In this document: positions 1-64,000 of the stretch, piece by piece
How the letters are laid out: each line of letters begins with the position of its first letter
How positions within the stretch are numbered: the first letter of the stretch is position 1
DNA from: Candidatus Nomurabacteria bacterium
GTDB lineage: Bacteria > Patescibacteriota > Saccharimonadia > Saccharimonadales > VXPC01
Direction of reading: 5' to 3'
Length of the DNA stretch: 64,000 nucleotides
Assembly (NCBI GenBank): GCA_020631905.1
Contig: JACKGQ010000001.1
Location: 485,854 to 549,853 of the forward strand
The notes under the pieces: generated by a model
What the model was told of the DNA's origin: nothing
The model's input: the letters and a program-made list of their open reading frames with translations, nothing else
Database searches by the model: none
Position numbers and translations under genes: made by a program

Positions 1-1
1 C

Positions 2-514
2 AACTTAAATCAGGCAATACTAGAGATTATGCCGGAATTAGCTGAAAAATCTCAGATAGTCCTGCTAACTGGCAAGAAATACTATCAGCCAACCTTGGCC
101 GATGCGAGCAATCTAGAGAGTAAACTCAGACAACGCTTAATTATCGTAGAATTTAGCCATGATATGCCGAACCTTCTGCGGGGAGCACAAATTATTGTTA
201 GCCGAGCCGGCGCGACCGCACTTGCAGAAATAGCCGCCGCTGGTAAACCGAGCATAATTGTCCCGAACGATCTGTTGCCGGGTGGTCACCAGACCCAAAA
301 CGCCAACAGTTTCATAAAAGCTGATGCTACTATGATAGTCAAAGACTACGGCAGAATGCTTGATGCGCGTGACTTACTAACAAAATTGAACCTAATCTTA
401 ACCGATCACGAACTTCGGCAACGGTTAGCCGACAATGCTCGGCAATTAGCGGTGTTTGATTCGACCCACAGAACCGTCGAAGCAGTGTTTGAGGTACTAG
501 ATGAAAAAGCCTAA
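2..514 (+). CDS. murG: MurG glycosyltransferase, C-terminal part (5' end outside window)
   Basis: The frame is open to the window edge. SRAGATALAEIAAAGKPSIIVP and GGHQTQNA are motifs of the MurG C-domain. An ftsQ-like gene follows, as in dcw clusters. Confidence 0.8.
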   Translation, partial: NLNQAILEIMPELAEKSQIVLLTGKKYYQPTLADASNLESKLRQRLIIVEFSHDMPNLLRGAQIIVSRAGATALAEIAAAGKPSIIVPNDLLPGGHQTQNANSFIKADATMIVKDYGRMLDARDLLTKLNLILTDHELRQRLADNARQLAVFDSTHRTVEAVFEVLDEKA

Positions 515-1373
515 AGCGCGGAGAGCCTTTGCAATTAAGCCGGTGGCATTCAATGTTAATTGGCAGTCTGGACTTGATGCTGTTAAAAAGCGTCAGCGTT
601 CTTTAAAGCGTCATCAGCTAACTGTACGTTTTGAGGCCGGTGTGCTTCTTATCATGATTGTCGTGGCGTTAATTATTGGCCTAAGATTATCGACAAATCC
701 TGTTGTGTCTGTCGAGTCGAGTCAATTTAGTCAAGCGACAATACAAACTGTCAGCAAGAATGTTCGCAGTATCGCGACTGAAGTGCTCGAGTCGAAGCTA
801 CAATACCGGCTCAAGCCATTCGCGCCAAGAACAGAGTTGATTAACAAGCTAAAAACTCTACCAGAAGTTGAGGATGCAAGGCTGGCGATAAGTCCATATG
901 GCGCTCGGCCAGAGATTGTGGTTGATCTGATAAAAATTGTAGCCATCTACAAGCAAGCAAGTAACCGATACTTTTTAACATCAGCAGGGAAGGCGGTAGA
1001 GCTAAGAGGGGACGTTTTAATTGACCAGGCTAGTTTACCTCTGATTGAGGATACTCTATATAAAGTCGATCAGCTCGAAAACGACCAGTCGATATTCAGC
1101 CTGGATGAGCTAAATAGGCTTATGCAGCTAAATAAATTTCTGGAAGAGCAGGGGAGTGAGCTCGAAAGTGTTATGCCGGCGAAATATCAGATAAACCAGA
1201 ATCCTACGGAAGTAGTCATGATAAGTCAAACTGGCACCAAGTATGTATTTGTAAATGACGATAGTCTTTTGCAGCAAGCAGCTGGAGCGATAGTATTTGA
1301 AAGAGATAAAGAGCTAGGTGGTAAATACCGTACAGTAGATGCAAGAATCGTAGGCCGAGTCGTATATCGATAG
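501..1373 (+). CDS. FtsQ/DivIB-like cell-division protein
   Basis: Overlaps the murG stop. Has a basic N-terminus and one TM helix (VLLIMIVVALIIGL), and sits directly after murG. Confidence 0.45.
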   Translation: MKKPKARRAFAIKPVAFNVNWQSGLDAVKKRQRSLKRHQLTVRFEAGVLLIMIVVALIIGLRLSTNPVVSVESSQFSQATIQTVSKNVRSIATEVLESKLQYRLKPFAPRTELINKLKTLPEVEDARLAISPYGARPEIVVDLIKIVAIYKQASNRYFLTSAGKAVELRGDVLIDQASLPLIEDTLYKVDQLENDQSIFSLDELNRLMQLNKFLEEQGSELESVMPAKYQINQNPTEVVMISQTGTKYVFVNDDSLLQQAAGAIVFERDKELGGKYRTVDARIVGRVVYR

Positions 1374-1868
1374 GTAGCCACTCCACCTTCTCTTTCGCCA
1401 TGAAGTAGTCATATGTTCGCTTTTTGTACAGGTGAATAATATATTCAAAAAAACATAAAATAATATCAAACTGTGGAAAAGTCAAAACATCAAAAAAGGG
1501 GGAATAGGGCAGAAATACTTAAAATTGTCAAATATGGTGATTAAATATACAACGGTATGAAATGTTTCACGCAGGCTCTACGTTTGGTTCTGAATATGCC
1601 GAACAGTACTTAAATCAAGATCCTAGTGGACGATAGCAGCATATTATTAACGTGACGAACAAAAAGGAATCATACATGGCTAATATGCCAAAACTCCCCT
1701 GTTAGAGGATGTATAGTTAATCATCTATTATGTACAATATTAAGTCGTAAAATATACATTGTGCGACGTAAATACAATTTGTGAATATTGTCCCCTATGC
1801 ATTTTTACCGCTTTGGTTTTGTTACTATTGTTGCGTGTAAAATTTAAAATTTTTCGACCGCCCTGCTG

Positions 1869-4517
1869 CTAGCGTATGCTTATTTCCTGATTTTCTTGGA
1901 GCACGTCGTTTTTTTGATTTTTTTGGGCATTATTATTAATTTGTTGATGTTCGCTATTTGTACGGTTAATCGATGATTCGGTTTTCTTGTTTTTTGAACG
2001 GCTGCGCTTGCGTTTTCTTTTTGGTTTTACTACCCTAGCATCGTCGTTGCCATTGACTGCTTTAGAATCACCTAGACCTAGACCCAGAACGTTATTAATC
2101 GCCAGTTTTGCTGTACTAAGTTTGCCGTTGTTTGGTTGATCGGTTTTTGGAGTAATGTGCTTCGTATTGGTGTTCGTGTTCGTATTTTGTACAGGTTTTG
2201 AATCGTCTGTTGTGGCCGCCTGTTGGCTCTGTGTGACCATTTCTTCGACTTCTGATACCGGCTTAGCGTATGTCTGCCTAGAGTGTTCGATAATCGCACT
2301 ACTAAAATCATTTTGAGTCTCGGGGATTACTAATGTTCGTCCACTAAACGCTGGTGCTTTTTCGCCGCCAATAGTCATGGTTGTAACAAAACTACGATTC
2401 GCCAGCTGGATAATGTCTTGGGCTGTAAATTGTGGCGTGTAATACTTTTCTAGGAAAGGAGCATCGTCTGGGCTGACTCGAAATGAGACCATCGTACCAA
2501 CGTTTCCAAAAACTGCTCCGCGTACAACATCACTCATCTGAGATATATACTGGTTTGCCACGGTCAGGTTGAGGCCGTATTTGCGAGCTTCGCTTAAGAT
2601 TACCGCAAAGCTATCGGTGGCAAAGTTCTGAAATTCGTCGACGTATAAGTAGAATGGGCGTCGGTCTTCGATGCGAGGAATATCGGCACGGCTCATGGCT
2701 GCTAACTGGACTTTAGTAACCATCATTGCTCCTAAAATGGCGGCGTTATCTTCACCGATCAGGCCGCGAGATAGGTTCATAATCAGTATCTTGCCTTCAT
2801 CCATAATTTTACGGATGTTAAAGCTACCTTTCGGCTGTCCAATTATATTGCGGATCATTGGATTGGCTGTGAATGCGCCAACTTTGTTTAAGACTGGGGC
2901 GACCGCCTCGGTCGCATATTTTTCGTTCCAACTCGCAAACTCTGTTACCCAGAAATTCTTAACCACTATATCTTGAATATGATCAATAACATCTCTTCTA
3001 AAGAATTTGTCTGTCAACATGCGTGTAATATCGAGCATGGTCGAATTGGGATAATCGAGCAAAGCGAGTAATGTATAGCGCAATATATACTCAAGTCGTG
3101 GTCCCCAGGAGTCGAACATACGCTTCATAACTCCTACAAGCTCTGAGCTGATCATCCCTTTCTGGGTATTATCGTAAACCTCTAATGGGTTGAACCCGAT
3201 CGGATAGCTCGCATCGGCGGGGTTAAAGTAAACAACATCTTTAATACGGTGCTCAGGGATAAACCGCATATTATTAACGGCAAAATCGCCATGGGGATCG
3301 ATAATCGCGTAACCCTGATCGTAAAACACATCACTCAGCGCTAGTAGCTCAAGTAGTCCACTCTTGCCTGTACCGGTTTGGCCTAAGATGTAGATATGTC
3401 GTCCTCGGTCAGATCTGAGGGCGCCAAAAATCTCGTTGTGCCCGCGAAAATTAGTGACACCAAACAAGCTAATCGCACTATCGTGGTGTTTGCCCTGAGA
3501 TGGTAGATTTGCCGGTGGCTCGGCGGTTTTACTGTTTGCCCAATCAATATTGGGTGTTTCGACACTTGTGTGCGGTAAATGATATAAACTAGCGACTTCC
3601 TCGATATTTAAGATGTAGCCGTTATCTTTAAATTCGCGAGCGGCATAACTTTGTACGACCTCAGGATCGTAGCTAGTGCGTTTACTCGTAAACCCGTTTA
3701 AGTTGGTGGTATTAAACTGCTTAAACGTGCCAACCATCGCTTGTAAGCGTAAACGAGCTGTAATTTCGTTATTGCCAGCATAGATAATCCTAACCTTAAC
3801 CTGATAGCCAAGCTTTGTGCTCTTTGTCTCGATAGCACTAACTCGGCCGCGATCACGCTCGCTAAGTTGCTTCTCGCCGCCGGGCTTTTGGCTATATTCA
3901 GGAACCTTCATTGGCGCGCCTAGTATCTGGGCAATATTTGTACCAAACCCAGAGCCTCCCCCACCCTTGATTTTCTCAATCATTTTAGCGCCACGTTTAT
4001 GCCAATCATCCTGGATCGGCCTTGCGATAATCTGGATCCACATTTCTTCGTTGGGGTCGTCGAGCTTGGCTAGAGTGGCAGTCATTGCTGCCAACGGATC
4101 GACTTCGAAACTCGGAAAGGTTTTAATTGGAATAGTTTCGTTATCGGTTAAGACGAGTTCAGTACTATGAACTACGGTTTGCTGTAGTTGACGACCCGCA
4201 TAGTCTTGCTCTAGTTCTTGGATCTGAACAGATGGATACTGCGCATAAATTTGGCCTTCGACAAAACTCTGGAGTGACCGAGGTGTCCAGACATAAAAGC
4301 GAATCCGTTTATCGATTGCGGCAATCTCGAAACTGATGTGCTCTTGTTCTTCTGCCCCACCCCAGCGTTTGCGCGGACGTAAGATTCCATGTAGGGCTGC
4401 AAACATCTGTTCGGCAGCTAACTCTTTTTTATCGTTGGCTCGTGGTACCTCGAGTAACAGTAGTACACCCTCTTCCATCACAAAGACTTCCCTGCACTTT
4501 TTTGAAGGTGTAAACAC
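1869..4517 (-). CDS. Large P-loop ATPase of the TraD/VirD4/DUF87 type (type IV secretion coupling-protein-like) with a disordered basic C-terminal tail
   Basis: Walker A GQTGTGKSG, IIDPHGDF, and Walker-B-like FYLYVDEFQNF. The tail contains NTNTNTNTK and KPKRKRKRSRSKNKK. Confidence 0.6.
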   Translation of the reverse strand: MFTPSKKCREVFVMEEGVLLLLEVPRANDKKELAAEQMFAALHGILRPRKRWGGAEEQEHISFEIAAIDKRIRFYVWTPRSLQSFVEGQIYAQYPSVQIQELEQDYAGRQLQQTVVHSTELVLTDNETIPIKTFPSFEVDPLAAMTATLAKLDDPNEEMWIQIIARPIQDDWHKRGAKMIEKIKGGGGSGFGTNIAQILGAPMKVPEYSQKPGGEKQLSERDRGRVSAIETKSTKLGYQVKVRIIYAGNNEITARLRLQAMVGTFKQFNTTNLNGFTSKRTSYDPEVVQSYAAREFKDNGYILNIEEVASLYHLPHTSVETPNIDWANSKTAEPPANLPSQGKHHDSAISLFGVTNFRGHNEIFGALRSDRGRHIYILGQTGTGKSGLLELLALSDVFYDQGYAIIDPHGDFAVNNMRFIPEHRIKDVVYFNPADASYPIGFNPLEVYDNTQKGMISSELVGVMKRMFDSWGPRLEYILRYTLLALLDYPNSTMLDITRMLTDKFFRRDVIDHIQDIVVKNFWVTEFASWNEKYATEAVAPVLNKVGAFTANPMIRNIIGQPKGSFNIRKIMDEGKILIMNLSRGLIGEDNAAILGAMMVTKVQLAAMSRADIPRIEDRRPFYLYVDEFQNFATDSFAVILSEARKYGLNLTVANQYISQMSDVVRGAVFGNVGTMVSFRVSPDDAPFLEKYYTPQFTAQDIIQLANRSFVTTMTIGGEKAPAFSGRTLVIPETQNDFSSAIIEHSRQTYAKPVSEVEEMVTQSQQAATTDDSKPVQNTNTNTNTKHITPKTDQPNNGKLSTAKLAINNVLGLGLGDSKAVNGNDDARVVKPKRKRKRSRSKNKKTESSINRTNSEHQQINNNAQKNQKNDVLQENQEISIR

Positions 4518-4589
4518 ATAAGCATATTATAACTCAAGAATCAGCATGTTAGAAGCTGTCTACTAGTTTCTGCCTAAAGCAGTTTTTGT

Positions 4590-5669
4590 CTAGGCTTTTT
4601 CGGCTAAAGTATAGGTGGCTTTAGCGACTCGTTTGAACTGTGGTTTGCCCTGCAAGTTCAAGAGAATAGTCGTTTCTTTTACCTGGCGCTGTTTAAGTAC
4701 CTGCTTGATAATTTCATCACGGTGCATAGGTTCGCCATTTTTACGCAAAATCTTAGTAATTACATCGGCTACAGTACCCTTGTTGTAACCCCACTCGCTT
4801 AATGCGTAGATACCTCGGCCGATCAACACGAACCGTTTATCCTTGATTAATTCGTTGTGGATCGCTTGGGTAGTTACATCTTTACGCTTGAAGTCGCTAG
4901 ACTTGATTGCTTTGCTGATTTCCGAGAAGTGCATCGGTTTTCCGTCTTCCTGAAGAATCAGATAAATTTTGTCGCGAATATTCTTTGGGTTTACAGTTGG
5001 CCATTTGGTTAAGCCCCATAAACCATTGAGGGTTGAAAGCTGCTTACTTAGCGATGCGAGGCCAGCTACGTGATCTTCGTGCGAAAGTTTCGAGTTGTAC
5101 TTTGCGTGAATCGTCTTCGAATCTGTTGGTTCACCATGTTCTTTGATGGTCTTTACTAGTTCTGCAATATGGCCTTTCATGGCTTTTTCGTCGTGGTGTT
5201 CAAGTAAGCCGGCGCCTAGATAGTGGTTATCATCTTCGTCTACCACTGCTAATTCTGGAGTTAACTTTGCCAAGAAAGCGACTCTGGCTTGGTCTATCTT
5301 GGAGTTATCTTTGGTTAACTTAGCTGTTAAGTCGCTAATCTTACTTGCATTGCCCAAGTCTTTTATAAAGTGTGTTAATGTCTGACTGATTTCTGACATG
5401 TGTGGCAGATTGTTCTCGGCAGCTTTTAGTTTTGCAACCACTGCCTTTTCGAGCTGGCGGACGCGTTCGCGAGTTATACCTAATAATTCGCCAATTTGCT
5501 CTAAAGTTTCTTTACGGTCAAATAGCCCGAAACGGCGAGCGATAATCTCGCGTTCGCGTTCGCGTTCGATAGTGCCTAAAATATCCTTAACTACTGCTTC
5601 GATGTTAAGTTGTTGAGGGGTGGCTGCTGGGCTGGTTTCTTCCATAAAACTCCTAATAATGGCAGTCAT
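4590..5669 (-). CDS. Sigma-70 region-4-like HTH protein with C-terminal HARE-HTH-like repeats
   Basis: IIARRFGL...TLEQIGELLGITRERVRQLEKAVVAKLK is a sigma region 4 signature. No region 2 is visible. Two similar C-terminal modules are present (MHFSEISKAI.., MHRDEIIKQV..). Confidence 0.5.
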   Translation of the reverse strand: MTAIIRSFMEETSPAATPQQLNIEAVVKDILGTIEREREREIIARRFGLFDRKETLEQIGELLGITRERVRQLEKAVVAKLKAAENNLPHMSEISQTLTHFIKDLGNASKISDLTAKLTKDNSKIDQARVAFLAKLTPELAVVDEDDNHYLGAGLLEHHDEKAMKGHIAELVKTIKEHGEPTDSKTIHAKYNSKLSHEDHVAGLASLSKQLSTLNGLWGLTKWPTVNPKNIRDKIYLILQEDGKPMHFSEISKAIKSSDFKRKDVTTQAIHNELIKDKRFVLIGRGIYALSEWGYNKGTVADVITKILRKNGEPMHRDEIIKQVLKQRQVKETTILLNLQGKPQFKRVAKATYTLAEKA

Positions 5670-5824
5670 TTAATAAATAATACCATATTATAAAACTAGT
5701 TTGTTAATAAATCAATACATTTCGTAATAATATCTATTTTACCACACATTGGCAGTCAACACATAATTGTATTTAGCCTAACAACACTTTAGACACATTG
5801 TAAAAAACACATGGTCGACAAATA

Positions 5825-8104
5825 TTATTTTTTCTTGATTGGGCGTCGTTTGCGGCCAGGTTTGGCCTCGGCAAGTAGTTTGGTGGCTTCGGTTTCGGAA
5901 ATATCTTCGGGTTTCTTGTCTTTAGCAATCCGAGCGTTCTTCTTGCCGTCAGTGATATACGGTCCGTATGGCCCACGAAGAATCTTAACTTTACCCCAGT
6001 CGGCAATCACCTTCTTGGCTTCGGCTGCTAGTTTGTCGGCAATTAACTGTTTGGCTTCCTCCAAGCTGATCGTGTGAGGGTCGTGACCTTTGATACTTGC
6101 ATATAACTTGCCAGCTTGGACATAGGGTCCGAAACGACCGATGTTGGCCTTAATCTCTTCGCCATTATCGTCTTGGCCAAGGATGCGTGGCAGCTTGAAC
6201 ATCTCTAGGGCTTGCTCGAGTGTAATGGTGGTTATCTGGGCTTCCTTAGGCATAGGTGCGAATTCGGGCTTTTCTTCTTGGTCTTCGGCCCTGCCCTTTT
6301 GCAACATTGGTCCAAACCGGCCCATTCGGGCAAAGATTTTTTTGCCGTCTTTGGGATCGACACCTAGTTCACGCATGTTACTAACTTCGGCCCGACTAAC
6401 GTCCTGGGCTTTTAAAATGCTTGGGTGGAAGTCTTGATAAAAATCTTTTAGGTAGTTGTTCCAGATGAGTTTGCCGTCGGCAATTTCATCGAAATGTGCT
6501 TCGACACTAGACGTAAATGAATAGTCCATGATCTGAGAAAAATGATCGCTCAGAAAAGTCGTTACCATATTTGCCAGTGGTGTCGGTAGTAGTTTATTGC
6601 TGTCTCCAGCGTAATTCTCCGATTCCTCAGTTTCGGTGATCATGTTATTTTCTAACCGGATTAACTCGACTTGCCTTTGTTTCGGCGCAATATCGGCTTT
6701 TTCGATATAGCCGCGGTCTTGAATTGTGCTGATAGTTGGGGCGTAGGTGCTCGGTCGACCGATCCCTAACTCTTCTAGCTTCCTGACCAAACTTGCTTCA
6801 GAATATCTTGCTGGCGGTTTTGCATATGTTTGGCGAGCTTCGACCCAGTTTAGGGCTAGCGAGTCGCCTTCGCTAATATGCGGCAAAATTACGTCGTCTT
6901 TGGCGCCACCGTAGGCACGCATAAATCCGTCGAACACCAAGACCTCGCCTTTTGCCACAAAGTACTCTGGCCTAGTTTCTACTGGTATGGTCAGCTCTGT
7001 GCGAATTGTTTTGGCTTTGGCCATCTGACTGGCCAGCGCCCGGCGCCAGATAAGGTTATAAATTTTCTTTTGCTGTTCGTCGGCACCGGCTACTTCGTTG
7101 GTAAAGTTAGTCGGCCTAATTGCTTCGTGTGCTTCCTGAGCGCTGCTATTCTTGGTTTTAAAATTTTTTACATCGACATAGTCTTTACCGTATGTTTGCT
7201 CGATATAGCTCGCGGCGGCTGCCATAGCCTGCTTACTTAAATTTGTACTATCGGTGCGCATATAGGTGATATGGCCGGCTTCGTATAGTCTCTGGGCGAG
7301 TTGCATAGTCTGGCGAACGCTATAGCCTAAACGACGTGAAGCCTCTTGCTGGAGCGTACTGGTAGTAAATGGAGCCCCAGGGTTTTTGGAGCCAGGTTTC
7401 TCAGATATTTGGCCAACTTTAAAGCTTCGATTTTGGCACGCCAGCAGAAACTCTCGAGCACTAGTATGATTTGGGAGTTTTTTGTTTAACTCGGCTGGCA
7501 AGCTCGCATCACCTGCACTAAACTCGGCAACAAGTCTAAAATTGGAATCGGCCTCGAAGGCCTCTATTTCTTGTTCGCGCTCAACAATCAGTTTGACAGC
7601 TACCGATTGAACACGTCCAGCGCTCAACCCGGTCTGGACCTTTTTCCAGAGAATCGGGCTAAGCTCGTAACCGACTACCCTATCGAGTACACGGCGAGCT
7701 TGTTGGGCGTCAACCAGTTTTTGATCAACCGTACGCGGGCTGGCAATTGCTGCTTCGATGGCCGGCTTGGTGATCTCATGAAAGACGATTCGTTTGGTAG
7801 TGGCTGGCTGCAAACCCAATGCGTGGCATAAATGCCAGGCGATTGCCTCACCTTCACGGTCTTCGTCGCTGGCTAGAATAACTTCGTCGGCAGACTTAAC
7901 TGCCTTTTTGAGTTCGGCAACCACTTTCTTTTTATCGGGGTTGATTTCGTATTTGGGGGTAAAATCGCCTTCGATATCGATATTCATGCCTTTACTAGGC
8001 AAGTCGCGAATATGCCCGACAGAGCTCATAACTTTATAGCCTGCACCAAGATACTTCTCGATTGTTTTGGCCTTGGCCGGCGACTCGACGATAACTAACT
8101 TCAC
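5825..8104 (-). CDS. topA: DNA topoisomerase I
   Basis: N-terminal Toprim MKLVIVESPAKAKTIEKYLG, the EGEAIAWH motif, active-site region YITYMRTDS, and C-terminal GRFGPY/GPYGPY repeats. Confidence 0.95.
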   Translation of the reverse strand: MKLVIVESPAKAKTIEKYLGAGYKVMSSVGHIRDLPSKGMNIDIEGDFTPKYEINPDKKKVVAELKKAVKSADEVILASDEDREGEAIAWHLCHALGLQPATTKRIVFHEITKPAIEAAIASPRTVDQKLVDAQQARRVLDRVVGYELSPILWKKVQTGLSAGRVQSVAVKLIVEREQEIEAFEADSNFRLVAEFSAGDASLPAELNKKLPNHTSAREFLLACQNRSFKVGQISEKPGSKNPGAPFTTSTLQQEASRRLGYSVRQTMQLAQRLYEAGHITYMRTDSTNLSKQAMAAAASYIEQTYGKDYVDVKNFKTKNSSAQEAHEAIRPTNFTNEVAGADEQQKKIYNLIWRRALASQMAKAKTIRTELTIPVETRPEYFVAKGEVLVFDGFMRAYGGAKDDVILPHISEGDSLALNWVEARQTYAKPPARYSEASLVRKLEELGIGRPSTYAPTISTIQDRGYIEKADIAPKQRQVELIRLENNMITETEESENYAGDSNKLLPTPLANMVTTFLSDHFSQIMDYSFTSSVEAHFDEIADGKLIWNNYLKDFYQDFHPSILKAQDVSRAEVSNMRELGVDPKDGKKIFARMGRFGPMLQKGRAEDQEEKPEFAPMPKEAQITTITLEQALEMFKLPRILGQDDNGEEIKANIGRFGPYVQAGKLYASIKGHDPHTISLEEAKQLIADKLAAEAKKVIADWGKVKILRGPYGPYITDGKKNARIAKDKKPEDISETEATKLLAEAKPGRKRRPIKKK

Positions 8105-8203
8105 GAGTTCGCCTCTGTTAACTTGTTGCTTATGTTAAAAATCATTCGCTGGCTATACTAGCACCGAACACTCGATTGTCAAAACTAGCAGCCAGGCAAT
8201 GGC

Positions 8204-9049
8204 CTACCTAAGGCTCCAAATACCGGCGACGCATACTATTTCGCCGCGGATCTCCATGAGCGTCAGGGCTTGCTGTAGAGCGATGGGTTCTAGGTTTGTA
8301 TTTAGCTGAAGGTTTTCGGTTGCAAGTGGCTGTGCACTCAAGGCTTTATAAATCTTTTCTTCTTCGGGACTTTCAAAGACTAGTCTCGGCTGTTGTTTCT
8401 GCCGAGGCGAGATCTTGAGTGCATCGAGTATATCTGCGCCCGAGGTAATCATACGAGCACCTTGTTTTATCAGCATATTGGTTCCAACAGATAACTGGCT
8501 ATTTATCGGACCAGGTACGGCTAAAACCTCGGTGCCAAGATCGAGTGCAAAACTAGCGGTGTGCAGACTCCCGCTATTAGCCGCCGCCTCAACAATCAAC
8601 ACGGCATCGGCCAGTGCGGCCACAATCCGATTACGTGCGATAAACTGATATTTTTGAGGCAGTGTAGTGCCTGGGTACTCACTAATAAGTATGCCGTTGC
8701 TGCTAATAATGTTTTCGCCTAGCTTCTGATTTGTGCGTGGGTAAATTGTTTCGATACCGCATGGTAGCACTGCCCCAACAGCCAGGCCAACATCAAGACC
8801 GGCCCGACAAGCAAGCCCGTCGACCCCGAGGGCTAGGCCGCTAATGATATTGATTTCGTAACCTCTGATCGAACTGATAAGTTGCTCGGTGACAGTTTTT
8901 CCATAGGTCGATGGACTACGGCTGCCGATGACTGCAAGGGTTGGCTTGGTAAAATCGAATTGACCACGCGCGTATAGCAGTTCTGGTGGATCTGCCAGCT
9001 GGCTGAGCCTTTTGGGAAAATCTGCAAGCGTAAGCTTTTTGACAATCAT
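8204..9049 (-). CDS. dprA: DNA processing protein DprA
   Basis: Rossmann-like core IISGLALGVDGLACRAGL, IVEAAANSGSLHTA, and a C-terminal winged-helix region. Confidence 0.85.
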   Translation of the reverse strand: MIVKKLTLADFPKRLSQLADPPELLYARGQFDFTKPTLAVIGSRSPSTYGKTVTEQLISSIRGYEINIISGLALGVDGLACRAGLDVGLAVGAVLPCGIETIYPRTNQKLGENIISSNGILISEYPGTTLPQKYQFIARNRIVAALADAVLIVEAAANSGSLHTASFALDLGTEVLAVPGPINSQLSVGTNMLIKQGARMITSGADILDALKISPRQKQQPRLVFESPEEEKIYKALSAQPLATENLQLNTNLEPIALQQALTLMEIRGEIVCVAGIWSLR

Positions 9050-9069
9050 AATATTTTATTTAATAAGGC

Positions 9070-9098
9070 TTGACTATAACGCAACTATGTGCTAAACT
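9070..9098 (+). promoter_or_regulatory. Sigma-70-type promoter TTGACT-17-TAAACT
   Basis: -35 TTGACT at 9070-9075, a 17-nt spacer, and -10 TAAACT at 9093-9098. No ORF with an RBS follows. Confidence 0.45.
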
Positions 9099-9104
9099 AG
9101 CGCG

Positions 9105-9448
9105 GTAAATAGTTAATTTACTATTTATAGTACCTTATACCCCCATTCTAACATTTGTTAGGTTGATTTAGAGCGTGCCATTATGTTGCTACCCTCCACA
9201 TACTTGGCTTCTGGTTTGACCAGGAGCGTTCTAAGTCAAACTAATCCCTTTAACCACGCTTCCCCACTCGTTTTGATTGAGTTTGGTGGAAACGTACAAG
9301 CCTTCTGGTGGGCCCTTTGTTACTCTTGCGAGAAAGTAACAACCGTAGGAGCCTTCAAGGTGGGTTGAAGGGTGTATAGATTGGCCCGAAGCTTTCGGGT
9401 CATGTAAAGAGCCTGCAGCGGTGCCCACCCCCTCTGCAGGCTCTTTTT
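9105..9448 (+). ncRNA. Candidate ~340-nt structured RNA of unknown class
   Basis: Bounded by its own promoter and an intrinsic terminator. Contains at least 7 consecutive perfect hairpins of 6-8 bp (e.g. GTTTGAC/GTCAAAC, TTGTTACT/AGTAACAA, CCTTCAA/TTGAAGG, GCCCGAA/TTCGGGT). The only ORF (61 aa, 9183-9368) has no RBS and its composition does not look protein-like. Confidence 0.35.
9408..9448 (+). terminator. Intrinsic terminator
   Basis: 11-bp stem AGAGCCTGCAG/CTGCAGGCTCT, 15-nt loop, followed by TTTTT. Confidence 0.75.
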
Positions 9449-9688
9449 ATGTTTAATCTAACTCTAGCAACAGGTTTCTGATATTTACCAGAGTAATTGA
9501 TAATTATGTGCAATTTGATAACCAATAGTTACTACTAACCAGTTTTGCTTTCTATGCCATCGGCTAAACCTTAAAACATTTGTAATCATGCAACAATATG
9601 GTACAATATGTGGGCTATTCTCAATTCACGTTGAGACTCCTGATGGGAAAGCCTCATTGGAGTATTTGGTAGCAAGGGAGGGTCAGTA

Positions 9689-10279
9689 ATGACCCAGAAT
9701 CTTTCGGATCTACAAGTTGATCCGCGGTTGTTAAGCACGCTGGCAGAGATGCTCAAGCGGATTGGCAACGGCGGTCTCGACTCGCGTGTTGCGGCTGTGC
9801 ATCTTCAGGCCTTGCTCGAAGGCAAGCCTTCGAGTGAATCTTCGTTGGCCGATAGCGCGGTCGGCAAGTGGGAGGGAGTTGTCGTGACTGAGAGCTTTCT
9901 GAGCCAGACGATGGTTTATAAGGGCCAGCTGCTCAAGCGCCACCGAAATGGTGGTGGCTGGGTGCCGGCCGAGCAGTCGGAGGGCGATGAGTCGAAGCCT
10001 TATGTGGACGAAACGGCCTATGTCGGCCCGTTTGCGATGGTCTTCGGCAACGCTCGAGTCTTCGGCAACGCTTTGGTCTGCGGCAACGCTCGAGTCTTCG
10101 GCAACGCTCGAGTCTTCGGCAACGCTTTGGTCTGCGGCAACGCTGAGGTCTCCGGTGAAGCTCGAGTCTCCGGCAACGCTCGAATCTCCGACAACGCTCG
10201 AGTCTGCGGCAACGCTCGAGTCTTCGGCAACGCTGGGGTCTCCGGTGGAACTAGTCTCGAAACTGGCTCTCACGGCTAG
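9689..10279 (+). CDS. Left-handed beta-helix (hexapeptide-repeat) protein, YdcK-like
   Basis: RBS AGGGAGG. Eleven consecutive hexapeptides of the GNARVF/GNALVC type follow a GGGWV...YVDETAYV lead-in. About 60% GC against a ~45% backbone. Confidence 0.6.
   Translation: MTQNLSDLQVDPRLLSTLAEMLKRIGNGGLDSRVAAVHLQALLEGKPSSESSLADSAVGKWEGVVVTESFLSQTMVYKGQLLKRHRNGGGWVPAEQSEGDESKPYVDETAYVGPFAMVFGNARVFGNALVCGNARVFGNARVFGNALVCGNAEVSGEARVSGNARISDNARVCGNARVFGNAGVSGGTSLETGSHG
10046..10243. repeat. Tandem array of 11 x 18 bp (in-frame hexapeptide units), with a near-perfect higher-order duplication
   Basis: Unit GGCAACGCTCGAGTCTTC. Several units are identical at the DNA level, and the block cttcggcaacgctcgagtcttcggcaacgctttggtctgcggcaacgct occurs twice. 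Confidence 0.9.
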
Positions 10280-10353
10280 GGCGGTATGCCGCCGCCACCC
10301 CCCCGCCACATCGATGATGGCGGGGGTTTTGCTTTGTAAAATTTTTACTGGTT

Positions 10354-11586
10354 GTGCTTGCGTTAATGTTACGGTTTGTCCAGAATAGTTCCGATATGGG
10401 CGAAAGATACAAACCAGTTCCGAAAACCGACTCTGACAAGGATTTAATCCTCCCAGGTGTTTATCCAAGTACAAATCGCAAGATTTCGCCACTGTGCAAT
10501 TACCGGACCTTTACTAGACGTGGACGCGAAGAAGCAGAAAGGTTTGACATTGACCGTCTCGGTGCGGCGTTTGGACTGGCGTCTGGGCCCGAACATAGTT
10601 GCTCTGGGGCAACAGAATTTTGTGCAAACGACTGCTATTCAATCGAAGCCGAACGCACTTTCAGCGGAACTGGCAACAGCATGCGCCGTAATTACGAGCA
10701 ACTTAAGGCCGCCAGTTTCGAACAGATGCGCGCGACTTGCTCGGCTATCCTCAATGGCTACAATCTTCGATGCGAGCGAATGGGCGTGCCAGCAGACAAG
10801 CGAATCTTCCGCTGGCATTGGGCTGGCGATATTTTTAGCCGCGACTACGCCCGGGCAATTGCCGCTGCCTTTAATGAGAACCCAACGGTTATGGGGGCGA
10901 TCTATACGAGAGTATATCAACCCGACTTAAATGTTGTGCCTGAGCTAATAAAAGCCCCTAATTTACGCGTTTTTTTAAGTGTCGACCCCGATAACCTCGA
11001 GCGGGCAGCCGAGGTATATCGAGAATATCATCGATCTGTCAGGTTGGCATTTTTAGGCCAAGATTATCACCACGGGCGCACACTAGCCGAGAAGATGGCA
11101 GGTTTGGGCGTTCCAGACCTAGACGTTACCCAGCTTGTCGAAGCCAGCATCGACAGCGATGGCCATATGCCATATTCGTATCCAGATTTATTGTACTGCC
11201 CTGAGCTATACCCGTACGGCAAAAAAAGGCGCGATGGCAGTCGAAGTTTTCTGAGCCTAACAGTTCCTGACTATGTTGAACTCAAAATTGAACAAGCAAA
11301 TGCAAGAGCAGAAGCACGAGAAGTCGACATTAGTCGAGTTAAGCATCGTGGAGCATGTTCGGCTTGTATGGCATGTTACAGCCATTCGGCACTCCACACT
11401 CGTCATGTAATCTTCGTTAAGAATAAAGAGATGCATAGTCAAAAAGGAACTCCTGGTGGTTTGTATCAAGCGGCTATGAGTGAAGTACTTGATGTGCCGG
11501 TGGAGATTGCCAGACGGCGACGACCAGCCAGCTTGGCGGTGGCCAATCAGGTAAGCCTCGAAGACCACCCTAGCCTGTTCGACTGA
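10354..11586 (+). CDS. Hypothetical protein, possibly a phage GP88 / Gp37-Gp68-like Cys-motif protein; start codon uncertain
   Basis: CSGATEFCANDCYS near the N-terminus and CSACMACYS near the C-terminus. GC-rich like its upstream neighbour. The family assignment is from memory only. Confidence 0.3.
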   Translation: MLALMLRFVQNSSDMGERYKPVPKTDSDKDLILPGVYPSTNRKISPLCNYRTFTRRGREEAERFDIDRLGAAFGLASGPEHSCSGATEFCANDCYSIEAERTFSGTGNSMRRNYEQLKAASFEQMRATCSAILNGYNLRCERMGVPADKRIFRWHWAGDIFSRDYARAIAAAFNENPTVMGAIYTRVYQPDLNVVPELIKAPNLRVFLSVDPDNLERAAEVYREYHRSVRLAFLGQDYHHGRTLAEKMAGLGVPDLDVTQLVEASIDSDGHMPYSYPDLLYCPELYPYGKKRRDGSRSFLSLTVPDYVELKIEQANARAEAREVDISRVKHRGACSACMACYSHSALHTRHVIFVKNKEMHSQKGTPGGLYQAAMSEVLDVPVEIARRRRPASLAVANQVSLEDHPSLFD

Positions 11587-11673
11587 GGTCATACCGGCTA
11601 ACTAACCAAAGCTTTTAGTGTTATTCCTAGCTCCGTTGTCTGGGTTGCATAAGGGTGTTAAGATGAACCTATC

Positions 11674-12528
11674 TTGAGTCATCATAGAATATACGTCGTT
11701 ATGCTTGGCATATTTTTGGTCGGCACCGCTGCCGCTGCAGGCTTATATTTGAGTGCAGACGATTCCACTGCCCTACAACAAACAGCCATAAATAGCGATC
11801 AGCAAACGCCGAGCAAGACTAGCCAGACGGTTCAGTCGGCACAGACAGATAACAAAGAAGCCGAATCAACCTACCCAGAGGTCGACAAGGTGGTATACAA
11901 TACAGACCTAGGCGTGTTCAAATGTAAACCTTCATGCTTCTTAGCTGCGGTCGATAAACAACATTCCCTGCCAGAAAGTTATCAGCCAGAAGTCCAAGTA
12001 ATTGCCAGCTATGGCTCGAGCAGATTAGTCAAAGATGCGGCCGATGCACTGCTCGAACTGATCGACTTTCTAGAGGCAGAAGGTGTAAAAGTCGAACTGA
12101 CCTCTAGCTATCGTTCTTTTGCAAACCAGCAGTCAACTTTCAACCGCTGGGTCAAAATACTTATGGAACGAGATGGCCTGAGTCAGGCAGAGGCACGTAT
12201 CCAGGCAAATACTTTTTCGGCCCTACCAGGCCATTCCGAGCATCAACTTGGCACAACTGTTGATATCAACACCGTAGGAGCCGAGCCATTTAATATCGAT
12301 GACAATCGGCTACTCTATGGCTTACTCGAAAAATATGCGTATCGGTACGGATTTGTTATCAGCTATCCAGAAGCAAAAGAAGATCTAACTGGTTATGTGC
12401 ACGAGCCCTGGCATATACGTTACTTAGGTATCGATTTGGCTACAAAAATCTACAAAACTGCTTACCTCGATCCTAGCTCGACTATGTTCTCGACAAAGTA
12501 TTTACGCGATTACGGATTTAGCGACTAG
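11674..12528 (+). CDS. VanY/M15-family D-Ala-D-Ala carboxypeptidase (membrane-anchored)
   Basis: SYRSFANQQSTF, LPGHSEHQLGTTVDI and EPWHIRYLG form the zinc-peptidase M15 signature. An N-terminal TM helix is present. Confidence 0.8.
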   Translation: MSHHRIYVVMLGIFLVGTAAAAGLYLSADDSTALQQTAINSDQQTPSKTSQTVQSAQTDNKEAESTYPEVDKVVYNTDLGVFKCKPSCFLAAVDKQHSLPESYQPEVQVIASYGSSRLVKDAADALLELIDFLEAEGVKVELTSSYRSFANQQSTFNRWVKILMERDGLSQAEARIQANTFSALPGHSEHQLGTTVDINTVGAEPFNIDDNRLLYGLLEKYAYRYGFVISYPEAKEDLTGYVHEPWHIRYLGIDLATKIYKTAYLDPSSTMFSTKYLRDYGFSD

Positions 12529-13157
12529 GCTACACTAATTGTCTGCGGGCTTAGGTTGGTGGCCGTTGCCTCGCCCAAGATGCTGGCTGCCTCGTTGATA
12601 ATCATCTTAAGCTTTTCTAGTTGATCGGTAGCAAAGTTTTGGAGCACAAAATCGGCTAAATCGATTTGAGCTGGGGTTTTTGGGCCAATGCCCACACGGA
12701 TGCGTGTAAAGCTGTCCTGGTTGTGCTGGAGTAACGATTTAAGCCCATTGTGGCCGGCAGCTCCCCCGGCTTGCTTAATCTGGAGTTTACCAAAATTGAT
12801 GTCGACTTCGTCGTAGACGACAACCATTTCCTCGGGGTTAAGCTTAAAAAAGTTAAGTACCGCATGCACAGCCTCTCCACTATTGTTCATGTAAGTTGTT
12901 GGTTTGACTAAGATTGTTCGAGTGCCACCAATGTCACCACTGGCTAATACACATTTTAGATCTTTCTTTTCGGTCCACTGTAGATTGCTGCTGGCAGCGA
13001 ACCTATCGAGGACCATAAAACCGACATTGTGCCGATTGCCAGAATGTTCTGCGCCTGGGTTGCCAAGGCCAACAAAAACTCGCGTGCGCCCAAAACCAGT
13101 GGTGTAGATCATTGCCACTTCTGTTTCTTCTTCGGTCTTTTTTACAAATAGTGCCAT
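12525..13157 (-). CDS. pth: Peptidyl-tRNA hydrolase
   Basis: VGLGNPGAEHSGNRHNVGFMVLD and GHNGLKS motifs. The start may be the internal Met at MIYTTG. Confidence 0.9.
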   Translation of the reverse strand: MALFVKKTEEETEVAMIYTTGFGRTRVFVGLGNPGAEHSGNRHNVGFMVLDRFAASSNLQWTEKKDLKCVLASGDIGGTRTILVKPTTYMNNSGEAVHAVLNFFKLNPEEMVVVYDEVDINFGKLQIKQAGGAAGHNGLKSLLQHNQDSFTRIRVGIGPKTPAQIDLADFVLQNFATDQLEKLKMIINEAASILGEATATNLSPQTISVA

Positions 13158-13198
13158 AGGTAGCTTAGTATAGCGTAAATTATCCGCTCTGGCTTAGA

Positions 13199-13218
13199 TT
13201 ATATAATCGATTATATAA
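13199..13218. repeat. Perfect 20-bp AT palindrome TTATATAATCGATTATATAA (a second copy lies at 43281-43306)
   Basis: Read directly from the sequence. Intergenic, upstream of pth. Confidence 0.8.
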
Positions 13219-13230
13219 CTATACTCCAAC

Positions 13231-13440
13231 TCATTGGTGCTCGAGTTCATGCCGGAATTCACGGTTTTCTTCGATGAGTTCGTTGATTTCGCGGTTAAAA
13301 GCTTGCATATCACGCCGTAGCTCATCCTCGACTGGATCGGGCATTGGCTCGTGCTTGTAGCGCTCTAGTGCTCGTCGAAGTTCGTCGAACTTACGCATAA
13401 CTCGGGCGTGTTGGTCTCGATATTGTTGCTGGTCGCTCAT
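13231..13440 (-). CDS. Small charged coiled-coil protein, hypothetical
   Basis: 69-aa ORF with heptad-like, Glu/Arg-rich composition. No clear RBS. Confidence 0.4.
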   Translation of the reverse strand: MSDQQQYRDQHARVMRKFDELRRALERYKHEPMPDPVEDELRRDMQAFNREINELIEENREFRHELEHQ

Positions 13441-13591
13441 AGGCTTATCTTACATCGGTTTATCTGCCAAGGCTAGACAGTCCGCCGAAAATCGAATTAC
13501 CTAGCCCTGCCTTACCTGAGCCAGTTCTCACCAAGTTTAAAGTGATTCGTAAATATTTCTGATGCGACTCAAGCGAAGTGACTTATGTGCT

Positions 13592-13620
13592 TTGCACAGA
13601 AGCTATATATATAGTATAAT
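13592..13620 (+). promoter_or_regulatory. Promoter TTGCAC-17-TATAAT lying 7 nt before the ATG (leaderless type)
   Basis: -35 at 13592-13597, -10 at 13615-13620, ATG at 13628. Confidence 0.55.
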
Positions 13621-13627
13621 ATTGCTA

Positions 13628-14878
13628 ATGAATAGGACTGAAAAACTAATCAGGTACGAAGAGGTAGTACCTGAGAATTTACGTGAAAGGACTGCTCGAA
13701 GACGGGCATTATTAAATGATGCCGTAGAGGTTGATGGGCGTGGCGACATAGGTGGCCAAGGTACGCCTAATCAAGTCAGAGGTAGCAGATTCGGAGCTTT
13801 AATTGATATTGAGGGAGTTTTCTGTGATCTCGAAGCCGTCAAGGCGCGCAGGCGTTTGGTGGAAATTCTGACATGCGACAGCGGTAAATTTCCACATGTC
13901 GACGATGTTGCAGAAGATGTACGTGATTTAACCTGGACCAACTATCGTGTTGAAGCTCAACAAACCAACCAAGACAGAAGAGTTGGCCTAATCAAACATT
14001 TCGACAACAATAGCCTTGTTGCCTGGGTTGATCTACCAAAGAAAAGACGAGCTCGCAAACAATTATTAGACCAAGACTTTGGAACAAGTCAGATTCATTT
14101 TGGTTTAGCGTATGATTCGCTCGACAGTGGTAGAAAAGTATTCTTGCCGCTACTAACGAGCATTAAGGGTGGACAAGAAGGTGCGTGCCATATCGTTGCT
14201 GCATCTGAGGCAGTCATGGATATGGCTAGCTATTCCACACGAGAGCTAGCTGGCCTTCTATATTCTGTCATCGATGACCTGGAAAATCTGAGTATTGATC
14301 AGATCATCGATTTAATAGAAATCATTTCCAAGATTTTAGAAAAGATTCCTGCACAAGTTGGTCAACAGAATTTGCTCGCAGAAGCGTTACGCAGGATCAA
14401 TTCTGATCCGTCTGGCCAAGACCGAGTTGCCAAGTTCAAGGACTTAAAACTTAAGCAAATGTTGAGGGTGCCAACAAGACGACAAGTATTACGTCATGTT
14501 GGTCAGCAAGCGAGCGAAGTCGAAGTTCTAGATGTTGTCTATCGCAAAGAAGAAGCTTTACCTAATGGCAGCAGTGTGTCGGTTGCAAACTATATAGTAA
14601 ATGAAGGTGTTTTTATGGCCGATAATGGTATTTGTTTTTGCCGGATGACAGTTTATAAAACTATCGACCCAGAACAATATGGAGTTGAACGAAGTCAATT
14701 ACGACCATGGATTCATATCGACTATTCTGAGATTGGTGGTTGCGAAATTTCGGCTTTGTCTGAAAATGGCTATGGGTATCGTGATCTCGACGGTGAAGAC
14801 TCAAGATTACTTGAAGCGTTGAACCAGATTATCCGCGGAAAACTCATGGAAATCCAAACTAGAAAGTTAAGGATCTAA
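13628..14878 (+). CDS. Hypothetical cytoplasmic protein (orphan)
   Basis: Long ORF. The start was moved to the Met that follows the promoter. No motif recognised. Confidence 0.6.
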   Translation: MNRTEKLIRYEEVVPENLRERTARRRALLNDAVEVDGRGDIGGQGTPNQVRGSRFGALIDIEGVFCDLEAVKARRRLVEILTCDSGKFPHVDDVAEDVRDLTWTNYRVEAQQTNQDRRVGLIKHFDNNSLVAWVDLPKKRRARKQLLDQDFGTSQIHFGLAYDSLDSGRKVFLPLLTSIKGGQEGACHIVAASEAVMDMASYSTRELAGLLYSVIDDLENLSIDQIIDLIEIISKILEKIPAQVGQQNLLAEALRRINSDPSGQDRVAKFKDLKLKQMLRVPTRRQVLRHVGQQASEVEVLDVVYRKEEALPNGSSVSVANYIVNEGVFMADNGICFCRMTVYKTIDPEQYGVERSQLRPWIHIDYSEIGGCEISALSENGYGYRDLDGEDSRLLEALNQIIRGKLMEIQTRKLRI

Positions 14879-14880
14879 AA

Positions 14881-16218
14881 CTACTTATTTATGTAGGGGT
14901 TTTCGGAAGTCTTTTCGACGAAAAGTAGCTTGACCGATGTACCATCGAAACCAAATTCTTCGCGCATCGACTTCTCGAGGTAGCGTTTGTAGCTCCAGTG
15001 CAAGAATTTCATGTCTTTACCAAAGAACTTAAATGCCGGCGGCAAGCCCTCTAACTGGGTGACGTAATTTAGTTTGGGATGAGTATTTTTGAGTCCGGCT
15101 GGTGGGTGCTTGAGCTTAACGCGGGTTAACCACTGGTTGAGCTGGCTGGTTTTGAGTCGCTGTTTGCGGTGTTGGTCGATTTCCAAGACAAGCTCAAATA
15201 TTTTACTGACATTTTGACCAGTTACACTACTAGTGAAAATTAGCCCAGCCCAGGGTACGAAGTCGAATATTCCGCGAACTTGGCCACTTATCTGGCCATG
15301 AGTATGGGTATCTTTTTCGGCGAGATCCCATTTACTAACAACTAAAACTAGCCCTTTGCCGGCCTCTTTAATCAGTCCGGCAATTTTTTGATCGAGCACT
15401 ACGCCGACCTCATTGATATCAGTCAGTAGTAAGCAGATATCAGCCTCCTCGATAGCCGCCAGACTACGGAGAACACTAAACTGTTCAATCCCCTTCTCGA
15501 TCTTCCCGCTGCGGCGGATACCGGCAGTATCCAGTAGTTCGATATTTTTCTGCATGAATTTTACTTGGTGTCGGTTGACATCTCGAGTGGTACCGGCTCG
15601 AGCACTCACTACAGCTTGTTGCTTTTTTATGAGGGCGTTAAACAAAGCACTTTTGCCAACATTTGGTCGACCCAAAAGAGCTACCCTAATCTGGTGTGGG
15701 TCGTAAGCGATTGTGCTTTTAGGGAGTGATCGGTACAGGTATTCCTCTAATTCGAAAATACCCGACTTTGTTGTAGCGCTAGTTAAGAAAATATCTTTTA
15801 TGCCTAATCTCTGGTAATCGGCACTTTGCCCGCGTCGGAATTTATCGTGCTTGTTGACGAGTAGGCATACAGGCTTTTTGCTCTTGAGCGCTTGGGTGGC
15901 CACCCGGCGGTCTTCTTCGGTGATACCGGTTTGGGCCTCGATAACTACCATAATCAGGTCGGCTGCTAGGACGGCTTCTTCGATTTGTTCCTGAATGGTG
16001 GCTTCGAAATCATCTTCGGCACGCTTGAGTCCGGCAGTGTCGACTAGCCAAAAATCTTTGTCGGCGATGCTTAATTTGGCCGTAACAGAATCACGTGTTG
16101 TACCGGCTTCGCGGGCAACGATGGCCTCTTTACGTCGAATAAGCACATTAAACAACGAGCTCTTACCTACATTGGCTCGACCGACTATCGCGACGATGGG
16201 TGTTTTTTTCTTAGACAT
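14881..16218 (-). CDS. der: Ribosome-associated GTPase Der/EngA
   Basis: Two GTPase domains (GRANVGKSSLFN and GRPNVGKSALFN, each with DTAG) plus a KH-like C-terminus. Confidence 0.95.
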   Translation of the reverse strand: MSKKKTPIVAIVGRANVGKSSLFNVLIRRKEAIVAREAGTTRDSVTAKLSIADKDFWLVDTAGLKRAEDDFEATIQEQIEEAVLAADLIMVVIEAQTGITEEDRRVATQALKSKKPVCLLVNKHDKFRRGQSADYQRLGIKDIFLTSATTKSGIFELEEYLYRSLPKSTIAYDPHQIRVALLGRPNVGKSALFNALIKKQQAVVSARAGTTRDVNRHQVKFMQKNIELLDTAGIRRSGKIEKGIEQFSVLRSLAAIEEADICLLLTDINEVGVVLDQKIAGLIKEAGKGLVLVVSKWDLAEKDTHTHGQISGQVRGIFDFVPWAGLIFTSSVTGQNVSKIFELVLEIDQHRKQRLKTSQLNQWLTRVKLKHPPAGLKNTHPKLNYVTQLEGLPPAFKFFGKDMKFLHWSYKRYLEKSMREEFGFDGTSVKLLFVEKTSENPYINK

Positions 16219-16251
16219 AACTGACCAATAGTATAACAGAGGTGGTATTTA

Positions 16252-16280
16252 TTGTAAATCAATTAACATGATTGTATAAT
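16252..16280 (+). promoter_or_regulatory. Promoter TTGTAA-17-TATAAT lying 6 nt before the ATG (leaderless type)
   Basis: -35 at 16252-16257, -10 at 16275-16280, ATG at 16287. Confidence 0.55.
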
Positions 16281-16286
16281 ATTGAA

Positions 16287-18173
16287 ATGTCTAAAGATGA
16301 GTTAAGTTCTGCCGAAGGTGTTGCACCGAGTTTTCAGAGCTTGTTTGATGTAGCGGTAGGTTTGTGCATCTCGGATACAGATAGTTTGGCCGATAAAATC
16401 GCCAAAGCACAAGATCGACCAATCGAGCCAATACCAGTCTGGAACTTAAGAGCGATTTTAGATACCACGCGAGCAGACGAGCTTTATCGTTTTGGGGGCA
16501 GATTGATATACGACGGTACAAACTATACTGACTTAGCTAAAGAGCCGAACACGCAGCTTGGTGAAAGCCAGCCAGCTATACAGGCTGCAATCGAAGCATT
16601 TGGTCAACAACTACTCGAAGAAATGTTTGATTGTCTTGGTGATGACGCGTCCGAAAAAGCCGAAAGATTTGCGAGTACAGACTCTCTTGCAGAGCAACTC
16701 GAGATCATCACTTGGCTTGAAAATAGAGTTAACTCGATACACGACACCCGCAGAGATGAAGAAATCGGTAGTCTTGTAGTTGAGCTTAGTGAGGCGGTTG
16801 AGCGCGAAAGTAACAACTATCTTGCCGATGTTGGCATTCAGATTGTTGACCTACCTGAAATTACTTTGTCTGAACCAGTTACAATTACTCAAGAACCTGG
16901 CGACCAACCACAAATCGAATATGTCAGGCTAGGCGATTTAATCGATGATGGCTGGGAAGTTGATTGCGAAGAAGATGGCGATATTCAACCTTATCACCCG
17001 ATCAAGATTAGCCCTAAGTTCATCGGAAAATATCCAGATAATATGCAAATACCGACCTGTCTGGGTAAATCAATCTTGGTAACCGCCTTCTTCGATAAAG
17101 CCGGTGCACCTGTTATGCACGCAGGTGTTATGCGGACTGCTCTGGAATTTGCTAGGTTGAACCATATGAAGATTGTCGATCAAATTAAGGCCGCATCGGC
17201 CGAAGGACAAATAGTTGTATCGGCAGATTTACGCGAAAGATTGGACACTATAGCAAGCGACTACGCAAAAAAACTCGAATCTGCAGCTGGGCGCGGTTAT
17301 CATGCGGCGGCGATTGTTCGATTAAAAAACGGGAGATGGGTGCAGGTTGATCCGAATTATCGTATGGGACTAATAGTAGGTGCATCAAGCCGATTTCTTG
17401 ATGAGCAGTACGGTGTTTTGTCTTATGCTAACAAATATCTCAAAGGTCTAGAGTCAAGCTTCTTAGGAATCGAAACTTCTGCGTCGCTCCAACTAACATA
17501 TTTAGTAAGTGAACTCCTCCAGGCCTTACCAGACGATCAGACCTTAAAACGTGTTCTCAATGATGCCAAAGTAATGCAAGACCCGCGGGATGCGACCAGG
17601 GGCTTTGTTATTGATTTAGTCACGTCTACATTAGAAAAAAGCCAGTTCGCTTGTCGTCAGGATGGCGGCTACTTCTTGGATGATCTAATTGACACACTTT
17701 TACTGGAGTTTCGGTCACCACAAGTGCATAAAAAAGAAGGCCTGATCGATACTACACTAGATGAACTGATTAGAGATTATATGTTTTCTCAAAGCAGTGC
17801 AGACAATGTTTTTGAAAACCTTAGGATTCTGCCGATATTATTTGTGCTAAAGCTCAACGGTTTAGTTATAAATAAGCTCATTACCAATATAGCGAACGGC
17901 AAGAGATATTTACATACCGCTATGGAGTTTGGTATGCCAGCCTTTAGGATTGGCGCCTGCGCACTTAGTGACATTGAGCTTCATACAGATACAAAACTAC
18001 CGTTTAAGTTTTGGGCGAGTAATTGGGCTAGTGCTGTTACCTTTGGGAATAATCCTCCCTCTGCAGATGACTCCGACGATAACGCGTGTTACCGCAGTTT
18101 AGTTACCAGAGCTTATTGCCCAGACTTGGCATATGAAGGAGCTGATGTTATAGTATCTTATAGCCTAGGATAG
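16287..18173 (+). CDS. Large orphan protein with a transglutaminase-like (papain-fold) Cys-His-Asp core
   Basis: PTCLGKSILVTAFFDKAGAPVMHAGV ... GYHAAAIVRLKNGRWVQVDPNY matches the order and spacing of the TGase-core C...H...D signature. Confidence 0.45.
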   Translation: MSKDELSSAEGVAPSFQSLFDVAVGLCISDTDSLADKIAKAQDRPIEPIPVWNLRAILDTTRADELYRFGGRLIYDGTNYTDLAKEPNTQLGESQPAIQAAIEAFGQQLLEEMFDCLGDDASEKAERFASTDSLAEQLEIITWLENRVNSIHDTRRDEEIGSLVVELSEAVERESNNYLADVGIQIVDLPEITLSEPVTITQEPGDQPQIEYVRLGDLIDDGWEVDCEEDGDIQPYHPIKISPKFIGKYPDNMQIPTCLGKSILVTAFFDKAGAPVMHAGVMRTALEFARLNHMKIVDQIKAASAEGQIVVSADLRERLDTIASDYAKKLESAAGRGYHAAAIVRLKNGRWVQVDPNYRMGLIVGASSRFLDEQYGVLSYANKYLKGLESSFLGIETSASLQLTYLVSELLQALPDDQTLKRVLNDAKVMQDPRDATRGFVIDLVTSTLEKSQFACRQDGGYFLDDLIDTLLLEFRSPQVHKKEGLIDTTLDELIRDYMFSQSSADNVFENLRILPILFVLKLNGLVINKLITNIANGKRYLHTAMEFGMPAFRIGACALSDIELHTDTKLPFKFWASNWASAVTFGNNPPSADDSDDNACYRSLVTRAYCPDLAYEGADVIVSYSLG

Positions 18174-18189
18174 TAGGAGGTGAATCAGA

Positions 18190-18357
18190 GTGAGAAGGAG
18201 TAAGCTGGAGGCCGAGCTGATAAGGCTCGGTGTCGATCGAGACACCCAGAGGACGGTGCTGGCAGCGCACGATCAGGCCACCAAGCCTGCGTCGCGCGGG
18301 CGGTCGTTCGGCCACGGAGCACCCGAGATGGATCTGTCGCCGACGCCATCCATCTGA
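18190..18357 (+). CDS. GC-rich 55-aa mini-ORF (MRRSKLEAELIRLGVDRDTQRTVLAAHDQ...)
   Basis: AGGAGGTGA RBS at 18175-18183, immediately after the stop of the upstream gene. GTG start. About 80% GC at third codon positions, unlike the backbone. Below the cutoff of the ORF track. Confidence 0.4.
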   Translation: MRRSKLEAELIRLGVDRDTQRTVLAAHDQATKPASRGRSFGHGAPEMDLSPTPSI

Positions 18358-18362
18358 CCAAC

Positions 18363-18400
18363 TGTGGTGCCCGTCTCGCCAACGCGTTACGGGCACCACA
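18363..18400 (+). terminator. 12-bp perfect GC-rich hairpin after the mini-ORF (no T-run)
   Basis: TGTGGTGCCCGT / ACGGGCACCACA with a 14-nt loop. Confidence 0.4.
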
Positions 18401-18751
18401 GCGGCCATTCCCTCTCACTTCTTCTAAATTGTCTGACTTTGGGTAGTCAAACACTTTAATAATCCTAGGCCTTTTCTATACGAACATATTGATATGATTT
18501 ATCTCCGAGAAAAGTCAAAAGATCTATACGCTGGTGCAGTCAACTTCTTGCCCGAGCGAGTATGGCTGGCACAGACCCAGCTAGATTTGCTATAAAACGT
18601 TTTATAGAATCCACGACCCCTGAAGACATAATACTGCTAGTTGCTGCCTATTTGCTTGAGTCGACGATACTTCATATTGAATTCCCCAAACAAATGCACG
18701 CTTTTGATTGTCACGATCCGATTAATCAACAGATACTTGACTGTAGCGACG

Positions 18752-19405
18752 TTAGTCCGTAAGTATTTTCCAGCCGGCCAGCGGAATCTCGACCAGGTTA
18801 TAGCCTGCTAACTGAGTTCGATGCAGCGAGACTACGGTGTAACCAAGTTTATCAAAAGTACGCCGAATCTGGCGGTTGCGGCCTTCGCTAAGCTTAACCT
18901 CCCATGCCCTTCCCTTGCCTGTAATTATCATTCTGCTTAGACGTGAATCTCCGATATCAACCCCCAGTTTTACTTGGGCTTCGGCCTGCTTACTTAGCGG
19001 TTTATCGAGTTCTACTTGATAGATCTTTTGACCGCCCTTGCTAGGGTGGCTGAGTTTCTGAATTAGATCACCATTGTTACTCAATACCACTAAGCCAGAG
19101 CTATCTTTGTCGAGTCGACCAGCAATCTTTAGGTGACGGTAAGTTTCGGGCAACAGATCATAAACGGTCTGACTTCCCTGCCCGTCGCGGCTGCATACAT
19201 AACCCATTGGCTTATTAAGTAAGATTGTTGGAGCTTTTTGGTCTAACTTTTTGTAACCATCGACTTCGACAATGTCTAGGTCTGTTACGTCTTGACCGAC
19301 TCGTACTCTCGAGCCGTTTACCATCACTCGCTCTTGTTCGACTAAACTATCGGCAGTACGCCGAGACACGCCAAAATTAAGTGCAATATACTTGTTAACT
19401 CGCAT
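18752..19405 (-). CDS. RsuA/RluB-family pseudouridine synthase
   Basis: N-terminal S4 domain (MRVNKYIALNFGVSRRTADSLV) and catalytic GRLDKDSSGLVVLSNNG. Confidence 0.85.
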   Translation of the reverse strand: MRVNKYIALNFGVSRRTADSLVEQERVMVNGSRVRVGQDVTDLDIVEVDGYKKLDQKAPTILLNKPMGYVCSRDGQGSQTVYDLLPETYRHLKIAGRLDKDSSGLVVLSNNGDLIQKLSHPSKGGQKIYQVELDKPLSKQAEAQVKLGVDIGDSRLSRMIITGKGRAWEVKLSEGRNRQIRRTFDKLGYTVVSLHRTQLAGYNLVEIPLAGWKILTD

Positions 19406-19439
19406 TATGATTTAGTTTATTGGTAATTCTAGGTAATTA

Positions 19440-20630
19440 CTAGAGGGCAATTGCGTTTGGATCGGTCTCTTCGGCTTCTTCTTCTGGCTCGGGGAGTGTG
19501 TATTTATCCGGTTGGGTGGGTGCTTGTGGAACATTGGTTGGCTCGGCCGGATCGCTGACTGGTATATTAACCGCAGTTGAAACTTCAGGGGTTGGCGGTT
19601 CGGCTGGTTCCTCTACCACAGCCACTTCGGGCATGACTGGTATCTGAGTTGCAACTGGCGTAGCTTGAGCGGCAGCTTCTTTTTCTGCTTCTGCTGCCAC
19701 CAATTGGTTGATGTCTGGCGTGCTACTCTGGAGTGGTTCGATTACCCTTTTTATACTTGAATTGGCTGGTTCAGAGGGTGATTCTTCGGGGTCTCTAGAA
19801 GTGCTAACAACTTCAATTGTTGTGGCCACTGGGGCTTCGTGTGGGGCCGTAGTCAGGTCTGTCTGGATAGCTTGCTCTACCTGAGCGCCCATTTCCTGAC
19901 GTTCCTGATCGCTAGTAATTGCCTGGGTTTCAGTTTCGGCGGCAACCATATCGTTATCTAGGTTTGTAGACGGCAAGTCTGGAGATGGTTCCTCGGCAGC
20001 TTGGGTGGGCTCGACGGCGACTTCTACAGGCTGTGCATCTGATATCTGACTGTCATCGCTAGTAGTGGCTGGGGCGATAGCTGGTAACTGATCTTCTACG
20101 GCTGGAGCAACTTGACTGTCGTCTGTTTGATCGGTCGCCTGAGTATTATCATCTGGTATCTGAGCATCGTCATTGACAGTTGTAGTAGCTGTAGAGTTGT
20201 CATCGGATCCTGAATCGTCGCTAGTCGTAGCCGTAGGCTGAGTAGTGGCTGGTTCGTCGCCAAGTAATTCGTGAACCACACGTGCTACGTCTTCTAGGGT
20301 TACCTGCGACTTAACTAGGTACTTGTCTGCTCCGAGTTCGCTAGCTCGCGACTTGTCCTCGGCTTGGCTCAGCGCTGTCATCATAATCACCTTGGTATCT
20401 TTCGTTTCAGGGGTTGAGCGCAGGATATCGAGCATATCGAAACCACTAATTTTAGGCATCATAACATCACTAATAATCAGATCAGGCTTTTCTTTGACGG
20501 CCATTGCAAGTGCCGCCTCACCGTCTTGAGCGGCAACAATCTCGTAACCTTCGGCCATTAGACGTGCGCCATAAATCTCTCTCAAATTTGTGTCGTCTTC
20601 AACGAGCATAATCTTCTTGCTCATAGGCAA
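19440..20630 (-). CDS. Response regulator: receiver domain plus a ~270-aa acidic Pro/Thr/Ala-rich tail, with no output domain
   Basis: REC signature LVEDD...DLIISDVMMPKISGFD...KVIMMTAL...KYLVK. The remainder is low complexity. Confidence 0.8.
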   Translation of the reverse strand: MPMSKKIMLVEDDTNLREIYGARLMAEGYEIVAAQDGEAALAMAVKEKPDLIISDVMMPKISGFDMLDILRSTPETKDTKVIMMTALSQAEDKSRASELGADKYLVKSQVTLEDVARVVHELLGDEPATTQPTATTSDDSGSDDNSTATTTVNDDAQIPDDNTQATDQTDDSQVAPAVEDQLPAIAPATTSDDSQISDAQPVEVAVEPTQAAEEPSPDLPSTNLDNDMVAAETETQAITSDQERQEMGAQVEQAIQTDLTTAPHEAPVATTIEVVSTSRDPEESPSEPANSSIKRVIEPLQSSTPDINQLVAAEAEKEAAAQATPVATQIPVMPEVAVVEEPAEPPTPEVSTAVNIPVSDPAEPTNVPQAPTQPDKYTLPEPEEEAEETDPNAIAL

Positions 20631-20690
20631 CCCCCTGTGTGTTGACGTGATTTCATTAGCATAAAGTATACCATAAGCGTAAAAATCAAA

Positions 20691-21926
20691 TTATATATTA
20701 CCAGTCTTTGGCTGGGTTGCTGTCTTCGAGAGTTGCCGTTGGGCTTCTTGAGTGCTGAGTCTGGGTAGATTGATATAAAATGTACTGCCGGCTCCAAGCT
20801 GACTCTCTGCCCAAATGCGGCCACCATAAAGTTCCACAATCTTTCGACTAATAAATAATCCTAGCCCTGTCCCACCAATTGTTCGGGTGGATGAGTTGTC
20901 TACTCTATAAAACTTCTGGAATAGGTGCGGTAGATCTTCTGCCGGTATACCTGGTCCGGTGTCGCGGACACTAATCTGGACAACTTTTTCGTTACCAGTT
21001 AGCGCCAGAGTTATTTTGCCGTTCTCGGTGTACTTGACGGCGTTATCGAAGATATTAGTAATCACCTCGCGCATCCTATCTGGGTCGACCAGCGCATAAT
21101 ACAACGGACTGACTACTTTGGTGCCGCCTTCTGGTGTGTCGGCTGAAGGGGCCGCATGACTGCCATTGCCGAGTAAAAATTCGGTGACGAGGCTTTTCTT
21201 TTCGGCGGAGAACTTAAAACTGTCTGCCAGCTCTTGTAAGAAAGCGCCCATATCAGTGACACTAGGATGATTGGTTAGACGGCCATCTTCGCTTTTGGCT
21301 GCGGTAAGTAGGTCTTGGAAGAGCTTGCCAAGATGTTCGGTACTGGAGTGCGCTTTGTCGAGATATTCGCGAGCCTTACTATCGATCTTGCAGACTGCAT
21401 CGTTCATGGCGAGGGCCAAATAGCCTTCGATCGCAGCAACTGGCGTACGCATTTCGTGACTAGCAGTGCTAATAAACTCGGCTCGTTGCGATTCTTCTGA
21501 ACGCTCTTTAGAGACATCTCTAAAAACCGCGACTGCGCCCTCGACTTGACCACTCTGGTTCATCAGTGGCGAACAACTAATGAATATAGCAATATGTTTC
21601 TGACTGCTGGTGCGTAGAGCCACTTGGTTATCTCGGACTACCTTGGCTTCTTTAAAGACTCGCAAAACTGGATTATTGACTTCTGGGTAAGCTTGACCAT
21701 CTTTATCGACGAACTGGAGGACGGTTGCAAAATTTAGGCTCGTGGCATCTTTGGCGCTCCAGCCAGTTATATTCTCGGCACCAGGGTTTAGGGTTAAGAT
21801 TGTGCCTTGGGAATCAATCAGAACAACTCCATCTTCTATAGAGTTTAAAATGATATCGCTCTTTAGTTTTTCGTTTTGTAAACTACTTGCCGATACCGAA
21901 CCAGGTTTAGATTTCTTAAAAAACAT
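20691..21926 (-). CDS. PAS-domain sensor histidine kinase
   Basis: H-box FISTASHEMRTPVAAIEGY and the HATPase N/G boxes (NAVKYT, DTGPGI, GGTGLGL). Confidence 0.85.
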   Translation of the reverse strand: MFFKKSKPGSVSASSLQNEKLKSDIILNSIEDGVVLIDSQGTILTLNPGAENITGWSAKDATSLNFATVLQFVDKDGQAYPEVNNPVLRVFKEAKVVRDNQVALRTSSQKHIAIFISCSPLMNQSGQVEGAVAVFRDVSKERSEESQRAEFISTASHEMRTPVAAIEGYLALAMNDAVCKIDSKAREYLDKAHSSTEHLGKLFQDLLTAAKSEDGRLTNHPSVTDMGAFLQELADSFKFSAEKKSLVTEFLLGNGSHAAPSADTPEGGTKVVSPLYYALVDPDRMREVITNIFDNAVKYTENGKITLALTGNEKVVQISVRDTGPGIPAEDLPHLFQKFYRVDNSSTRTIGGTGLGLFISRKIVELYGGRIWAESQLGAGSTFYINLPRLSTQEAQRQLSKTATQPKTGNI

Positions 21927-22009
21927 CCCCTAACCCACCAATACTACAGCTGATCTTCATAAGCATTTTCAGGCTCTATTATGGGCGAAGTAGGTGTCGA
22001 ATGCAACAT

Positions 22010-22990
22010 CTAGAGCTTACGGATTTCAGCTCTTTGGGCACGAGCCTCTGAAACCATGCGTTCAGTGTAACGTTGCATTGCCAGTAAGCTACAAGCGTTG
22101 GTATCAAACAGAACTTGACGAGCTTCCCCTTTATCGGCCTGGCCTTGACTATAGGCTATCGCACCTGCCCCGATCCGACCATAACGATAATGATTCTCGC
22201 CGGATACCTCGTCTCTGGCTTGGCGATATGTCATGTTGCCTTCTAGGATATAAGCGTTTATCGTGTGTTCAAGAATGCCTGGGTGATCCCAGTAGCGAAT
22301 AGCATCTGGCTCTGGCTTGACCGGGTCGTTACCGCGACTTTCATCTTGGTGCCGACGTTCGACTAATTCGTGGACTTTCGCGACTATATATTCTTCCTTC
22401 GCGTCTTCATCGAGGGTTGGCAAACCTTTATCTTCGAGCTCTGCAAGATGTCTCGCTAGTTCTCGGTTGGCGGCTTCGTTGTCACTACAAACAAAAAAGG
22501 TACGTTGAATTATTTCTAGACCCTCAACCTGACGAGCTACGGCGGCCAAGTTTCGGCCATCGAGTATAACCATCGAAATACCATCGTCGGCAACCATTCT
22601 AGTTAAGTCGTCCCTAAACCTGGATTTAACACCTTCACGAACCGCCACCAATGGAGATACTTTGCCGACAAGTCCAGCTACGTCTCGATCGTATAAGACA
22701 CTTTCTCCATGTACGTTGACGACCCTCTCCATATCGAACGCCATATCTTCGGTCTGTTCTGCAGTTAAACTACTTAAGTTTGTGGCCACATCCGATTCAG
22801 TCATCCCGGGTTCGATCAAGCCAGTCCGTAATGCCAAAAACGTAATGGCTCGATACAACTTGCCTGTTTCGGCAGTTCGAGTTCTTGGGAAAACACGTTC
22901 GAGATGCTTGGCACTAGTACCTTTTCCCGAACGAGGACTCCCATCAAATTCAACTGCGATTAGGCCAGTTTCGGTGGTAGTTTGTCTCAT
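22010..22990 (-). CDS. Divergent cytidylate-kinase-like P-loop protein with a C-terminal extension
   Basis: FDGSPRSGKGTSAKHL...GKLYRA and ILDGRN resemble CMK motifs. About 55% GC. Confidence 0.45.
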   Translation of the reverse strand: MRQTTTETGLIAVEFDGSPRSGKGTSAKHLERVFPRTRTAETGKLYRAITFLALRTGLIEPGMTESDVATNLSSLTAEQTEDMAFDMERVVNVHGESVLYDRDVAGLVGKVSPLVAVREGVKSRFRDDLTRMVADDGISMVILDGRNLAAVARQVEGLEIIQRTFFVCSDNEAANRELARHLAELEDKGLPTLDEDAKEEYIVAKVHELVERRHQDESRGNDPVKPEPDAIRYWDHPGILEHTINAYILEGNMTYRQARDEVSGENHYRYGRIGAGAIAYSQGQADKGEARQVLFDTNACSLLAMQRYTERMVSEARAQRAEIRKL

Positions 22991-23101
22991 TACACATATT
23001 TAAGACTAGCTTTTAAAACTTCGCAAGCATAGGCGTTACAGTTTTTAGTGAAAAAGTCTTCACTGATTTAAGCAAATCCTAATCTTAAAGTAGGGTTTAC
23101 T

Positions 23102-23827
23102 ATGAGTACAACATTTTTCAAACATTTTGATTTACCAGTTAAACATCTCGACGAAGGCTACGATTACGTTCCACCAAAAGCTCGAGATTTAGCCGAGATC
23201 GAACGCCGACGAGCCTTACCGGCTGGTTCGGTGCTGGCCGAGGCGCAGCTGCGCGGTATCGAGACCGCCGCAAGAGTGATTGACTACTGTGCCGAGCACG
23301 ACGACGGTGAGTTCTCGGCACGAGTTTTGGCAGCCACAGCAATGAATACAGCTTGGTACAACTTAGCTCGCGATGCCGAGCGGGTTATGCGTCGGCGACT
23401 GTATTTGCCAATTCACGGCCGCACAGAGCCAATTACAAGAGTTACGTTGTTGACTCGGTCCAGTGAACGGATGCAGTTTGCCCGCGAGATGGCCGCCAGA
23501 CACAAGATATCTGTCGAAGGTAAACATTGTACAGCTCTCAAGCATCAGCGAGAACTTGGACTTCGGCTTGGCAACACTTCTCTATTTTTGGCGGCTGTAG
23601 AAATGGCCCCAGAAATCGAGATGGCTCGTGGCGAAACAGCCTTAGCGCAACGGATTACCCGCAGTGCTGCGCTAGAGGCGCTCGAGCAATCACGCAACTT
23701 GTATGCCGAGATTGGCGCCAACCCTACCCTCGCTCAACTGGCCGATGTTGATAGCCCGTTAAGTGTTTACTGGCGCCGCAACGGTAGCAACGAAGCCGTC
23801 AATGCCCTCGAGAACGCCATATCCTAG
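23102..23827 (+). CDS. Hypothetical protein (orphan, Arg/Ala-rich helical)
   Basis: ORF only. Divergent to the CMK-like gene, with elevated GC. Confidence 0.5.
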   Translation: MSTTFFKHFDLPVKHLDEGYDYVPPKARDLAEIERRRALPAGSVLAEAQLRGIETAARVIDYCAEHDDGEFSARVLAATAMNTAWYNLARDAERVMRRRLYLPIHGRTEPITRVTLLTRSSERMQFAREMAARHKISVEGKHCTALKHQRELGLRLGNTSLFLAAVEMAPEIEMARGETALAQRITRSAALEALEQSRNLYAEIGANPTLAQLADVDSPLSVYWRRNGSNEAVNALENAIS

Positions 23828-23836
23828 TCAATCAGA

Positions 23837-24496
23837 CTAGAGGTTGAAAGTTTTTTGAATAAAGAAGAGTTGGTTATCTGCAAGTTTGTCGACCAAAACT
23901 GGCATGTTTGGCAGCATGTCGGGTGAGTTAAAATCCGGACCTTCTGCCCAAAAGTATTCTGCATGTGAATGACTTGGTTGCAGCTGCCCGCTAATATCTT
24001 GGCTATAGAGCAGCACAAAGTGCGTAAAACTCTCTAGGTTTTCCCTCGACCACATCTCAAAGATGCCACTACCTTTTACTGCAAAGTCGGCTGTTAATCC
24101 GGTTTTGGACAGTAGCTCTTGGCTAGCAGCCGTCTCTAGGCTATTGCCGATCACTGGCGATGCGTGCATAAAACCAATTCGGTCTTTTAATGGATGCACG
24201 AGTCGTTTGTAAAGTAGCCAAGGTCCATTAGCTCCAGCGCGAACTGCTAGGAACAAAATAGTATGAGCTTGCGGCCCAGATTTGGCGACGGTTAAATTAC
24301 GTATACCTACTTGCCTACCGACAGCAGTTAAAGTGTAATTACCGGTTTGGTCTTTCTCGACCAATTTATCTCGTAGCAACTGCTTTAGATGGTAGTCGAA
24401 CAACTTATTCTCGTATTCGTCTGGTTTGAGCTCGCTAAAGCGCAGGCTATCGTTAAAAGCCAGACGCATAAGTATCTTCTGCTGAATATGATGCAT
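23837..24496 (-). CDS. Winged-helix N-terminal domain protein, possibly with a NUDIX-like C-terminus
   Basis: IQQKILMRLAFNDSLRFSELKP...YHLKQLLRDKLVEK looks like a wHTH. The C-terminal assignment is weak. Confidence 0.35.
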   Translation of the reverse strand: MHHIQQKILMRLAFNDSLRFSELKPDEYENKLFDYHLKQLLRDKLVEKDQTGNYTLTAVGRQVGIRNLTVAKSGPQAHTILFLAVRAGANGPWLLYKRLVHPLKDRIGFMHASPVIGNSLETAASQELLSKTGLTADFAVKGSGIFEMWSRENLESFTHFVLLYSQDISGQLQPSHSHAEYFWAEGPDFNSPDMLPNMPVLVDKLADNQLFFIQKTFNL

Positions 24497-24598
24497 AGCC
24501 TATTCTATGCTCTTTACATGGGTTTCCTCAACCTTGTATTTAGAATAATTGCTACCTCTACATTACTCGTCTTTGTAGATGCTATAATCTAGGCTCTT

Positions 24599-25564
24599 GT
24601 GAATCACCTTGTTATTTTCTCTTTATCAACTGTCTTAATCGGACTATCGGCAATCTGCTCTGGTCTGAATGTCGCACTGATGGCTCTAGACTTAAGCGAC
24701 TTGCGTCGCCAGGCAAAGCTCGGCAACAGAGACGCTCGCAAGGCATTAAGTTTACGCGAAAAGACTCATTTAAGCTTGGCGAGCATTCTACTCACAAATG
24801 TTGCAGTTATCTCGGCTTCGTCGTTAGTTTTATCAAGTGTTTTAAATGGCTTTGTAGCCGGCATCACCAGTACTCTGCTAATTGTTATTTTTGGAGAAAT
24901 CTTACCGCAAGCTTTTGCAATTAAGCACTCACTCAAGGCGATAGCACTTTTTGCCCCTGTGTTGCGAGTTATGACAATCTTCGCATACCCTGTCGCAAAG
25001 CCGTTGCAGCTACTCCTAGATAAGTTAATCGGTCCAATCGAGCCGGATCTACATTCGCGCCACGAGCTTGGCTTGATAATCGCCGAGCATCTTGATCATG
25101 ATGCATCGGAGCTGGACGACGACGAAGTTGAGATTGTTCAGAACGCCCTTCAGCTTAGTGAACGCCGCGTCCGTGAAGTTATGACCCCTGTCGACGAAGT
25201 CTATTACCTATTAGAGACAGATGTAATCGATGCTCACAAAATCGATGAAATGAAAGCCGAGAACTACTCTAGAGTCCCGATTTTTAATAGCAGTAAGACA
25301 GAGTGTAAGCGACTACTCGTCTTAAAAGACTTAGTCGATATAGATTTTGATGCACGGAGCTATAGTCTCGACGAGCTAATTACATATCCGGTTAAGACCA
25401 TTGGCTCGATGACCGCCCTCGACACAATGATACGCAGGTTTATTTCCACACGGACTCATCTGATGGCAGTTGAGCGCCACCAGGCAATAATTGGGATTAT
25501 TACCATCGAAGATCTGATCGAGTCTATTATTGGCCACGAAATCGAAGACGAAACCGACAAATAG
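24599..25564 (+). CDS. CNNM/DUF21 transmembrane domain plus CBS-pair protein (CorC/TlyC-like)
   Basis: FGEILPQAF motif, 3-4 TM helices, then a CBS-pair region (VREVMTP...). Confidence 0.8.
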   Translation: MNHLVIFSLSTVLIGLSAICSGLNVALMALDLSDLRRQAKLGNRDARKALSLREKTHLSLASILLTNVAVISASSLVLSSVLNGFVAGITSTLLIVIFGEILPQAFAIKHSLKAIALFAPVLRVMTIFAYPVAKPLQLLLDKLIGPIEPDLHSRHELGLIIAEHLDHDASELDDDEVEIVQNALQLSERRVREVMTPVDEVYYLLETDVIDAHKIDEMKAENYSRVPIFNSSKTECKRLLVLKDLVDIDFDARSYSLDELITYPVKTIGSMTALDTMIRRFISTRTHLMAVERHQAIIGIITIEDLIESIIGHEIEDETDK

Positions 25565-25694
25565 CTGGCGAAAATTCAGGCCAATGCTGATTGAGTCTGC
25601 TTTTTTGTTGAATAAGCACAACCAATATTATAATTGTATATTTACAAAATAACAAAAATAATGTATGGTGCTTGAGTAAATCAAAATGTGTGTT

Positions 25695-27077
25695 TTAAAA
25701 ATAAGCATTTTTTAACCCAACAGAAGGAGAGATTGATGTCGGGAAATAACGAAATAACAGTAGTCGGTGGTGCATGTACAGGTGCAGGCGCAGTTTGCCT
25801 ACCTGCAACAGCTGGTTCTTCAGTTCTACATGATCGAGCCAAATATTGCTTGGACTGTTACCTTGCACGAGCGCACTAGTATTGCTGGGGGTCGAGTTGG
25901 CGGTAATCTTTACGTTTCTGAGCAGTACATTGCTGGCTACCAGGTAAAGATAATTACCGTTGCTGAGGTTGATGTTGTAGTTTTCGACGACGGTCCAGGT
26001 TTTACCGTTTATTTGTTCGGTGTGCGTTGGTACCGAATCCGATCGATAGCTAGAAGATGGCCAAGCTGTGAGGCTTACACCAGCTTCGATGCCCGTGGTG
26101 TAAGCGGTTGGAAACTCTTGGGTGCTGCCACCTGTTCCGGGATCGGTTGTACCTGTATCACCTCCGCCTGTACTGCCACTTGTTCCGGGATCGGTTGTAC
26201 CTGTGTCACCTCCGCCTGTACTACCAGAACCGTCCCCTTGGTCGCTAGGTGTGGTTGCATCGGGGTTATCAATAATTACGCTTAGCGTGGCTTCGGCTTT
26301 ATTACCAGCAGCATCTTTTGCTCGGACAATTATCGTTGCTGGTCCGTTAGGCTGAGTGGTCGTGTCGAGCAGTCCCACCCAGTTGGTCGTACCGGTAGCA
26401 ATTTGCCCGGCGCCACCTGCAAATCGGTAAGTTACACTACTAACCTTCTTGTTATCGTAGGCCTTGCCACTAATTGTAGCGTCGCCCTCTAGCACCTCGC
26501 CACTTTTTGGCATAGTAATACTGATTGTCGGAGCTTCTGTGTCACTTGATGTTTCTGCGTTGGCTGTCGGGTACTCAATTTCAAAGGTATAGCGGGTTCC
26601 TCGCCGACTTAAGCTTTCGACTGCACTTAGCTCGAGATAGTAGTCTCCAGGGGTCACTTTCGATTCGATTGTTACAGGCTCACCCTTTCGTGTGGCTTGA
26701 TAGCTCTCAAGTTCTTCTGCCTCTGAATCCAGTAAACGTAACTTAAAGCGGACCGAATCGGATCGCCGGCCACCGCTGTCTTTAACGGTCACTTTTAGCC
26801 GACCACTAGCGTCTATATGAATTGAATGTGTTCTGATTGGATTTTTCTTATTTAAGCTACCGGATATCGATGTGCCAGCCACAATTCGAAAAGACACAAA
26901 ACCCGCACCTAAAATAACAAGCACTACTATCCCGAAAGTCGTAGGACTATGAAATATCTTATTTAACCACGACTTAAACTTTAAAACGAAAGAGTTCGGT
27001 CCGATTGTTAAATTCTCGATTGATGCTTGATTGTAATCCACACTTGCCCTTACCAAATAATACGTATTATATCTCAT
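25695..27077 (-). CDS. Membrane-anchored surface protein (Ig-like region, Gly/Thr repeats, beginning of a right-handed beta-helix); probably truncated at the 3' end
   Basis: N-terminal TM helix. The beta-helix-like segment NVLLRNVKITAN...IWLDHVEL breaks off into a tail that does not look protein-like (HLYMHHRLLLFRYF). Confidence 0.5.
   Translation of the reverse strand: MRYNTYYLVRASVDYNQASIENLTIGPNSFVLKFKSWLNKIFHSPTTFGIVVLVILGAGFVSFRIVAGTSISGSLNKKNPIRTHSIHIDASGRLKVTVKDSGGRRSDSVRFKLRLLDSEAEELESYQATRKGEPVTIESKVTPGDYYLELSAVESLSRRGTRYTFEIEYPTANAETSSDTEAPTISITMPKSGEVLEGDATISGKAYDNKKVSSVTYRFAGGAGQIATGTTNWVGLLDTTTQPNGPATIIVRAKDAAGNKAEATLSVIIDNPDATTPSDQGDGSGSTGGGDTGTTDPGTSGSTGGGDTGTTDPGTGGSTQEFPTAYTTGIEAGVSLTAWPSSSYRSDSVPTHTEQINGKTWTVVENYNINLSNGNYLYLVASNVLLRNVKITANSTPSNTSALVQGNSPSNIWLDHVELKNQLLQVGKLRLHLYMHHRLLLFRYFPTSISPSVGLKNAYF
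26127..26222. repeat. 2 x 48-bp tandem repeat encoding GSTGGGDTGTTDPGT(S/G)
   Basis: The copies at 26127-26174 and 26175-26222 differ at about 3 positions. Confidence 0.85.
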
Positions 27078-27101
27078 AATGTTTATGCTGGCGAAGAGTA
27101 T

Positions 27102-27365
27102 TTATTCCTGTGACGACGAATGATCAACAATCAGATTATCACCGAATACTTTTCTGTATGTAAATAGTCCATAAACCAAGCTTGCCTGTCCCATAGTAAC
27201 CCACAAGATGGTCATTCGGAACCTATGACCGCTCTCCATAAAGTACAGCTCTGGCAACCGCCAGACAAGCTGATCTGATAGAGCATGCTTGTGGCTAATG
27301 ATTGCTCGTAAGGCGCGTACCATATGAAGATTTGCAAGCTCATCATCTGCTAATACAGCCTGCAA
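27102..27365 (-). CDS. Possible small protein (87 aa, TTG start); doubtful
   Basis: ORF only, with no RBS and no motif. Confidence 0.25.
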   Translation of the reverse strand: MQAVLADDELANLHMVRALRAIISHKHALSDQLVWRLPELYFMESGHRFRMTILWVTMGQASLVYGLFTYRKVFGDNLIVDHSSSQE

Positions 27366-27415
27366 TACGCCAACTTTACAGGAAGGAAAAATGGTGTTTT
27401 CTTCAAGTTAAGTTA

Positions 27416-27444
27416 TTGCTATTTGTGTAGAGTTATTCTATAAT
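27416..27444 (+). promoter_or_regulatory. Promoter TTGCTA-17-TATAAT lying 6 nt before the ATG (leaderless type)
   Basis: -35 at 27416-27421, -10 at 27439-27444, ATG at 27451. Confidence 0.55.
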
Positions 27445-27450
27445 ATAGTA

Positions 27451-27867
27451 ATGATTGCAAGATATTCTGCAGCTGAGATGTTTGGAGCTCCTATAGATAA
27501 CGTTGCGAACGTTAATCTCGAAGATGGTTCACTGATAAGGTTAATGGAGTCTTATGATATCCAGCCGCGCGAGATACCTACTGATCCAACAGACATAACA
27601 CCTTATTACTGGAAGCGTCCCGCATTCCGTTACTTTCTCGCCCTTGCGCATCCAGAGGGTCCGGCCACTGTAGATATGTTGCCTGTGGATGAGGACAGTG
27701 AGAATTATTTACTTCTTGGAGCAGAAGGCTTGGGAGCTGCTGTACAAGCTAGAGTTCGACATATTGAAGTGCCAACTGATCAGCAAGTAGTCGCTATTAT
27801 TGGGCCTGGACCGAGATTTCCAGATAAGCTTAGCGTCCATGAACTAATAGTGAGCGACGAATACTAG
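27451..27867 (+). CDS. Hypothetical protein (138 aa), first gene of an orphan pair
   Basis: Its stop lies 2 nt before the next start. Confidence 0.55.
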   Translation: MIARYSAAEMFGAPIDNVANVNLEDGSLIRLMESYDIQPREIPTDPTDITPYYWKRPAFRYFLALAHPEGPATVDMLPVDEDSENYLLLGAEGLGAAVQARVRHIEVPTDQQVVAIIGPGPRFPDKLSVHELIVSDEY

Positions 27868-27869
27868 TC

Positions 27870-30569
27870 ATGCGTTTTTCCCGTCATCAGCAACCAGAAA
27901 TCGGTATTGAACCACTCAGCCAATCAGATAGAGAGTCGTTTCCGGCTGTTATATATGAGCAACAAGCAACTTCGATAAATGACGCTACGTTACTAATTGA
28001 AGCGGTTGGAGTAGCTAGAGCCCTGAATCTGCCTTTCGCTATTGATGTCGATACCAGCGATGAAGGGTTAATCCAAGCTGTGGTTAGAAGCTCAGCTAAA
28101 GATAGGTTTGAGGCTCGTATACACAGTGCATTATTTCACGGTACATCAGCTATGATATGTGAGCATATGCCTGACCCGCAAACTCGTGATGAGATAGGTG
28201 CCACATTAGTACGGAGTATTGCTCAAAGCGCAATCGAGCAGATAGTCCGAGATGAAGATCTAGAAAAAGGTTTCGGGATTTTTTACTCAGGTCTGCGATG
28301 GCATACTGATCAGGAAAAGTTTGTATCAACGCTTTTTAAAAGTGCGGCTGAACTTGATTTTGAACGACTAGACCAGATGGTTACCACTGGTGAACATATA
28401 CTCGCCATTTCATACGGCATCGAGCATGGCGTGTCTTGGGATACTACCAGAGAATGGCGTAAAATGACCGCCGAACAAGTATTGGAGGCGCATCCGGAAT
28501 TTGACTACCGCAAACTTCAAGATCCAGAGTTTAGAGCTACTGATGAAGGAAAAGCTTTAGAAAAAGCTTATAATGACCATGTTGGGGAAGAGTTGGTACG
28601 ACGCTATAGAACCACTAGAGCCAATATCGATAGCGAAGGAAAAGTAATACCAAAGCCAATACTACCATTGGCTCGATTCCCATTAATTGAATCACTGATC
28701 GTAGATGAAATTCGGATGATAAGTCCTAAGACTAAATATAACTTTGGGCCGAGTGATGTATCTGGTTTAATTCTAGACTCGGACAGCTTAAAGGCTCAGC
28801 AGGCACTTGTGGCAGCTGTAACAACGAGGATTGCTCCCGAGCAACGACATGTGATTGACGGTCCTGATGAGCTTCAACAGAAACGAGGCATTATCATCGA
28901 CATTCTGCGCACATATCAAGACGAGACAGACCCAAAAAGAAAAGCGCAATTCAAAGATCAGATTATCAAAGTAATTGAAGCATATACTAGGGACGGAAGA
29001 GTCGCTGCTGACGTACGCGCCGAATACTACACAAGCAGCACCGACCGATACGTTTATGGACAGGATGTCCGTGCCGTAAGAAATATTTTGGGCGATATTT
29101 TGAAAGCTGGTCTTGCCTCACCGCACGCACAAGAAATAGTCGGTCGCTTGATGCAGGTCACAACTGGAGAATTAACTAAAGAGGTTGATCCAATTTCTCT
29201 AGGTTACGAAGAATTTGAAGAAGCGATATTGGAATCGGTATGGTTAGTTGATGAGCAATCTGACCCAGACTTTATAGAAAGTATAGCGGCTAGAATGTTC
29301 GGTCGCGATTTGGCGGCTAAGATTCGTTACGTTATTTGTATGCGAGCTGAGGCAAAAATGAAATCTAGCCAGCCCGAAGTAGTATTAGCACATAAGAAAT
29401 GGGCAAACAACTTTGCTCCTTTTGATAGTCAAGAAGCCAAAGATTTGAAGCAAGCATATCTTAGCGCCGACTCCGAAGGCCAAGCTTTACGCGATAAAGC
29501 CGATGCCGCTATGAATGAAGTTCTGCTTACACTGATAGAGAGACTTGCTTTTGATCCTGATTCTATTAATGCAGAAAATAGAATACGAAGCTTAATACAA
29601 AAGCTTCGTCTGGGCAACTCATCTGATATGGAGCAGCTACCAGATACATACTACATGCTTATGGAGTTTGCCCGAGATCCAAGAGTAACGAGCTCTACTA
29701 GAGCGAGTATTCTGTGGAGATTTGCGGAACATTACAAATACGCAGCTGACGGGTTAGCCGCAAGACAAGTAACCAAGATTATCATTGATGGCTATCATTT
29801 AATGCTAGGTGACCCCAACCTGCCGTTAAGTGTTCCTGATCACGGTGTTAGCGATGGGCTATATGCCATCAATCAACTAGCGTCTCATAACGTTTTCAAG
29901 CAAGCAGATGAGACACAGTTGTTGGAGCTTTCCCGATATCGTTTCGCTCTATTGGATCTTATTCAAAGATTCACCGGCAGACAACTAACTTCTGGAAGAC
30001 TTGAGGATATTGATTTGAGTGCGGAAAAAGCAGCAGAAGCCGAAGACAACCGCACCACTTATCATATTGAATCTGTTGTGCGCAGTTTTCAAAAACTTGA
30101 AAAGCAATACGAAGAATTCCTGTACCTAGAAGAAGTAAGGCGAGTGCCTCACGTCTACTATCCTTGGGTGTTAAGACAGTTAGTCCCGTTCTGGCAGAAG
30201 ATGCAATGGGAAGTTAGTCCAGGCAACAGACCAAGTTATGACATAACAAGATTGCACAAAACAATTGAAGACTTAATATCAAGTAGACTAGTTGTTGAGC
30301 CAGGACATGAGTTCGACACAAGCTTTGACCCGATGGACGATGGGCATATTGATGAGCTGCTTGTCGCTTGCTATGAGCAGATGGTTGTCCCACACGATAT
30401 CAAAAACAAGCAGACAGTCTGGACAGAAGGAATGTCTTTCATGAATTTGGCTACTACTCTGATGCCTGTAAAGTTGCTCGAAAGGCTCAAAGCAAAATAT
30501 GGCGAAAATCACGGCTTAGTTAAACTAGTGATTAACGAACAAAAAAGATTCAGTCAAGATGAAGAGTAG
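27870..30569 (+). CDS. Large hypothetical protein (899 aa), helical, with no TM helix or signal peptide
   Basis: Uninterrupted 2.7-kb ORF with no recognised motif. Confidence 0.65.
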   Translation: MRFSRHQQPEIGIEPLSQSDRESFPAVIYEQQATSINDATLLIEAVGVARALNLPFAIDVDTSDEGLIQAVVRSSAKDRFEARIHSALFHGTSAMICEHMPDPQTRDEIGATLVRSIAQSAIEQIVRDEDLEKGFGIFYSGLRWHTDQEKFVSTLFKSAAELDFERLDQMVTTGEHILAISYGIEHGVSWDTTREWRKMTAEQVLEAHPEFDYRKLQDPEFRATDEGKALEKAYNDHVGEELVRRYRTTRANIDSEGKVIPKPILPLARFPLIESLIVDEIRMISPKTKYNFGPSDVSGLILDSDSLKAQQALVAAVTTRIAPEQRHVIDGPDELQQKRGIIIDILRTYQDETDPKRKAQFKDQIIKVIEAYTRDGRVAADVRAEYYTSSTDRYVYGQDVRAVRNILGDILKAGLASPHAQEIVGRLMQVTTGELTKEVDPISLGYEEFEEAILESVWLVDEQSDPDFIESIAARMFGRDLAAKIRYVICMRAEAKMKSSQPEVVLAHKKWANNFAPFDSQEAKDLKQAYLSADSEGQALRDKADAAMNEVLLTLIERLAFDPDSINAENRIRSLIQKLRLGNSSDMEQLPDTYYMLMEFARDPRVTSSTRASILWRFAEHYKYAADGLAARQVTKIIIDGYHLMLGDPNLPLSVPDHGVSDGLYAINQLASHNVFKQADETQLLELSRYRFALLDLIQRFTGRQLTSGRLEDIDLSAEKAAEAEDNRTTYHIESVVRSFQKLEKQYEEFLYLEEVRRVPHVYYPWVLRQLVPFWQKMQWEVSPGNRPSYDITRLHKTIEDLISSRLVVEPGHEFDTSFDPMDDGHIDELLVACYEQMVVPHDIKNKQTVWTEGMSFMNLATTLMPVKLLERLKAKYGENHGLVKLVINEQKRFSQDEE

Positions 30570-30602
30570 CTAGCTTTTATCTTACATCTAAAGTCACTAG
30601 TA

Positions 30603-30622
30603 TTGGTGACTCCACGGAGAAT
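30603..30622 (-). repeat. 20-bp copy of the tRNA-Glu 3' end (T-loop to CCA): an att-like footprint
   Basis: TTGGTGACTCCACGGAGAAT is identical to 30743-30762. It sits in the loop of an 8-bp inverted repeat (CTAGTATT/AATACTAG). Confidence 0.8.
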
Positions 30623-30709
30623 ACTAGGGTATATTGCGCCTTAGCAAAGTAAACTTTGCCGGGCAATAGCGAACTCTCGTCGGAGCTCGGAGTTTCTGCG
30701 AAACCAACC

Positions 30710-30737
30710 AAGCAAAAAGCCCACCTTAGGTGAGCTT
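30710..30737 (-). terminator. Intrinsic terminator downstream of tRNA-Glu
   Basis: On the minus strand: AAGCTCACC-TAA-GGTGGGCTT followed by TTTTGCTT. It contains a G.U pair that is valid only on the minus strand. Confidence 0.65.
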
Positions 30738-30743
30738 CTTCCT

Positions 30744-30818
30744 TGGTGACTCCACGGAGAATCGAACTCCGATTGCAAGATTGAGAATCTTGTGTCCTAA
30801 CCGTTAGACGATGGAGCC
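30744..30818 (-). tRNA. tRNA-Glu (anticodon CUC), with CCA encoded
   Basis: Cloverleaf read by hand: acceptor GGCTCCA/TGGAGTC, D-arm GTCT..GGAC, anticodon stem CAAGA/TCTTG with loop TTCTCAA, T-arm CGGAG-TTCGATT-CTCCG. Confidence 0.9.
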
Positions 30819-31004
30819 ATATTTGGCTTAGACTTAAAATGTACGCTAGTTTAATAAACCGTGCAAGATATCTAACGGTTAAGATGTCCTACCCATGGTC
30901 AGATTGACAAATTGTTGTCAATCAGCCGTCGGCACACCTCGTATCGGGCAATAATTTGCACCGGTACTCCGGTCTTGCAAAAAGCCACTGGCTTTTCTCA
31001 CATC

Positions 31005-31025
31005 AGACGATGGAGCCATATTTGG
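31005..31025 (-). repeat. 21-bp copy of the tRNA-Glu 5' end plus its upstream flank
   Basis: AGACGATGGAGCCATATTTGG is identical to 30806-30826. The downstream sequence does not fold as a tRNA and runs into a small terminator-like hairpin (AAAGCCA-GT-GGCTTT). Confidence 0.8.
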
Positions 31026-31232
31026 TTGCGGCCTATTATAACTTAATGTCTGGCAAAAAACACCTAACGCCTTCGATATATCTGCAAATGGATTAGTACC
31101 CTGCACTACCCAACTTGCTAAAAAGCTCATGTCGCATACTTGGATCGGGGTCTTTAGATTTATGTCTTTCAGATATACAAATTTACCAAGCATAATATTT
31201 TTGTTAGGTCTTGACATGGCTTGTCAACAATG

Positions 31233-31253
31233 CTACCTTGTAAAGCAAGGTAG
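31233..31253. promoter_or_regulatory. Perfect inverted repeat CTACCTTG-N5-CAAGGTAG just upstream of padR (candidate operator)
   Basis: Read directly. It ends 6 nt before the padR ATG. Confidence 0.5.
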
Positions 31254-31259
31254 TAATTT

Positions 31260-31622
31260 ATGAAAGATACTGAAACTAATCTTCAAAAATATATTCAACA
31301 GAATTCGCTCTCGATGCGTAAAGGCTTGATTGAATATTGTGTGATGCAAATTTGTAGTGGTAAGCCCGTTTATGTTGGTGAGATTGTCACAAAACTAAAA
31401 GATACGGATCTGATTGTGGTTGAGGGTACGCTGTATCCCCTACTCTCTCGCCTAGCCAGCGAAAAATTGGTCAGTTACGAATGGAAAGAGTCGAAAACAG
31501 GACCACCCCGCAAATATTATAAGTTGACTGTTGATGGCCATGGCGTGCTCGAAGCTTACAACAGCCAATGGAAAGAGCTAAAAAAAGCCGTCGATGGAAT
31601 AATTAAAGGAGTTAAGAAATGA
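31260..31622 (+). CDS. PadR-family transcriptional regulator
   Basis: GTLYPLLSRLASEKLV...PRKYYKLT signature. Confidence 0.85.
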   Translation: MKDTETNLQKYIQQNSLSMRKGLIEYCVMQICSGKPVYVGEIVTKLKDTDLIVVEGTLYPLLSRLASEKLVSYEWKESKTGPPRKYYKLTVDGHGVLEAYNSQWKELKKAVDGIIKGVKK

Positions 31623-33238
31623 AAAAGGCGCAAATAATTGAGTTAGCTAAACAGTCGTTTTATATCAATGAAAGCGCCTATAAAAAGCTAGATACATATC
31701 TGGCTAGTCTGAGCAAACACTATCAGGACAAAGAGGTTATCAAAGACATTGAGCTGAGCTTAGCCGATAAGTTTAAAGCGCGCCTCAAAGATGCAAATTC
31801 GGTGCTTGACGAAACTGACGTGAGCGCTGTGATCACCGAGCTAGGCACTGTCGAAGATATTACGGGCGAAGTCGAGACCGAGGCAAAACCGACTGGCTCT
31901 AAAAAACAGTTCTACAGGTCAAAACAAAATGCGATTGTCGGTGGAGTTGCCAGTGGGTTGGCGGGTTATTTTGGGATTGATCCGTTGTATGTCCGAATCG
32001 GCTTGGTGATATCGGTTCTAGTTTCATTCGGGACTACCTTAGTGCTCTACTTGGTATTATGGATGGTATTGCCAGAGGCCGAGACCGGTGCCGACGAGCG
32101 TTTAATGCTTGGTAAAACAGCTACACTAAAAGATATCGAGCAGACGCTAAAAACGAAAGTAAAAGAGGTTAAACAATCAGGAGCGAACGGATTTTTACGA
32201 ACAACTTTCGAAACTACGTTTAAAGTTTTCGGAATTATCTACAAGCTAGTACTTAAGCTTGTAGGAGCTGGGGTATTTTTGGCTTCTCTCGCAGCAATCG
32301 CCGGCCTAACTGCCGGTATGGCTAGTCTGGTGGCTGGAGATGTTAATGTCTATTATGCCGGCGCTTTGGTGGACTTCCCGTCTAGATTTGTAGATTATGG
32401 CTTGCTGGTATCGGTCTGGCTGCTAGCCGCAGTTGTAATCTGCTTAATGGCTTACATGGGCATGTCATTGCTTCGTTCGAAACAAGTGCTTCGTGGCGGT
32501 ATGGCGGCAATTTTGGTTGGGTTGTTCGTAATTGGCCTGTCGGCAGCGATTGCGTTTGGTAGCAACACCTATGATCGCTACCAGCGAGCCGTTGACACTT
32601 CGCCAACTATGCGCGAGGTGGCTTTAGATGAATTTGAGCATGTGTCAATCGCCAATCAAGTTGATGCTACCTTTATCGAGTCTGATGAGTATAAGGTTGT
32701 ACTGACGGCCAACAACTTCGTACTCGATAACCTAGATCTCAACATTCGGAATGGGTATTTATATCTGCATAATAATTCGAATAATTACTTGTGCTTGCTA
32801 GATTGTAACGATCAGCTACAGGCAACTGTTTATGTTCCCAAACTAGAGACACTGACGTTATCTGATCAGTCGTCGGCGTTGTTTAAGTCATATCTAACCG
32901 TTAAGAATCTCGTGATATCCGATCAGTCGCGAGTTGATGCTGCATTGGCCGATATCGACCAGATAGTTATCCAGGATCAATCTGTTCTGAATGCTACAGT
33001 CAAAGCTAGCGGCGTCAGTTTAACTCTAACCGACCAAAGCAAAGCTATCTTGAAGTGTGCCGATCTGCAGTGGCTCAAGCTTGTCGAGCGCGATCAAGCA
33101 AATGTTAATGCTGGTGAATGTCTGGCCGAAGAAATCCATCTAGATTTAGATAATCAATCGCACGCTGTCCTGAGTCCAACAGATAAACTTGAGGTTATAA
33201 ACACCGACAAAGATTCTACGTATAGCTTTGTACGTTAA
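31619..33238 (+). CDS. PspC-domain membrane protein with a long C-terminal extracytoplasmic region
   Basis: IVGGVASGLAGYFGIDPLYVRIGLVISVL is the PspC signature. Overlaps padR by 4 nt. Confidence 0.75.
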   Translation: MKKAQIIELAKQSFYINESAYKKLDTYLASLSKHYQDKEVIKDIELSLADKFKARLKDANSVLDETDVSAVITELGTVEDITGEVETEAKPTGSKKQFYRSKQNAIVGGVASGLAGYFGIDPLYVRIGLVISVLVSFGTTLVLYLVLWMVLPEAETGADERLMLGKTATLKDIEQTLKTKVKEVKQSGANGFLRTTFETTFKVFGIIYKLVLKLVGAGVFLASLAAIAGLTAGMASLVAGDVNVYYAGALVDFPSRFVDYGLLVSVWLLAAVVICLMAYMGMSLLRSKQVLRGGMAAILVGLFVIGLSAAIAFGSNTYDRYQRAVDTSPTMREVALDEFEHVSIANQVDATFIESDEYKVVLTANNFVLDNLDLNIRNGYLYLHNNSNNYLCLLDCNDQLQATVYVPKLETLTLSDQSSALFKSYLTVKNLVISDQSRVDAALADIDQIVIQDQSVLNATVKASGVSLTLTDQSKAILKCADLQWLKLVERDQANVNAGECLAEEIHLDLDNQSHAVLSPTDKLEVINTDKDSTYSFVR

Positions 33239-33240
33239 CC

Positions 33241-33807
33241 CTACAGTAGTTTACGCCAGAAGAACACGCTACTTCCCCAGCGGCTCGGGATACTAGCTAA
33301 ATTGTGTTCGAACACCGGTCCTGGTCCAAAGCGTGAGCGCACCCGACTCTCACCCAAGACAAAACCGAACTGGAGCGTTGCTTCGTGGCCATAAATTGGG
33401 TGTTCGCCGGTGTAAGCGACGATATCACCAGGAACAACTTTTGCAGGATCAACCAAGGTGAAACCCTTAGAGCGCAAGAAGTCGCGGGTATCGTTGTAAA
33501 GGTATTGACTGGCAGGGTAAGCTTGTCTGGGCACACACCAAGGTTCGCCTAAAATCCGCCCGAACACATATTCGCCGCAACGATCGAATAGATTATTGTC
33601 GTCGAGGCTGTGTGGCTCAAATATGGCGTATCCGGGTAACTCTACCAGACCCTCGAAAGCTTGGTCGGCGCGACGCATATCTGACATTAGTCTATGCGCT
33701 AGGGCTTCTTCCTGATGAACTTGGTCGAGCACTGCTTGGGCTGCTTGGCGTTCAGGGCTATCTGGTAACGCAAGTTGCAGGGCATTGTGGTTATCGAAAC
33801 CGATCAC
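33241..33807 (-). CDS. Hypothetical protein (188 aa), co-transcribed with the WhiB-like gene
   Basis: 4-nt overlap with the upstream gene. No motif. Confidence 0.5.
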   Translation of the reverse strand: MIGFDNHNALQLALPDSPERQAAQAVLDQVHQEEALAHRLMSDMRRADQAFEGLVELPGYAIFEPHSLDDNNLFDRCGEYVFGRILGEPWCVPRQAYPASQYLYNDTRDFLRSKGFTLVDPAKVVPGDIVAYTGEHPIYGHEATLQFGFVLGESRVRSRFGPGPVFEHNLASIPSRWGSSVFFWRKLL

Positions 33808-34151
33808 GGTCGATTGCCTACATGGACAGTTTGAGGTGTAAGGTCTTCTGTTCTAGAGGCTCGAATAGCTTTGGCTAGAGCCTTTGCGGTACTTAGATTG
33901 AGTCTAACAGCTTGCCATTGGCCGCGCTCATAGTTGGTTAGGCCTGCAACAATGCCTTCCGCTTGGCCATTAGCCTGGCTACCGACAAAATAGTCGATGC
34001 AATCAGCTAGGTTTGGGCACTTGCCACATACCAATCGGCCAAGACCTTTGGCTTTACCATCGGATCGGGTTGTTTCTAGCATAATCTGACCACTGTTGTG
34101 ACTGCGGCATGTACTCCGACTTCTTGCGAGCGGTGTAATTTGTTCGGACAT
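33804..34151 (-). CDS. WhiB-like (Wbl) Fe-S transcription factor candidate
   Basis: Cys pattern C-x26-C-x2-C-x5-C (STC...LVCGKCPNLADC), followed by GIVAGLTNYER, which parallels G[VI]WGG..ER of Wbl proteins. Confidence 0.5.
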   Translation of the reverse strand: MSEQITPLARSRSTCRSHNSGQIMLETTRSDGKAKGLGRLVCGKCPNLADCIDYFVGSQANGQAEGIVAGLTNYERGQWQAVRLNLSTAKALAKAIRASRTEDLTPQTVHVGNRP

Positions 34152-34194
34152 AAAAGTACAATAAGCTCTAGACGCCTACGAAGCAAGCACAGGC

Positions 34195-34572
34195 TTAATC
34201 GATCTTGATTTTGTCGATTATTTCGACTAACTGTTTGGGGGTAATCTCGGCTTTAATAATGTAACCATCGGCTTGTTGCTCGACTCGCTCGCGGTTGGCG
34301 TCGTCTTGGTCGAGGTTAGTCGTAATAATTATCTTGCTGTGGAGTGCCGGGCTGTGAGCTTTAATCTTATCGAGTACTTCAAAGCCGGTGATACCCGGAA
34401 TCATTAAATCTAACAGAATAATATCGTAGTGATCGGTCAAAGCAGCGTTTAGACCATCGTCGCCACTCATCATAAGAGTCACATCATATCCAGCTCGACG
34501 TAGTGCTCGAGCATACAACTCGCTTATAAAATATTCATCCTCGATACAGAGAATGGTTTTTGATCCAGCCAT
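34195..34572 (-). CDS. Single-domain response regulator (CheY-like receiver)
   Basis: ILCIEDE...DIILLDLMIPGITGFE...IIITTN...GYIIK. Confidence 0.85.
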   Translation of the reverse strand: MAGSKTILCIEDEYFISELYARALRRAGYDVTLMMSGDDGLNAALTDHYDIILLDLMIPGITGFEVLDKIKAHSPALHSKIIITTNLDQDDANRERVEQQADGYIIKAEITPKQLVEIIDKIKID

Positions 34573-36061
34573 GTGCCTCCCTTACAATTTCATTATCCTC
34601 CGAACCTAGCTTATCGGCAACCGAAGTAAATGTCGGTACATTAAACCCGAAGGTACTACCCACCCCTTCTTTACTTTTAGCCCAGATTTCTCCGCCTTGG
34701 GCGTTAACCAAAGATTTGCTGATATACAAGCCCAAGCCTGTGCCAATTGCCCCGGTTTTACTACGATACGATCTATAGAACTTCTTAAACAAGTACTTCA
34801 TTACGTTTTCTGGAATACCTACACCTTGGTCAGTAACGGTAGTCTGGACCCAGTTTTCGTCGAGCACACTCACCTCGATGTTTATCGGTTTGTCGTCGTG
34901 AGTATATTTGATCGCGTTGTCGATTAAGTTGTTCAAGACTTCATACATGCTAACCTTATCGACTGCCACAAGCGGCAAATTATCGGGTAGGCTGTAGTTA
35001 ATTTTGATACCTCTAACTCGTGCGCGCAACTCTAGTTCGGTAACGGTCTTGCGGATAATTTCTGCCCAGTCTTCCTTATGCATTTTGAGGTGGAGTTGGT
35101 TTTCTTCGACTCTGGCAACATTAAGGATATTGTTCACGAAATCTGCAAGTTGTTGTGCTTGGGCGTTCATGTTGGTTAGAAACTCTTGTTGCTCAGGGTT
35201 CAAGACCGCACCTAATTCATCATCGAATACTTCTAAATAACCACGCATGGCTGTAAGCGGAGTTCGAAGTTCGTGGACTGCCATGGCCACAAAACTGACA
35301 TCGTTATACTCTTGCATGTAGCGATCTGTATGATCAATTACAACCAATAGAATTTCATAGCCGTTGGGGTTGTCTTTGCTATAGTGAGCAACCATATCGA
35401 ACTGCCGGTTGCTGTCGTCACTGAGGGTGTGTTTGACGTGGTCCCAACTCTGACTAGCTGTGGCCTTATTGACTTTACAATAGTTAATCCAATCGTCTAA
35501 GGTTTGCTCACTGCCGGAAAAAGATAGATTAAAGATTGTATCAATATGGTTACCGATAACTTGCGTTTGATCAAAGTTAAAATAGGCACCAGCGGCTGCG
35601 TTGGCATAGACTATCTTGTCTTCGGCCGAAATAGCTACCGCCGGAACAGCGAGCTGGGCTAAACTGGGGATTGATCCCGATGCCGGTGTATCGTGATTCT
35701 GTTGACTGCTCGCCATGGCATAGACTTGGTGCGCGAGATCACCTAAAAACTCGAATTCTTTACGCAAGCCATTTGTATCTGGAGGGTTAATCTGACTAGT
35801 CTGACCACTTGCCGAAAGGATTGCTCTTGCTAAGAAATCTAGGCCAAAAATTGCCCGTTTCATTAGCCAGCTGGCGATAAAGATCGCCAAAGCGATTGTT
35901 ACCAATAAAGACAGTTCGAGACTCCATAACTCCGACCAGTTAAAGACTAAGATCATCAAGTAGAAGCATCCAAGCCCGACGATCAAAACCAGACATAAAC
36001 TGATAACTGTCCTTAGCCAGAGTTTTGACTGAATTTTGCGGATGTATTCAATCATTGCCAT
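34535..36061 (-). CDS. Membrane sensor histidine kinase (PAS, HisKA, HATPase)
   Basis: H-box VAMAVHELRTPLTAMRGY; NAIKYT, DQGVGI and GTGLGLYISK boxes; two N-terminal TM helices. Confidence 0.85.
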   Translation of the reverse strand: MAMIEYIRKIQSKLWLRTVISLCLVLIVGLGCFYLMILVFNWSELWSLELSLLVTIALAIFIASWLMKRAIFGLDFLARAILSASGQTSQINPPDTNGLRKEFEFLGDLAHQVYAMASSQQNHDTPASGSIPSLAQLAVPAVAISAEDKIVYANAAAGAYFNFDQTQVIGNHIDTIFNLSFSGSEQTLDDWINYCKVNKATASQSWDHVKHTLSDDSNRQFDMVAHYSKDNPNGYEILLVVIDHTDRYMQEYNDVSFVAMAVHELRTPLTAMRGYLEVFDDELGAVLNPEQQEFLTNMNAQAQQLADFVNNILNVARVEENQLHLKMHKEDWAEIIRKTVTELELRARVRGIKINYSLPDNLPLVAVDKVSMYEVLNNLIDNAIKYTHDDKPINIEVSVLDENWVQTTVTDQGVGIPENVMKYLFKKFYRSYRSKTGAIGTGLGLYISKSLVNAQGGEIWAKSKEGVGSTFGFNVPTFTSVADKLGSEDNEIVREAHGWIKNHSLYRG

Positions 36062-37200
36062 GCCACTTTACTAACGGCAGTTATCCAAGTTTGACCGCGA
36101 TTAAAGACAATCTCTGCCCCGTTACTGTCATTAAATAGGATTTGCTCAGACTCACTAGATTTTGACCAGCGTCCCTCAATAACTTGACCATCTTGGAAAA
36201 CCCAAACCTTACCGCTATCGACAGTAGTGTAATCAGTTCTTGGCCCATCTTTGGCGTTATAATATTGCTTGTCAACCTGCATGGCGATAACTACCTTGGG
36301 GTTTATTTGATCGCCCGTGCGCTCATCACTATGAGGCGTGTTACCGTAAAAGCGTAAGTAGCTGTTAGTTTTTTTGTCGTAAGTGTAGCTCGGGTTATAA
36401 GATGGTGAGGAGATTGTCATATCTATACTGCTAGCAGTTGACGTTTCGACAGGTTCTTCGTCTTTGCGAGGCCAAGGCTCAAAGTCGCTGGTTGCCTTGC
36501 CCTCGAGTTTGTCTAGGCGCGTAAAGTCTGTGTAAACATTGTGCGGAGCTATACGACTAGAGATACGGGAAAACGAGCTGCCATAAACATATTGGTCTAG
36601 ATTACGCCCAGACTGGATATACTTAGATATGGCAGCCTTACCAGCGATATCTCCACCGACGTGCACGTAGAAGGCATCAAATGGGGCTAACCACTCAACA
36701 TAGTATGGCCGAGCACTACGAACTGGCCCAATATAGTCTGGTTGGCCTTCCTGATAAAGTGCCAGCAATCGTGTTATTCCGCCCTCTGCGTCGGCTTCGA
36801 AGACTACACCGGCTTCGAGCAATCCACTCTGGGGTCGAACGCCAACTGAGTTCTCGATCATAATACCGGTAATCGGGCGCTTAGTGTCTGACTCGTTTTC
36901 GACGAGCATGCCGGTAAGTGGCGATTCGTAAAAAATTGGTTCTGGCTCGGGTTCGGCCTTGCTGACAACTTCTTGTTTAGCTTGAACTGGCTCTGGTGAC
37001 TTTTTATGCAAAAACACGTAGTAACCACCCAAGCCAACCGCCAGAATTAAGCCTAATCCACCTGGCAAGAGATACTTTTTTGGGATATTAATAAACGTCG
37101 TTAATAAACGCTTAAATTTTCGAGGTTGCTTTTGGGTGCTCTGCTCAAGACTAAAAGCTTCAAGATCGTCATTGATAGACGTAGGCGGCCGATTATCCAT
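36052..37200 (-). CDS. DUF3048-family membrane-anchored protein
   Basis: SPLTG...RPITGIMIENSVGVRPQSGL...EGGITRLLALY is the typical DUF3048 N-terminal domain pattern (from memory). Confidence 0.65.
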   Translation of the reverse strand: MDNRPPTSINDDLEAFSLEQSTQKQPRKFKRLLTTFINIPKKYLLPGGLGLILAVGLGGYYVFLHKKSPEPVQAKQEVVSKAEPEPEPIFYESPLTGMLVENESDTKRPITGIMIENSVGVRPQSGLLEAGVVFEADAEGGITRLLALYQEGQPDYIGPVRSARPYYVEWLAPFDAFYVHVGGDIAGKAAISKYIQSGRNLDQYVYGSSFSRISSRIAPHNVYTDFTRLDKLEGKATSDFEPWPRKDEEPVETSTASSIDMTISSPSYNPSYTYDKKTNSYLRFYGNTPHSDERTGDQINPKVVIAMQVDKQYYNAKDGPRTDYTTVDSGKVWVFQDGQVIEGRWSKSSESEQILFNDSNGAEIVFNRGQTWITAVSKVAWQ

Positions 37201-37234
37201 TACCAGTATATTTTAAAACGCTTAAGCTTTGGTA

Positions 37235-38656
37235 TCAAGTTTTTAGACGCTCTAGGACTTCGGCTTTGCCAAGAGTGTTGAGAGTTTCAAAAAGCCCTGG
37301 GCTAAATCTACTACCGGTTATCATTAGCCGTATCAGCATAAAATATTTGCCAACCTTAAGGTCGTTTTCTTTTGCATAGCCATAAAGACGATGTTCGAGA
37401 TCAGTTTCCGTGAAATCGGATGCTTGCAGCAAATCGATTGTGGCGACTAGCAGATTGGCTTGCTCTTCGGGCGTAAATTTGGTTTCTTGCTCAATTTCCT
37501 GAACATCGACAGCCATAGCCCTGGCAAAGAAAAAGCGACTGTACTCGGCTAAATCAGCAAATTTCTTTAGTCTTTCGTAGACCAGATCGAGGACTCTTTG
37601 CTTATAGGCCTTGTCTGACTGGACGGCTTCTTTAGGCCACCAGCTTTCAGCCAACTCTAGTCTTTTTGACGGATCCATATTACGTATGTGCATGCCGTTC
37701 ATCCAGTCTAGTCGAACTGGGTCAAATTTGGCGCCAGATTTCTGGATACGGCTAAGCTCGAAAACGCTCACAAGTTGATCGGGGCTAAATATTTCTTGGT
37801 CTGTGCCTGGGTTCCAGCCGAGCAAAGCCAAATAATTCATGACTGCCTCTGGCAGATAGCCTTCAGTGGCGTAGACGGCGGCGTCTTTCGCCCCATCACG
37901 CTTACTGAGTTTCTTTTTACCATCAGGCCCTAGGATTGGTGGCACATGAGCAAATTCTGGTCGTTGCCAACCAAAAGCGTCGTATAAGAATAAGTGCTTT
38001 GGTGTGCTGCTAAGCCACTCATCGGCGCGTATCACATGGGTAATTTCCATGAGGTGATCGTCGACAACATTGGCAAACTGGTATGTCGGGAAACCATCGC
38101 TTTTGATAGCTACAAAGTCGCCTATATCTTTGCCCCGCCAACTTTGCAGGCCTTTTACGTGATCGGTCCAGGTTATCACTGTCTGGTCGGGAATCGCTAT
38201 CCGAATTACTGCTTTGCCTGTCTCACCTTCTAGCGTTGCCATGTTTTTTCGGAAAACAAACGGTTGTTTATTTGCCTGTGCTTGGGCACGCAAACTTTCT
38301 AGCTGTTCTGGGCTTGTCCAGTCGTAGTAGGCTACGCCGCTATCTAGAAGGGCTTGGATGTAGCGTGTATAGTCGTCGTTACGCTCACTTTGGATGCAAG
38401 ACCCAAATTCTGGGCTCGGTTTATCTGGGCCGTAGTCCCAATCCATGCCTAACCAACCCATGCTAGATAAAATCTGCTCAGCTGCCCCTTCGACGATCCG
38501 AGCTTGGTCGGTGTCTTCGAGACGTACAATAAACTCACCATTATTTTTGCGAGCCCATAAATAGCTAAAAAGGGCAGTTCGGAGACTACCAATATGCAGC
38601 ATACCAGTCGGGCTGGGCGCAAACCTTGTTCGAATTCTCTGATTCATTGCTGTCAT
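37235..38656 (-). CDS. gltX: Glutamyl-tRNA synthetase
   Basis: RFAPSPTGMLHIGSLRTALF (HIGH region) and KLSKRDG (KMSKS). Confidence 0.95.
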   Translation of the reverse strand: MTAMNQRIRTRFAPSPTGMLHIGSLRTALFSYLWARKNNGEFIVRLEDTDQARIVEGAAEQILSSMGWLGMDWDYGPDKPSPEFGSCIQSERNDDYTRYIQALLDSGVAYYDWTSPEQLESLRAQAQANKQPFVFRKNMATLEGETGKAVIRIAIPDQTVITWTDHVKGLQSWRGKDIGDFVAIKSDGFPTYQFANVVDDHLMEITHVIRADEWLSSTPKHLFLYDAFGWQRPEFAHVPPILGPDGKKKLSKRDGAKDAAVYATEGYLPEAVMNYLALLGWNPGTDQEIFSPDQLVSVFELSRIQKSGAKFDPVRLDWMNGMHIRNMDPSKRLELAESWWPKEAVQSDKAYKQRVLDLVYERLKKFADLAEYSRFFFARAMAVDVQEIEQETKFTPEEQANLLVATIDLLQASDFTETDLEHRLYGYAKENDLKVGKYFMLIRLMITGSRFSPGLFETLNTLGKAEVLERLKT

Positions 38657-38671
38657 TATACCAAGGAGTAG

Positions 38672-39121
38672 TTAGAAACTGTTCATAATATCTCGAGTCT
38701 CGAGTGCGGTTGCGAGAGTGCAGGCTTGCTGTTCTTGACCTAGGCATGGGATAACTATTCGACAAACACTACCACCTAGTCCGAAATATAGGGCAACAAG
38801 ATCGGTACGATTAGCACTGCGGTCGATGAGACGATCGTAGATATCTGAAGGTACTTGATCGGCGGCGGTCATAGCCACGGGAATAATTTGTTGACCATGA
38901 GTTAGTGCGTCGTGAAAAGTTCCTTCGACACCGAGATGGGGGTGTATGAGTTTGAAATTTATGCGAAAACGCTCATCACCAAGCATATCAGGGATGGTCG
39001 TGTCAGTATTAGTGGCTATTAAGAAGGCGGCCCGAGCAATTTTTGCGACCGGCTCCTGGCTATTTGGTAACTCAAAGTCGATGCCCTCAAAAGTCTTGGC
39101 TGCAATAATTATGTTTTTCAT
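38672..39121 (-). CDS. Hypothetical protein (149 aa)
   Basis: ORF only. Confidence 0.5.
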   Translation of the reverse strand: MKNIIIAAKTFEGIDFELPNSQEPVAKIARAAFLIATNTDTTIPDMLGDERFRINFKLIHPHLGVEGTFHDALTHGQQIIPVAMTAADQVPSDIYDRLIDRSANRTDLVALYFGLGGSVCRIVIPCLGQEQQACTLATALETRDIMNSF

Positions 39122-39166
39122 AAGTTAATCATCAATCAGAATATCAGCTAAAGCCTAGCTATCAAA

Positions 39167-40138
39167 CTATAAGCTTTTAGCGATTTCGACAATCTGATCA
39201 CTACTCAGACCAGATTCGCCTTCGAGTTGATAGCGGATACCCTGACTTACCCAAATTGCACTATTACCATTATAGATATAGATGGTCTTCCCATTGACCT
39301 CGACAGTTTGATATGGGATATCTTTATTCGAGAAGTATCCACTTGCCAGACTGGCCGAATCTAAACTTGTTGGCTGCTGAACAATCTGTAGGTTGCGAGA
39401 GTCTGTATTTGAAGCCATCGAGATCGACACCTTGCCGGTTTCGTAGCGAATCGGACCATCAATACTAAACCCAGCAGGCGTGTCGGGCATATGTGCTGAA
39501 AAACCGGCTTGCCTGCTTGCGATACTCAGTGAAATCCGGGGCAGATTTAAATAGCCGATTACTCCGAGTCCGATCGCTAAAGCAGTTAGAGCGACAGCTA
39601 ACTTTGGTGACTTCTTGGATTTCTTTGCAGTTTGCAGATTATTTGGCGTAGTTTCCAGTGCTCGATCAATTATGCTAGCTGGTAAACGAACGGCTTCGTC
39701 TGGGACGTAGATTGGCGGCTCATGCACCAAAGAATCTTCTGGGGCTGGTCTTGGTTGCATGGCTGTTGGAGTCGCCCCAACCTTCTTGCTGGCCTGAAAC
39801 TTGCCTATATATTCACTCTGTTGTGTGCTGGCAGCTCTTTCGAGTCTGGCCTTGCCCGGGTTAAAAGTAGGTTTAACGATTCGACTTTCGGACTGAGGAC
39901 GTGGCTGGATGAGTGGTTTTGCCACGGCTTTTCGATGCAGAGTCTGCGAACGCATATTCGTATGTTTTTTTGTTCTGGCTGTTCGTTCAATGCGGACATT
40001 TTTTGGATGTCGCTGAGGCTCGCTACTTTGATGATGAACAGCCGGCGCAAGTCCATCAACACGCTTTGTTTGCGACCCAAGATCTGCCCCTAAGAGAGGG
40101 TATATCTTGCCGTTAATTACCACTTGCCCAGAGCTCAT
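39167..40138 (-). CDS. Hypothetical single-pass membrane protein (basic disordered N-terminal half, folded extracytoplasmic C-terminal domain)
   Basis: TM helix LAVALTALAIGLGVIGYL. No motif. Confidence 0.55.
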   Translation of the reverse strand: MSSGQVVINGKIYPLLGADLGSQTKRVDGLAPAVHHQSSEPQRHPKNVRIERTARTKKHTNMRSQTLHRKAVAKPLIQPRPQSESRIVKPTFNPGKARLERAASTQQSEYIGKFQASKKVGATPTAMQPRPAPEDSLVHEPPIYVPDEAVRLPASIIDRALETTPNNLQTAKKSKKSPKLAVALTALAIGLGVIGYLNLPRISLSIASRQAGFSAHMPDTPAGFSIDGPIRYETGKVSISMASNTDSRNLQIVQQPTSLDSASLASGYFSNKDIPYQTVEVNGKTIYIYNGNSAIWVSQGIRYQLEGESGLSSDQIVEIAKSL

Positions 40139-40224
40139 CGCTACCCCTTAATATCTGTATTTTCTATGTTAGAATATTGTATAGCAATCTACAGTTTAAG
40201 CAAACTAAATTGCTGTTGTTTTTT

Positions 40225-41685
40225 ATGGAATTTTTAGATCCAAACTATCGCAAACGCCACGACCGAATGCTAATCGTTGGTTACCTACTCCTAGGTTTCC
40301 TATTAGCCGGTTTAACGATTATCCTCGTTCTGGTTACTAGTGGGTATGACATTAGCCGTCGTGGTGAGGTAATCGTCAATTCGATTGCGTTTGTAAACTC
40401 AACTCCAAGCAATAGCCAGATATATTTAGACAAAACTCTACTCGGTAACAAAACGGACGCTCGACTAGTGGTTGAGTCGGGCGAATATCTGCTCGAGTTA
40501 AAGCAGGCAGGTTATTTCCCTTGGAGTAAAAACGTCTGGCTAAAACCGCAAAAGGTTGGTTTTTATCAATACCCTTTCCTTTTTCCCGAAAAACTCGATT
40601 TTGGACAGATAGCAATCTATAAATCTCGACAGCTAAGTAGTCAAAGTCCTGATAAAAAATGGCTGATTACCTACGATCCAAGTTCTGCTCAAGCCAATCT
40701 ATTTGATATTAGCCAACCAGACAATGCACCACTAGATCTAAGCCTAGAAGCCAGTAATCAGTCAACACCGGCTTCCGAGGAAACAAACCAACCTAGCCAG
40801 TACCGTATAGTAAGCTGGGCAGACGACAATCGGACTATGTTGGTTAAGAAAACATTAACCGATAAAACGACTAGTTATTCACTCGTCGACTCACGTGGTG
40901 AAAAACCTTCGATACCAATTAGCGTAGGCGAAGATCGACCGGTAAAAAGATTAAGTTTGGTAAACGATAAAACCGATAATCTATTAATTCTGTACGCTAA
41001 TGGCGAGCTGATTAAGCAGAACATCGATACTGGCGATGAAGTTGTGATAGCGCTTGAGGTGCTTGCCTACAATAGTTTTGGTAAAGACGTGGTTGTATAT
41101 ATTGCGGCTAATCATGCCAGTAATAAAGCCGATGTAATTATTAACGAGAATTTCGAAGAGTACAAACTAACCGAGCTTAATTACTCCGATACAGCCAGTT
41201 ACTCGCTTGCTTTGAGCCGATTTAATGGCAAAAATATTTACGCGGTTGGCTCTAATCTAGACGAACGATTTTACGTTTACAAAAATCCGCTCGAAGATCT
41301 TAAGAGTGGTCGCCCGCTAATCTTGCTAAGTTCACCGGTTGTCAATCAGCTTAAAGAACTAAAATTTAGCCAGAACTCTAGGTTTGTCGCCGCTTTGACG
41401 CCAGAAGATATCGTAGTCTACGATGCCGAACAAGCCGCTCCGTATCGGTTTCAGGTAGACAACTTAGCCGATGACTACCATCTGTCGTGGATGGATGGGC
41501 ATCGGTTGATGGCCAACATCAACCATGGTCTCAATATTTTTGAATTTGATGGAAAAAACATGGTTACATACCAAGATGTTGACCCTACCAATATCTATTT
41601 CAACAAAGACTACGATACTATCTACATAACCGACAATCAGACTGGGAAGACAATCCTCGAAAGCGCAAGTCTAAGGGTTAATTAG
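40225..41685 (+). CDS. PEGA-domain membrane-anchored protein with a beta-rich C-terminal region
   Basis: A TM helix, then IYLDKTLLGNKTDARLVVESGEYLLELKQAGYFPWSKNVWL (PEGA-like). Start set at MEFLDPNYRK. Confidence 0.55.
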   Translation: MEFLDPNYRKRHDRMLIVGYLLLGFLLAGLTIILVLVTSGYDISRRGEVIVNSIAFVNSTPSNSQIYLDKTLLGNKTDARLVVESGEYLLELKQAGYFPWSKNVWLKPQKVGFYQYPFLFPEKLDFGQIAIYKSRQLSSQSPDKKWLITYDPSSAQANLFDISQPDNAPLDLSLEASNQSTPASEETNQPSQYRIVSWADDNRTMLVKKTLTDKTTSYSLVDSRGEKPSIPISVGEDRPVKRLSLVNDKTDNLLILYANGELIKQNIDTGDEVVIALEVLAYNSFGKDVVVYIAANHASNKADVIINENFEEYKLTELNYSDTASYSLALSRFNGKNIYAVGSNLDERFYVYKNPLEDLKSGRPLILLSSPVVNQLKELKFSQNSRFVAALTPEDIVVYDAEQAAPYRFQVDNLADDYHLSWMDGHRLMANINHGLNIFEFDGKNMVTYQDVDPTNIYFNKDYDTIYITDNQTGKTILESASLRVN

Positions 41686-42965
41686 TCGCCGCTTACCCAG
41701 CCCCAGAATCGCTCCCACATAGTTTTTGGATTACTTGGAACGATTAGATTTTCTGGTGTTTCGGTTTGTTTATTGGTTAGGGTATTCTTTTTTGGACTTG
41801 GGCTAATTTGCTCACCAATAATCACCATCCGATTGATATTGAAGCCTGGTGGATCACAGGTAATTAATGTCGCCGAGTTGGGCCGGCTGGCCGGACCGAG
41901 CACGGTAACGTCTGTTGGTTTGACAACCTTCTTCTCGTACACCTTGTATACATATTGTTTCGAGTTGTAATTAAGCATGAAAGTATCACCCGGCTCGAGC
42001 TGACCAATCTGCATGAAGGCAAACTTATATTTTCCGCTGCTGAATAAGTTATTGCTGCTGTGGCCAACGATCGCTACATTACTGTTAAAACCCTTGCCTG
42101 TTTCCCCCGGTTTCTGGCTGGTTGGGTAATAGACTACGCCGTTTTCTAAGGCTTTTTGAACCCGAGATTCAAAGTCGGCTTCGGTTTCGCCGGTTTCGAT
42201 AAAAGGTACGTTATAAACGACCGGTGCTTCTACGTTGAGCTTCGGAATTATCACTTTCGGATCACTACTGACTGCTGCTCCAGGCACGGTTATGATTGGT
42301 GTAGAGGCCGAAATCTGGTTGGGTTTAACGAACGGTATGATGTAGCGCTCATTAAAAAACGTAAACATCAACAAAAACAACACAACTAAGCCGGCACCCA
42401 GGCCGAACATCAGCGATTTAATGTGTTGTTTTAAGGTGAGCTTGCGTTTGTTTCGAGTTTTAAGCTTATCCCAAGACGTAGCCTCATTTTGAACAAAATT
42501 ATCGGCTTGGGAGCTCGGTTTAGGGCTCTGCCGTTTTTTTCGACCACGTTTAACTTCTGGCAAGTTGATCGCTGGTGTCTCTGAGGCTAAACTGGCGAGA
42601 CGTTGATTGTGCCGATTTTGATTACTGTAAAATTCTTGCCAGACTTCGTGTTTTTGATGGTCGGGTAATCCTTGGTAGTATTCATGCCATTTTACCTGGA
42701 TATCCTCCATACTTAGGCCACTATTATGAAGTTCTAGTAAATACTGTTGGTGTTGACTGTGCGTACCTGGTTCCTCGGCTTCACTTATCTCGCTATTCGC
42801 ATTTGGTTCTTTTGAGTAAATATTGCTGATTTTTCCGCGGATTAATTCGGCGGCTTCGTTTCGACCGACTTCTTTGTTGCTCCCAGCCAACATAATCGTA
42901 GCACCGTTATCGTCGGGCTTTCCGGGTAATGGCAGAGCTGGAGTTGGACTACTCATATTTGTCAA
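41682..42965 (-). CDS. Sortase-family transpeptidase with a long N-terminal cytoplasmic region
   Basis: AIVGHSSN (His), TLITCDP (TLxTC Cys) and the downstream Arg. One TM helix. Confidence 0.75.
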   Translation of the reverse strand: MTNMSSPTPALPLPGKPDDNGATIMLAGSNKEVGRNEAAELIRGKISNIYSKEPNANSEISEAEEPGTHSQHQQYLLELHNSGLSMEDIQVKWHEYYQGLPDHQKHEVWQEFYSNQNRHNQRLASLASETPAINLPEVKRGRKKRQSPKPSSQADNFVQNEATSWDKLKTRNKRKLTLKQHIKSLMFGLGAGLVVLFLLMFTFFNERYIIPFVKPNQISASTPIITVPGAAVSSDPKVIIPKLNVEAPVVYNVPFIETGETEADFESRVQKALENGVVYYPTSQKPGETGKGFNSNVAIVGHSSNNLFSSGKYKFAFMQIGQLEPGDTFMLNYNSKQYVYKVYEKKVVKPTDVTVLGPASRPNSATLITCDPPGFNINRMVIIGEQISPSPKKNTLTNKQTETPENLIVPSNPKTMWERFWGWVSGD

Positions 42966-43107
42966 TATATTAACATAAACATAATCTGTTTACGATTGCC
43001 AGAACAGCTTAAAATGTGTATATTTCTATGGCGTTGAGAATTTGTTGAGCCGCAGTAGTGGAATTGCACAGAGTTTGAAAATTAACAAAATATCTAGTTT
43101 ATTTGGA

Positions 43108-43193
43108 GCCGTGGTGGCGGAATTGGTATACGCGCACGACTCAAAATCGTGTTCCTTTCAGGATTGAGGGTTCAAGTCCCTCCCGCGGCACCA
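43108..43193 (+). tRNA. tRNA-Leu (anticodon CAA), long variable arm, CCA encoded
   Basis: Acceptor GCCGTGG/CCGCGGC, anticodon stem CACGA/TCGTG with loop CTCAAAA, T-arm GAGGG-TTCAAGT-CCCTC. Confidence 0.9.
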
Positions 43194-43280
43194 AATGCAC
43201 TAGATCTAGAGCAACCCACAAAGCTACCTTGGTTAATAATATCTAGAACGGGTGTTAAATTTTTTAGAAATGGACTTACC

Positions 43281-43306
43281 AGTTTATATAATTGATTATA
43301 TAAACT
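43281..43306. repeat. AT palindrome AGTTTATATAAT-TG-ATTATATAAACT (related to 13199-13218)
   Basis: 12-bp arms. The core TTATATAAT-N2-ATTATATAA is shared with the other copy. Confidence 0.8.
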
Positions 43307-43342
43307 GAGACCTTAGTACCAATATAAATTTATCTCCAAGCT

Positions 43343-44125
43343 CTATTGCGTTTCTAGCAAAAATACAGAGCTGGTTATTGCTTTGAATGGTTCGTCAGGG
43401 TGCTGCAGCAAGAATGTAGATGTTCTGGCGGCTTGTTCGGCTTGCCAGAGTGTTTCGTTCTGAATATCGGGCCGACTTGTGGCGCTGATTTCATCGGCAC
43501 ATTTAACCCATAGATGACCACTATGCAAGACAACCATAGCGCACTCAAACTCTAGCTTATGGAATAGTTCGGCAAATGCATCGAGTGGCAAGGAACTCTT
43601 ATAGGCAACGATCGAGTTGGTTGCGCTAACTAGTTTTTGGAATTGCCCGGGATTGAGCACTACACATGTTTGGTGGTTATTTAAAAGCTCTAGGTTGTTT
43701 AACATTGCATCTACCCCATCTCCAGATAAGGTAATTTGACCATGTTGTTGTACAAATATTTCATCTATCAGTTGAGTCGTTTGGCTGCTTCTGCCAAAAT
43801 CACCGATTAACAACAACCCACCTGTATCATTGCTAGCTACAATAATCTCATTCAAACCAACTTTACTCAGACTGCCACTCGATGTGCTTGGTAAGAAAGT
43901 TATCCCGGGTTGATTACCAAGGTCGTGTTTTAATATATCAGGTACACAGAGTTGGATTTGTCCGACACCGGCGGCTTGAGCTGCCGTGTAGGCTTGCATC
44001 GGTGCCTTTAAGCTATCGCGATTACCGCCGACAATCAGGAGTTTGCCAGCCAAATCGGTCCGTTCTGGCCGGCTCCAAAAAATGTCGTCGAAAAGCGGTT
44101 TGGTTGTTTGCCTCTGGTAGCTCAT
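43343..44125 (-). CDS. YjeF C-terminal-like (NAD(P)HX dehydratase/carbohydrate-kinase fold) protein, degenerate
   Basis: GKLLIVGGNRDSLKAPMQAYTAAQAAGVG resembles the YjeF_C N-terminal motif. The C-terminal GxGD motif is not seen. Confidence 0.4.
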   Translation of the reverse strand: MSYQRQTTKPLFDDIFWSRPERTDLAGKLLIVGGNRDSLKAPMQAYTAAQAAGVGQIQLCVPDILKHDLGNQPGITFLPSTSSGSLSKVGLNEIIVASNDTGGLLLIGDFGRSSQTTQLIDEIFVQQHGQITLSGDGVDAMLNNLELLNNHQTCVVLNPGQFQKLVSATNSIVAYKSSLPLDAFAELFHKLEFECAMVVLHSGHLWVKCADEISATSRPDIQNETLWQAEQAARTSTFLLQHPDEPFKAITSSVFLLETQ

Positions 44126-44185
44126 AAAAATAGTATATACCTCTAGTCAAACTTATTATCGGGGGTAGTAGCATTAGCGGGCATA

Positions 44186-44251
44186 AAAAAACGAGAAAAC
44201 CCCGAGCCCTGCGAGAGGGCGCGGGGCTCTCGATCGCAGAAGCTCGGGGTT
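44186..44251 (-). terminator. GC-rich compound hairpin plus T-run after the GC-rich ORF
   Basis: On the minus strand: AACCCCGAGC...GCTCGGGGTT enclosing GCCCT-GCGAG-AGGGC, then TTTCTCGTTTTTTT. Confidence 0.65.
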
Positions 44252-44670
44252 CAGGTGGTGGCCAACGATTCTGGAAACGTCTTGAGGCCACCGAGCGCAA
44301 TTACGCTGCACGACCGGCGTCGGTAAACACCGGCGGACTCGCTACTTCCGGCCATGATGAAAACCATGAATTCGGGCACGTCATCGATTGCCACTCCCGT
44401 CTGTTCGAGGCAGGACGCGACCAACCCTTCCATCATCGGCAACGTGCTGAGCGCCCAGCGCTGATCACGCAACTCCTTGCCGAAGTCGAACCGAACGCAC
44501 AAGGGTGTGTGTTCGGGGTCCGGCAACTGCCACTCGAGCAGGGCGATACTGACTTGTTCACCCGGCGACACGTGCGTGCTGTTCGCCAACATGCCCGGGA
44601 GCTTCTCGAAAAGCTTTGCGAGCACGCCTTCATCCATCACGGCCGGCGTCATCGAAATGTACACTTCCAT
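44251..44670 (-). CDS. GC-rich hypothetical protein (139 aa, MEVYISMTPAVMDEG...)
   Basis: RBS AAAGAGGA. About 60% GC with GC3-rich codons. An AT-rich, backbone-type promoter (TTGCAA-18-TATAAT) lies upstream. Confidence 0.6.
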   Translation of the reverse strand: MEVYISMTPAVMDEGVLAKLFEKLPGMLANSTHVSPGEQVSIALLEWQLPDPEHTPLCVRFDFGKELRDQRWALSTLPMMEGLVASCLEQTGVAIDDVPEFMVFIMAGSSESAGVYRRRSCSVIALGGLKTFPESLATT

Positions 44671-44838
44671 GTTGTCCTCTTTCGGGTCGCAGGCATTTGC
44701 CCACACCTCCCACCATGAGAGATAACCATATTATACAATAATTGCTACAGTTATTGCAACTTGTTATTTCACTGTTTCGATCTTTAAAAATTGTTTGTGG
44801 TTATAAGTAGATGATTTCGAGGTAACGCATAGGCTGGG

Positions 44839-45552
44839 CTATTTTAGTTTAAAGACTCCAGCTTCGGGTGTCAGCTCGTAAATAACATCTTTGCGTTCGA
44901 TAACAATTTTCCAGCCGCGTTTACGGGCTTCGTCGTATAGTTCTTGGCTGGGGTTAAAACAGATTGGCTGCTCGACCATTTCGAGCATCTTAATATCACT
45001 CTTTGTATCGCCGACTGCAAGCGACTTTTCGGTACTTAGACCATGCTTGTCGATTAACTTAGTTAAGTAAATATGCTTGTTATGAACAATGTCGGTGGCG
45101 CTGCCTGTAAAGTAAAAACCGTCTTTATGAAAATCGGTGCCGATCCAATCGTCAAATCCATATTCTTTACAGAAGCGGCCGAGTAACTTCTCTTCGCTAC
45201 CGGAAACAGCTAAGATTAAATATCCATTAGTTTTGAGCTGCTTGATTAGGTTTTTGGTGTACAGATAGCTACGCTCGCCAAATTTGCGCATTACTTCGTC
45301 GATTATCGCTTCGTAAGCGCTCACCTTGGTGTTGGCGAGTTCTCGAAACAAAACTTCGATGGCCGTCGCCTCGTATTCGGCAAACGCCTGAGTGTGTTTA
45401 CGTTTAAGCCAGGCCTCGAGCAGTCGATGGATTTCATCAGTATCGGCTTTAGGTATCATGCTCCGGCGCATCATTTCGTGGACGGTGGCCAAAAAAAGGC
45501 TTGTCCGCGCCAATGTCCCATCGATATCAAAAACCGCAAAAGGTTTAGTCAT
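44839..45552 (-). CDS. HAD-superfamily (subfamily IB-like) phosphatase
   Basis: FAVFDIDGTLAR (motif I), SGS (motif II) and GDTKSDIKM (motif IV). The start could alternatively be at 45588. Confidence 0.75.
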   Translation of the reverse strand: MTKPFAVFDIDGTLARTSLFLATVHEMMRRSMIPKADTDEIHRLLEAWLKRKHTQAFAEYEATAIEVLFRELANTKVSAYEAIIDEVMRKFGERSYLYTKNLIKQLKTNGYLILAVSGSEEKLLGRFCKEYGFDDWIGTDFHKDGFYFTGSATDIVHNKHIYLTKLIDKHGLSTEKSLAVGDTKSDIKMLEMVEQPICFNPSQELYDEARKRGWKIVIERKDVIYELTPEAGVFKLK

Positions 45553-45619
45553 AAGACCTAGTATAAAACAATATTCTTTATCAACCACAAAACTTTAGAT
45601 ACTAAAATGCTCTGGTTAA

Positions 45620-45643
45620 TCCCGGGGTCTTGCGACCCCGGGG
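45620..45643 (-). terminator. 9-10 bp GC hairpin with a GCAA tetraloop after the beta-helix gene
   Basis: CCCGGGGTC-TTGC-GACCCCGGG on the plus strand (loop GCAA on the minus strand). The T-run is weak. Confidence 0.45.
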
Positions 45644-45653
45644 TATGACTGCA

Positions 45654-46496
45654 CTAGGCGGTCTTTTGCTCGACGTGCCAGATGCCCGGGCCACCTTGAG
45701 GAACGATTTCGACCAGCATTGTGTGCTGACGGACCGAAGCGTAGGGGTCGACGTTGGCCATGACAACGCAGCTCCTTTCGATGACAGCTGCCTTTCCGAC
45801 GACAACGCTTTCGGCAAGATAGACAACCTCGCCGATCTCAACATCGTCGTCCACTTTGACCCAGCGTCCAATCCGAGCATCTGCACGAATCACAACGGCG
45901 CAACCGACAGCTGCTTCATCACCAATGACTGTCGACACATCAATCTTGGTCTTTTTGCCAATCTCGACTTCGCGACCAAGCTTGGTGTCTGAGCCAATTT
46001 GGGCGAAGTCGCCTATCACGCAATTAGGTTCGATTTCGACATATCGATCAATCTCGACATTTGAGCCGATGAAGGAATCTTGGCCAATCTCAGCTGATTC
46101 ACCAATCTCGGTGTTGTTCCCAATCACGCCATTTTCTCCAATGCCAGCATGATTCCCAACATTGGTATGGTGGTCGATCTTGACAAGACTCCCAATCTCG
46201 ACATCATGCTCGAGAACACAGAACATCCCAATTTGGGCAGTACGCCCGATTCCGACTCGTTCGCCAATCTCGACATAACCGCCAATCGAGGCACTTTCGC
46301 CAATAGTGGTACGGTTGCCAATTGTGGCTCCACTGCCGATCAAAACTTGCGCTTCCAGCCGGACGCCTACACCAATCTGAACTCCTTCTTCGATGTATGT
46401 CGACTTCGGCACCTGAACCTTGGTCCCGTCGGGGTTGACATGCCACTTGTTGCCTGCTTTCAGCCGCACTCGCGGCTTATTGGCATTGTCCACCAT
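45654..46496 (-). CDS. Left-handed beta-helix (hexapeptide-repeat) protein, second one in the window
   Basis: RBS GGGAAGGTGA. About 35 imperfect hexapeptides of [IV]G..[AST].[IV]G type fill almost the whole protein. Elevated GC. Confidence 0.6.
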   Translation of the reverse strand: MVDNANKPRVRLKAGNKWHVNPDGTKVQVPKSTYIEEGVQIGVGVRLEAQVLIGSGATIGNRTTIGESASIGGYVEIGERVGIGRTAQIGMFCVLEHDVEIGSLVKIDHHTNVGNHAGIGENGVIGNNTEIGESAEIGQDSFIGSNVEIDRYVEIEPNCVIGDFAQIGSDTKLGREVEIGKKTKIDVSTVIGDEAAVGCAVVIRADARIGRWVKVDDDVEIGEVVYLAESVVVGKAAVIERSCVVMANVDPYASVRQHTMLVEIVPQGGPGIWHVEQKTA

Positions 46497-46556
46497 TACG
46501 ATCACCTTCCCTTCTCTAGAAACGTGGTGATTAGTCAGATAATACAATAAAATAGG

Positions 46557-47348
46557 CTATAACTCAATACTGACTGGACAGTGGTCACTACCCAAGACGT
46601 CTGGGTGGATTTGGGCATCAACCAGTTTTGGCATCAGTTGGTTACTAACAAGCCAATAATCAATCCGCCAACCAACATTATTAGCACGAGCGTTGCCCCA
46701 AGCAGTCCACCAAGTATATGCTTCGGTAGTATCGGGATAAAGAGTTCGAAAACTATCGCACAGACCGATTTCGAGTAACTTGGTAAAATCCTGGCGTTCT
46801 TCGTCGGTAAAGCCATGCTTGCCGACATTCTGTTTCGGCCTGGCAAGATCGATCTCGTTATGGGCTACATTAAAGTCGCCGCTAACCAGAACTGGTTTTT
46901 TGGCTTCCAAACTAGCCATATACTCTGTAAAGGCTGGACCCCAGGCGTCGGCGCGTAGCTTTAATCTGGTTAGGTCGTCTTTGCTGTTGGGGGTATAGAC
47001 AGTGGCCACGTAATAGTCGTCGAACTCTGCCACCAATACTCTGCCCTCTTGGTTGGTGTTGCCATACTTGTCGGCCAAAGCGTACTTACTGGCGATGTCT
47101 TCTGGTATATTGTCGAAAGTTCTGAGGGGTGAAATTTTAGAAAAGATGGCTGTTCCAAAATGTCCTCGGCGTTCTGCGCTATTGTATATTTCTTGATAGC
47201 CTTCAATATCGACTGGCGACTGATCTGGTTGAGCCTTGGTCTCTTGTAAGCATAAAATGTCGGGCTGGTGGGTCTCGGCAAACTCCTGGAACTTACCTTT
47301 GTTCCAGACCGCACGTATCCCGTTTACATTCCACGAATATAACTTCAT
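46557..47348 (-). CDS. xth: Exodeoxyribonuclease III
   Basis: MKLYSWNVNGIRA, LCLQETK, SGDFNVAH and SDHCPV motifs. Confidence 0.9.
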   Translation of the reverse strand: MKLYSWNVNGIRAVWNKGKFQEFAETHQPDILCLQETKAQPDQSPVDIEGYQEIYNSAERRGHFGTAIFSKISPLRTFDNIPEDIASKYALADKYGNTNQEGRVLVAEFDDYYVATVYTPNSKDDLTRLKLRADAWGPAFTEYMASLEAKKPVLVSGDFNVAHNEIDLARPKQNVGKHGFTDEERQDFTKLLEIGLCDSFRTLYPDTTEAYTWWTAWGNARANNVGWRIDYWLVSNQLMPKLVDAQIHPDVLGSDHCPVSIEL

Positions 47349-47420
47349 AACCTACATATTATCACTTACCAGTAGACTGTTGTTAAAAATATTAACGCTC
47401 ATGCTATAATGTTGCCCAAG

Positions 47421-48077
47421 ATGGATGGAGATATCAAGCGGGGTGTCAAGCCTATTCAGCGGCCAAAACAGCGCTCAGAGACGCTTGTTCGTAGAGCCGC
47501 TCAGGTGCAGAAGACCCGTCAAGCCATCGATGCCCTTCCCGCCCCAAAAAAGATTGCATCCAATAAGACTACGCGTGGTTTTCGAAACAAGATCAACCCA
47601 TTCGAGCCGCCGGCAGGATTCCGTAAACCCAGAAGACACCACATGTGGCGGGCTATCAGTGGGCTAGCGGCCCTGTTTACCTTCGGTGCGTTAACCTTTA
47701 TGCTTGGCTATACCTTTGACCACGACCATAATTCGATGATAGATGCCGACAACACCGAGACTACAAGTCAGAGTGGTTTACCCGAGTGTGAGGTCGTCTG
47801 GGACAAAACAAGCGCGAGCAACAGCCCTAACTTTGAGCTAACTTTCGACCGCGAGTTGCCAGTTAGCTTTAGCGTGCAATTTACTGTCGAAGATGTTGAT
47901 ACAGGTATCCGCTCAATAATTAGGCCGATCAACGGCAAATATACTTTAACTGCAACACATCCAAGTGCTTACATGATAACGGTCAAACAAGAAAGCGATG
48001 TTGCTACCAGGGCGGTGCTTTGCTCGTACGGACCAGTGCTACTGGGGTTTGGCAGCGCTTCTAGCCAGAAACCCTAA
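47421..48077 (+). CDS. Hypothetical single-pass membrane protein
   Basis: Basic N-terminus and TM helix AISGLAALFTFGALTFMLGY. Start set at MDGDIK, downstream of the TATAAT at 47405-47410. Confidence 0.5.
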   Translation: MDGDIKRGVKPIQRPKQRSETLVRRAAQVQKTRQAIDALPAPKKIASNKTTRGFRNKINPFEPPAGFRKPRRHHMWRAISGLAALFTFGALTFMLGYTFDHDHNSMIDADNTETTSQSGLPECEVVWDKTSASNSPNFELTFDRELPVSFSVQFTVEDVDTGIRSIIRPINGKYTLTATHPSAYMITVKQESDVATRAVLCSYGPVLLGFGSASSQKP

Positions 48078-48529
48078 AAGGCGCGCTTAATACTTTTGGC
48101 AGCTTCTCGGTTTTGCTGGCGAGCCTTGATGATTGCGCGTTTATCGTATTGTTTTTTACCTTTAGCAACGGCGATCTGAATCTTAATGTATCGCCCGGGT
48201 ATGAGTTTTGTCGGCACGATTGACAGATTGTTTTGTTTGGCGGCAATCAGTTCTTCAAGCTGGTTGCGTTTTAAAAGAAGTTTTCGTGGAGCTGAACGCT
48301 GATTTTCTGGTAAATATTTTGCATTACTTGGCATCGGACTAAGCTGGAGATTGTTTAACCAAGCTTCGCCGTCTCTAATTGTCACAAACGAGCCACGCAT
48401 ACTTAGCCTACCCGCCCGGATACTAGCTACTTCAGCGCCCAACAAAACAATGCCTGCTTCGTAGGTTTGTTGGAGTTCGTAATCAAAACGGGCTTTAGTA
48501 TTTACAAGTTTACTGTGTTTGGCGGCCAT
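48074..48529 (-). CDS. smpB: SsrA-binding protein SmpB
   Basis: NTKARFDYELQQTYEAGIVLLGAEV and the basic C-terminal tail. Start set at MAAKHSK. Confidence 0.9.
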   Translation of the reverse strand: MAAKHSKLVNTKARFDYELQQTYEAGIVLLGAEVASIRAGRLSMRGSFVTIRDGEAWLNNLQLSPMPSNAKYLPENQRSAPRKLLLKRNQLEELIAAKQNNLSIVPTKLIPGRYIKIQIAVAKGKKQYDKRAIIKARQQNREAAKSIKRAF

Positions 48530-48548
48530 GGGTGATATTTTACATGTT

Positions 48549-49562
48549 TTATTGAGCGTCCTGAAGTTTGTTGACACCTCTTTCAAAAATCGCAATTTTG
48601 TCGGCATCGGTTTCGTGGCTCTTTAAACTAAAAATTAGTAATGTATTCTTGTCGTAAAGCACTGTGTAAACAGTCTCTTTACCAGTCTCTTCGGCCTGTT
48701 GATTATAATTTTCGATATCGACTACTAGTTTATAGGCAGGTAAATTATCGATAGTCTGTCGTTCGGACGTACGTACTGTATATATCTCGCGCGTGGAGTC
48801 GTTGCTGGTCGAGTCTTGGCTATATGTTTTAACAAGCTCGTCGAGACGGTCGTAGAACATTGTTTCGTCAATGTCTTGATTGGTCTTTTCTACCAAGTAT
48901 TCAATTTTAGCCGCGTATTGTCCGACATCTGCTCCAGTTTCACTAAAAGTCGTTTTGTTGCTAGAGACTTGATCGACCTGCCAGTTCTCTGGGTAGCCAA
49001 AGCTGACAGCTGGGTCGCTAGCTTGGAAGGTCTGCAAACCTCCTAGATTACTCAGCAGCCGAAATGCCAAATAGCCAACCAGACATATAACAACAAAGAT
49101 TCCGGCAAACAGTCCAAAGATTTTTTTACGGTTCGACTGTTTGGGCGCCGACTGGATAGCTTGTGGCAAATTAGACTCTGGCCCCGGCAAGGCCCCAGTA
49201 TTCATAGTATTGGTATCTGTCTGTCGGATAAAATCTTGGGGGTTTAGCGGTGCCGGCTGAGGCTTGATTTCTGGCTCGGCTTCTGGGATTAAGGGTGGCG
49301 CAGGGCTAACCGCCGGTTGGCTTAAATCTACGATCCCAGTCGTGGTAGCTGGGTTCTCTGGCTGGGCTGTCATTTGAGCTGGTGTAGAGCCATCGTTGAT
49401 TACTGCCGCTAATGGTGGCGGACTAGATAGGGTTGTCTGGCCAGCCGGTAACGGCATGCCGACATCAACGTGTAGCTCGTCAGCTGACTGGCTGGGAGTA
49501 TCGTTATTAGGTTGAATTTCGGGTGGATTCTGAGAATTTGAATCTAACTGATTGTCTTCCAT
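48549..49562 (-). CDS. Hypothetical membrane-anchored protein with a Pro-rich N-terminal region
   Basis: Pro/Gln-rich 140 aa, a TM helix, then an extracytoplasmic domain. Confidence 0.5.
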   Translation of the reverse strand: MEDNQLDSNSQNPPEIQPNNDTPSQSADELHVDVGMPLPAGQTTLSSPPPLAAVINDGSTPAQMTAQPENPATTTGIVDLSQPAVSPAPPLIPEAEPEIKPQPAPLNPQDFIRQTDTNTMNTGALPGPESNLPQAIQSAPKQSNRKKIFGLFAGIFVVICLVGYLAFRLLSNLGGLQTFQASDPAVSFGYPENWQVDQVSSNKTTFSETGADVGQYAAKIEYLVEKTNQDIDETMFYDRLDELVKTYSQDSTSNDSTREIYTVRTSERQTIDNLPAYKLVVDIENYNQQAEETGKETVYTVLYDKNTLLIFSLKSHETDADKIAIFERGVNKLQDAQ

Positions 49563-49570
49563 ATCTCTCC

Positions 49571-50698
49571 TTACTTATATTTAGGCAGCTCTTGCTGAAT
49601 GGTTGTCCAGACAGACGAATCGTTCCAGTATGTTTTGCGCCAATAAAACCATTCTGCTCCCCATAAATCTATTGTACGCATTCCGGTTGCGTATGCATAA
49701 GATAATCTTTTTGAAAGCCGGTTTGCGTCCATCGATTGCTGTTGTTCTTGGTCGTTTAGGTCGGCTGTACTCACCGGCCCCCATGGCTCAACTTGAAGCT
49801 CGTGAATAAACGTGTCAACTCCCGTGGTTATTTTTGTGAGCCCGGCGATCCCTGCGTAAAACCAGACAGGATACGGATATTCGTAATAACCAACCGGATT
49901 ATGAACACGCTTGTAAATAGAAAATGCTGTTCTGTCTGCTCGGGGTTGGCCAATTGGCCATGATGGTAAGAAATTGTTGCTCCGGGTGATAACTATTGGC
50001 TTGCTCGTCAAAGATTTTACGAGGCTATACTCGTTTTCTAGGCGCTCGCGATCATGATCTGGGCATTCGCCAAAGAAGCCAGTAAAAAACTCATTCTCGA
50101 GTTGATACTCAACTACATTTGGGCTGGAATCGTAACGTTCAACAGTTGCTTGAAGATAGTTTTGCAGTTCTTTACGCCAGTCGTCAGCTGGTAATTGTTT
50201 GGCCCAGTCGGGCATATGACATTCTGGCCACCTTGGCTGGCGCAGACCGATTGCTAGGGATACTTGTTTATCGTACTTTTCGGCAATTGCAATCTGTTCG
50301 TCGAGCTCCTGCCAGTTATATTGACCCCTGGTTGCTTCGTGTACATCCCAGTAGCTCATTAAACGGAGTCGGCTGATTGGCAGTTCACTGGCTACCGCCT
50401 CTAAGCCGGCTTGCGGATCAACTCCCAGTTCGCGAGCAAATTTATACGACCAACTCACACCCCATGTTAGAGGCGTGGTGCTTGCCTGTCGGCGATACCA
50501 AACACCAGCAAAATAGACCAAACTACACAGCAATAAGAATGTTATCAGCAAGCTGTTCATAACATACGCCAGTCGACTTTTTGGTCGAATCTTTTGCCAG
50601 ATTGCTACCGCCCAAGCACGAAACTTCTCAAAATACATTAGTTTACCCATCGAATTCGCATATAATACTGAACTAGAGTTTATCATGAAAGATGCCAA
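49571..50698 (-). CDS. Membrane-anchored clan GH-A-like glycoside hydrolase (GH5-like) candidate
   Basis: YQLENEF (Asn-Glu acid/base) and HELQVEPWG (candidate nucleophile Glu), preceded by a TM helix. Confidence 0.45.
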   Translation of the reverse strand: MASFMINSSSVLYANSMGKLMYFEKFRAWAVAIWQKIRPKSRLAYVMNSLLITFLLLCSLVYFAGVWYRRQASTTPLTWGVSWSYKFARELGVDPQAGLEAVASELPISRLRLMSYWDVHEATRGQYNWQELDEQIAIAEKYDKQVSLAIGLRQPRWPECHMPDWAKQLPADDWRKELQNYLQATVERYDSSPNVVEYQLENEFFTGFFGECPDHDRERLENEYSLVKSLTSKPIVITRSNNFLPSWPIGQPRADRTAFSIYKRVHNPVGYYEYPYPVWFYAGIAGLTKITTGVDTFIHELQVEPWGPVSTADLNDQEQQQSMDANRLSKRLSYAYATGMRTIDLWGAEWFYWRKTYWNDSSVWTTIQQELPKYK

Positions 50699-51491
50699 TC
50701 TTAGTCTCGTAATCCCCTGTTATAACGAGCAAGCCTACTTACCAGCTTGCCTGTCGGCGATTATCCCCCAACTGTTGCCGGGCGACGAACTAATTGTGGT
50801 TGACAATAACTCGACAGACAAAACCTCCCAGCTAGCCACTAAATATGGTGCCAAAGTAATTCAAGAGCAGCGTCAGGGTCAAGTGTTTGCCCAAGATACG
50901 GGCTTTAAAACTGCTATAAATCAATTTCTAGTAAGGCTTGATGCCGACACGATTCTACCAGGTGACTGGCTAGCAAGGGTTCGCCAGCACTTTGCACAGG
51001 GTGCACTGGCAGTAAGCGGGCCAGCAAGACCGCGCGATGTTCAATTTCAGCGCTTATCACAGTTTATGGTACATCTGTCTTTCTATAGTTTTAGGCTGAT
51101 TATTGGTGGTTTTCCGATGTTTGGCTCGGCTTATGCAATCCGCAAAACTACCTGGCAGACTTGTCAGCCAGGTTTGCATCGTCTGCCAAACATTTGGGAG
51201 GACATGGAACTCGGGATAGTTTTGCATAAACTAGGGCTGCAAGTTGTATACGACAAGCAGTTAGTTGCCAGTGTATCGGCTCGTAATGTGGTTGGGGTAT
51301 CATACTGGCGGGCGGTCGGCTACCAACTGTATGCGCCGCGAACCCTAGCTGTAAATCGGATGTACTTTCGGGCTTGTATGAGTTTTATTGAACGTCTGCT
51401 AGTAGTTATTGTTGCTACCCCGATCATCTTGATCGAGCATCTACTAAACAAGACCAAACCTAGTCACAAGCAGACCAAAGGCCGACTCTAG
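50685..51491 (+). CDS. Family 2 glycosyltransferase
   Basis: LSLVIPCYNEQAYL, VVDNNSTD and RLDADT (DxD). Confidence 0.85.
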   Translation: MKDANLSLVIPCYNEQAYLPACLSAIIPQLLPGDELIVVDNNSTDKTSQLATKYGAKVIQEQRQGQVFAQDTGFKTAINQFLVRLDADTILPGDWLARVRQHFAQGALAVSGPARPRDVQFQRLSQFMVHLSFYSFRLIIGGFPMFGSAYAIRKTTWQTCQPGLHRLPNIWEDMELGIVLHKLGLQVVYDKQLVASVSARNVVGVSYWRAVGYQLYAPRTLAVNRMYFRACMSFIERLLVVIVATPIILIEHLLNKTKPSHKQTKGRL

Positions 51492-51996
51492 CCGCTTCGG
51501 CGCTTGCAGATGCATCCCTAAACTCTTGACTCCGACCATGCGGAAATACCAGGTACGCTTTGCTATAACCTTGGCGGATTAGCTCTAGATTGACATCTAG
51601 ATCGTCGCTGGCTCGAACCACATAACGCAATAGTCGGCCATAAATGTCTCGGTTGCTACTACTGGCGTCAGCTAGCAAGCGGACTCTTTGCCCAGTCAGT
51701 AAGCTAGTTGTAAAGTCACTGGCTTCCGGGCCGTAGCATTGGACGGGAGTATTAGGTTTGTGGGTTTCGGGCGTATCGACACCAATAAATCGAACTTTCT
51801 CGGGGGTACCATCCATTAATACCTCGATAGTATCGCCGTCGTAGATGTTCAGCACAAGGTATGTATCGCTGCTGGCAATGTCTTGACCTAGCGTCGCGCG
51901 GGAGACATGATCGACAACATAAGTCAGGCAGATAACCAGCAAAGCCAAGAGTAATTTATAGATTAGCTTTTTTAGCTGCTTGGTTGTTTTCACCAA
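51460..51996 (-). CDS. Thermonuclease (staphylococcal-nuclease fold), secreted or anchored
   Basis: An N-terminal TM/signal helix, then VRFIGVDTPET and YGRLLRYV motifs. Confidence 0.8.
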   Translation of the reverse strand: MVKTTKQLKKLIYKLLLALLVICLTYVVDHVSRATLGQDIASSDTYLVLNIYDGDTIEVLMDGTPEKVRFIGVDTPETHKPNTPVQCYGPEASDFTTSLLTGQRVRLLADASSSNRDIYGRLLRYVVRASDDLDVNLELIRQGYSKAYLVFPHGRSQEFRDASASAEAARVGLWSACD

Positions 51997-52126
51997 AGCA
52001 TATTATCAACAACCGCGAGCTAAAGCACGCGGCTTGTTGGAAATTAGCCCTTGCATACTGTAGTCTGCAATGTCGCCGCTTGGCGACAAATGCCAACGAC
52101 TTAGCGGTCGTTGGCGAGCGCGAATT

Positions 52127-52159
52127 ATAAACGAAAAGACCGCCCAATAAAGGACGGTC
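52127..52159 (-). terminator. Intrinsic terminator ending the GC-rich unit
   Basis: On the minus strand: GACCGTCC-TTTATT-GGGCGGTC followed by TTTTCGTTTAT. One pair is G.U on the minus strand only. Confidence 0.6.
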
Positions 52160-52423
52160 GAATGTTGTTCGTAGGGAGCGAGGCTCAACCGTACGAACTG
52201 CTCTAACTCGAGCAAACGGAGATCTAATTTAGATCAATCAACGTTCGCGAGGAGCGTTGCTAGCAACATTTTCGGGTTTCCCCCGAGGGCGGCTGGCTGG
52301 TCCGCCGGAGCAGACCAGCCAGCCGCAGGCACCACCTCGCAGGAGAGAGGTAGGTGTTAAAACGACGCGTGATTGGCCCCCCAGGCCCACACCAAACATC
52401 GTTAGTTGTGCCGCCCGACACAC

Positions 52424-52640
52424 TCAATTGGCTACCGCTATGGGTCGCCCGATACGGGTGGCAATTTGCCGGCACTTCTTGCGAAGTCCGGAGAGTTTGG
52501 GGAGCAAGTCGCCGGGCGGCATACTCCCCTCTAGAAAAATCTCTTGAGGGCTGTCGGTAAGTTTGTCCAGGCCGGCGATTATGCCAACCAACTGCGAATG
52601 GCGCAGGGTTCCTCCGATGCATTCTCCGTGAGCTTTTTTC
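52424..52640 (-). pseudogene. Protein-like reading frame without a start codon (…GGTLRHSQLVGIIAGLDKLTDSPQEIFLEGSMPPGDLLPKLSGLRKKCRQIATRIGRPIAVAN*), apparently frame-shifted at an A6 run
   Basis: The upstream frame reads TERRKRYDDLLEK and switches frame at GAAAAAAGC (about 52633-52640). There is no ATG, GTG or TTG in either frame upstream. Confidence 0.3.
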
Positions 52641-53163
52641 CAGAAGGTCGTCGTAGCGCTTCCGCCGTTCAGTCTGCAGGACGTCTGCTAGGTTCCGAGC
52701 TGGGCTCGAATCCTAGGTCTTAGACCCCGCAACCAGTGAACCTTGGTTTGCCTATTAGTCGACGACCCAGATCTGTCGGTTCTCGTGAAAGAACCGACGC
52801 GGGTCATTTCTCCCCGTGAATCGATCGGCGCGACCCAGTGGCATTGGGTGCGGTTGACAGCCGCATGCCACTGGGTCGACTTCAGATGTACGCCATCTGT
52901 CTCCATGCCGAGTTGCCTCGGTACAACTCTTGCGAGCTGCAGCGTCAGAGCCGTACGCCCTGTGCTTACGTTTTGGGTGTCAATCCAACTATAAGCGATT
53001 CGACTGGTTCGGAGTGCGCGTTCCCTTGGCTTAACCTAGCCAGTCGAATTGTCACGTCGGTGCCGCAGGATCGTATGTGCTGCGGGCCGTGCGTCGACGT
53101 ATCGGTACCAAGTTGCCTTGGCTACCGATCGTGGCCAACATTGCTGCTGGCCTTCTCGAGTTG

Positions 53164-53391
53164 CTACGTGTTGCCACGCAACCTCTCTATTGTGTGGAGC
53201 TTAGCCCCAGCGACCTTGCCCCCGAGCAGCCAACACGGCGTACTCGAGGGTTTGGGGAAGGTTCCCCGCGTCCGGCAGGATGCCGGTGAGCGGTTTGAGA
53301 CGGGAATGTTTTGGTACCTTCCTTGCAGGCGGAGCTGGCGAGGGTCCAACGCCCTCCGCTCCTTGGTGATGCGGGTGAACGCATCGTTCAC
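53164..53391 (-). pseudogene. Small ORF with a perfect RBS whose GC3 signal changes frame midway (frameshifted gene?)
   Basis: AAGGAGGTGAACG-ATG. It starts MNDAFTRITKERRALDPRQLRL in a GC3-rich frame. After a low-GC patch (ggaaggtaccaaaaca) the protein-like, GC3-rich frame is the next one (KPLTGILPDAGNLPQTLEYAVLAARGQGRWG*, stop at 53201-53203). Confidence 0.35.
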
Positions 53392-53416
53392 CTCCTTGCC
53401 TTTCGATCGTCGTCGG

Positions 53417-53566
53417 CTAGGAGGTGATGGTGGTGCCGCCGGCGGCGGCGTTCATCAGGGCCGGCTCGGTGTGCGTGGTGTCCGCACCACCGATGTCGAC
53501 GTCGGTGCGACATGCGACGATGTTCTGGCCCTGGAGGGCGGCCGTCTGGCCGCTCTTGGTTCGCAT
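53417..53566 (-). CDS. 49-aa GC-rich mini-ORF (MRTKSGQTAALQGQNIVACRTDVDIGGADTTHTEPALMNAAAGGTTITS)
   Basis: RBS GGAGAGAGGA lies about 8 nt upstream. 45 of 49 codons end in G or C, a strong coding signal of high-GC type. Confidence 0.45.
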   Translation of the reverse strand: MRTKSGQTAALQGQNIVACRTDVDIGGADTTHTEPALMNAAAGGTTITS

Positions 53567-54071
53567 CTGGTGTTTCCTCTCTCCCCCGGAGGGGGTTGGC
53601 GGAAGCCGGTGCTTCACCCATTGGGATGACCCGCAGGGTTCGACTTGGACTTACCTTTGCAGGTGTCCCCAAGTCTACCTCGACGTTTCTTACCTGAAGT
53701 GTACGCGTCGGGGTTGGGTTGCCTTTACGGCGGATACTACACACCAAGATGTGTACTATTCGCCGCAAAGACTTATTAGCCAAACGGCTAAAGATGTTGC
53801 TAGCTTGTTAAACAACATAAGTGTGGTCTGCTTAGTCTGCGTGATTAAATTTGAATTGTCTCGCAAGTTAAGTGATGTACTTCACACTTAAGTGGGTTAG
53901 AATTTACACAATCTTCAAATATTTGTCAACATTATTTTCATAAAATCAACATATGGTGTCATAAAACTGCTTGAAACGCTAGATGTGTTGATTTTTACAA
54001 TCTTTTATTGACGCAAGAACTTTCAACAAAATTTAGCTTAGTTTAAACTGTCTCCAATTTGGAGGGTAGCA

Positions 54072-55676
54072 ATGGCCGCACAAGAGGCTGATAATCAGGG
54101 TGTTCTTGATATTGAAGAGCGTTTAAGTCGCGAAGCTGCGCTCGAGCGGTTTATGACGCCTCAACCGCTCAGAAATCAGAATCGCCAAGTAAGATTAGTC
54201 AATGAACGCTTGATTAGCCTTGGCTCGGCAGGTTTAACTCTAGTCTACCGAGCTTCCTCGCCTTTTATGAACCGGCAGCTTCGCGAAGAGTACAGTGCAA
54301 CTCATGCATTGCGGATAGGTAGAGAGATTGCCGAATTTGGACAACTTCAAGAGTGCGGGATCGCTGTGTTTACTGATCGCACTACGCTTGCGAGATACAT
54401 CAGTGATTCGAACGAATTTTACGAAACAACAACCCATCAAAGAGATATTGCCGAGCACGCTCGCCTTGGTGGCTGGTTTGTGACTATCTATGGACATAAC
54501 CGCCAGCTCGGGGTAGCTGGGGTGAACTTGGCAAACAATGGACACCCAGACAGAGGTATTGCCCTGCGTGGCCGAATACATCGCGATCCGTCTTTTCGTG
54601 ATTTCTTGCGAATGCAAGCCATCGAGAATACTGGCCAAATGCCGCCTGCCTGGAATCGAGCTCGTTCGATGGCTAGAATGTATGAACTATCTGTTCGAGA
54701 TCAGCAAACCTTATCACTCAAAGAGATTGCCGAGTTCTATGGGGTCGATGAGGATCAAGTCTGGCGTTCGTTTAACTATATGGAGCTACCAAGTGAGTTT
54801 CGAGAGCTCGTTGAGGCAAGTGGCACGTTAAGCTACTCGAGTGCCATTGAGTTTCGTAGACTGCTCGGGATATACGCCGAGCAAGACATTTTCGAGCTAG
54901 CTAAGCTTTCGATTAAAGATGGTTGGTCAACTAAGCGGACTGCCGAAGAAGTTGCCAAGCGAGTTAAAATCCGCAGCTTACCAGCCGAAATTCAGGTACT
55001 AGTAAATGGAGAAAATATTTCGGCTAAACAAACGGAACTTGTTTATGACATGCATCTGGCTGGCGCTAGTGAGTACGAGCTTAGAGAGTTTGTTATCTGG
55101 ATTACAACTGCCGATCCAGCTCCCAGAATCGACGATATACGCGCAAAAGTTGCCGAACGTCGCCGAGGCTCACGCAGTGGTCAGCAGGATATATTCAGTG
55201 GTGGCTACGACGATGAAGAAATTGCCGAAAGAGAGCGTCGCAACATTGCACTCGCTAGCACACGGATGCACGTCGGTAGTACGGTTAGAAGAATTAATGA
55301 TGGCTTAGGCACCTTGCGTAGTTTATTAGACAACGGTTTCTTGGCTGGTGTTGTTGGTAATAAGCCAATCGATTCCGCTAAAGAAGGCTTGAACGGTACG
55401 TTGCAACGAAACCTTGCCGCCCTACTCGAAGAAATCTCTTCGTCAGACCAGGCGGGAGATAACCTTAGACAAGCTCTGAAGCTCTTACAATCCGCAGAAG
55501 CCGGACTAGATCCTTCTCTCAAGTCAGAAATTAGCCGCATTATTATTGGTTTTGAGGAACTTTTGATGGCCGAAGCCGATACTAGCGATCAAGACCAGCG
55601 CGAAAGATTAGCGGCCGCCAGAGCAAGAATACAAGCGTCTATCCCCGAACGAACTATCGAGCAATCACTATTTTAA
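54072..55676 (+). CDS. Divergent ParB/KorB-like HTH protein (orphan; no parA nearby)
   Basis: RBS GGAGGG. LSLKEIAEFYGVDEDQVWRSFNYMELPSEFRELVEASGTLSYSSAIEF parallels the ParB HTH plus the L.LP..V..L...G.LS.GHA segment. The N-terminal region is ParB-N-like but lacks the GERR box. Confidence 0.5.
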   Translation: MAAQEADNQGVLDIEERLSREAALERFMTPQPLRNQNRQVRLVNERLISLGSAGLTLVYRASSPFMNRQLREEYSATHALRIGREIAEFGQLQECGIAVFTDRTTLARYISDSNEFYETTTHQRDIAEHARLGGWFVTIYGHNRQLGVAGVNLANNGHPDRGIALRGRIHRDPSFRDFLRMQAIENTGQMPPAWNRARSMARMYELSVRDQQTLSLKEIAEFYGVDEDQVWRSFNYMELPSEFRELVEASGTLSYSSAIEFRRLLGIYAEQDIFELAKLSIKDGWSTKRTAEEVAKRVKIRSLPAEIQVLVNGENISAKQTELVYDMHLAGASEYELREFVIWITTADPAPRIDDIRAKVAERRRGSRSGQQDIFSGGYDDEEIAERERRNIALASTRMHVGSTVRRINDGLGTLRSLLDNGFLAGVVGNKPIDSAKEGLNGTLQRNLAALLEEISSSDQAGDNLRQALKLLQSAEAGLDPSLKSEISRIIIGFEELLMAEADTSDQDQRERLAAARARIQASIPERTIEQSLF

Positions 55677-55747
55677 AGAATAAGGCTGTCTTGCGAATAA
55701 ATGAGCTAGTCAGATATCTTTTAAGCGACCAGTAATTTACTAAGGTA

Positions 55748-56317
55748 TTAGTAGTCGATACCCTTATTGGCTAAAAATTTGTCGTCGAAGTGGTGTTTGA
55801 GCTTGGTCATATTGGTGGCAATATCAACCTTGCTCAGAAGTTTTTCTGGAAAGTTACGACCAGTTAGGCACAAACTAACTGCTTTGCCGCGCTTCTCGAT
55901 TAAATTTTGTAAATCTATTTCTTCTAGCAGACCATCGTGGACCGCATTGTTGATTTCGTCGCAAACTACTAAATCGAATTTGCCCGAGCAAGCAGCTTCT
56001 AGGGCAAATTCGTATGTATCGCGGGCAGCTTGCTTGTGTTCGGCCACCGAAACATTTTTGGCCGACATATCGCCAGCATTGTAAAAGCCTTTACCGCCTG
56101 TTTTGAAGACCAGCTTATCTTTAAAAACCGGAGTAATTTTCTCTAGAAAATCGTGCTCGCCTACCCGCCAGTGCTTAATAAATTGGACATAGGCGACTCG
56201 CCAATCACGGCCCAAGGCACGGGCGACTAAACCCAGGCTAGCGCTTGTTTTGCCCTTGCCTTCACCGGTGTAAACGACCACAACCGATTGTTTGGTCTGA
56301 AAATCTTCAAAACTCAT
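55748..56317 (-). CDS. cobO: Cob(I)yrinic acid a,c-diamide (corrinoid) adenosyltransferase, CobA/CobO type
   Basis: YTGEGKGKTSASLGLVARALG P-loop and VCDEINNAV. Confidence 0.8.
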   Translation of the reverse strand: MSFEDFQTKQSVVVVYTGEGKGKTSASLGLVARALGRDWRVAYVQFIKHWRVGEHDFLEKITPVFKDKLVFKTGGKGFYNAGDMSAKNVSVAEHKQAARDTYEFALEAACSGKFDLVVCDEINNAVHDGLLEEIDLQNLIEKRGKAVSLCLTGRNFPEKLLSKVDIATNMTKLKHHFDDKFLANKGIDY

Positions 56318-56334
56318 TGTGTATACTATAACCC

Positions 56335-57087
56335 ATGCAAATCGTGAATAAAATCGGTGTCATAGGTATGGGCAGCATGGGTAAGCTAATTGCCCGCTAT
56401 GCATCGCGTTGGGGGCAAGTAGAATATTTTGACAACCAGGTGATCGAATCAGACCACGCTAGCCCGGTCGAGCTTCGACAAGTCTGTCTAGCAGATATAG
56501 TTTTTTTGGTAGTACCACTTGGAGCATATACCAAGCTATTGCCACAAATTGCCAAGCATTTAAATCCTGAAGCAATTTTTGTTGATGTGGCTTCGGTAAA
56601 GCTTGAACCCGAGAGATTGATCAAACAGCATCTAGGTAGACATCAACATATCTTGTTGTCGCATCCGTTATTTGGCCCCGAATCGGCCAGTGCTAGTTTA
56701 GAGAACCATAAATTTATCGTGACTTTAGCAACCGGCAGAGCCCAACAGCTTGTTGATTTTCTAGACAAGAACCTCAACTTAGATGTTATTCGAAAAACTG
56801 CTCTAGAACATGACCAAGCGATGGCTCAGGTACAGGGCTTGACTTTCTTTTTGTCACGAGCACTCGATGTTTATGGCTTGAATGGCCAGTCGACTGGCCT
56901 GGAAACACCTAGTTTCTCTTGGGTTAAGGGTTTAGCCGAGCTAGACAAACATCATAGCCAGGAACTACTCGAGACCATACAGGTTTACAATCCAGAAGCG
57001 GTTAAGGCTCGCCAACAACTCTTAGATATATTGATTAAACTCAATCAAGACTACGCCAATCAACATGGCTCAGACCGCCTCAGCTAA
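56335..57087 (+). CDS. tyrA: Prephenate/arogenate dehydrogenase-like protein
   Basis: IGVIGMGSMGKLIA (Rossmann), DVASVK and HPLFGPE motifs. TATACT lies 7 nt before the ATG. Confidence 0.65.
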   Translation: MQIVNKIGVIGMGSMGKLIARYASRWGQVEYFDNQVIESDHASPVELRQVCLADIVFLVVPLGAYTKLLPQIAKHLNPEAIFVDVASVKLEPERLIKQHLGRHQHILLSHPLFGPESASASLENHKFIVTLATGRAQQLVDFLDKNLNLDVIRKTALEHDQAMAQVQGLTFFLSRALDVYGLNGQSTGLETPSFSWVKGLAELDKHHSQELLETIQVYNPEAVKARQQLLDILIKLNQDYANQHGSDRLS

Positions 57088-57477
57088 GGGCGGTTCCGGC
57101 GTTTCACTCAGTCGGAGATTTTCTTGATCGATAATTTGCTGGGCTACAACGAGAGTTCGGCGCAGTCGATAGGCGACGCGCTGTGTATCTTTGAGTTCAC
57201 TTGGTTTACCGAATGCTTGAATTAGCTTGTCGGCGGCGATAGCTTCTTCGACACCGGCAATATCGTCGTAAAACTCTGTATTGCCAGCCATTGCGATTGA
57301 AGCTTCGCTAAAACCTGTAATACCTTCATTGTGTTCCAGCCTACCTGCCACGCCGACTAACTCTTCTAGCCCCATTGCTCCAAGTACCAGAGTTGCTTTT
57401 AGCCAACCAGACTCAATGTTCCGAAGATTGTCGGAAATATGTTGAAAACTAATCTCTTGGACCTCGAGTACCTTCAT
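57070..57477 (-). CDS. Hypothetical protein (135 aa)
   Basis: ORF only. Confidence 0.5.
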   Translation of the reverse strand: MKVLEVQEISFQHISDNLRNIESGWLKATLVLGAMGLEELVGVAGRLEHNEGITGFSEASIAMAGNTEFYDDIAGVEEAIAADKLIQAFGKPSELKDTQRVAYRLRRTLVVAQQIIDQENLRLSETPEPPLAEAV

Positions 57478-57528
57478 ATCTAAAATTATCCAAGATTTTA
57501 ATATTTAGTACAGTGATGTATATCAACT

Positions 57529-57544
57529 ACGCTACATGTAGCGT
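57529..57544. repeat. Perfect 16-bp palindrome ACGCTACATGTAGCGT
   Basis: Intergenic, between the glutaredoxin-like gene stop and the next gene start. Confidence 0.8.
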
Positions 57545-57565
57545 ACACGCTAGATATAGTGCCGT

Positions 57566-57850
57566 TTAGGCTAAGTTGTGTTCGCGAATCATAATATCGA
57601 TCTGCGGTCGATCGAAACCATGAACAATGTCTTTACCATCGAACTGAATTACGGGTACACCGCGTAGGCCCTGATTCTCTAACCACATTGCTGCCGACTG
57701 ATCTTCTTCGATGTTAATTTCTTCGTAAGCAATACCCTTGCTCTCGAAATATGCTTTGGCCATTTTACAAAAGCCACACCAGTTGGTGCTGAATATTTTA
57801 ACTTTCGGCTTGCTAGCGTTTACGTTTGGTTTGGTTTGGTCGTCTGACAT
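57566..57850 (-). CDS. Glutaredoxin/NrdH-like small redoxin
   Basis: WCGFCKMAKAYF CxxC motif, ~90 aa, GVPVI motif. Confidence 0.8.
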   Translation of the reverse strand: MSDDQTKPNVNASKPKVKIFSTNWCGFCKMAKAYFESKGIAYEEINIEEDQSAAMWLENQGLRGVPVIQFDGKDIVHGFDRPQIDIMIREHNLA

Positions 57851-58187
57851 TATGCTTTGCTCCTTTTACTTCTTTGGTTTCGACTGCACTCAGGCCGAGC
57901 ATTACCGTCCAGAGGGTGATTGCAAACCCGACGCTCAAGACCATTGCCCCGAAGCCAGGTGATTTATCGAACAAAAATATGCCATAAATAAAGTTTAATA
58001 ATGCGAACCCAAAAAGTTTATTTGCTTTACTTAGTTTTTTGATAAATTTGGGGGCAATTACAAGCGCTACCACAGCAATCAGCACCCACACAAATAAAGC
58101 ATTCCATGAGCTACTTAACCAGTGGTCAATCGAGTCTGATGTGGACGCATGAACGGCGTCTGAGTGCGCCAAATAAGCTTTATACAT
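57813..58187 (-). CDS. Small integral membrane protein, hypothetical
   Basis: Three predicted TM helices. Overlaps the downstream redoxin gene by 38 nt. Confidence 0.45.
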   Translation of the reverse strand: MYKAYLAHSDAVHASTSDSIDHWLSSSWNALFVWVLIAVVALVIAPKFIKKLSKANKLFGFALLNFIYGIFLFDKSPGFGAMVLSVGFAITLWTVMLGLSAVETKEVKGAKHNVRRPNQTKRKR

Positions 58188-58240
58188 AAGTACATTATAT
58201 TACAATATCTCCGACCATTGAAGTCGTGTATAGTTAGCCT

Positions 58241-58849
58241 ATGGTTATAAACAAAAATCGTTTAATTTACTCAATCATTCTAGTAGTCGCGACAGCTTTC
58301 TGGCTGATTGGGATGAGATTACTACTGGTCGAGCCAGAATCGGTTCATTATCATGCAAATTTTGCGATTTATGTAGATGGCGTACGCGACCCGCTAGAGA
58401 GATTTAGTTTTTACGAAGAAATATCGGCTTGCAGCCCGGATAATTCTAATAATCCCCGTTCTCGAGTGCATCTGCACGACAATAATCCCTATACCGTGCA
58501 CGTCCATGATTCGGCAGTTACCTGGGGACACCTTTTTGCCAATCTGGGCTATGCCCTCAGCGATACCAGCCTAACAACTGATGCAGGCTTGCTGGTACCA
58601 AAAAAGTCTAAGCAATTACGCTTTGTGCTTAACGGTAAGCCAACTTTTTCGGTTGCCAATACAGTTATCAACGATGAGGATGTTTTACTGGTTGACTTTA
58701 GTGATAGTAACGAAGCCACGGTGTTGCAACGCTACAGTGAAATACCAAGAGACGCCCATGAATTTGATATCAAGCAAGATCCAGCGGCTTGCGCCGGCAG
58801 CCAAGCTGAAACATTTATGCAGCGTTTAGAGCGGACAATCGGCTGGTAG
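58241..58849 (+). CDS. Hypothetical membrane-anchored protein (His-rich HYHANF, HLHDNNPYTVHVHD)
   Basis: TATAGT lies 6 nt before the ATG. N-terminal TM helix. Confidence 0.55.
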   Translation: MVINKNRLIYSIILVVATAFWLIGMRLLLVEPESVHYHANFAIYVDGVRDPLERFSFYEEISACSPDNSNNPRSRVHLHDNNPYTVHVHDSAVTWGHLFANLGYALSDTSLTTDAGLLVPKKSKQLRFVLNGKPTFSVANTVINDEDVLLVDFSDSNEATVLQRYSEIPRDAHEFDIKQDPAACAGSQAETFMQRLERTIGW

Positions 58850-58922
58850 TTATCCACAACCAATTTGAATATTTGGCTGGTTCATCTTATAGTAAGTCCT
58901 AGAACTTATAGGAGGGTTCAAG

Positions 58923-59564
58923 ATGACAAATAAGCAAATCTCTGCATATGTTGTAGAGCTATTTGGCACATTTGTGCTAACTATGGTGGTGTTCATGGTT
59001 GGTGGGGTTTACGGTGTACTTGGCGCACTGTTGATCGGCCTAGTAATGGCTGTCTTGGTGGGGGCTTTTTTAGAAATGTCGGGGGCACATTTTAACCCGG
59101 CAATAACAGCTGGGATGTTGGCGCTTCGCAAGATCAAACTTGGCGATGCATTGGGCTATGTTGTGGCTCAAGGCCTTGGTGCTGTCGCTGCCTGGCAGCT
59201 AGTTGAGTATTTTTCTGGCACAGATGTAACCGCGGTTTCGGCCGATTACAGTGGCCGGTTACTAATCGCCGAATTGATCGGTACAGCAGTCTTTGCGATG
59301 GCCGTGGCATCTGTTAGCAAGCTGAAGCAGGCTGGCTGGCAAGTGCCCGTAACAATTGGACTTGGCTACATGATGGGTCTGATTGTCGCTTCGGTTTATT
59401 CGTTGGCCGATGGTGGTAGTGCAGCTCTTTCGGGGACAATTAACCCGGCAGTTGCCTTGGGTATGCGGACTTTTAGCATCGAAACAATGGTTGGTCCAAT
59501 TGTGGGCGCCGTAGTTGGTATGGCGCTTTATGTGTGGCTAGCCGACATGCAAACAAAAAAATAA
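58923..59564 (+). CDS. MIP/aquaporin-family channel
   Basis: Two NPA boxes (HFNPAIT, INPAVAL) and six TM segments. RBS AGGAGGG. Confidence 0.8.
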   Translation: MTNKQISAYVVELFGTFVLTMVVFMVGGVYGVLGALLIGLVMAVLVGAFLEMSGAHFNPAITAGMLALRKIKLGDALGYVVAQGLGAVAAWQLVEYFSGTDVTAVSADYSGRLLIAELIGTAVFAMAVASVSKLKQAGWQVPVTIGLGYMMGLIVASVYSLADGGSAALSGTINPAVALGMRTFSIETMVGPIVGAVVGMALYVWLADMQTKK

Positions 59565-59580
59565 TATATTTGTAAATACA

Positions 59581-59616
59581 AAAGCTCCCGTTTAAGCCAA
59601 GACGGGAGCTTTTTTG
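59581..59616 (+). terminator. Intrinsic terminator
   Basis: AGCTCCCGT-10 nt-ACGGGAGCT followed by TTTTT. Confidence 0.85.
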
Positions 59617-59634
59617 TGTATACTTTGGTCTACG

Positions 59635-60318
59635 ATGACAAAGCGTAACCTGATAATCCTTGGACTGGCCATATCCTTGCTGATAGGTTCGATATGGGGG
59701 GCGTTTCATCTTGCCGGGTGGATACTGGCTAGACGTTCAGATCCTTTGCCGGCCGAAACCGTTACAGTGAATCCCTATGCAAAGATATCGGCCGAAGGCT
59801 ATCCTTTGCCTAGCGAAGCCAAAGAGAGCTTGTATATCGAGCTAACTGATAGCTCGACTAACGCCGCATATTCGAAGGCGCGGATTTTGTACGACTATCA
59901 AACCGGAAATTACGAGATCGTAGCCAGTGATGTTTTTGGCGTCTTAGATATTATTCATCACGATAAGCAGTTTTTCGAAAACGATCCCGACACCAACGAA
60001 TGGTACGAAATCGGTGCCGCCGAGGCACAAAAATTATTTGATGTTTCGGCAGTTTACTTTACGCAAGACATGGTTGATGCATTTTTAAAGACTGCTATTT
60101 ATATGGGAGATTTCGAGTGCGACAAATATCGCTGCGCCTCTTGGCAAGGAATCTATGGCTACAACAGCGGAGTCGAAACACTGACCATACGAGTGAATAA
60201 CACCACTCGAAAAATCTATGATATTAACGGTGTTGGCGAGGATATTACTTATACAGTCAAGTATCGTTATCAGCCGGTCGATATAAAGCCTCCAGACTCG
60301 TATATAAAAATTGACTAA
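59635..60318 (+). CDS. Hypothetical secreted or anchored protein
   Basis: Signal-like MTKRNLIILGLAISLLIGSIWG. Start set at the internal ATG. Confidence 0.5.
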   Translation: MTKRNLIILGLAISLLIGSIWGAFHLAGWILARRSDPLPAETVTVNPYAKISAEGYPLPSEAKESLYIELTDSSTNAAYSKARILYDYQTGNYEIVASDVFGVLDIIHHDKQFFENDPDTNEWYEIGAAEAQKLFDVSAVYFTQDMVDAFLKTAIYMGDFECDKYRCASWQGIYGYNSGVETLTIRVNNTTRKIYDINGVGEDITYTVKYRYQPVDIKPPDSYIKID

Positions 60319-60376
60319 TATTTTGCCATAAGCATTATTTTGAGTTAGTCTTTTACCAGATAATCAGGAGATAATT

Positions 60377-61234
60377 ATGAACCCGGATCAAGGTCCAGAT
60401 AATCAGTCTAGTGGGTTAGGCCAACAACCAGCTCCGACAGCTATGCCGTCGCCAAATGTAGCCCAAACGACCCAGCCCAGCCAGTCCGCAACGGCCCCGA
60501 GTCCACAGCCGATGTCACCAGCCAATATGCCCCAACCTCCAACAGTTAATACTGGAGTTTCAATGGGAAGCAAGCTAAATAGAAAAGCGAAAATATATTT
60601 AATCTTTGCAGGTGTGATTGGCTTCATAGCTGCAGTTGGTGGCCTGAGCATCTTGATCCAAGGAATGGGTAACTTGGGCAAGCTCGAGAATCAAACGTTT
60701 GCTAGTGGTAAAGACTATGAATATAGCATGGATGTCTTTTCGAAAGCCGACCATCAAGAGGAATCTTCATTCCAGGAGTCATCGACTGTTCACGCCGATC
60801 TCCTGGCAACAACAAATACCAACGACGAAATAACTTCGGCTGTTATGGTGGTTGTCGAAGATGTTGAAAGTGTCATTAATACCGTCAAAGCTCAGGGTGT
60901 CGATATCACCGTCGACGACATATTCGATCTATATCTAAAGGGCGACACCAACACGACGATCGAGCTCGAAAAAGTACTTACTCAGGCGCTTTCGCTCAGC
61001 AATGTCAACATCAAGTCCGATTTTAAAGAAGTTAAAAATACCGATTTCTCTCGAGCAATTTCGTCTGAAGTAACGGGTAAATCTTCAACAGATGTTGGTT
61101 TAACCGGTAGGATTTATGTGTTCTATTCTGATAATGGCTACGCCTACACGGTCACAATGTTGGCTGTCGATAAAACCTGGACAAAGAATCTCGATTCATG
61201 GGATCAAATCGCCGCAAGCTTCGCAGTTAATTAG
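60377..61234 (+). CDS. Hypothetical single-pass membrane protein with a Pro/Gln-rich N-terminus
   Basis: RBS AGGAG. TM helix IYLIFAGVIGFIAAVGGLSILI. Confidence 0.55.
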   Translation: MNPDQGPDNQSSGLGQQPAPTAMPSPNVAQTTQPSQSATAPSPQPMSPANMPQPPTVNTGVSMGSKLNRKAKIYLIFAGVIGFIAAVGGLSILIQGMGNLGKLENQTFASGKDYEYSMDVFSKADHQEESSFQESSTVHADLLATTNTNDEITSAVMVVVEDVESVINTVKAQGVDITVDDIFDLYLKGDTNTTIELEKVLTQALSLSNVNIKSDFKEVKNTDFSRAISSEVTGKSSTDVGLTGRIYVFYSDNGYAYTVTMLAVDKTWTKNLDSWDQIAASFAVN

Positions 61235-61435
61235 TAATAAACATACGTTTTCTCGGGATGTTTAGGAAGGTACAAGATACGCTAGGCGGTATCTATGGCC
61301 ATAAACCAAACAATTAACATCCCGAAAATATGTTTGGTCTGTTTCCTTTAGGTTTGAATGTTTACGTTACCGATCCACGACATCTTTTGTCTTTGCTGGT
61401 ATGGGTACGCTAGCACTAGGCTAGAACTCAAACAT

Positions 61436-61755
61436 TTTGATCAGGCAAATAGCTGCTTATAGCTCGAGAACTGCCAACTCCCGCTATCCGGTTTAGTGGC
61501 TCCCCCAGGTTTCCCCAGGGGCTGCTTGAACCGTCAGGCTAAGAATCAACATTCTTACGAGATACGTTACCCTCCGCAGTACTCATTGAAATTTCAACCA
61601 ATACTGGGCAACATCACAAATAAAAGCTTTATCACTCTATGCTCCCAGGTTTTGGTTATTGCCAGAAAGCATTCCTACTCTCGTAGATTATCTGCGGCTT
61701 TAGTCCTGCGTAGCAACTTATTAAGCTACTATAAACAGCTGTTTGCCTATCAAAT
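61436..61755. repeat. ~320-bp noncoding element bounded by ~28-bp imperfect inverted repeats (MITE-like, or the closing stem of a structured RNA)
   Basis: TTTGATCAGGCAAATAGCTGCTTATAGCT (61436-61464) against the reverse complement of GCTACTATAAACAGCTGTTTGCCTATCAAAT (61725-61755): about 26 of 29 match. The internal 98-aa ORF does not look protein-like. Confidence 0.45.
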
Positions 61756-61857
61756 ATTTACTAATAAGAAAACGTTAGTATTTAGATACTAGCACAGTTA
61801 TAACGAAATGTCAAGTTCATTTTGCAAATACTACATGTACATATATAATATTACACA

Positions 61858-62595
61858 ATGAAAAACTACGAATTACCAGTTGGTATGGATAATCCGCGAG
61901 CTCGTCGGTTTGCACGTAGCTTGCGTAAGGTGACTAAAGGAAAATCGTTCGAAGATGTAGACAAAAACATTCATTATCACCAGGCAGACAGTGCTCAGCT
62001 TCGAGATACTCGGCGAAAAATACGCGAGAATGCGGCGCGGTCGTTTTTGGTTGACAATTACCATAGACACCCAGATGCGTTCACTTTAACTCATGGGCTC
62101 TTGCTCGGGTTAGAGGCTTCGCATCGCATACTACCTATGCTACTCCATCGAGATTATCTAAGAACAGTTAATCTCAGCCTATCGGGGGAACGTGGCTTAC
62201 TTGTATTTAACGAACCGTCACAAAACATCGAAGCTTATGCAATGAACTTACCTAGGTTTGATTGGGTACCAGTCCCTAGGAATATTAGTGAGTTACGCTT
62301 ACGCATGCTCTGGGGTGGCATTGGTGTAATGGCATTACTTTATGCAAACTACGTTGATTATTACAAAACATACGGAGTTCGCGAAGTCGTCCGGACCTCA
62401 CCTGCCTATCCGCATCCGATTGCCGATATGAAACGACGATTTAGCCAATTTGCTGGCTCAAATGGCTTAGGGATTGATCGGCTAGACTCACGATCTCCAG
62501 ATATGGCGATAGGTACTGCGAACATTCCAGCAACAACAGGTGATCTGCCGGAAGATATGCAGTTGCCTCCCCCAGAATCTCGCGATGAGCTTTAA
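61858..62595 (+). CDS. Hypothetical protein (245 aa, orphan)
   Basis: Promoter TTGCAA-16-TATAAT (61822-61849) lies 8 nt before the ATG. Confidence 0.55.
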   Translation: MKNYELPVGMDNPRARRFARSLRKVTKGKSFEDVDKNIHYHQADSAQLRDTRRKIRENAARSFLVDNYHRHPDAFTLTHGLLLGLEASHRILPMLLHRDYLRTVNLSLSGERGLLVFNEPSQNIEAYAMNLPRFDWVPVPRNISELRLRMLWGGIGVMALLYANYVDYYKTYGVREVVRTSPAYPHPIADMKRRFSQFAGSNGLGIDRLDSRSPDMAIGTANIPATTGDLPEDMQLPPPESRDEL

Positions 62596-62676
62596 GTCCG
62601 CTGATAGCAATCATTTAGCACAACAGCTTTTTTTACTACACTCAAACTGTATATTCACATTTATCCACAGGCAGTA

Positions 62677-62705
62677 TTGACATATTTTTGTCTGTAGACT
62701 AATCT
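62677..62705 (+). promoter_or_regulatory. Promoter TTGACA-17-TAATCT giving a ~160-nt 5' UTR for the LysM-CHAP gene
   Basis: Consensus -35 at 62677-62682 and -10 at 62700-62705. The ATG is at 62873, with AAAGGAGA upstream. Confidence 0.5.
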
Positions 62706-62872
62706 ATGGCCTTGTGTCTTTTCGTGTGAGGGAGAGGTACAACTCGTAGCAGTTGGTAAGTGCACATCTCGAGCTGCATGCCGAACTAAAACGAGCAAAC
62801 TGCGAGAATAACAACTAAAAAGTTATACATTCTCTTAAGTTTTGAGTATGTAAAAGGAGACAATTTATTTTT

Positions 62873-63616
62873 ATGCGTAAAGCCGTAATTACGGGTCTTT
62901 TAGCATGCGCCCTTGCCTTCTATCTTAATGGACAGCAGGTTAAGGCAGCCCCAATCGATTTACTAACTAAACCTGTCGTTGGCGATACAGGCATCGAACT
63001 GGCGCTATCAACCACGACCACAGGTGTATTGTTACCAGATACCAATAAGCAGGCCGACCCAACAGATCAGCCGGCGCCAATCGTACATACAGTCCAAGCT
63101 GGCGAAAGCCTTTCTAAAATAGCCGCTGAATATCAGACTACTTGGGTGTTGCTTTACTACAAGAATACCCAAATCGATAATCCAGATGTAATAAATGTTG
63201 GCCAAGAAATCATGATTCCAGCACCAGACGAGGAGCTCGCTCCTCGGGAAATGCCAGCGGTTGCTGTAGAGGAGTCTACCGCCAATACTGCGGAGCGCAG
63301 TTACTACGCGAGTGGTGATAGCAGCGGTAACTTGTATGTTCCCGGACAATGTACTTGGTATGCTAAGAGTCGTCGTCCAGATTTACCCAACAACCTTGGC
63401 AACGCCTCGACATGGGTATCACGAGCAGCTGCTCAAGGAATTCCAACTGGCTCAAAGCCACAAGTCGGTGCAATAGGCGCTAGTGGCAACCATGTTGTTT
63501 ACGTCGAAAGTGTCAATGCCGACGGAACGGTAACAGTTACTGATATGAACTGGAGCGGTCCATACCAGATTACCCGACGAACAGTTGTTGCAAGTTCGCT
63601 GTACTACATATATTAA
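62873..63616 (+). CDS. Secreted LysM plus CHAP peptidoglycan hydrolase
   Basis: Signal peptide. LysM: HTVQAGESLSKIAAEY...NVGQEIMIP. CHAP: GQCTWYAKSRRPDL...GNHVVYVESV. Confidence 0.85.
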   Translation: MRKAVITGLLACALAFYLNGQQVKAAPIDLLTKPVVGDTGIELALSTTTTGVLLPDTNKQADPTDQPAPIVHTVQAGESLSKIAAEYQTTWVLLYYKNTQIDNPDVINVGQEIMIPAPDEELAPREMPAVAVEESTANTAERSYYASGDSSGNLYVPGQCTWYAKSRRPDLPNNLGNASTWVSRAAAQGIPTGSKPQVGAIGASGNHVVYVESVNADGTVTVTDMNWSGPYQITRRTVVASSLYYIY

Positions 63617-63621
63617 TAAGC

Positions 63622-63657
63622 AAAAAGCATGCAACTATGTAAACGTGCATGCTTTTT
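63622..63657. terminator. Bidirectional intrinsic terminator
   Basis: AGCATGCA-12 nt-TGCATGCT, flanked by an A-run and a T-run. Lies between convergent genes. Confidence 0.75.
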
Positions 63658-63674
63658 GTGTTTTTTAGTTCTGG

Positions 63675-64000
63675 TTACTTTTTGCTGTTTTTGTACATAT
63701 CGTCGACAATTTTGCCGGCGACATCGCGTCCGCCTAAACCAAAAGCTAGCCCAAGAGCTAGCATAATCCCAGCCATAATAACGGTAAGATTATTGTTGAT
63801 TATAGTTAAATCTAAGCCGAGCTGAGCGATTGCTAGAGTCAAACCAAATACCAAGATCACAGCCTTTGCTGCAGATGCCAATGTACTGTAGTTGGCGACC
63901 TTAGCTTTTTGGGCAGATTCGGTAACAATATCTTTAACCACGTTACCAGCAATAATTGACAATCCAGCAACTACTGCAAACGCAAAGATGTTTGGCAAGA
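63675..64000 (-). CDS. C-terminal part of a multi-TM protein (TM-helix-repeat / small mechanosensitive-channel-like); 5' end outside window
   Basis: The ORF is open to the window edge. Repeated TM helices carry GLxLAxxQLG-type motifs. Confidence 0.45.
   Translation of the reverse strand, partial: LPNIFAFAVVAGLSIIAGNVVKDIVTESAQKAKVANYSTLASAAKAVILVFGLTLAIAQLGLDLTIINNNLTVIMAGIMLALGLAFGLGGRDVAGKIVDDMYKNSKK

Follow-up and report, generated by a model that had tools for sequence, protein, structure and literature searches.

A candidate large structured RNA gene carrying a small ORF upstream of a secreted thermonuclease gene in Saccharibacteria

What kind of genetic element is a long, GC-rich and hairpin-dense stretch of DNA that lacks a long ORF and keeps the same place on the chromosome in distant relatives? 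The window analyzed here, a 64-kb stretch of DNA from a Candidatus Saccharibacteria genome, contains such an island at positions 52127-53783, with a GC content of 58.7%, compared to 46.1% for the window as a whole. It is the longest high-GC run in the window and peaks at 65.7% in 300-nt windows. The initial annotation had described a GC-rich stretch in a poorer backbone, which the computed values bear out; its count of 41 G+C in the 60 nt at 53401-53460 comes to 40 on recounting. The best reading is an RNA gene restricted to a small subclade of the Saccharibacteria. With middling confidence, we take the island to encode a stand-alone, long and highly base-paired RNA that would also carry a small ORF. 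The candidate gene would span about 1.75 kb of the minus strand, from about 53894 to about 52129 (Table 1).

Table 1. Predicted features of the candidate RNA gene and its downstream neighbor, in the order of transcription.
Feature	Position in window	Strand	Basis
Predicted sigma-70-type promoter, TTGACA-17-TAAATT	53901..53929	-	Consensus scan, 10/12 matches
AT-rich 5' leader with conserved YTWRGTGTGA motif	53773..53894	-	Sequence reading, three loci
Long 5' hairpin: outer stem GCGGCG...CGCCGT, inner stem ATAGTACACA/TGTGTAGTAT, then AAAGGCAAC	53718..53766	-	
CCCCC-UCC-GGGGG hairpin running into Shine-Dalgarno (SD) region GGAGAGAGGAAA	53571..53595	-	
Small ORF, 49 codons, MRTKSGQTAALQGQNIVACRTDVDIGGADTTHTEPALMNAAAGGTTITS	53417..53566	-	GC3, SD site, shared peptide motif
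Variable GC-rich interior, hairpin chain unalignable between loci	52327..53416	-	
17-bp hairpin, one G.U, UCCG loop, just 5' of the 3' module	52289..52326	-	
Conserved 3' multi-helix module	52160..52262	-	Relaxed blastn, RNAalifold, helix table
Predicted intrinsic terminator, GACCGUCC-UUUAUU-GGGCGGUC, then UUUUCGUUU	52129..52159	-	Terminator scan
SNase thermonuclease, N-terminal hydrophobic segment	51460..51996	-	Pfam SNase, E=1.9e-21

Full homologues of the island are present in two loci from distant relatives, L005 and L052, and a possible fragment in L173. An SNase gene follows directly downstream of the element and in the same orientation in the window, L005 and L052, and probably also in L173. 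On the other side of the island, a divergent gene had been called ParB-like; it does match HTH_ParB, but at 20.6 bits against a cut-off of 22.6, below threshold. The island has this gene as its divergent neighbor in the window and L005; in L052 the two lie apart, and five ParB-like loci examined have no island. From gene order, the element's constant neighbor is the SNase, not the ParB-like gene. The flanking proteins are 46-52% identical for the ParB-like protein and 60% and 52% for the SNases. In each of the three lineages, the island has 58-65% GC and the genome around it about 45%, a steadiness that argues for selection and against recent import. The RNA gene reading draws on one architecture recurring in three independent loci with flanking proteins 46-60% identical, with homologous ends, helices kept through sequence change, and a promoter and terminator at equivalent positions.

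The promoter in Table 1 is the only good sigma-70 match from the consensus scan, and transcription would start near 53894. The same type, TTGACA-N17/18, is common to the three loci: in L005 the equivalent place is taken by TTGACA-18-TATTTT plus an upstream TG, and L052 has TTGACA at 267-272, followed by GTAATT. The predicted promoter lies about 120-145 nt upstream of the site originally proposed (53755-53783), which was given up, as it overlaps the conserved 5' hairpin. The terminator proposed earlier was recovered by the consensus scan at 52159-52138 on the minus strand, and equivalents are found in L005 (2623-2603, terminator scan) and in L052 (a 9-bp stem at 1571-1594, then UUUUCGCGUUU).

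The leader motif includes GTGTGA at 53887-53882. Local alignment of the leader between the window (54001-53870) and L005 (3810-3673) gave a borderline score of 37.5, which equals the highest of 30 shuffles (mean 29.6). The 5' hairpin that follows has the same two-part form with other stem sequences in L052 (381-429) and L005 (3620-3577), and in all three loci AAAGGCAMC comes directly after it. The 5' regions of the window and L052 match at E=2e-8 (blastn, relaxed scoring). A C-run/G-run hairpin stands just 5' of an SD-like purine run in all three loci; long-range pairing of the SD region is predicted in the window and absent from L052 and L005.

The ORF downstream of this purine run reads like a protein-coding sequence, as judged from a GC3 of 0.82-0.93 across the loci, ordinary GC1 and GC2, the SD site and a shared peptide motif. 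In the window, its GC content at codon positions 1, 2 and 3 is 0.59, 0.59 and 0.90, while native genes there have a GC3 of 0.43-0.49 (0.35-0.49 across loci). The positional counterparts encode 42 aa in L052 (GC3 0.93) and 33 aa in L005 (GC3 0.82). The three predicted peptides, none of which has a Pfam match, have in common [SD]G..A, a hydrophobic patch and [RH].D.D[IS]G, and the GGAD codons of the window and L005 differ only synonymously. The description of the island as ORF-poor stands as far as long ORFs go, but it had not singled out this one. Three-base periodicity, judged from GC by codon position, is confined to 53340-53610.

At the other end of the island, the conserved 3' multi-helix domain covers about 130 nt. 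The module contains CGCUCCUYGC, helix P1 (52248-52212), which encloses hairpin P1a, and helix P2 (52198-52167), which encloses GGUUGAGC...GCUCC. The window and L052 match here at E=5e-11 (relaxed blastn). RNAalifold predicts 33 pairs, 8 of which are kept through two-sided changes, in a comparison of three full sequences, too few for covariation significance. The helix table shows that the main helices stay paired despite different stem sequences among the loci. A covariance model of the module (R1) finds exactly one copy in the window and no further copies, and does not recover L173. Each full locus carries two or more GCUCCY motifs in its module. Their mean unpaired probability is 0.01-0.15 for the window and L052 and, for L005, 0.27-0.68; the motifs are predicted to be mostly paired and not free for SD sequences. 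The hairpin just 5' of the module corresponds to hairpins of unrelated sequence in L052 (16 bp, 1427-1463) and L005 (13 bp, 2803-2772).

The interior between these ends is 0.6-1.15 kb long in the different loci and full of near-perfect hairpins of 10-17 bp. In the window, its stems include two of 8 bp, one of 10 bp and a 14-bp stem enclosing a second hairpin. Among the three islands, shared 8- to 10-mers are at shuffle level and 7-mers marginally above it, and nhmmer searches with single islands against all fetched loci gave self matches only.

Folding of the island exceeds what is expected from its composition. In 150-nt windows, the mean minimum free energy (MFE) z-score is -3.3 for the minus and -2.2 for the plus strand, compared to about -1 in the flanks; the lowest window in the variable interior reaches -7.9, and the 3'-terminal 219 nt (52345-52127) fold at z=-8.5. 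Counting perfect stems of at least 8 bp that close loops of 3-10 nt, the window island has 3 such hairpins, L052 has 8 and L005 has 4; dinucleotide-shuffled islands have about 0.13 on average, and the observed count was reached in 0 of 300. All the stems listed in the initial annotation were found and are fully Watson-Crick (12/12, 14/14, 10/10 and 8/8 pairs), and its CCGAG-GCAA-CTCGG hairpin and bulged stem at 52688-52716 were recovered as well. The 12-bp stem turned out to be the core of a longer one at 52326-52289, which has 17 bp including one G.U pair. Among the long stems, most are perfect Watson-Crick palindromes, and a count of G.U against A.C gives no strand asymmetry (4 versus 5). 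MFE for the whole island is about equal on both strands, the antisense strand being the more stable one in L052. Since there is no strand asymmetry, pairing alone proves neither structure at the RNA level nor the strand.

No Rfam family accounts for the island. Rfam 15 (4227 models, gathering thresholds) returned two tRNAs only from the whole window; no family, rRNA, tmRNA, RNase P, group I and II introns, OLE, GOLLD, ROOL, HEARO and RNAIII included, reached threshold for the island. Permissive searches of the three islands (E up to 5-10) produced sub-threshold hairpin and miRNA-type noise, none of it shared. A tmRNA was considered and rejected: the tag reading frame of tmRNA lacks a start codon and SD, and its ends form a tRNA-like domain; ARAGORN was negative in the window, and the small ORF begins with ATG behind an SD site. 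The pattern TTGCGG.CGAATAGTA gave 40 chance matches in viral contigs, with the second motif absent, and a 3'-module pattern gave at least 120 matches in metagenome contigs, those listed being unrelated GC-rich coding sequence. In the literature searched, no large ncRNA had been described from the phylum of the Saccharibacteria. What had been suggested as a large structured RNA carrying mini-ORFs gains from the comparison of loci, the promoter, 5' hairpin, ORF, 3' module and terminator all being conserved.

Four other explanations were weighed. The island might be a giant cis-acting leader or attenuator of the SNase gene, in which a leader peptide, the hairpins and the 3' module with its terminator set the read-through; this we consider unlikely, though it has the position on its side. 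Wherever the island was found, it stands immediately 5' of the SNase gene and is oriented like it, and a conserved structured domain plus terminator ahead of a gene is a layout typical of leaders and riboswitches, attenuators also sharing the upstream small ORF. The SNases with an island or possible island (P0008, P0009, P0010 and P0020) are, together with P0011, among each other's closest relatives, though P0011 has none. However, in the window, L052 and L173 the SNase gene lacks an SD and has a -10-like element of its own 5-10 nt ahead of the start codon, and this points to a separate, leaderless SNase mRNA. At 1.1-1.75 kb, a length for which we know of no precedent, the island would be about ten times as long as a typical leader. 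No alternative antiterminator pairing was identified, and related SNase genes occur without an island (L051, L007, L174/L175, L176/L177). A duplex search between the SNase 5' region and the island was uninformative. The least credible of the four is a protein-coding gene on either strand, frameshifted or read with an alternative genetic code. One minus frame does have only 7 stops in 1.4 kb, and an ORF of 263 aa is open on the plus strand, but there is no GC3 periodicity outside 53417-53566, Pfam found no match in the island among 18 ORFs or open segments, and tblastx showed no long ORF in common between the islands, only the small one. The stops of the best frame mix TAA, TAG and TGA. Between 52700 and 53190, where at least 10 stops had been claimed across the three minus frames, there are 16, but they are distributed unevenly (7/8/1). 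A HMMER search with the 263-aa ORF against 1.84 billion cluster representatives returned only an 86-aa ORF within it from its own genome, the other match being a repetitive artefact, and tblastn was negative for the island as a pseudogene of genes in the same slot in relatives.

High-GC foreign DNA from an actinobacterial host, plasmid or phage, kept as a DNA-level element such as binding palindromes, an oriT or single-strand origin, or a centromere for the ParB-like protein, is more doubtful than the leader. It would fit the GC content of 58-65%, the actinobacterial-style GC3 of about 0.9 in the small ORF, the perfect palindromes without strand asymmetry, and the divergent neighbor with its weak HTH_ParB match in the window and L005. 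Against it, the position, the ends and the small ORF are constant at 46-60% flank identity while the interiors are unrelated; blastn in distant mode gave no match in 50,697 phage and 72,556 plasmid records; and no mobility or replication gene is found near the island. A ParB-parS centromere in particular was rejected: no parS-like repeated motif or site array was found in the island, which is away from the ParB-like gene in L052 and missing from the five ParB-like loci mentioned above. A search of genome contigs with the ParB-like protein found nothing, and one with its alignment only an already known locus. The proposals of a plasmid or phage remnant, ori, oriT or centromere found no support in these searches, and neither did that of decaying foreign DNA, given the position, ends and roughly 60% GC kept across distant lineages. 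A non-autonomous mobile element of PATE or MITE type, made up of structured terminal hairpins and a non-coding cargo, is very improbable. In its favor, both ends are structured and conserved, and the interior differs from locus to locus in length and sequence. Motif, blastn and covariance-model searches of the 64 kb found a single copy, the sole match elsewhere in the window being 17 nt long (E=1.5), compatible with chance. The chromosomal site is identical in all loci, which showed neither a transposase nor a target-site duplication, and the conserved ends contain a promoter and terminator. An IS200/IS605-type PATE was rejected on the single copy in the 64 kb and the same locus in all genomes. 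REP/BIME clusters are similar in their dense, GC-rich, near-perfect intergenic palindromes, but each palindrome here is unique and unrepeated in the window, where no REP-like repeats were found and the repeats of the island are only its own hairpin arms; the island also differs in having a promoter, a small ORF and unique conserved end modules.

Among characterized RNAs, the closest parallel to the proposed RNA gene is in its layout. Staphylococcus RNAIII (RF00503), whose small ORF is hld, has its own promoter and terminator, an SD-led small ORF near the 5' end and many hairpins, all of which are predicted for the island. RNAIII is a dual-function RNA in which the 3' domain is the most conserved part (PMC2837412, PMC11237564). 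The island likewise shows uneven conservation, keeping its two ends but not its middle. No homology in sequence or structure links the two, however (no Rfam match), and the RNA of the island would be 2-3.5 times longer than the 514 nt of RNAIII. The island also differs from RNAIII in being GC-rich in a mid-GC genome, and unpaired CU-rich motifs are not predicted for it. In AT-richer genomes, it is recognized that long intergenic regions of high GC content enrich for structured ncRNAs (PMC6429828, PMC11109978). The island resembles OLE, GOLLD, ROOL, HEARO and raiA in being a long, GC-rich, ORF-poor intergenic region with excess folding, the features by which these classes were discovered (PMC6429828, PMC11109978). 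As far as is known, those RNAs have conserved cores, whereas in the island the ends alone are conserved, the interior consists of fast-changing near-perfect hairpins, and a small ORF is present.

The RNA gene would be transcribed from the conserved sigma-70-type promoter to the intrinsic terminator, and the same RNA would serve as the mRNA for a peptide of 33-49 residues, with its SD site placed after the C-run/G-run hairpin. Selection would act on structure in the 5' hairpin and the ~130-nt 3' module, while the interior would be constrained only to remain GC-rich and to fold into strong hairpins, a packing that would protect the long and mostly untranslated transcript against Rho and ribonucleases. 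The most likely mode of action would be that of a dual-function RNA, combining the peptide with a riboregulatory or protein-binding 3' domain; it might work in the manner of RNAIII without being related to it, with a possible functional tie to the adjacent secreted nuclease. A much bolder proposal, which we rate as a long shot, is that the islands represent a new class of large (1.1-1.8 kb) dual-function RNAs of epibiotic Saccharibacteria, working with the secreted nuclease. It is a similarly distant prospect that the GC enrichment, the actinobacterial-style codon usage and the nuclease-resistant packing serve the interface with the host. In that case, the RNA or the peptide might even have its site of action within the high-GC actinobacterial host.

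The genomes of Saccharibacteria and other Patescibacteria are tiny, which makes it unlikely that a non-coding locus of 1.1-1.8 kb retained in deeply diverged lineages is idle. If the transcript is real, it would add a new family to the few very long structured RNAs of bacteria, with an unusual layout of structured, conserved ends, a micro-ORF, and an interior that changes fast but is always GC-rich and full of hairpins. Its fixed place beside a secreted nuclease would offer a handle on nucleotide scavenging or the interaction between epibiont and host.

The element is the longest high-GC stretch of the 64-kb window, with 58.7% GC at 52127-53783 compared to 46.1% across the window and a maximum of 65.7% in 300-nt windows, in line with the high GC content described in the initial annotation. 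The stems listed there were all found at their positions, every one perfectly Watson–Crick, but the reported 12-bp stem extends to 17 bp, including one G·U pair, and is just the core of that hairpin. Folding of the island goes beyond the effect of composition. Perfect hairpins are far commoner than in 300 dinucleotide shuffles. In 150-nt windows the minus strand of the island has a mean MFE z-score of −3.3 and the plus strand one of −2.2, whereas the flanking genes average about −1. Overall folding is about equal for both strands, and the long stems, which are almost entirely perfect Watson–Crick, show no asymmetry of G·U versus A·C pairs. Strand and function at the RNA level therefore rest on the promoter, the terminator, the ORF and the window-level z-scores. 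The proposed terminator was recovered by a consensus scan, and codon-position GC is flat across the island except at ~53340-53610. The promoter previously placed at 53755-53783 was not confirmed. This site overlaps a conserved hairpin; the sole good sigma-70 match lies further upstream (Table).

Table. Coordinates of the island and of other features in the window and in related loci.
Feature	Locus	Position	Strand	Details
Promoter	window	53929-53901	minus	TTGACA-17-TAAATT (predicted)
Small ORF	window	53566-53417	minus	49 codons
Shine-Dalgarno/start region of small ORF	window	53587-53564	minus	
Predicted partner of that region	window	52367-52341	minus	contains CCUCUCUCC
Second small ORF	window	53187-53384	minus	65 codons
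3' module	window	52160-52262	minus	
Terminator	window	52159-52138	minus	
Spacer, terminator to SNase start	window	51925-52130	minus	~130 nt; z −3.9 to −4.9
High-GC patch	window	44201-44700		~62% GC
Structured intergenic stretch	window	9165-9450	plus	286 nt; z = −6.6
YdcK-like ORF	window	9689-10279	plus	196 aa; 55-60% GC
Variable slot	L003	4543-7289		
Variable slot	L004	3780-7897		
Variable slot	L007	6137-7006		
High-GC patches	L007	901-1300, 1601-2100		~62% GC; equivalents in L008

Two other loci carry full homologues of the island. L005 (Logan run SRR17161167), whose ParB-like protein is 48% identical to that of the window by BLASTP and whose thermonuclease (SNase) is 60% identical, has a ~0.9-kb high-GC island in the equivalent position. 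L052 (SRR24874945) has a ~1.2-kb high-GC island with an SNase (52% identity) directly downstream, but a different gene in place of the ParB-like gene upstream; the latter is found in L002, on another contig that is probably from the same genome. The 1.2-kb contig L173 ends within a GC-rich stretch upstream of an SNase gene; this stretch carries the GCUCCCUCGC motif and a terminator. Since the covariance model of the 3' module does not recover L173, it is only a possible fourth case. The SNases of the window, L005, L052 and L173 rank among each other's closest relatives, alongside P0011 from the island-less locus L051. No island is present at the SNase loci L051, L007 and L174-177 or at the ParB-like loci L003, L004, L007 and L009. 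This distribution indicates that the element follows the SNase rather than the ParB-like gene and is confined to a small subclade.

The three full loci share a common architecture. The predicted promoter consists of TTGACA, a spacer of 17-18 nt and TAAATT, GTAATT or TATTTT, and is followed by an AT-rich leader of ~75-120 nt that includes GTGTGA. Next comes a long, two-part 5' hairpin, in which the outer and inner stem sequences vary by locus while pairing is kept, and then AAAGGCA. A C-run/G-run hairpin leads into a purine-rich Shine-Dalgarno site and the small ORF. The interior (~1155, 768 and 612 nt) has 57-65% GC in all loci, is T-poor on the sense strand and is densely filled with near-perfect hairpins of 10-17 bp. 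The interiors cannot be aligned, with shared k-mers at or near shuffle levels and no nhmmer match; with relaxed scoring, blastn of the window against L052 matched the 3' end (E = 5e-11) and the 5' end (E = 2e-8). A pre-module hairpin of 17, 16 or 13 bp stands immediately 5' of the ~130-nt 3' module, which comprises CGCUCCUYGC, a helix P1 around hairpin P1a, and a helix P2 around GGUUGAGC...GCUCC. RNAalifold gives 33 pairs for this module, eight of which are retained through changes on both sides among the three sequences. The CU-rich motifs are predicted to be mostly paired. An intrinsic terminator ends the unit.

The small ORFs of the window, L052 and L005 have 49, 42 and 33 codons with a GC3 of 0.90, 0.93 and 0.82, respectively, compared to 0.35-0.49 in native genes, while GC1 and GC2 are ordinary. 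Their peptides have in common [SD]G..A, a hydrophobic patch and [RH].D.D[IS]G, and the GGAD codons of the window and L005 differ at synonymous sites only. In the window alone, the Shine-Dalgarno/start-codon region is predicted to pair with a segment ~1.2 kb downstream (probability ~0.59), a pairing absent from L052 and L005. A perfect AAGGAGGTGA Shine-Dalgarno sequence, which could act as a ribosome-binding decoy, stands in front of the 65-codon ORF within the island. With no rise in GC3 and no counterpart in L052 or L005, this ORF is unlikely to be a conserved gene.

The island matches no Rfam family, and a search for tmRNA was negative. A protein gene was rejected by the lack of codon-position periodicity, negative Pfam searches and the absence in tblastx of a long ORF common to the islands; a search of 1.84 billion representatives gave no homologue of the 263-aa antisense ORF other than an 86-aa ORF called inside it in the same genome. 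Also rejected were a repeat family inside the window and a pseudogene of the genes that fill the slot in relatives. The earlier suggestion of a phage or plasmid remnant gained no match to such DNA in the collections searched. A serious rival is that the element is a giant attenuating leader of the SNase, upstream of which it is always found. However, the SNase seems to have its own promoter: its start (GTG or TTG) lacks a Shine-Dalgarno site and follows a GATAAT box by 5-8 nt, suggesting that the mRNA is leaderless. The spacer between the terminator and this start is itself strongly structured, with hairpins CCAACGAC/GTCGTTGG and TGTCGCC/GGCGACA.

The neighbourhood consists of housekeeping genes, encoding SmpB, a GH42-like protein, a GT2 glycosyltransferase, the SNase, CobA and a prephenate-dehydrogenase-like protein, in an order maintained in relatives. 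The ParB label of the divergent neighbour is based on a sub-threshold HTH_ParB match; its product is identical to a hypothetical protein of a Candidatus Saccharibacteria bacterium, encoded on a 770-kb contig. The slot between the glycosyltransferase and this gene is a variable hotspot in the clade, where a zeta-toxin-like kinase, an HxlR-type regulator, or a baeRF-family, CAP-domain or 289-aa membrane protein replaces the island in other genomes. The high-GC patches of L007 fall on a 108-aa ORF and on a phage Mu Gam-like gene adjoining smpB, which suggests separate imports of high-GC DNA into this part of the genome. Elsewhere in the window, a short high-GC patch overlaps a 151-aa minus-strand ORF without a Pfam match. 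The intergenic stretch at 9165-9450, scored against 200 shuffles, terminates in a strong terminator-like hairpin and a T run; its best Rfam hit, Thr_leader (E = 0.48), is far below threshold, and it may be another unclassified structured RNA. The nearby YdcK-like ORF has tandem GNARVFGNA-type repeats (Pfam beta-solenoid, E = 7e-16). Its composition looks foreign, and a spurious 253-aa ORF overlaps it in antisense.

At 46-60% identity of the flanking proteins, neutral DNA would be randomised and drift to the genomic 42-47% GC. That three lineages keep ~60% GC, the hairpins, both ends and the micro-ORF argues for selection on the whole transcript for GC-rich pairing. In the ORF, where third codon positions are pushed to G/C and the first and second are normal, coding constraint would be superimposed. 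With promoter and terminator conserved as well, the simplest interpretation would be a discrete, stable, structured RNA that doubles as a peptide mRNA. The layout, in which a small ORF close to the 5' end is combined with numerous hairpins and a conserved 3' domain, resembles that of RNAIII, where the 3' domain is the most conserved part (PMC2837412). By this analogy, a dual-function regulatory or protein-binding RNA is ranked first. The element itself is solidly supported, and support for any function is weak. The island is best described as a candidate large RNA, unclassified and lineage-restricted, in which conserved ends flank a variable interior of hairpins, an unusual arrangement.
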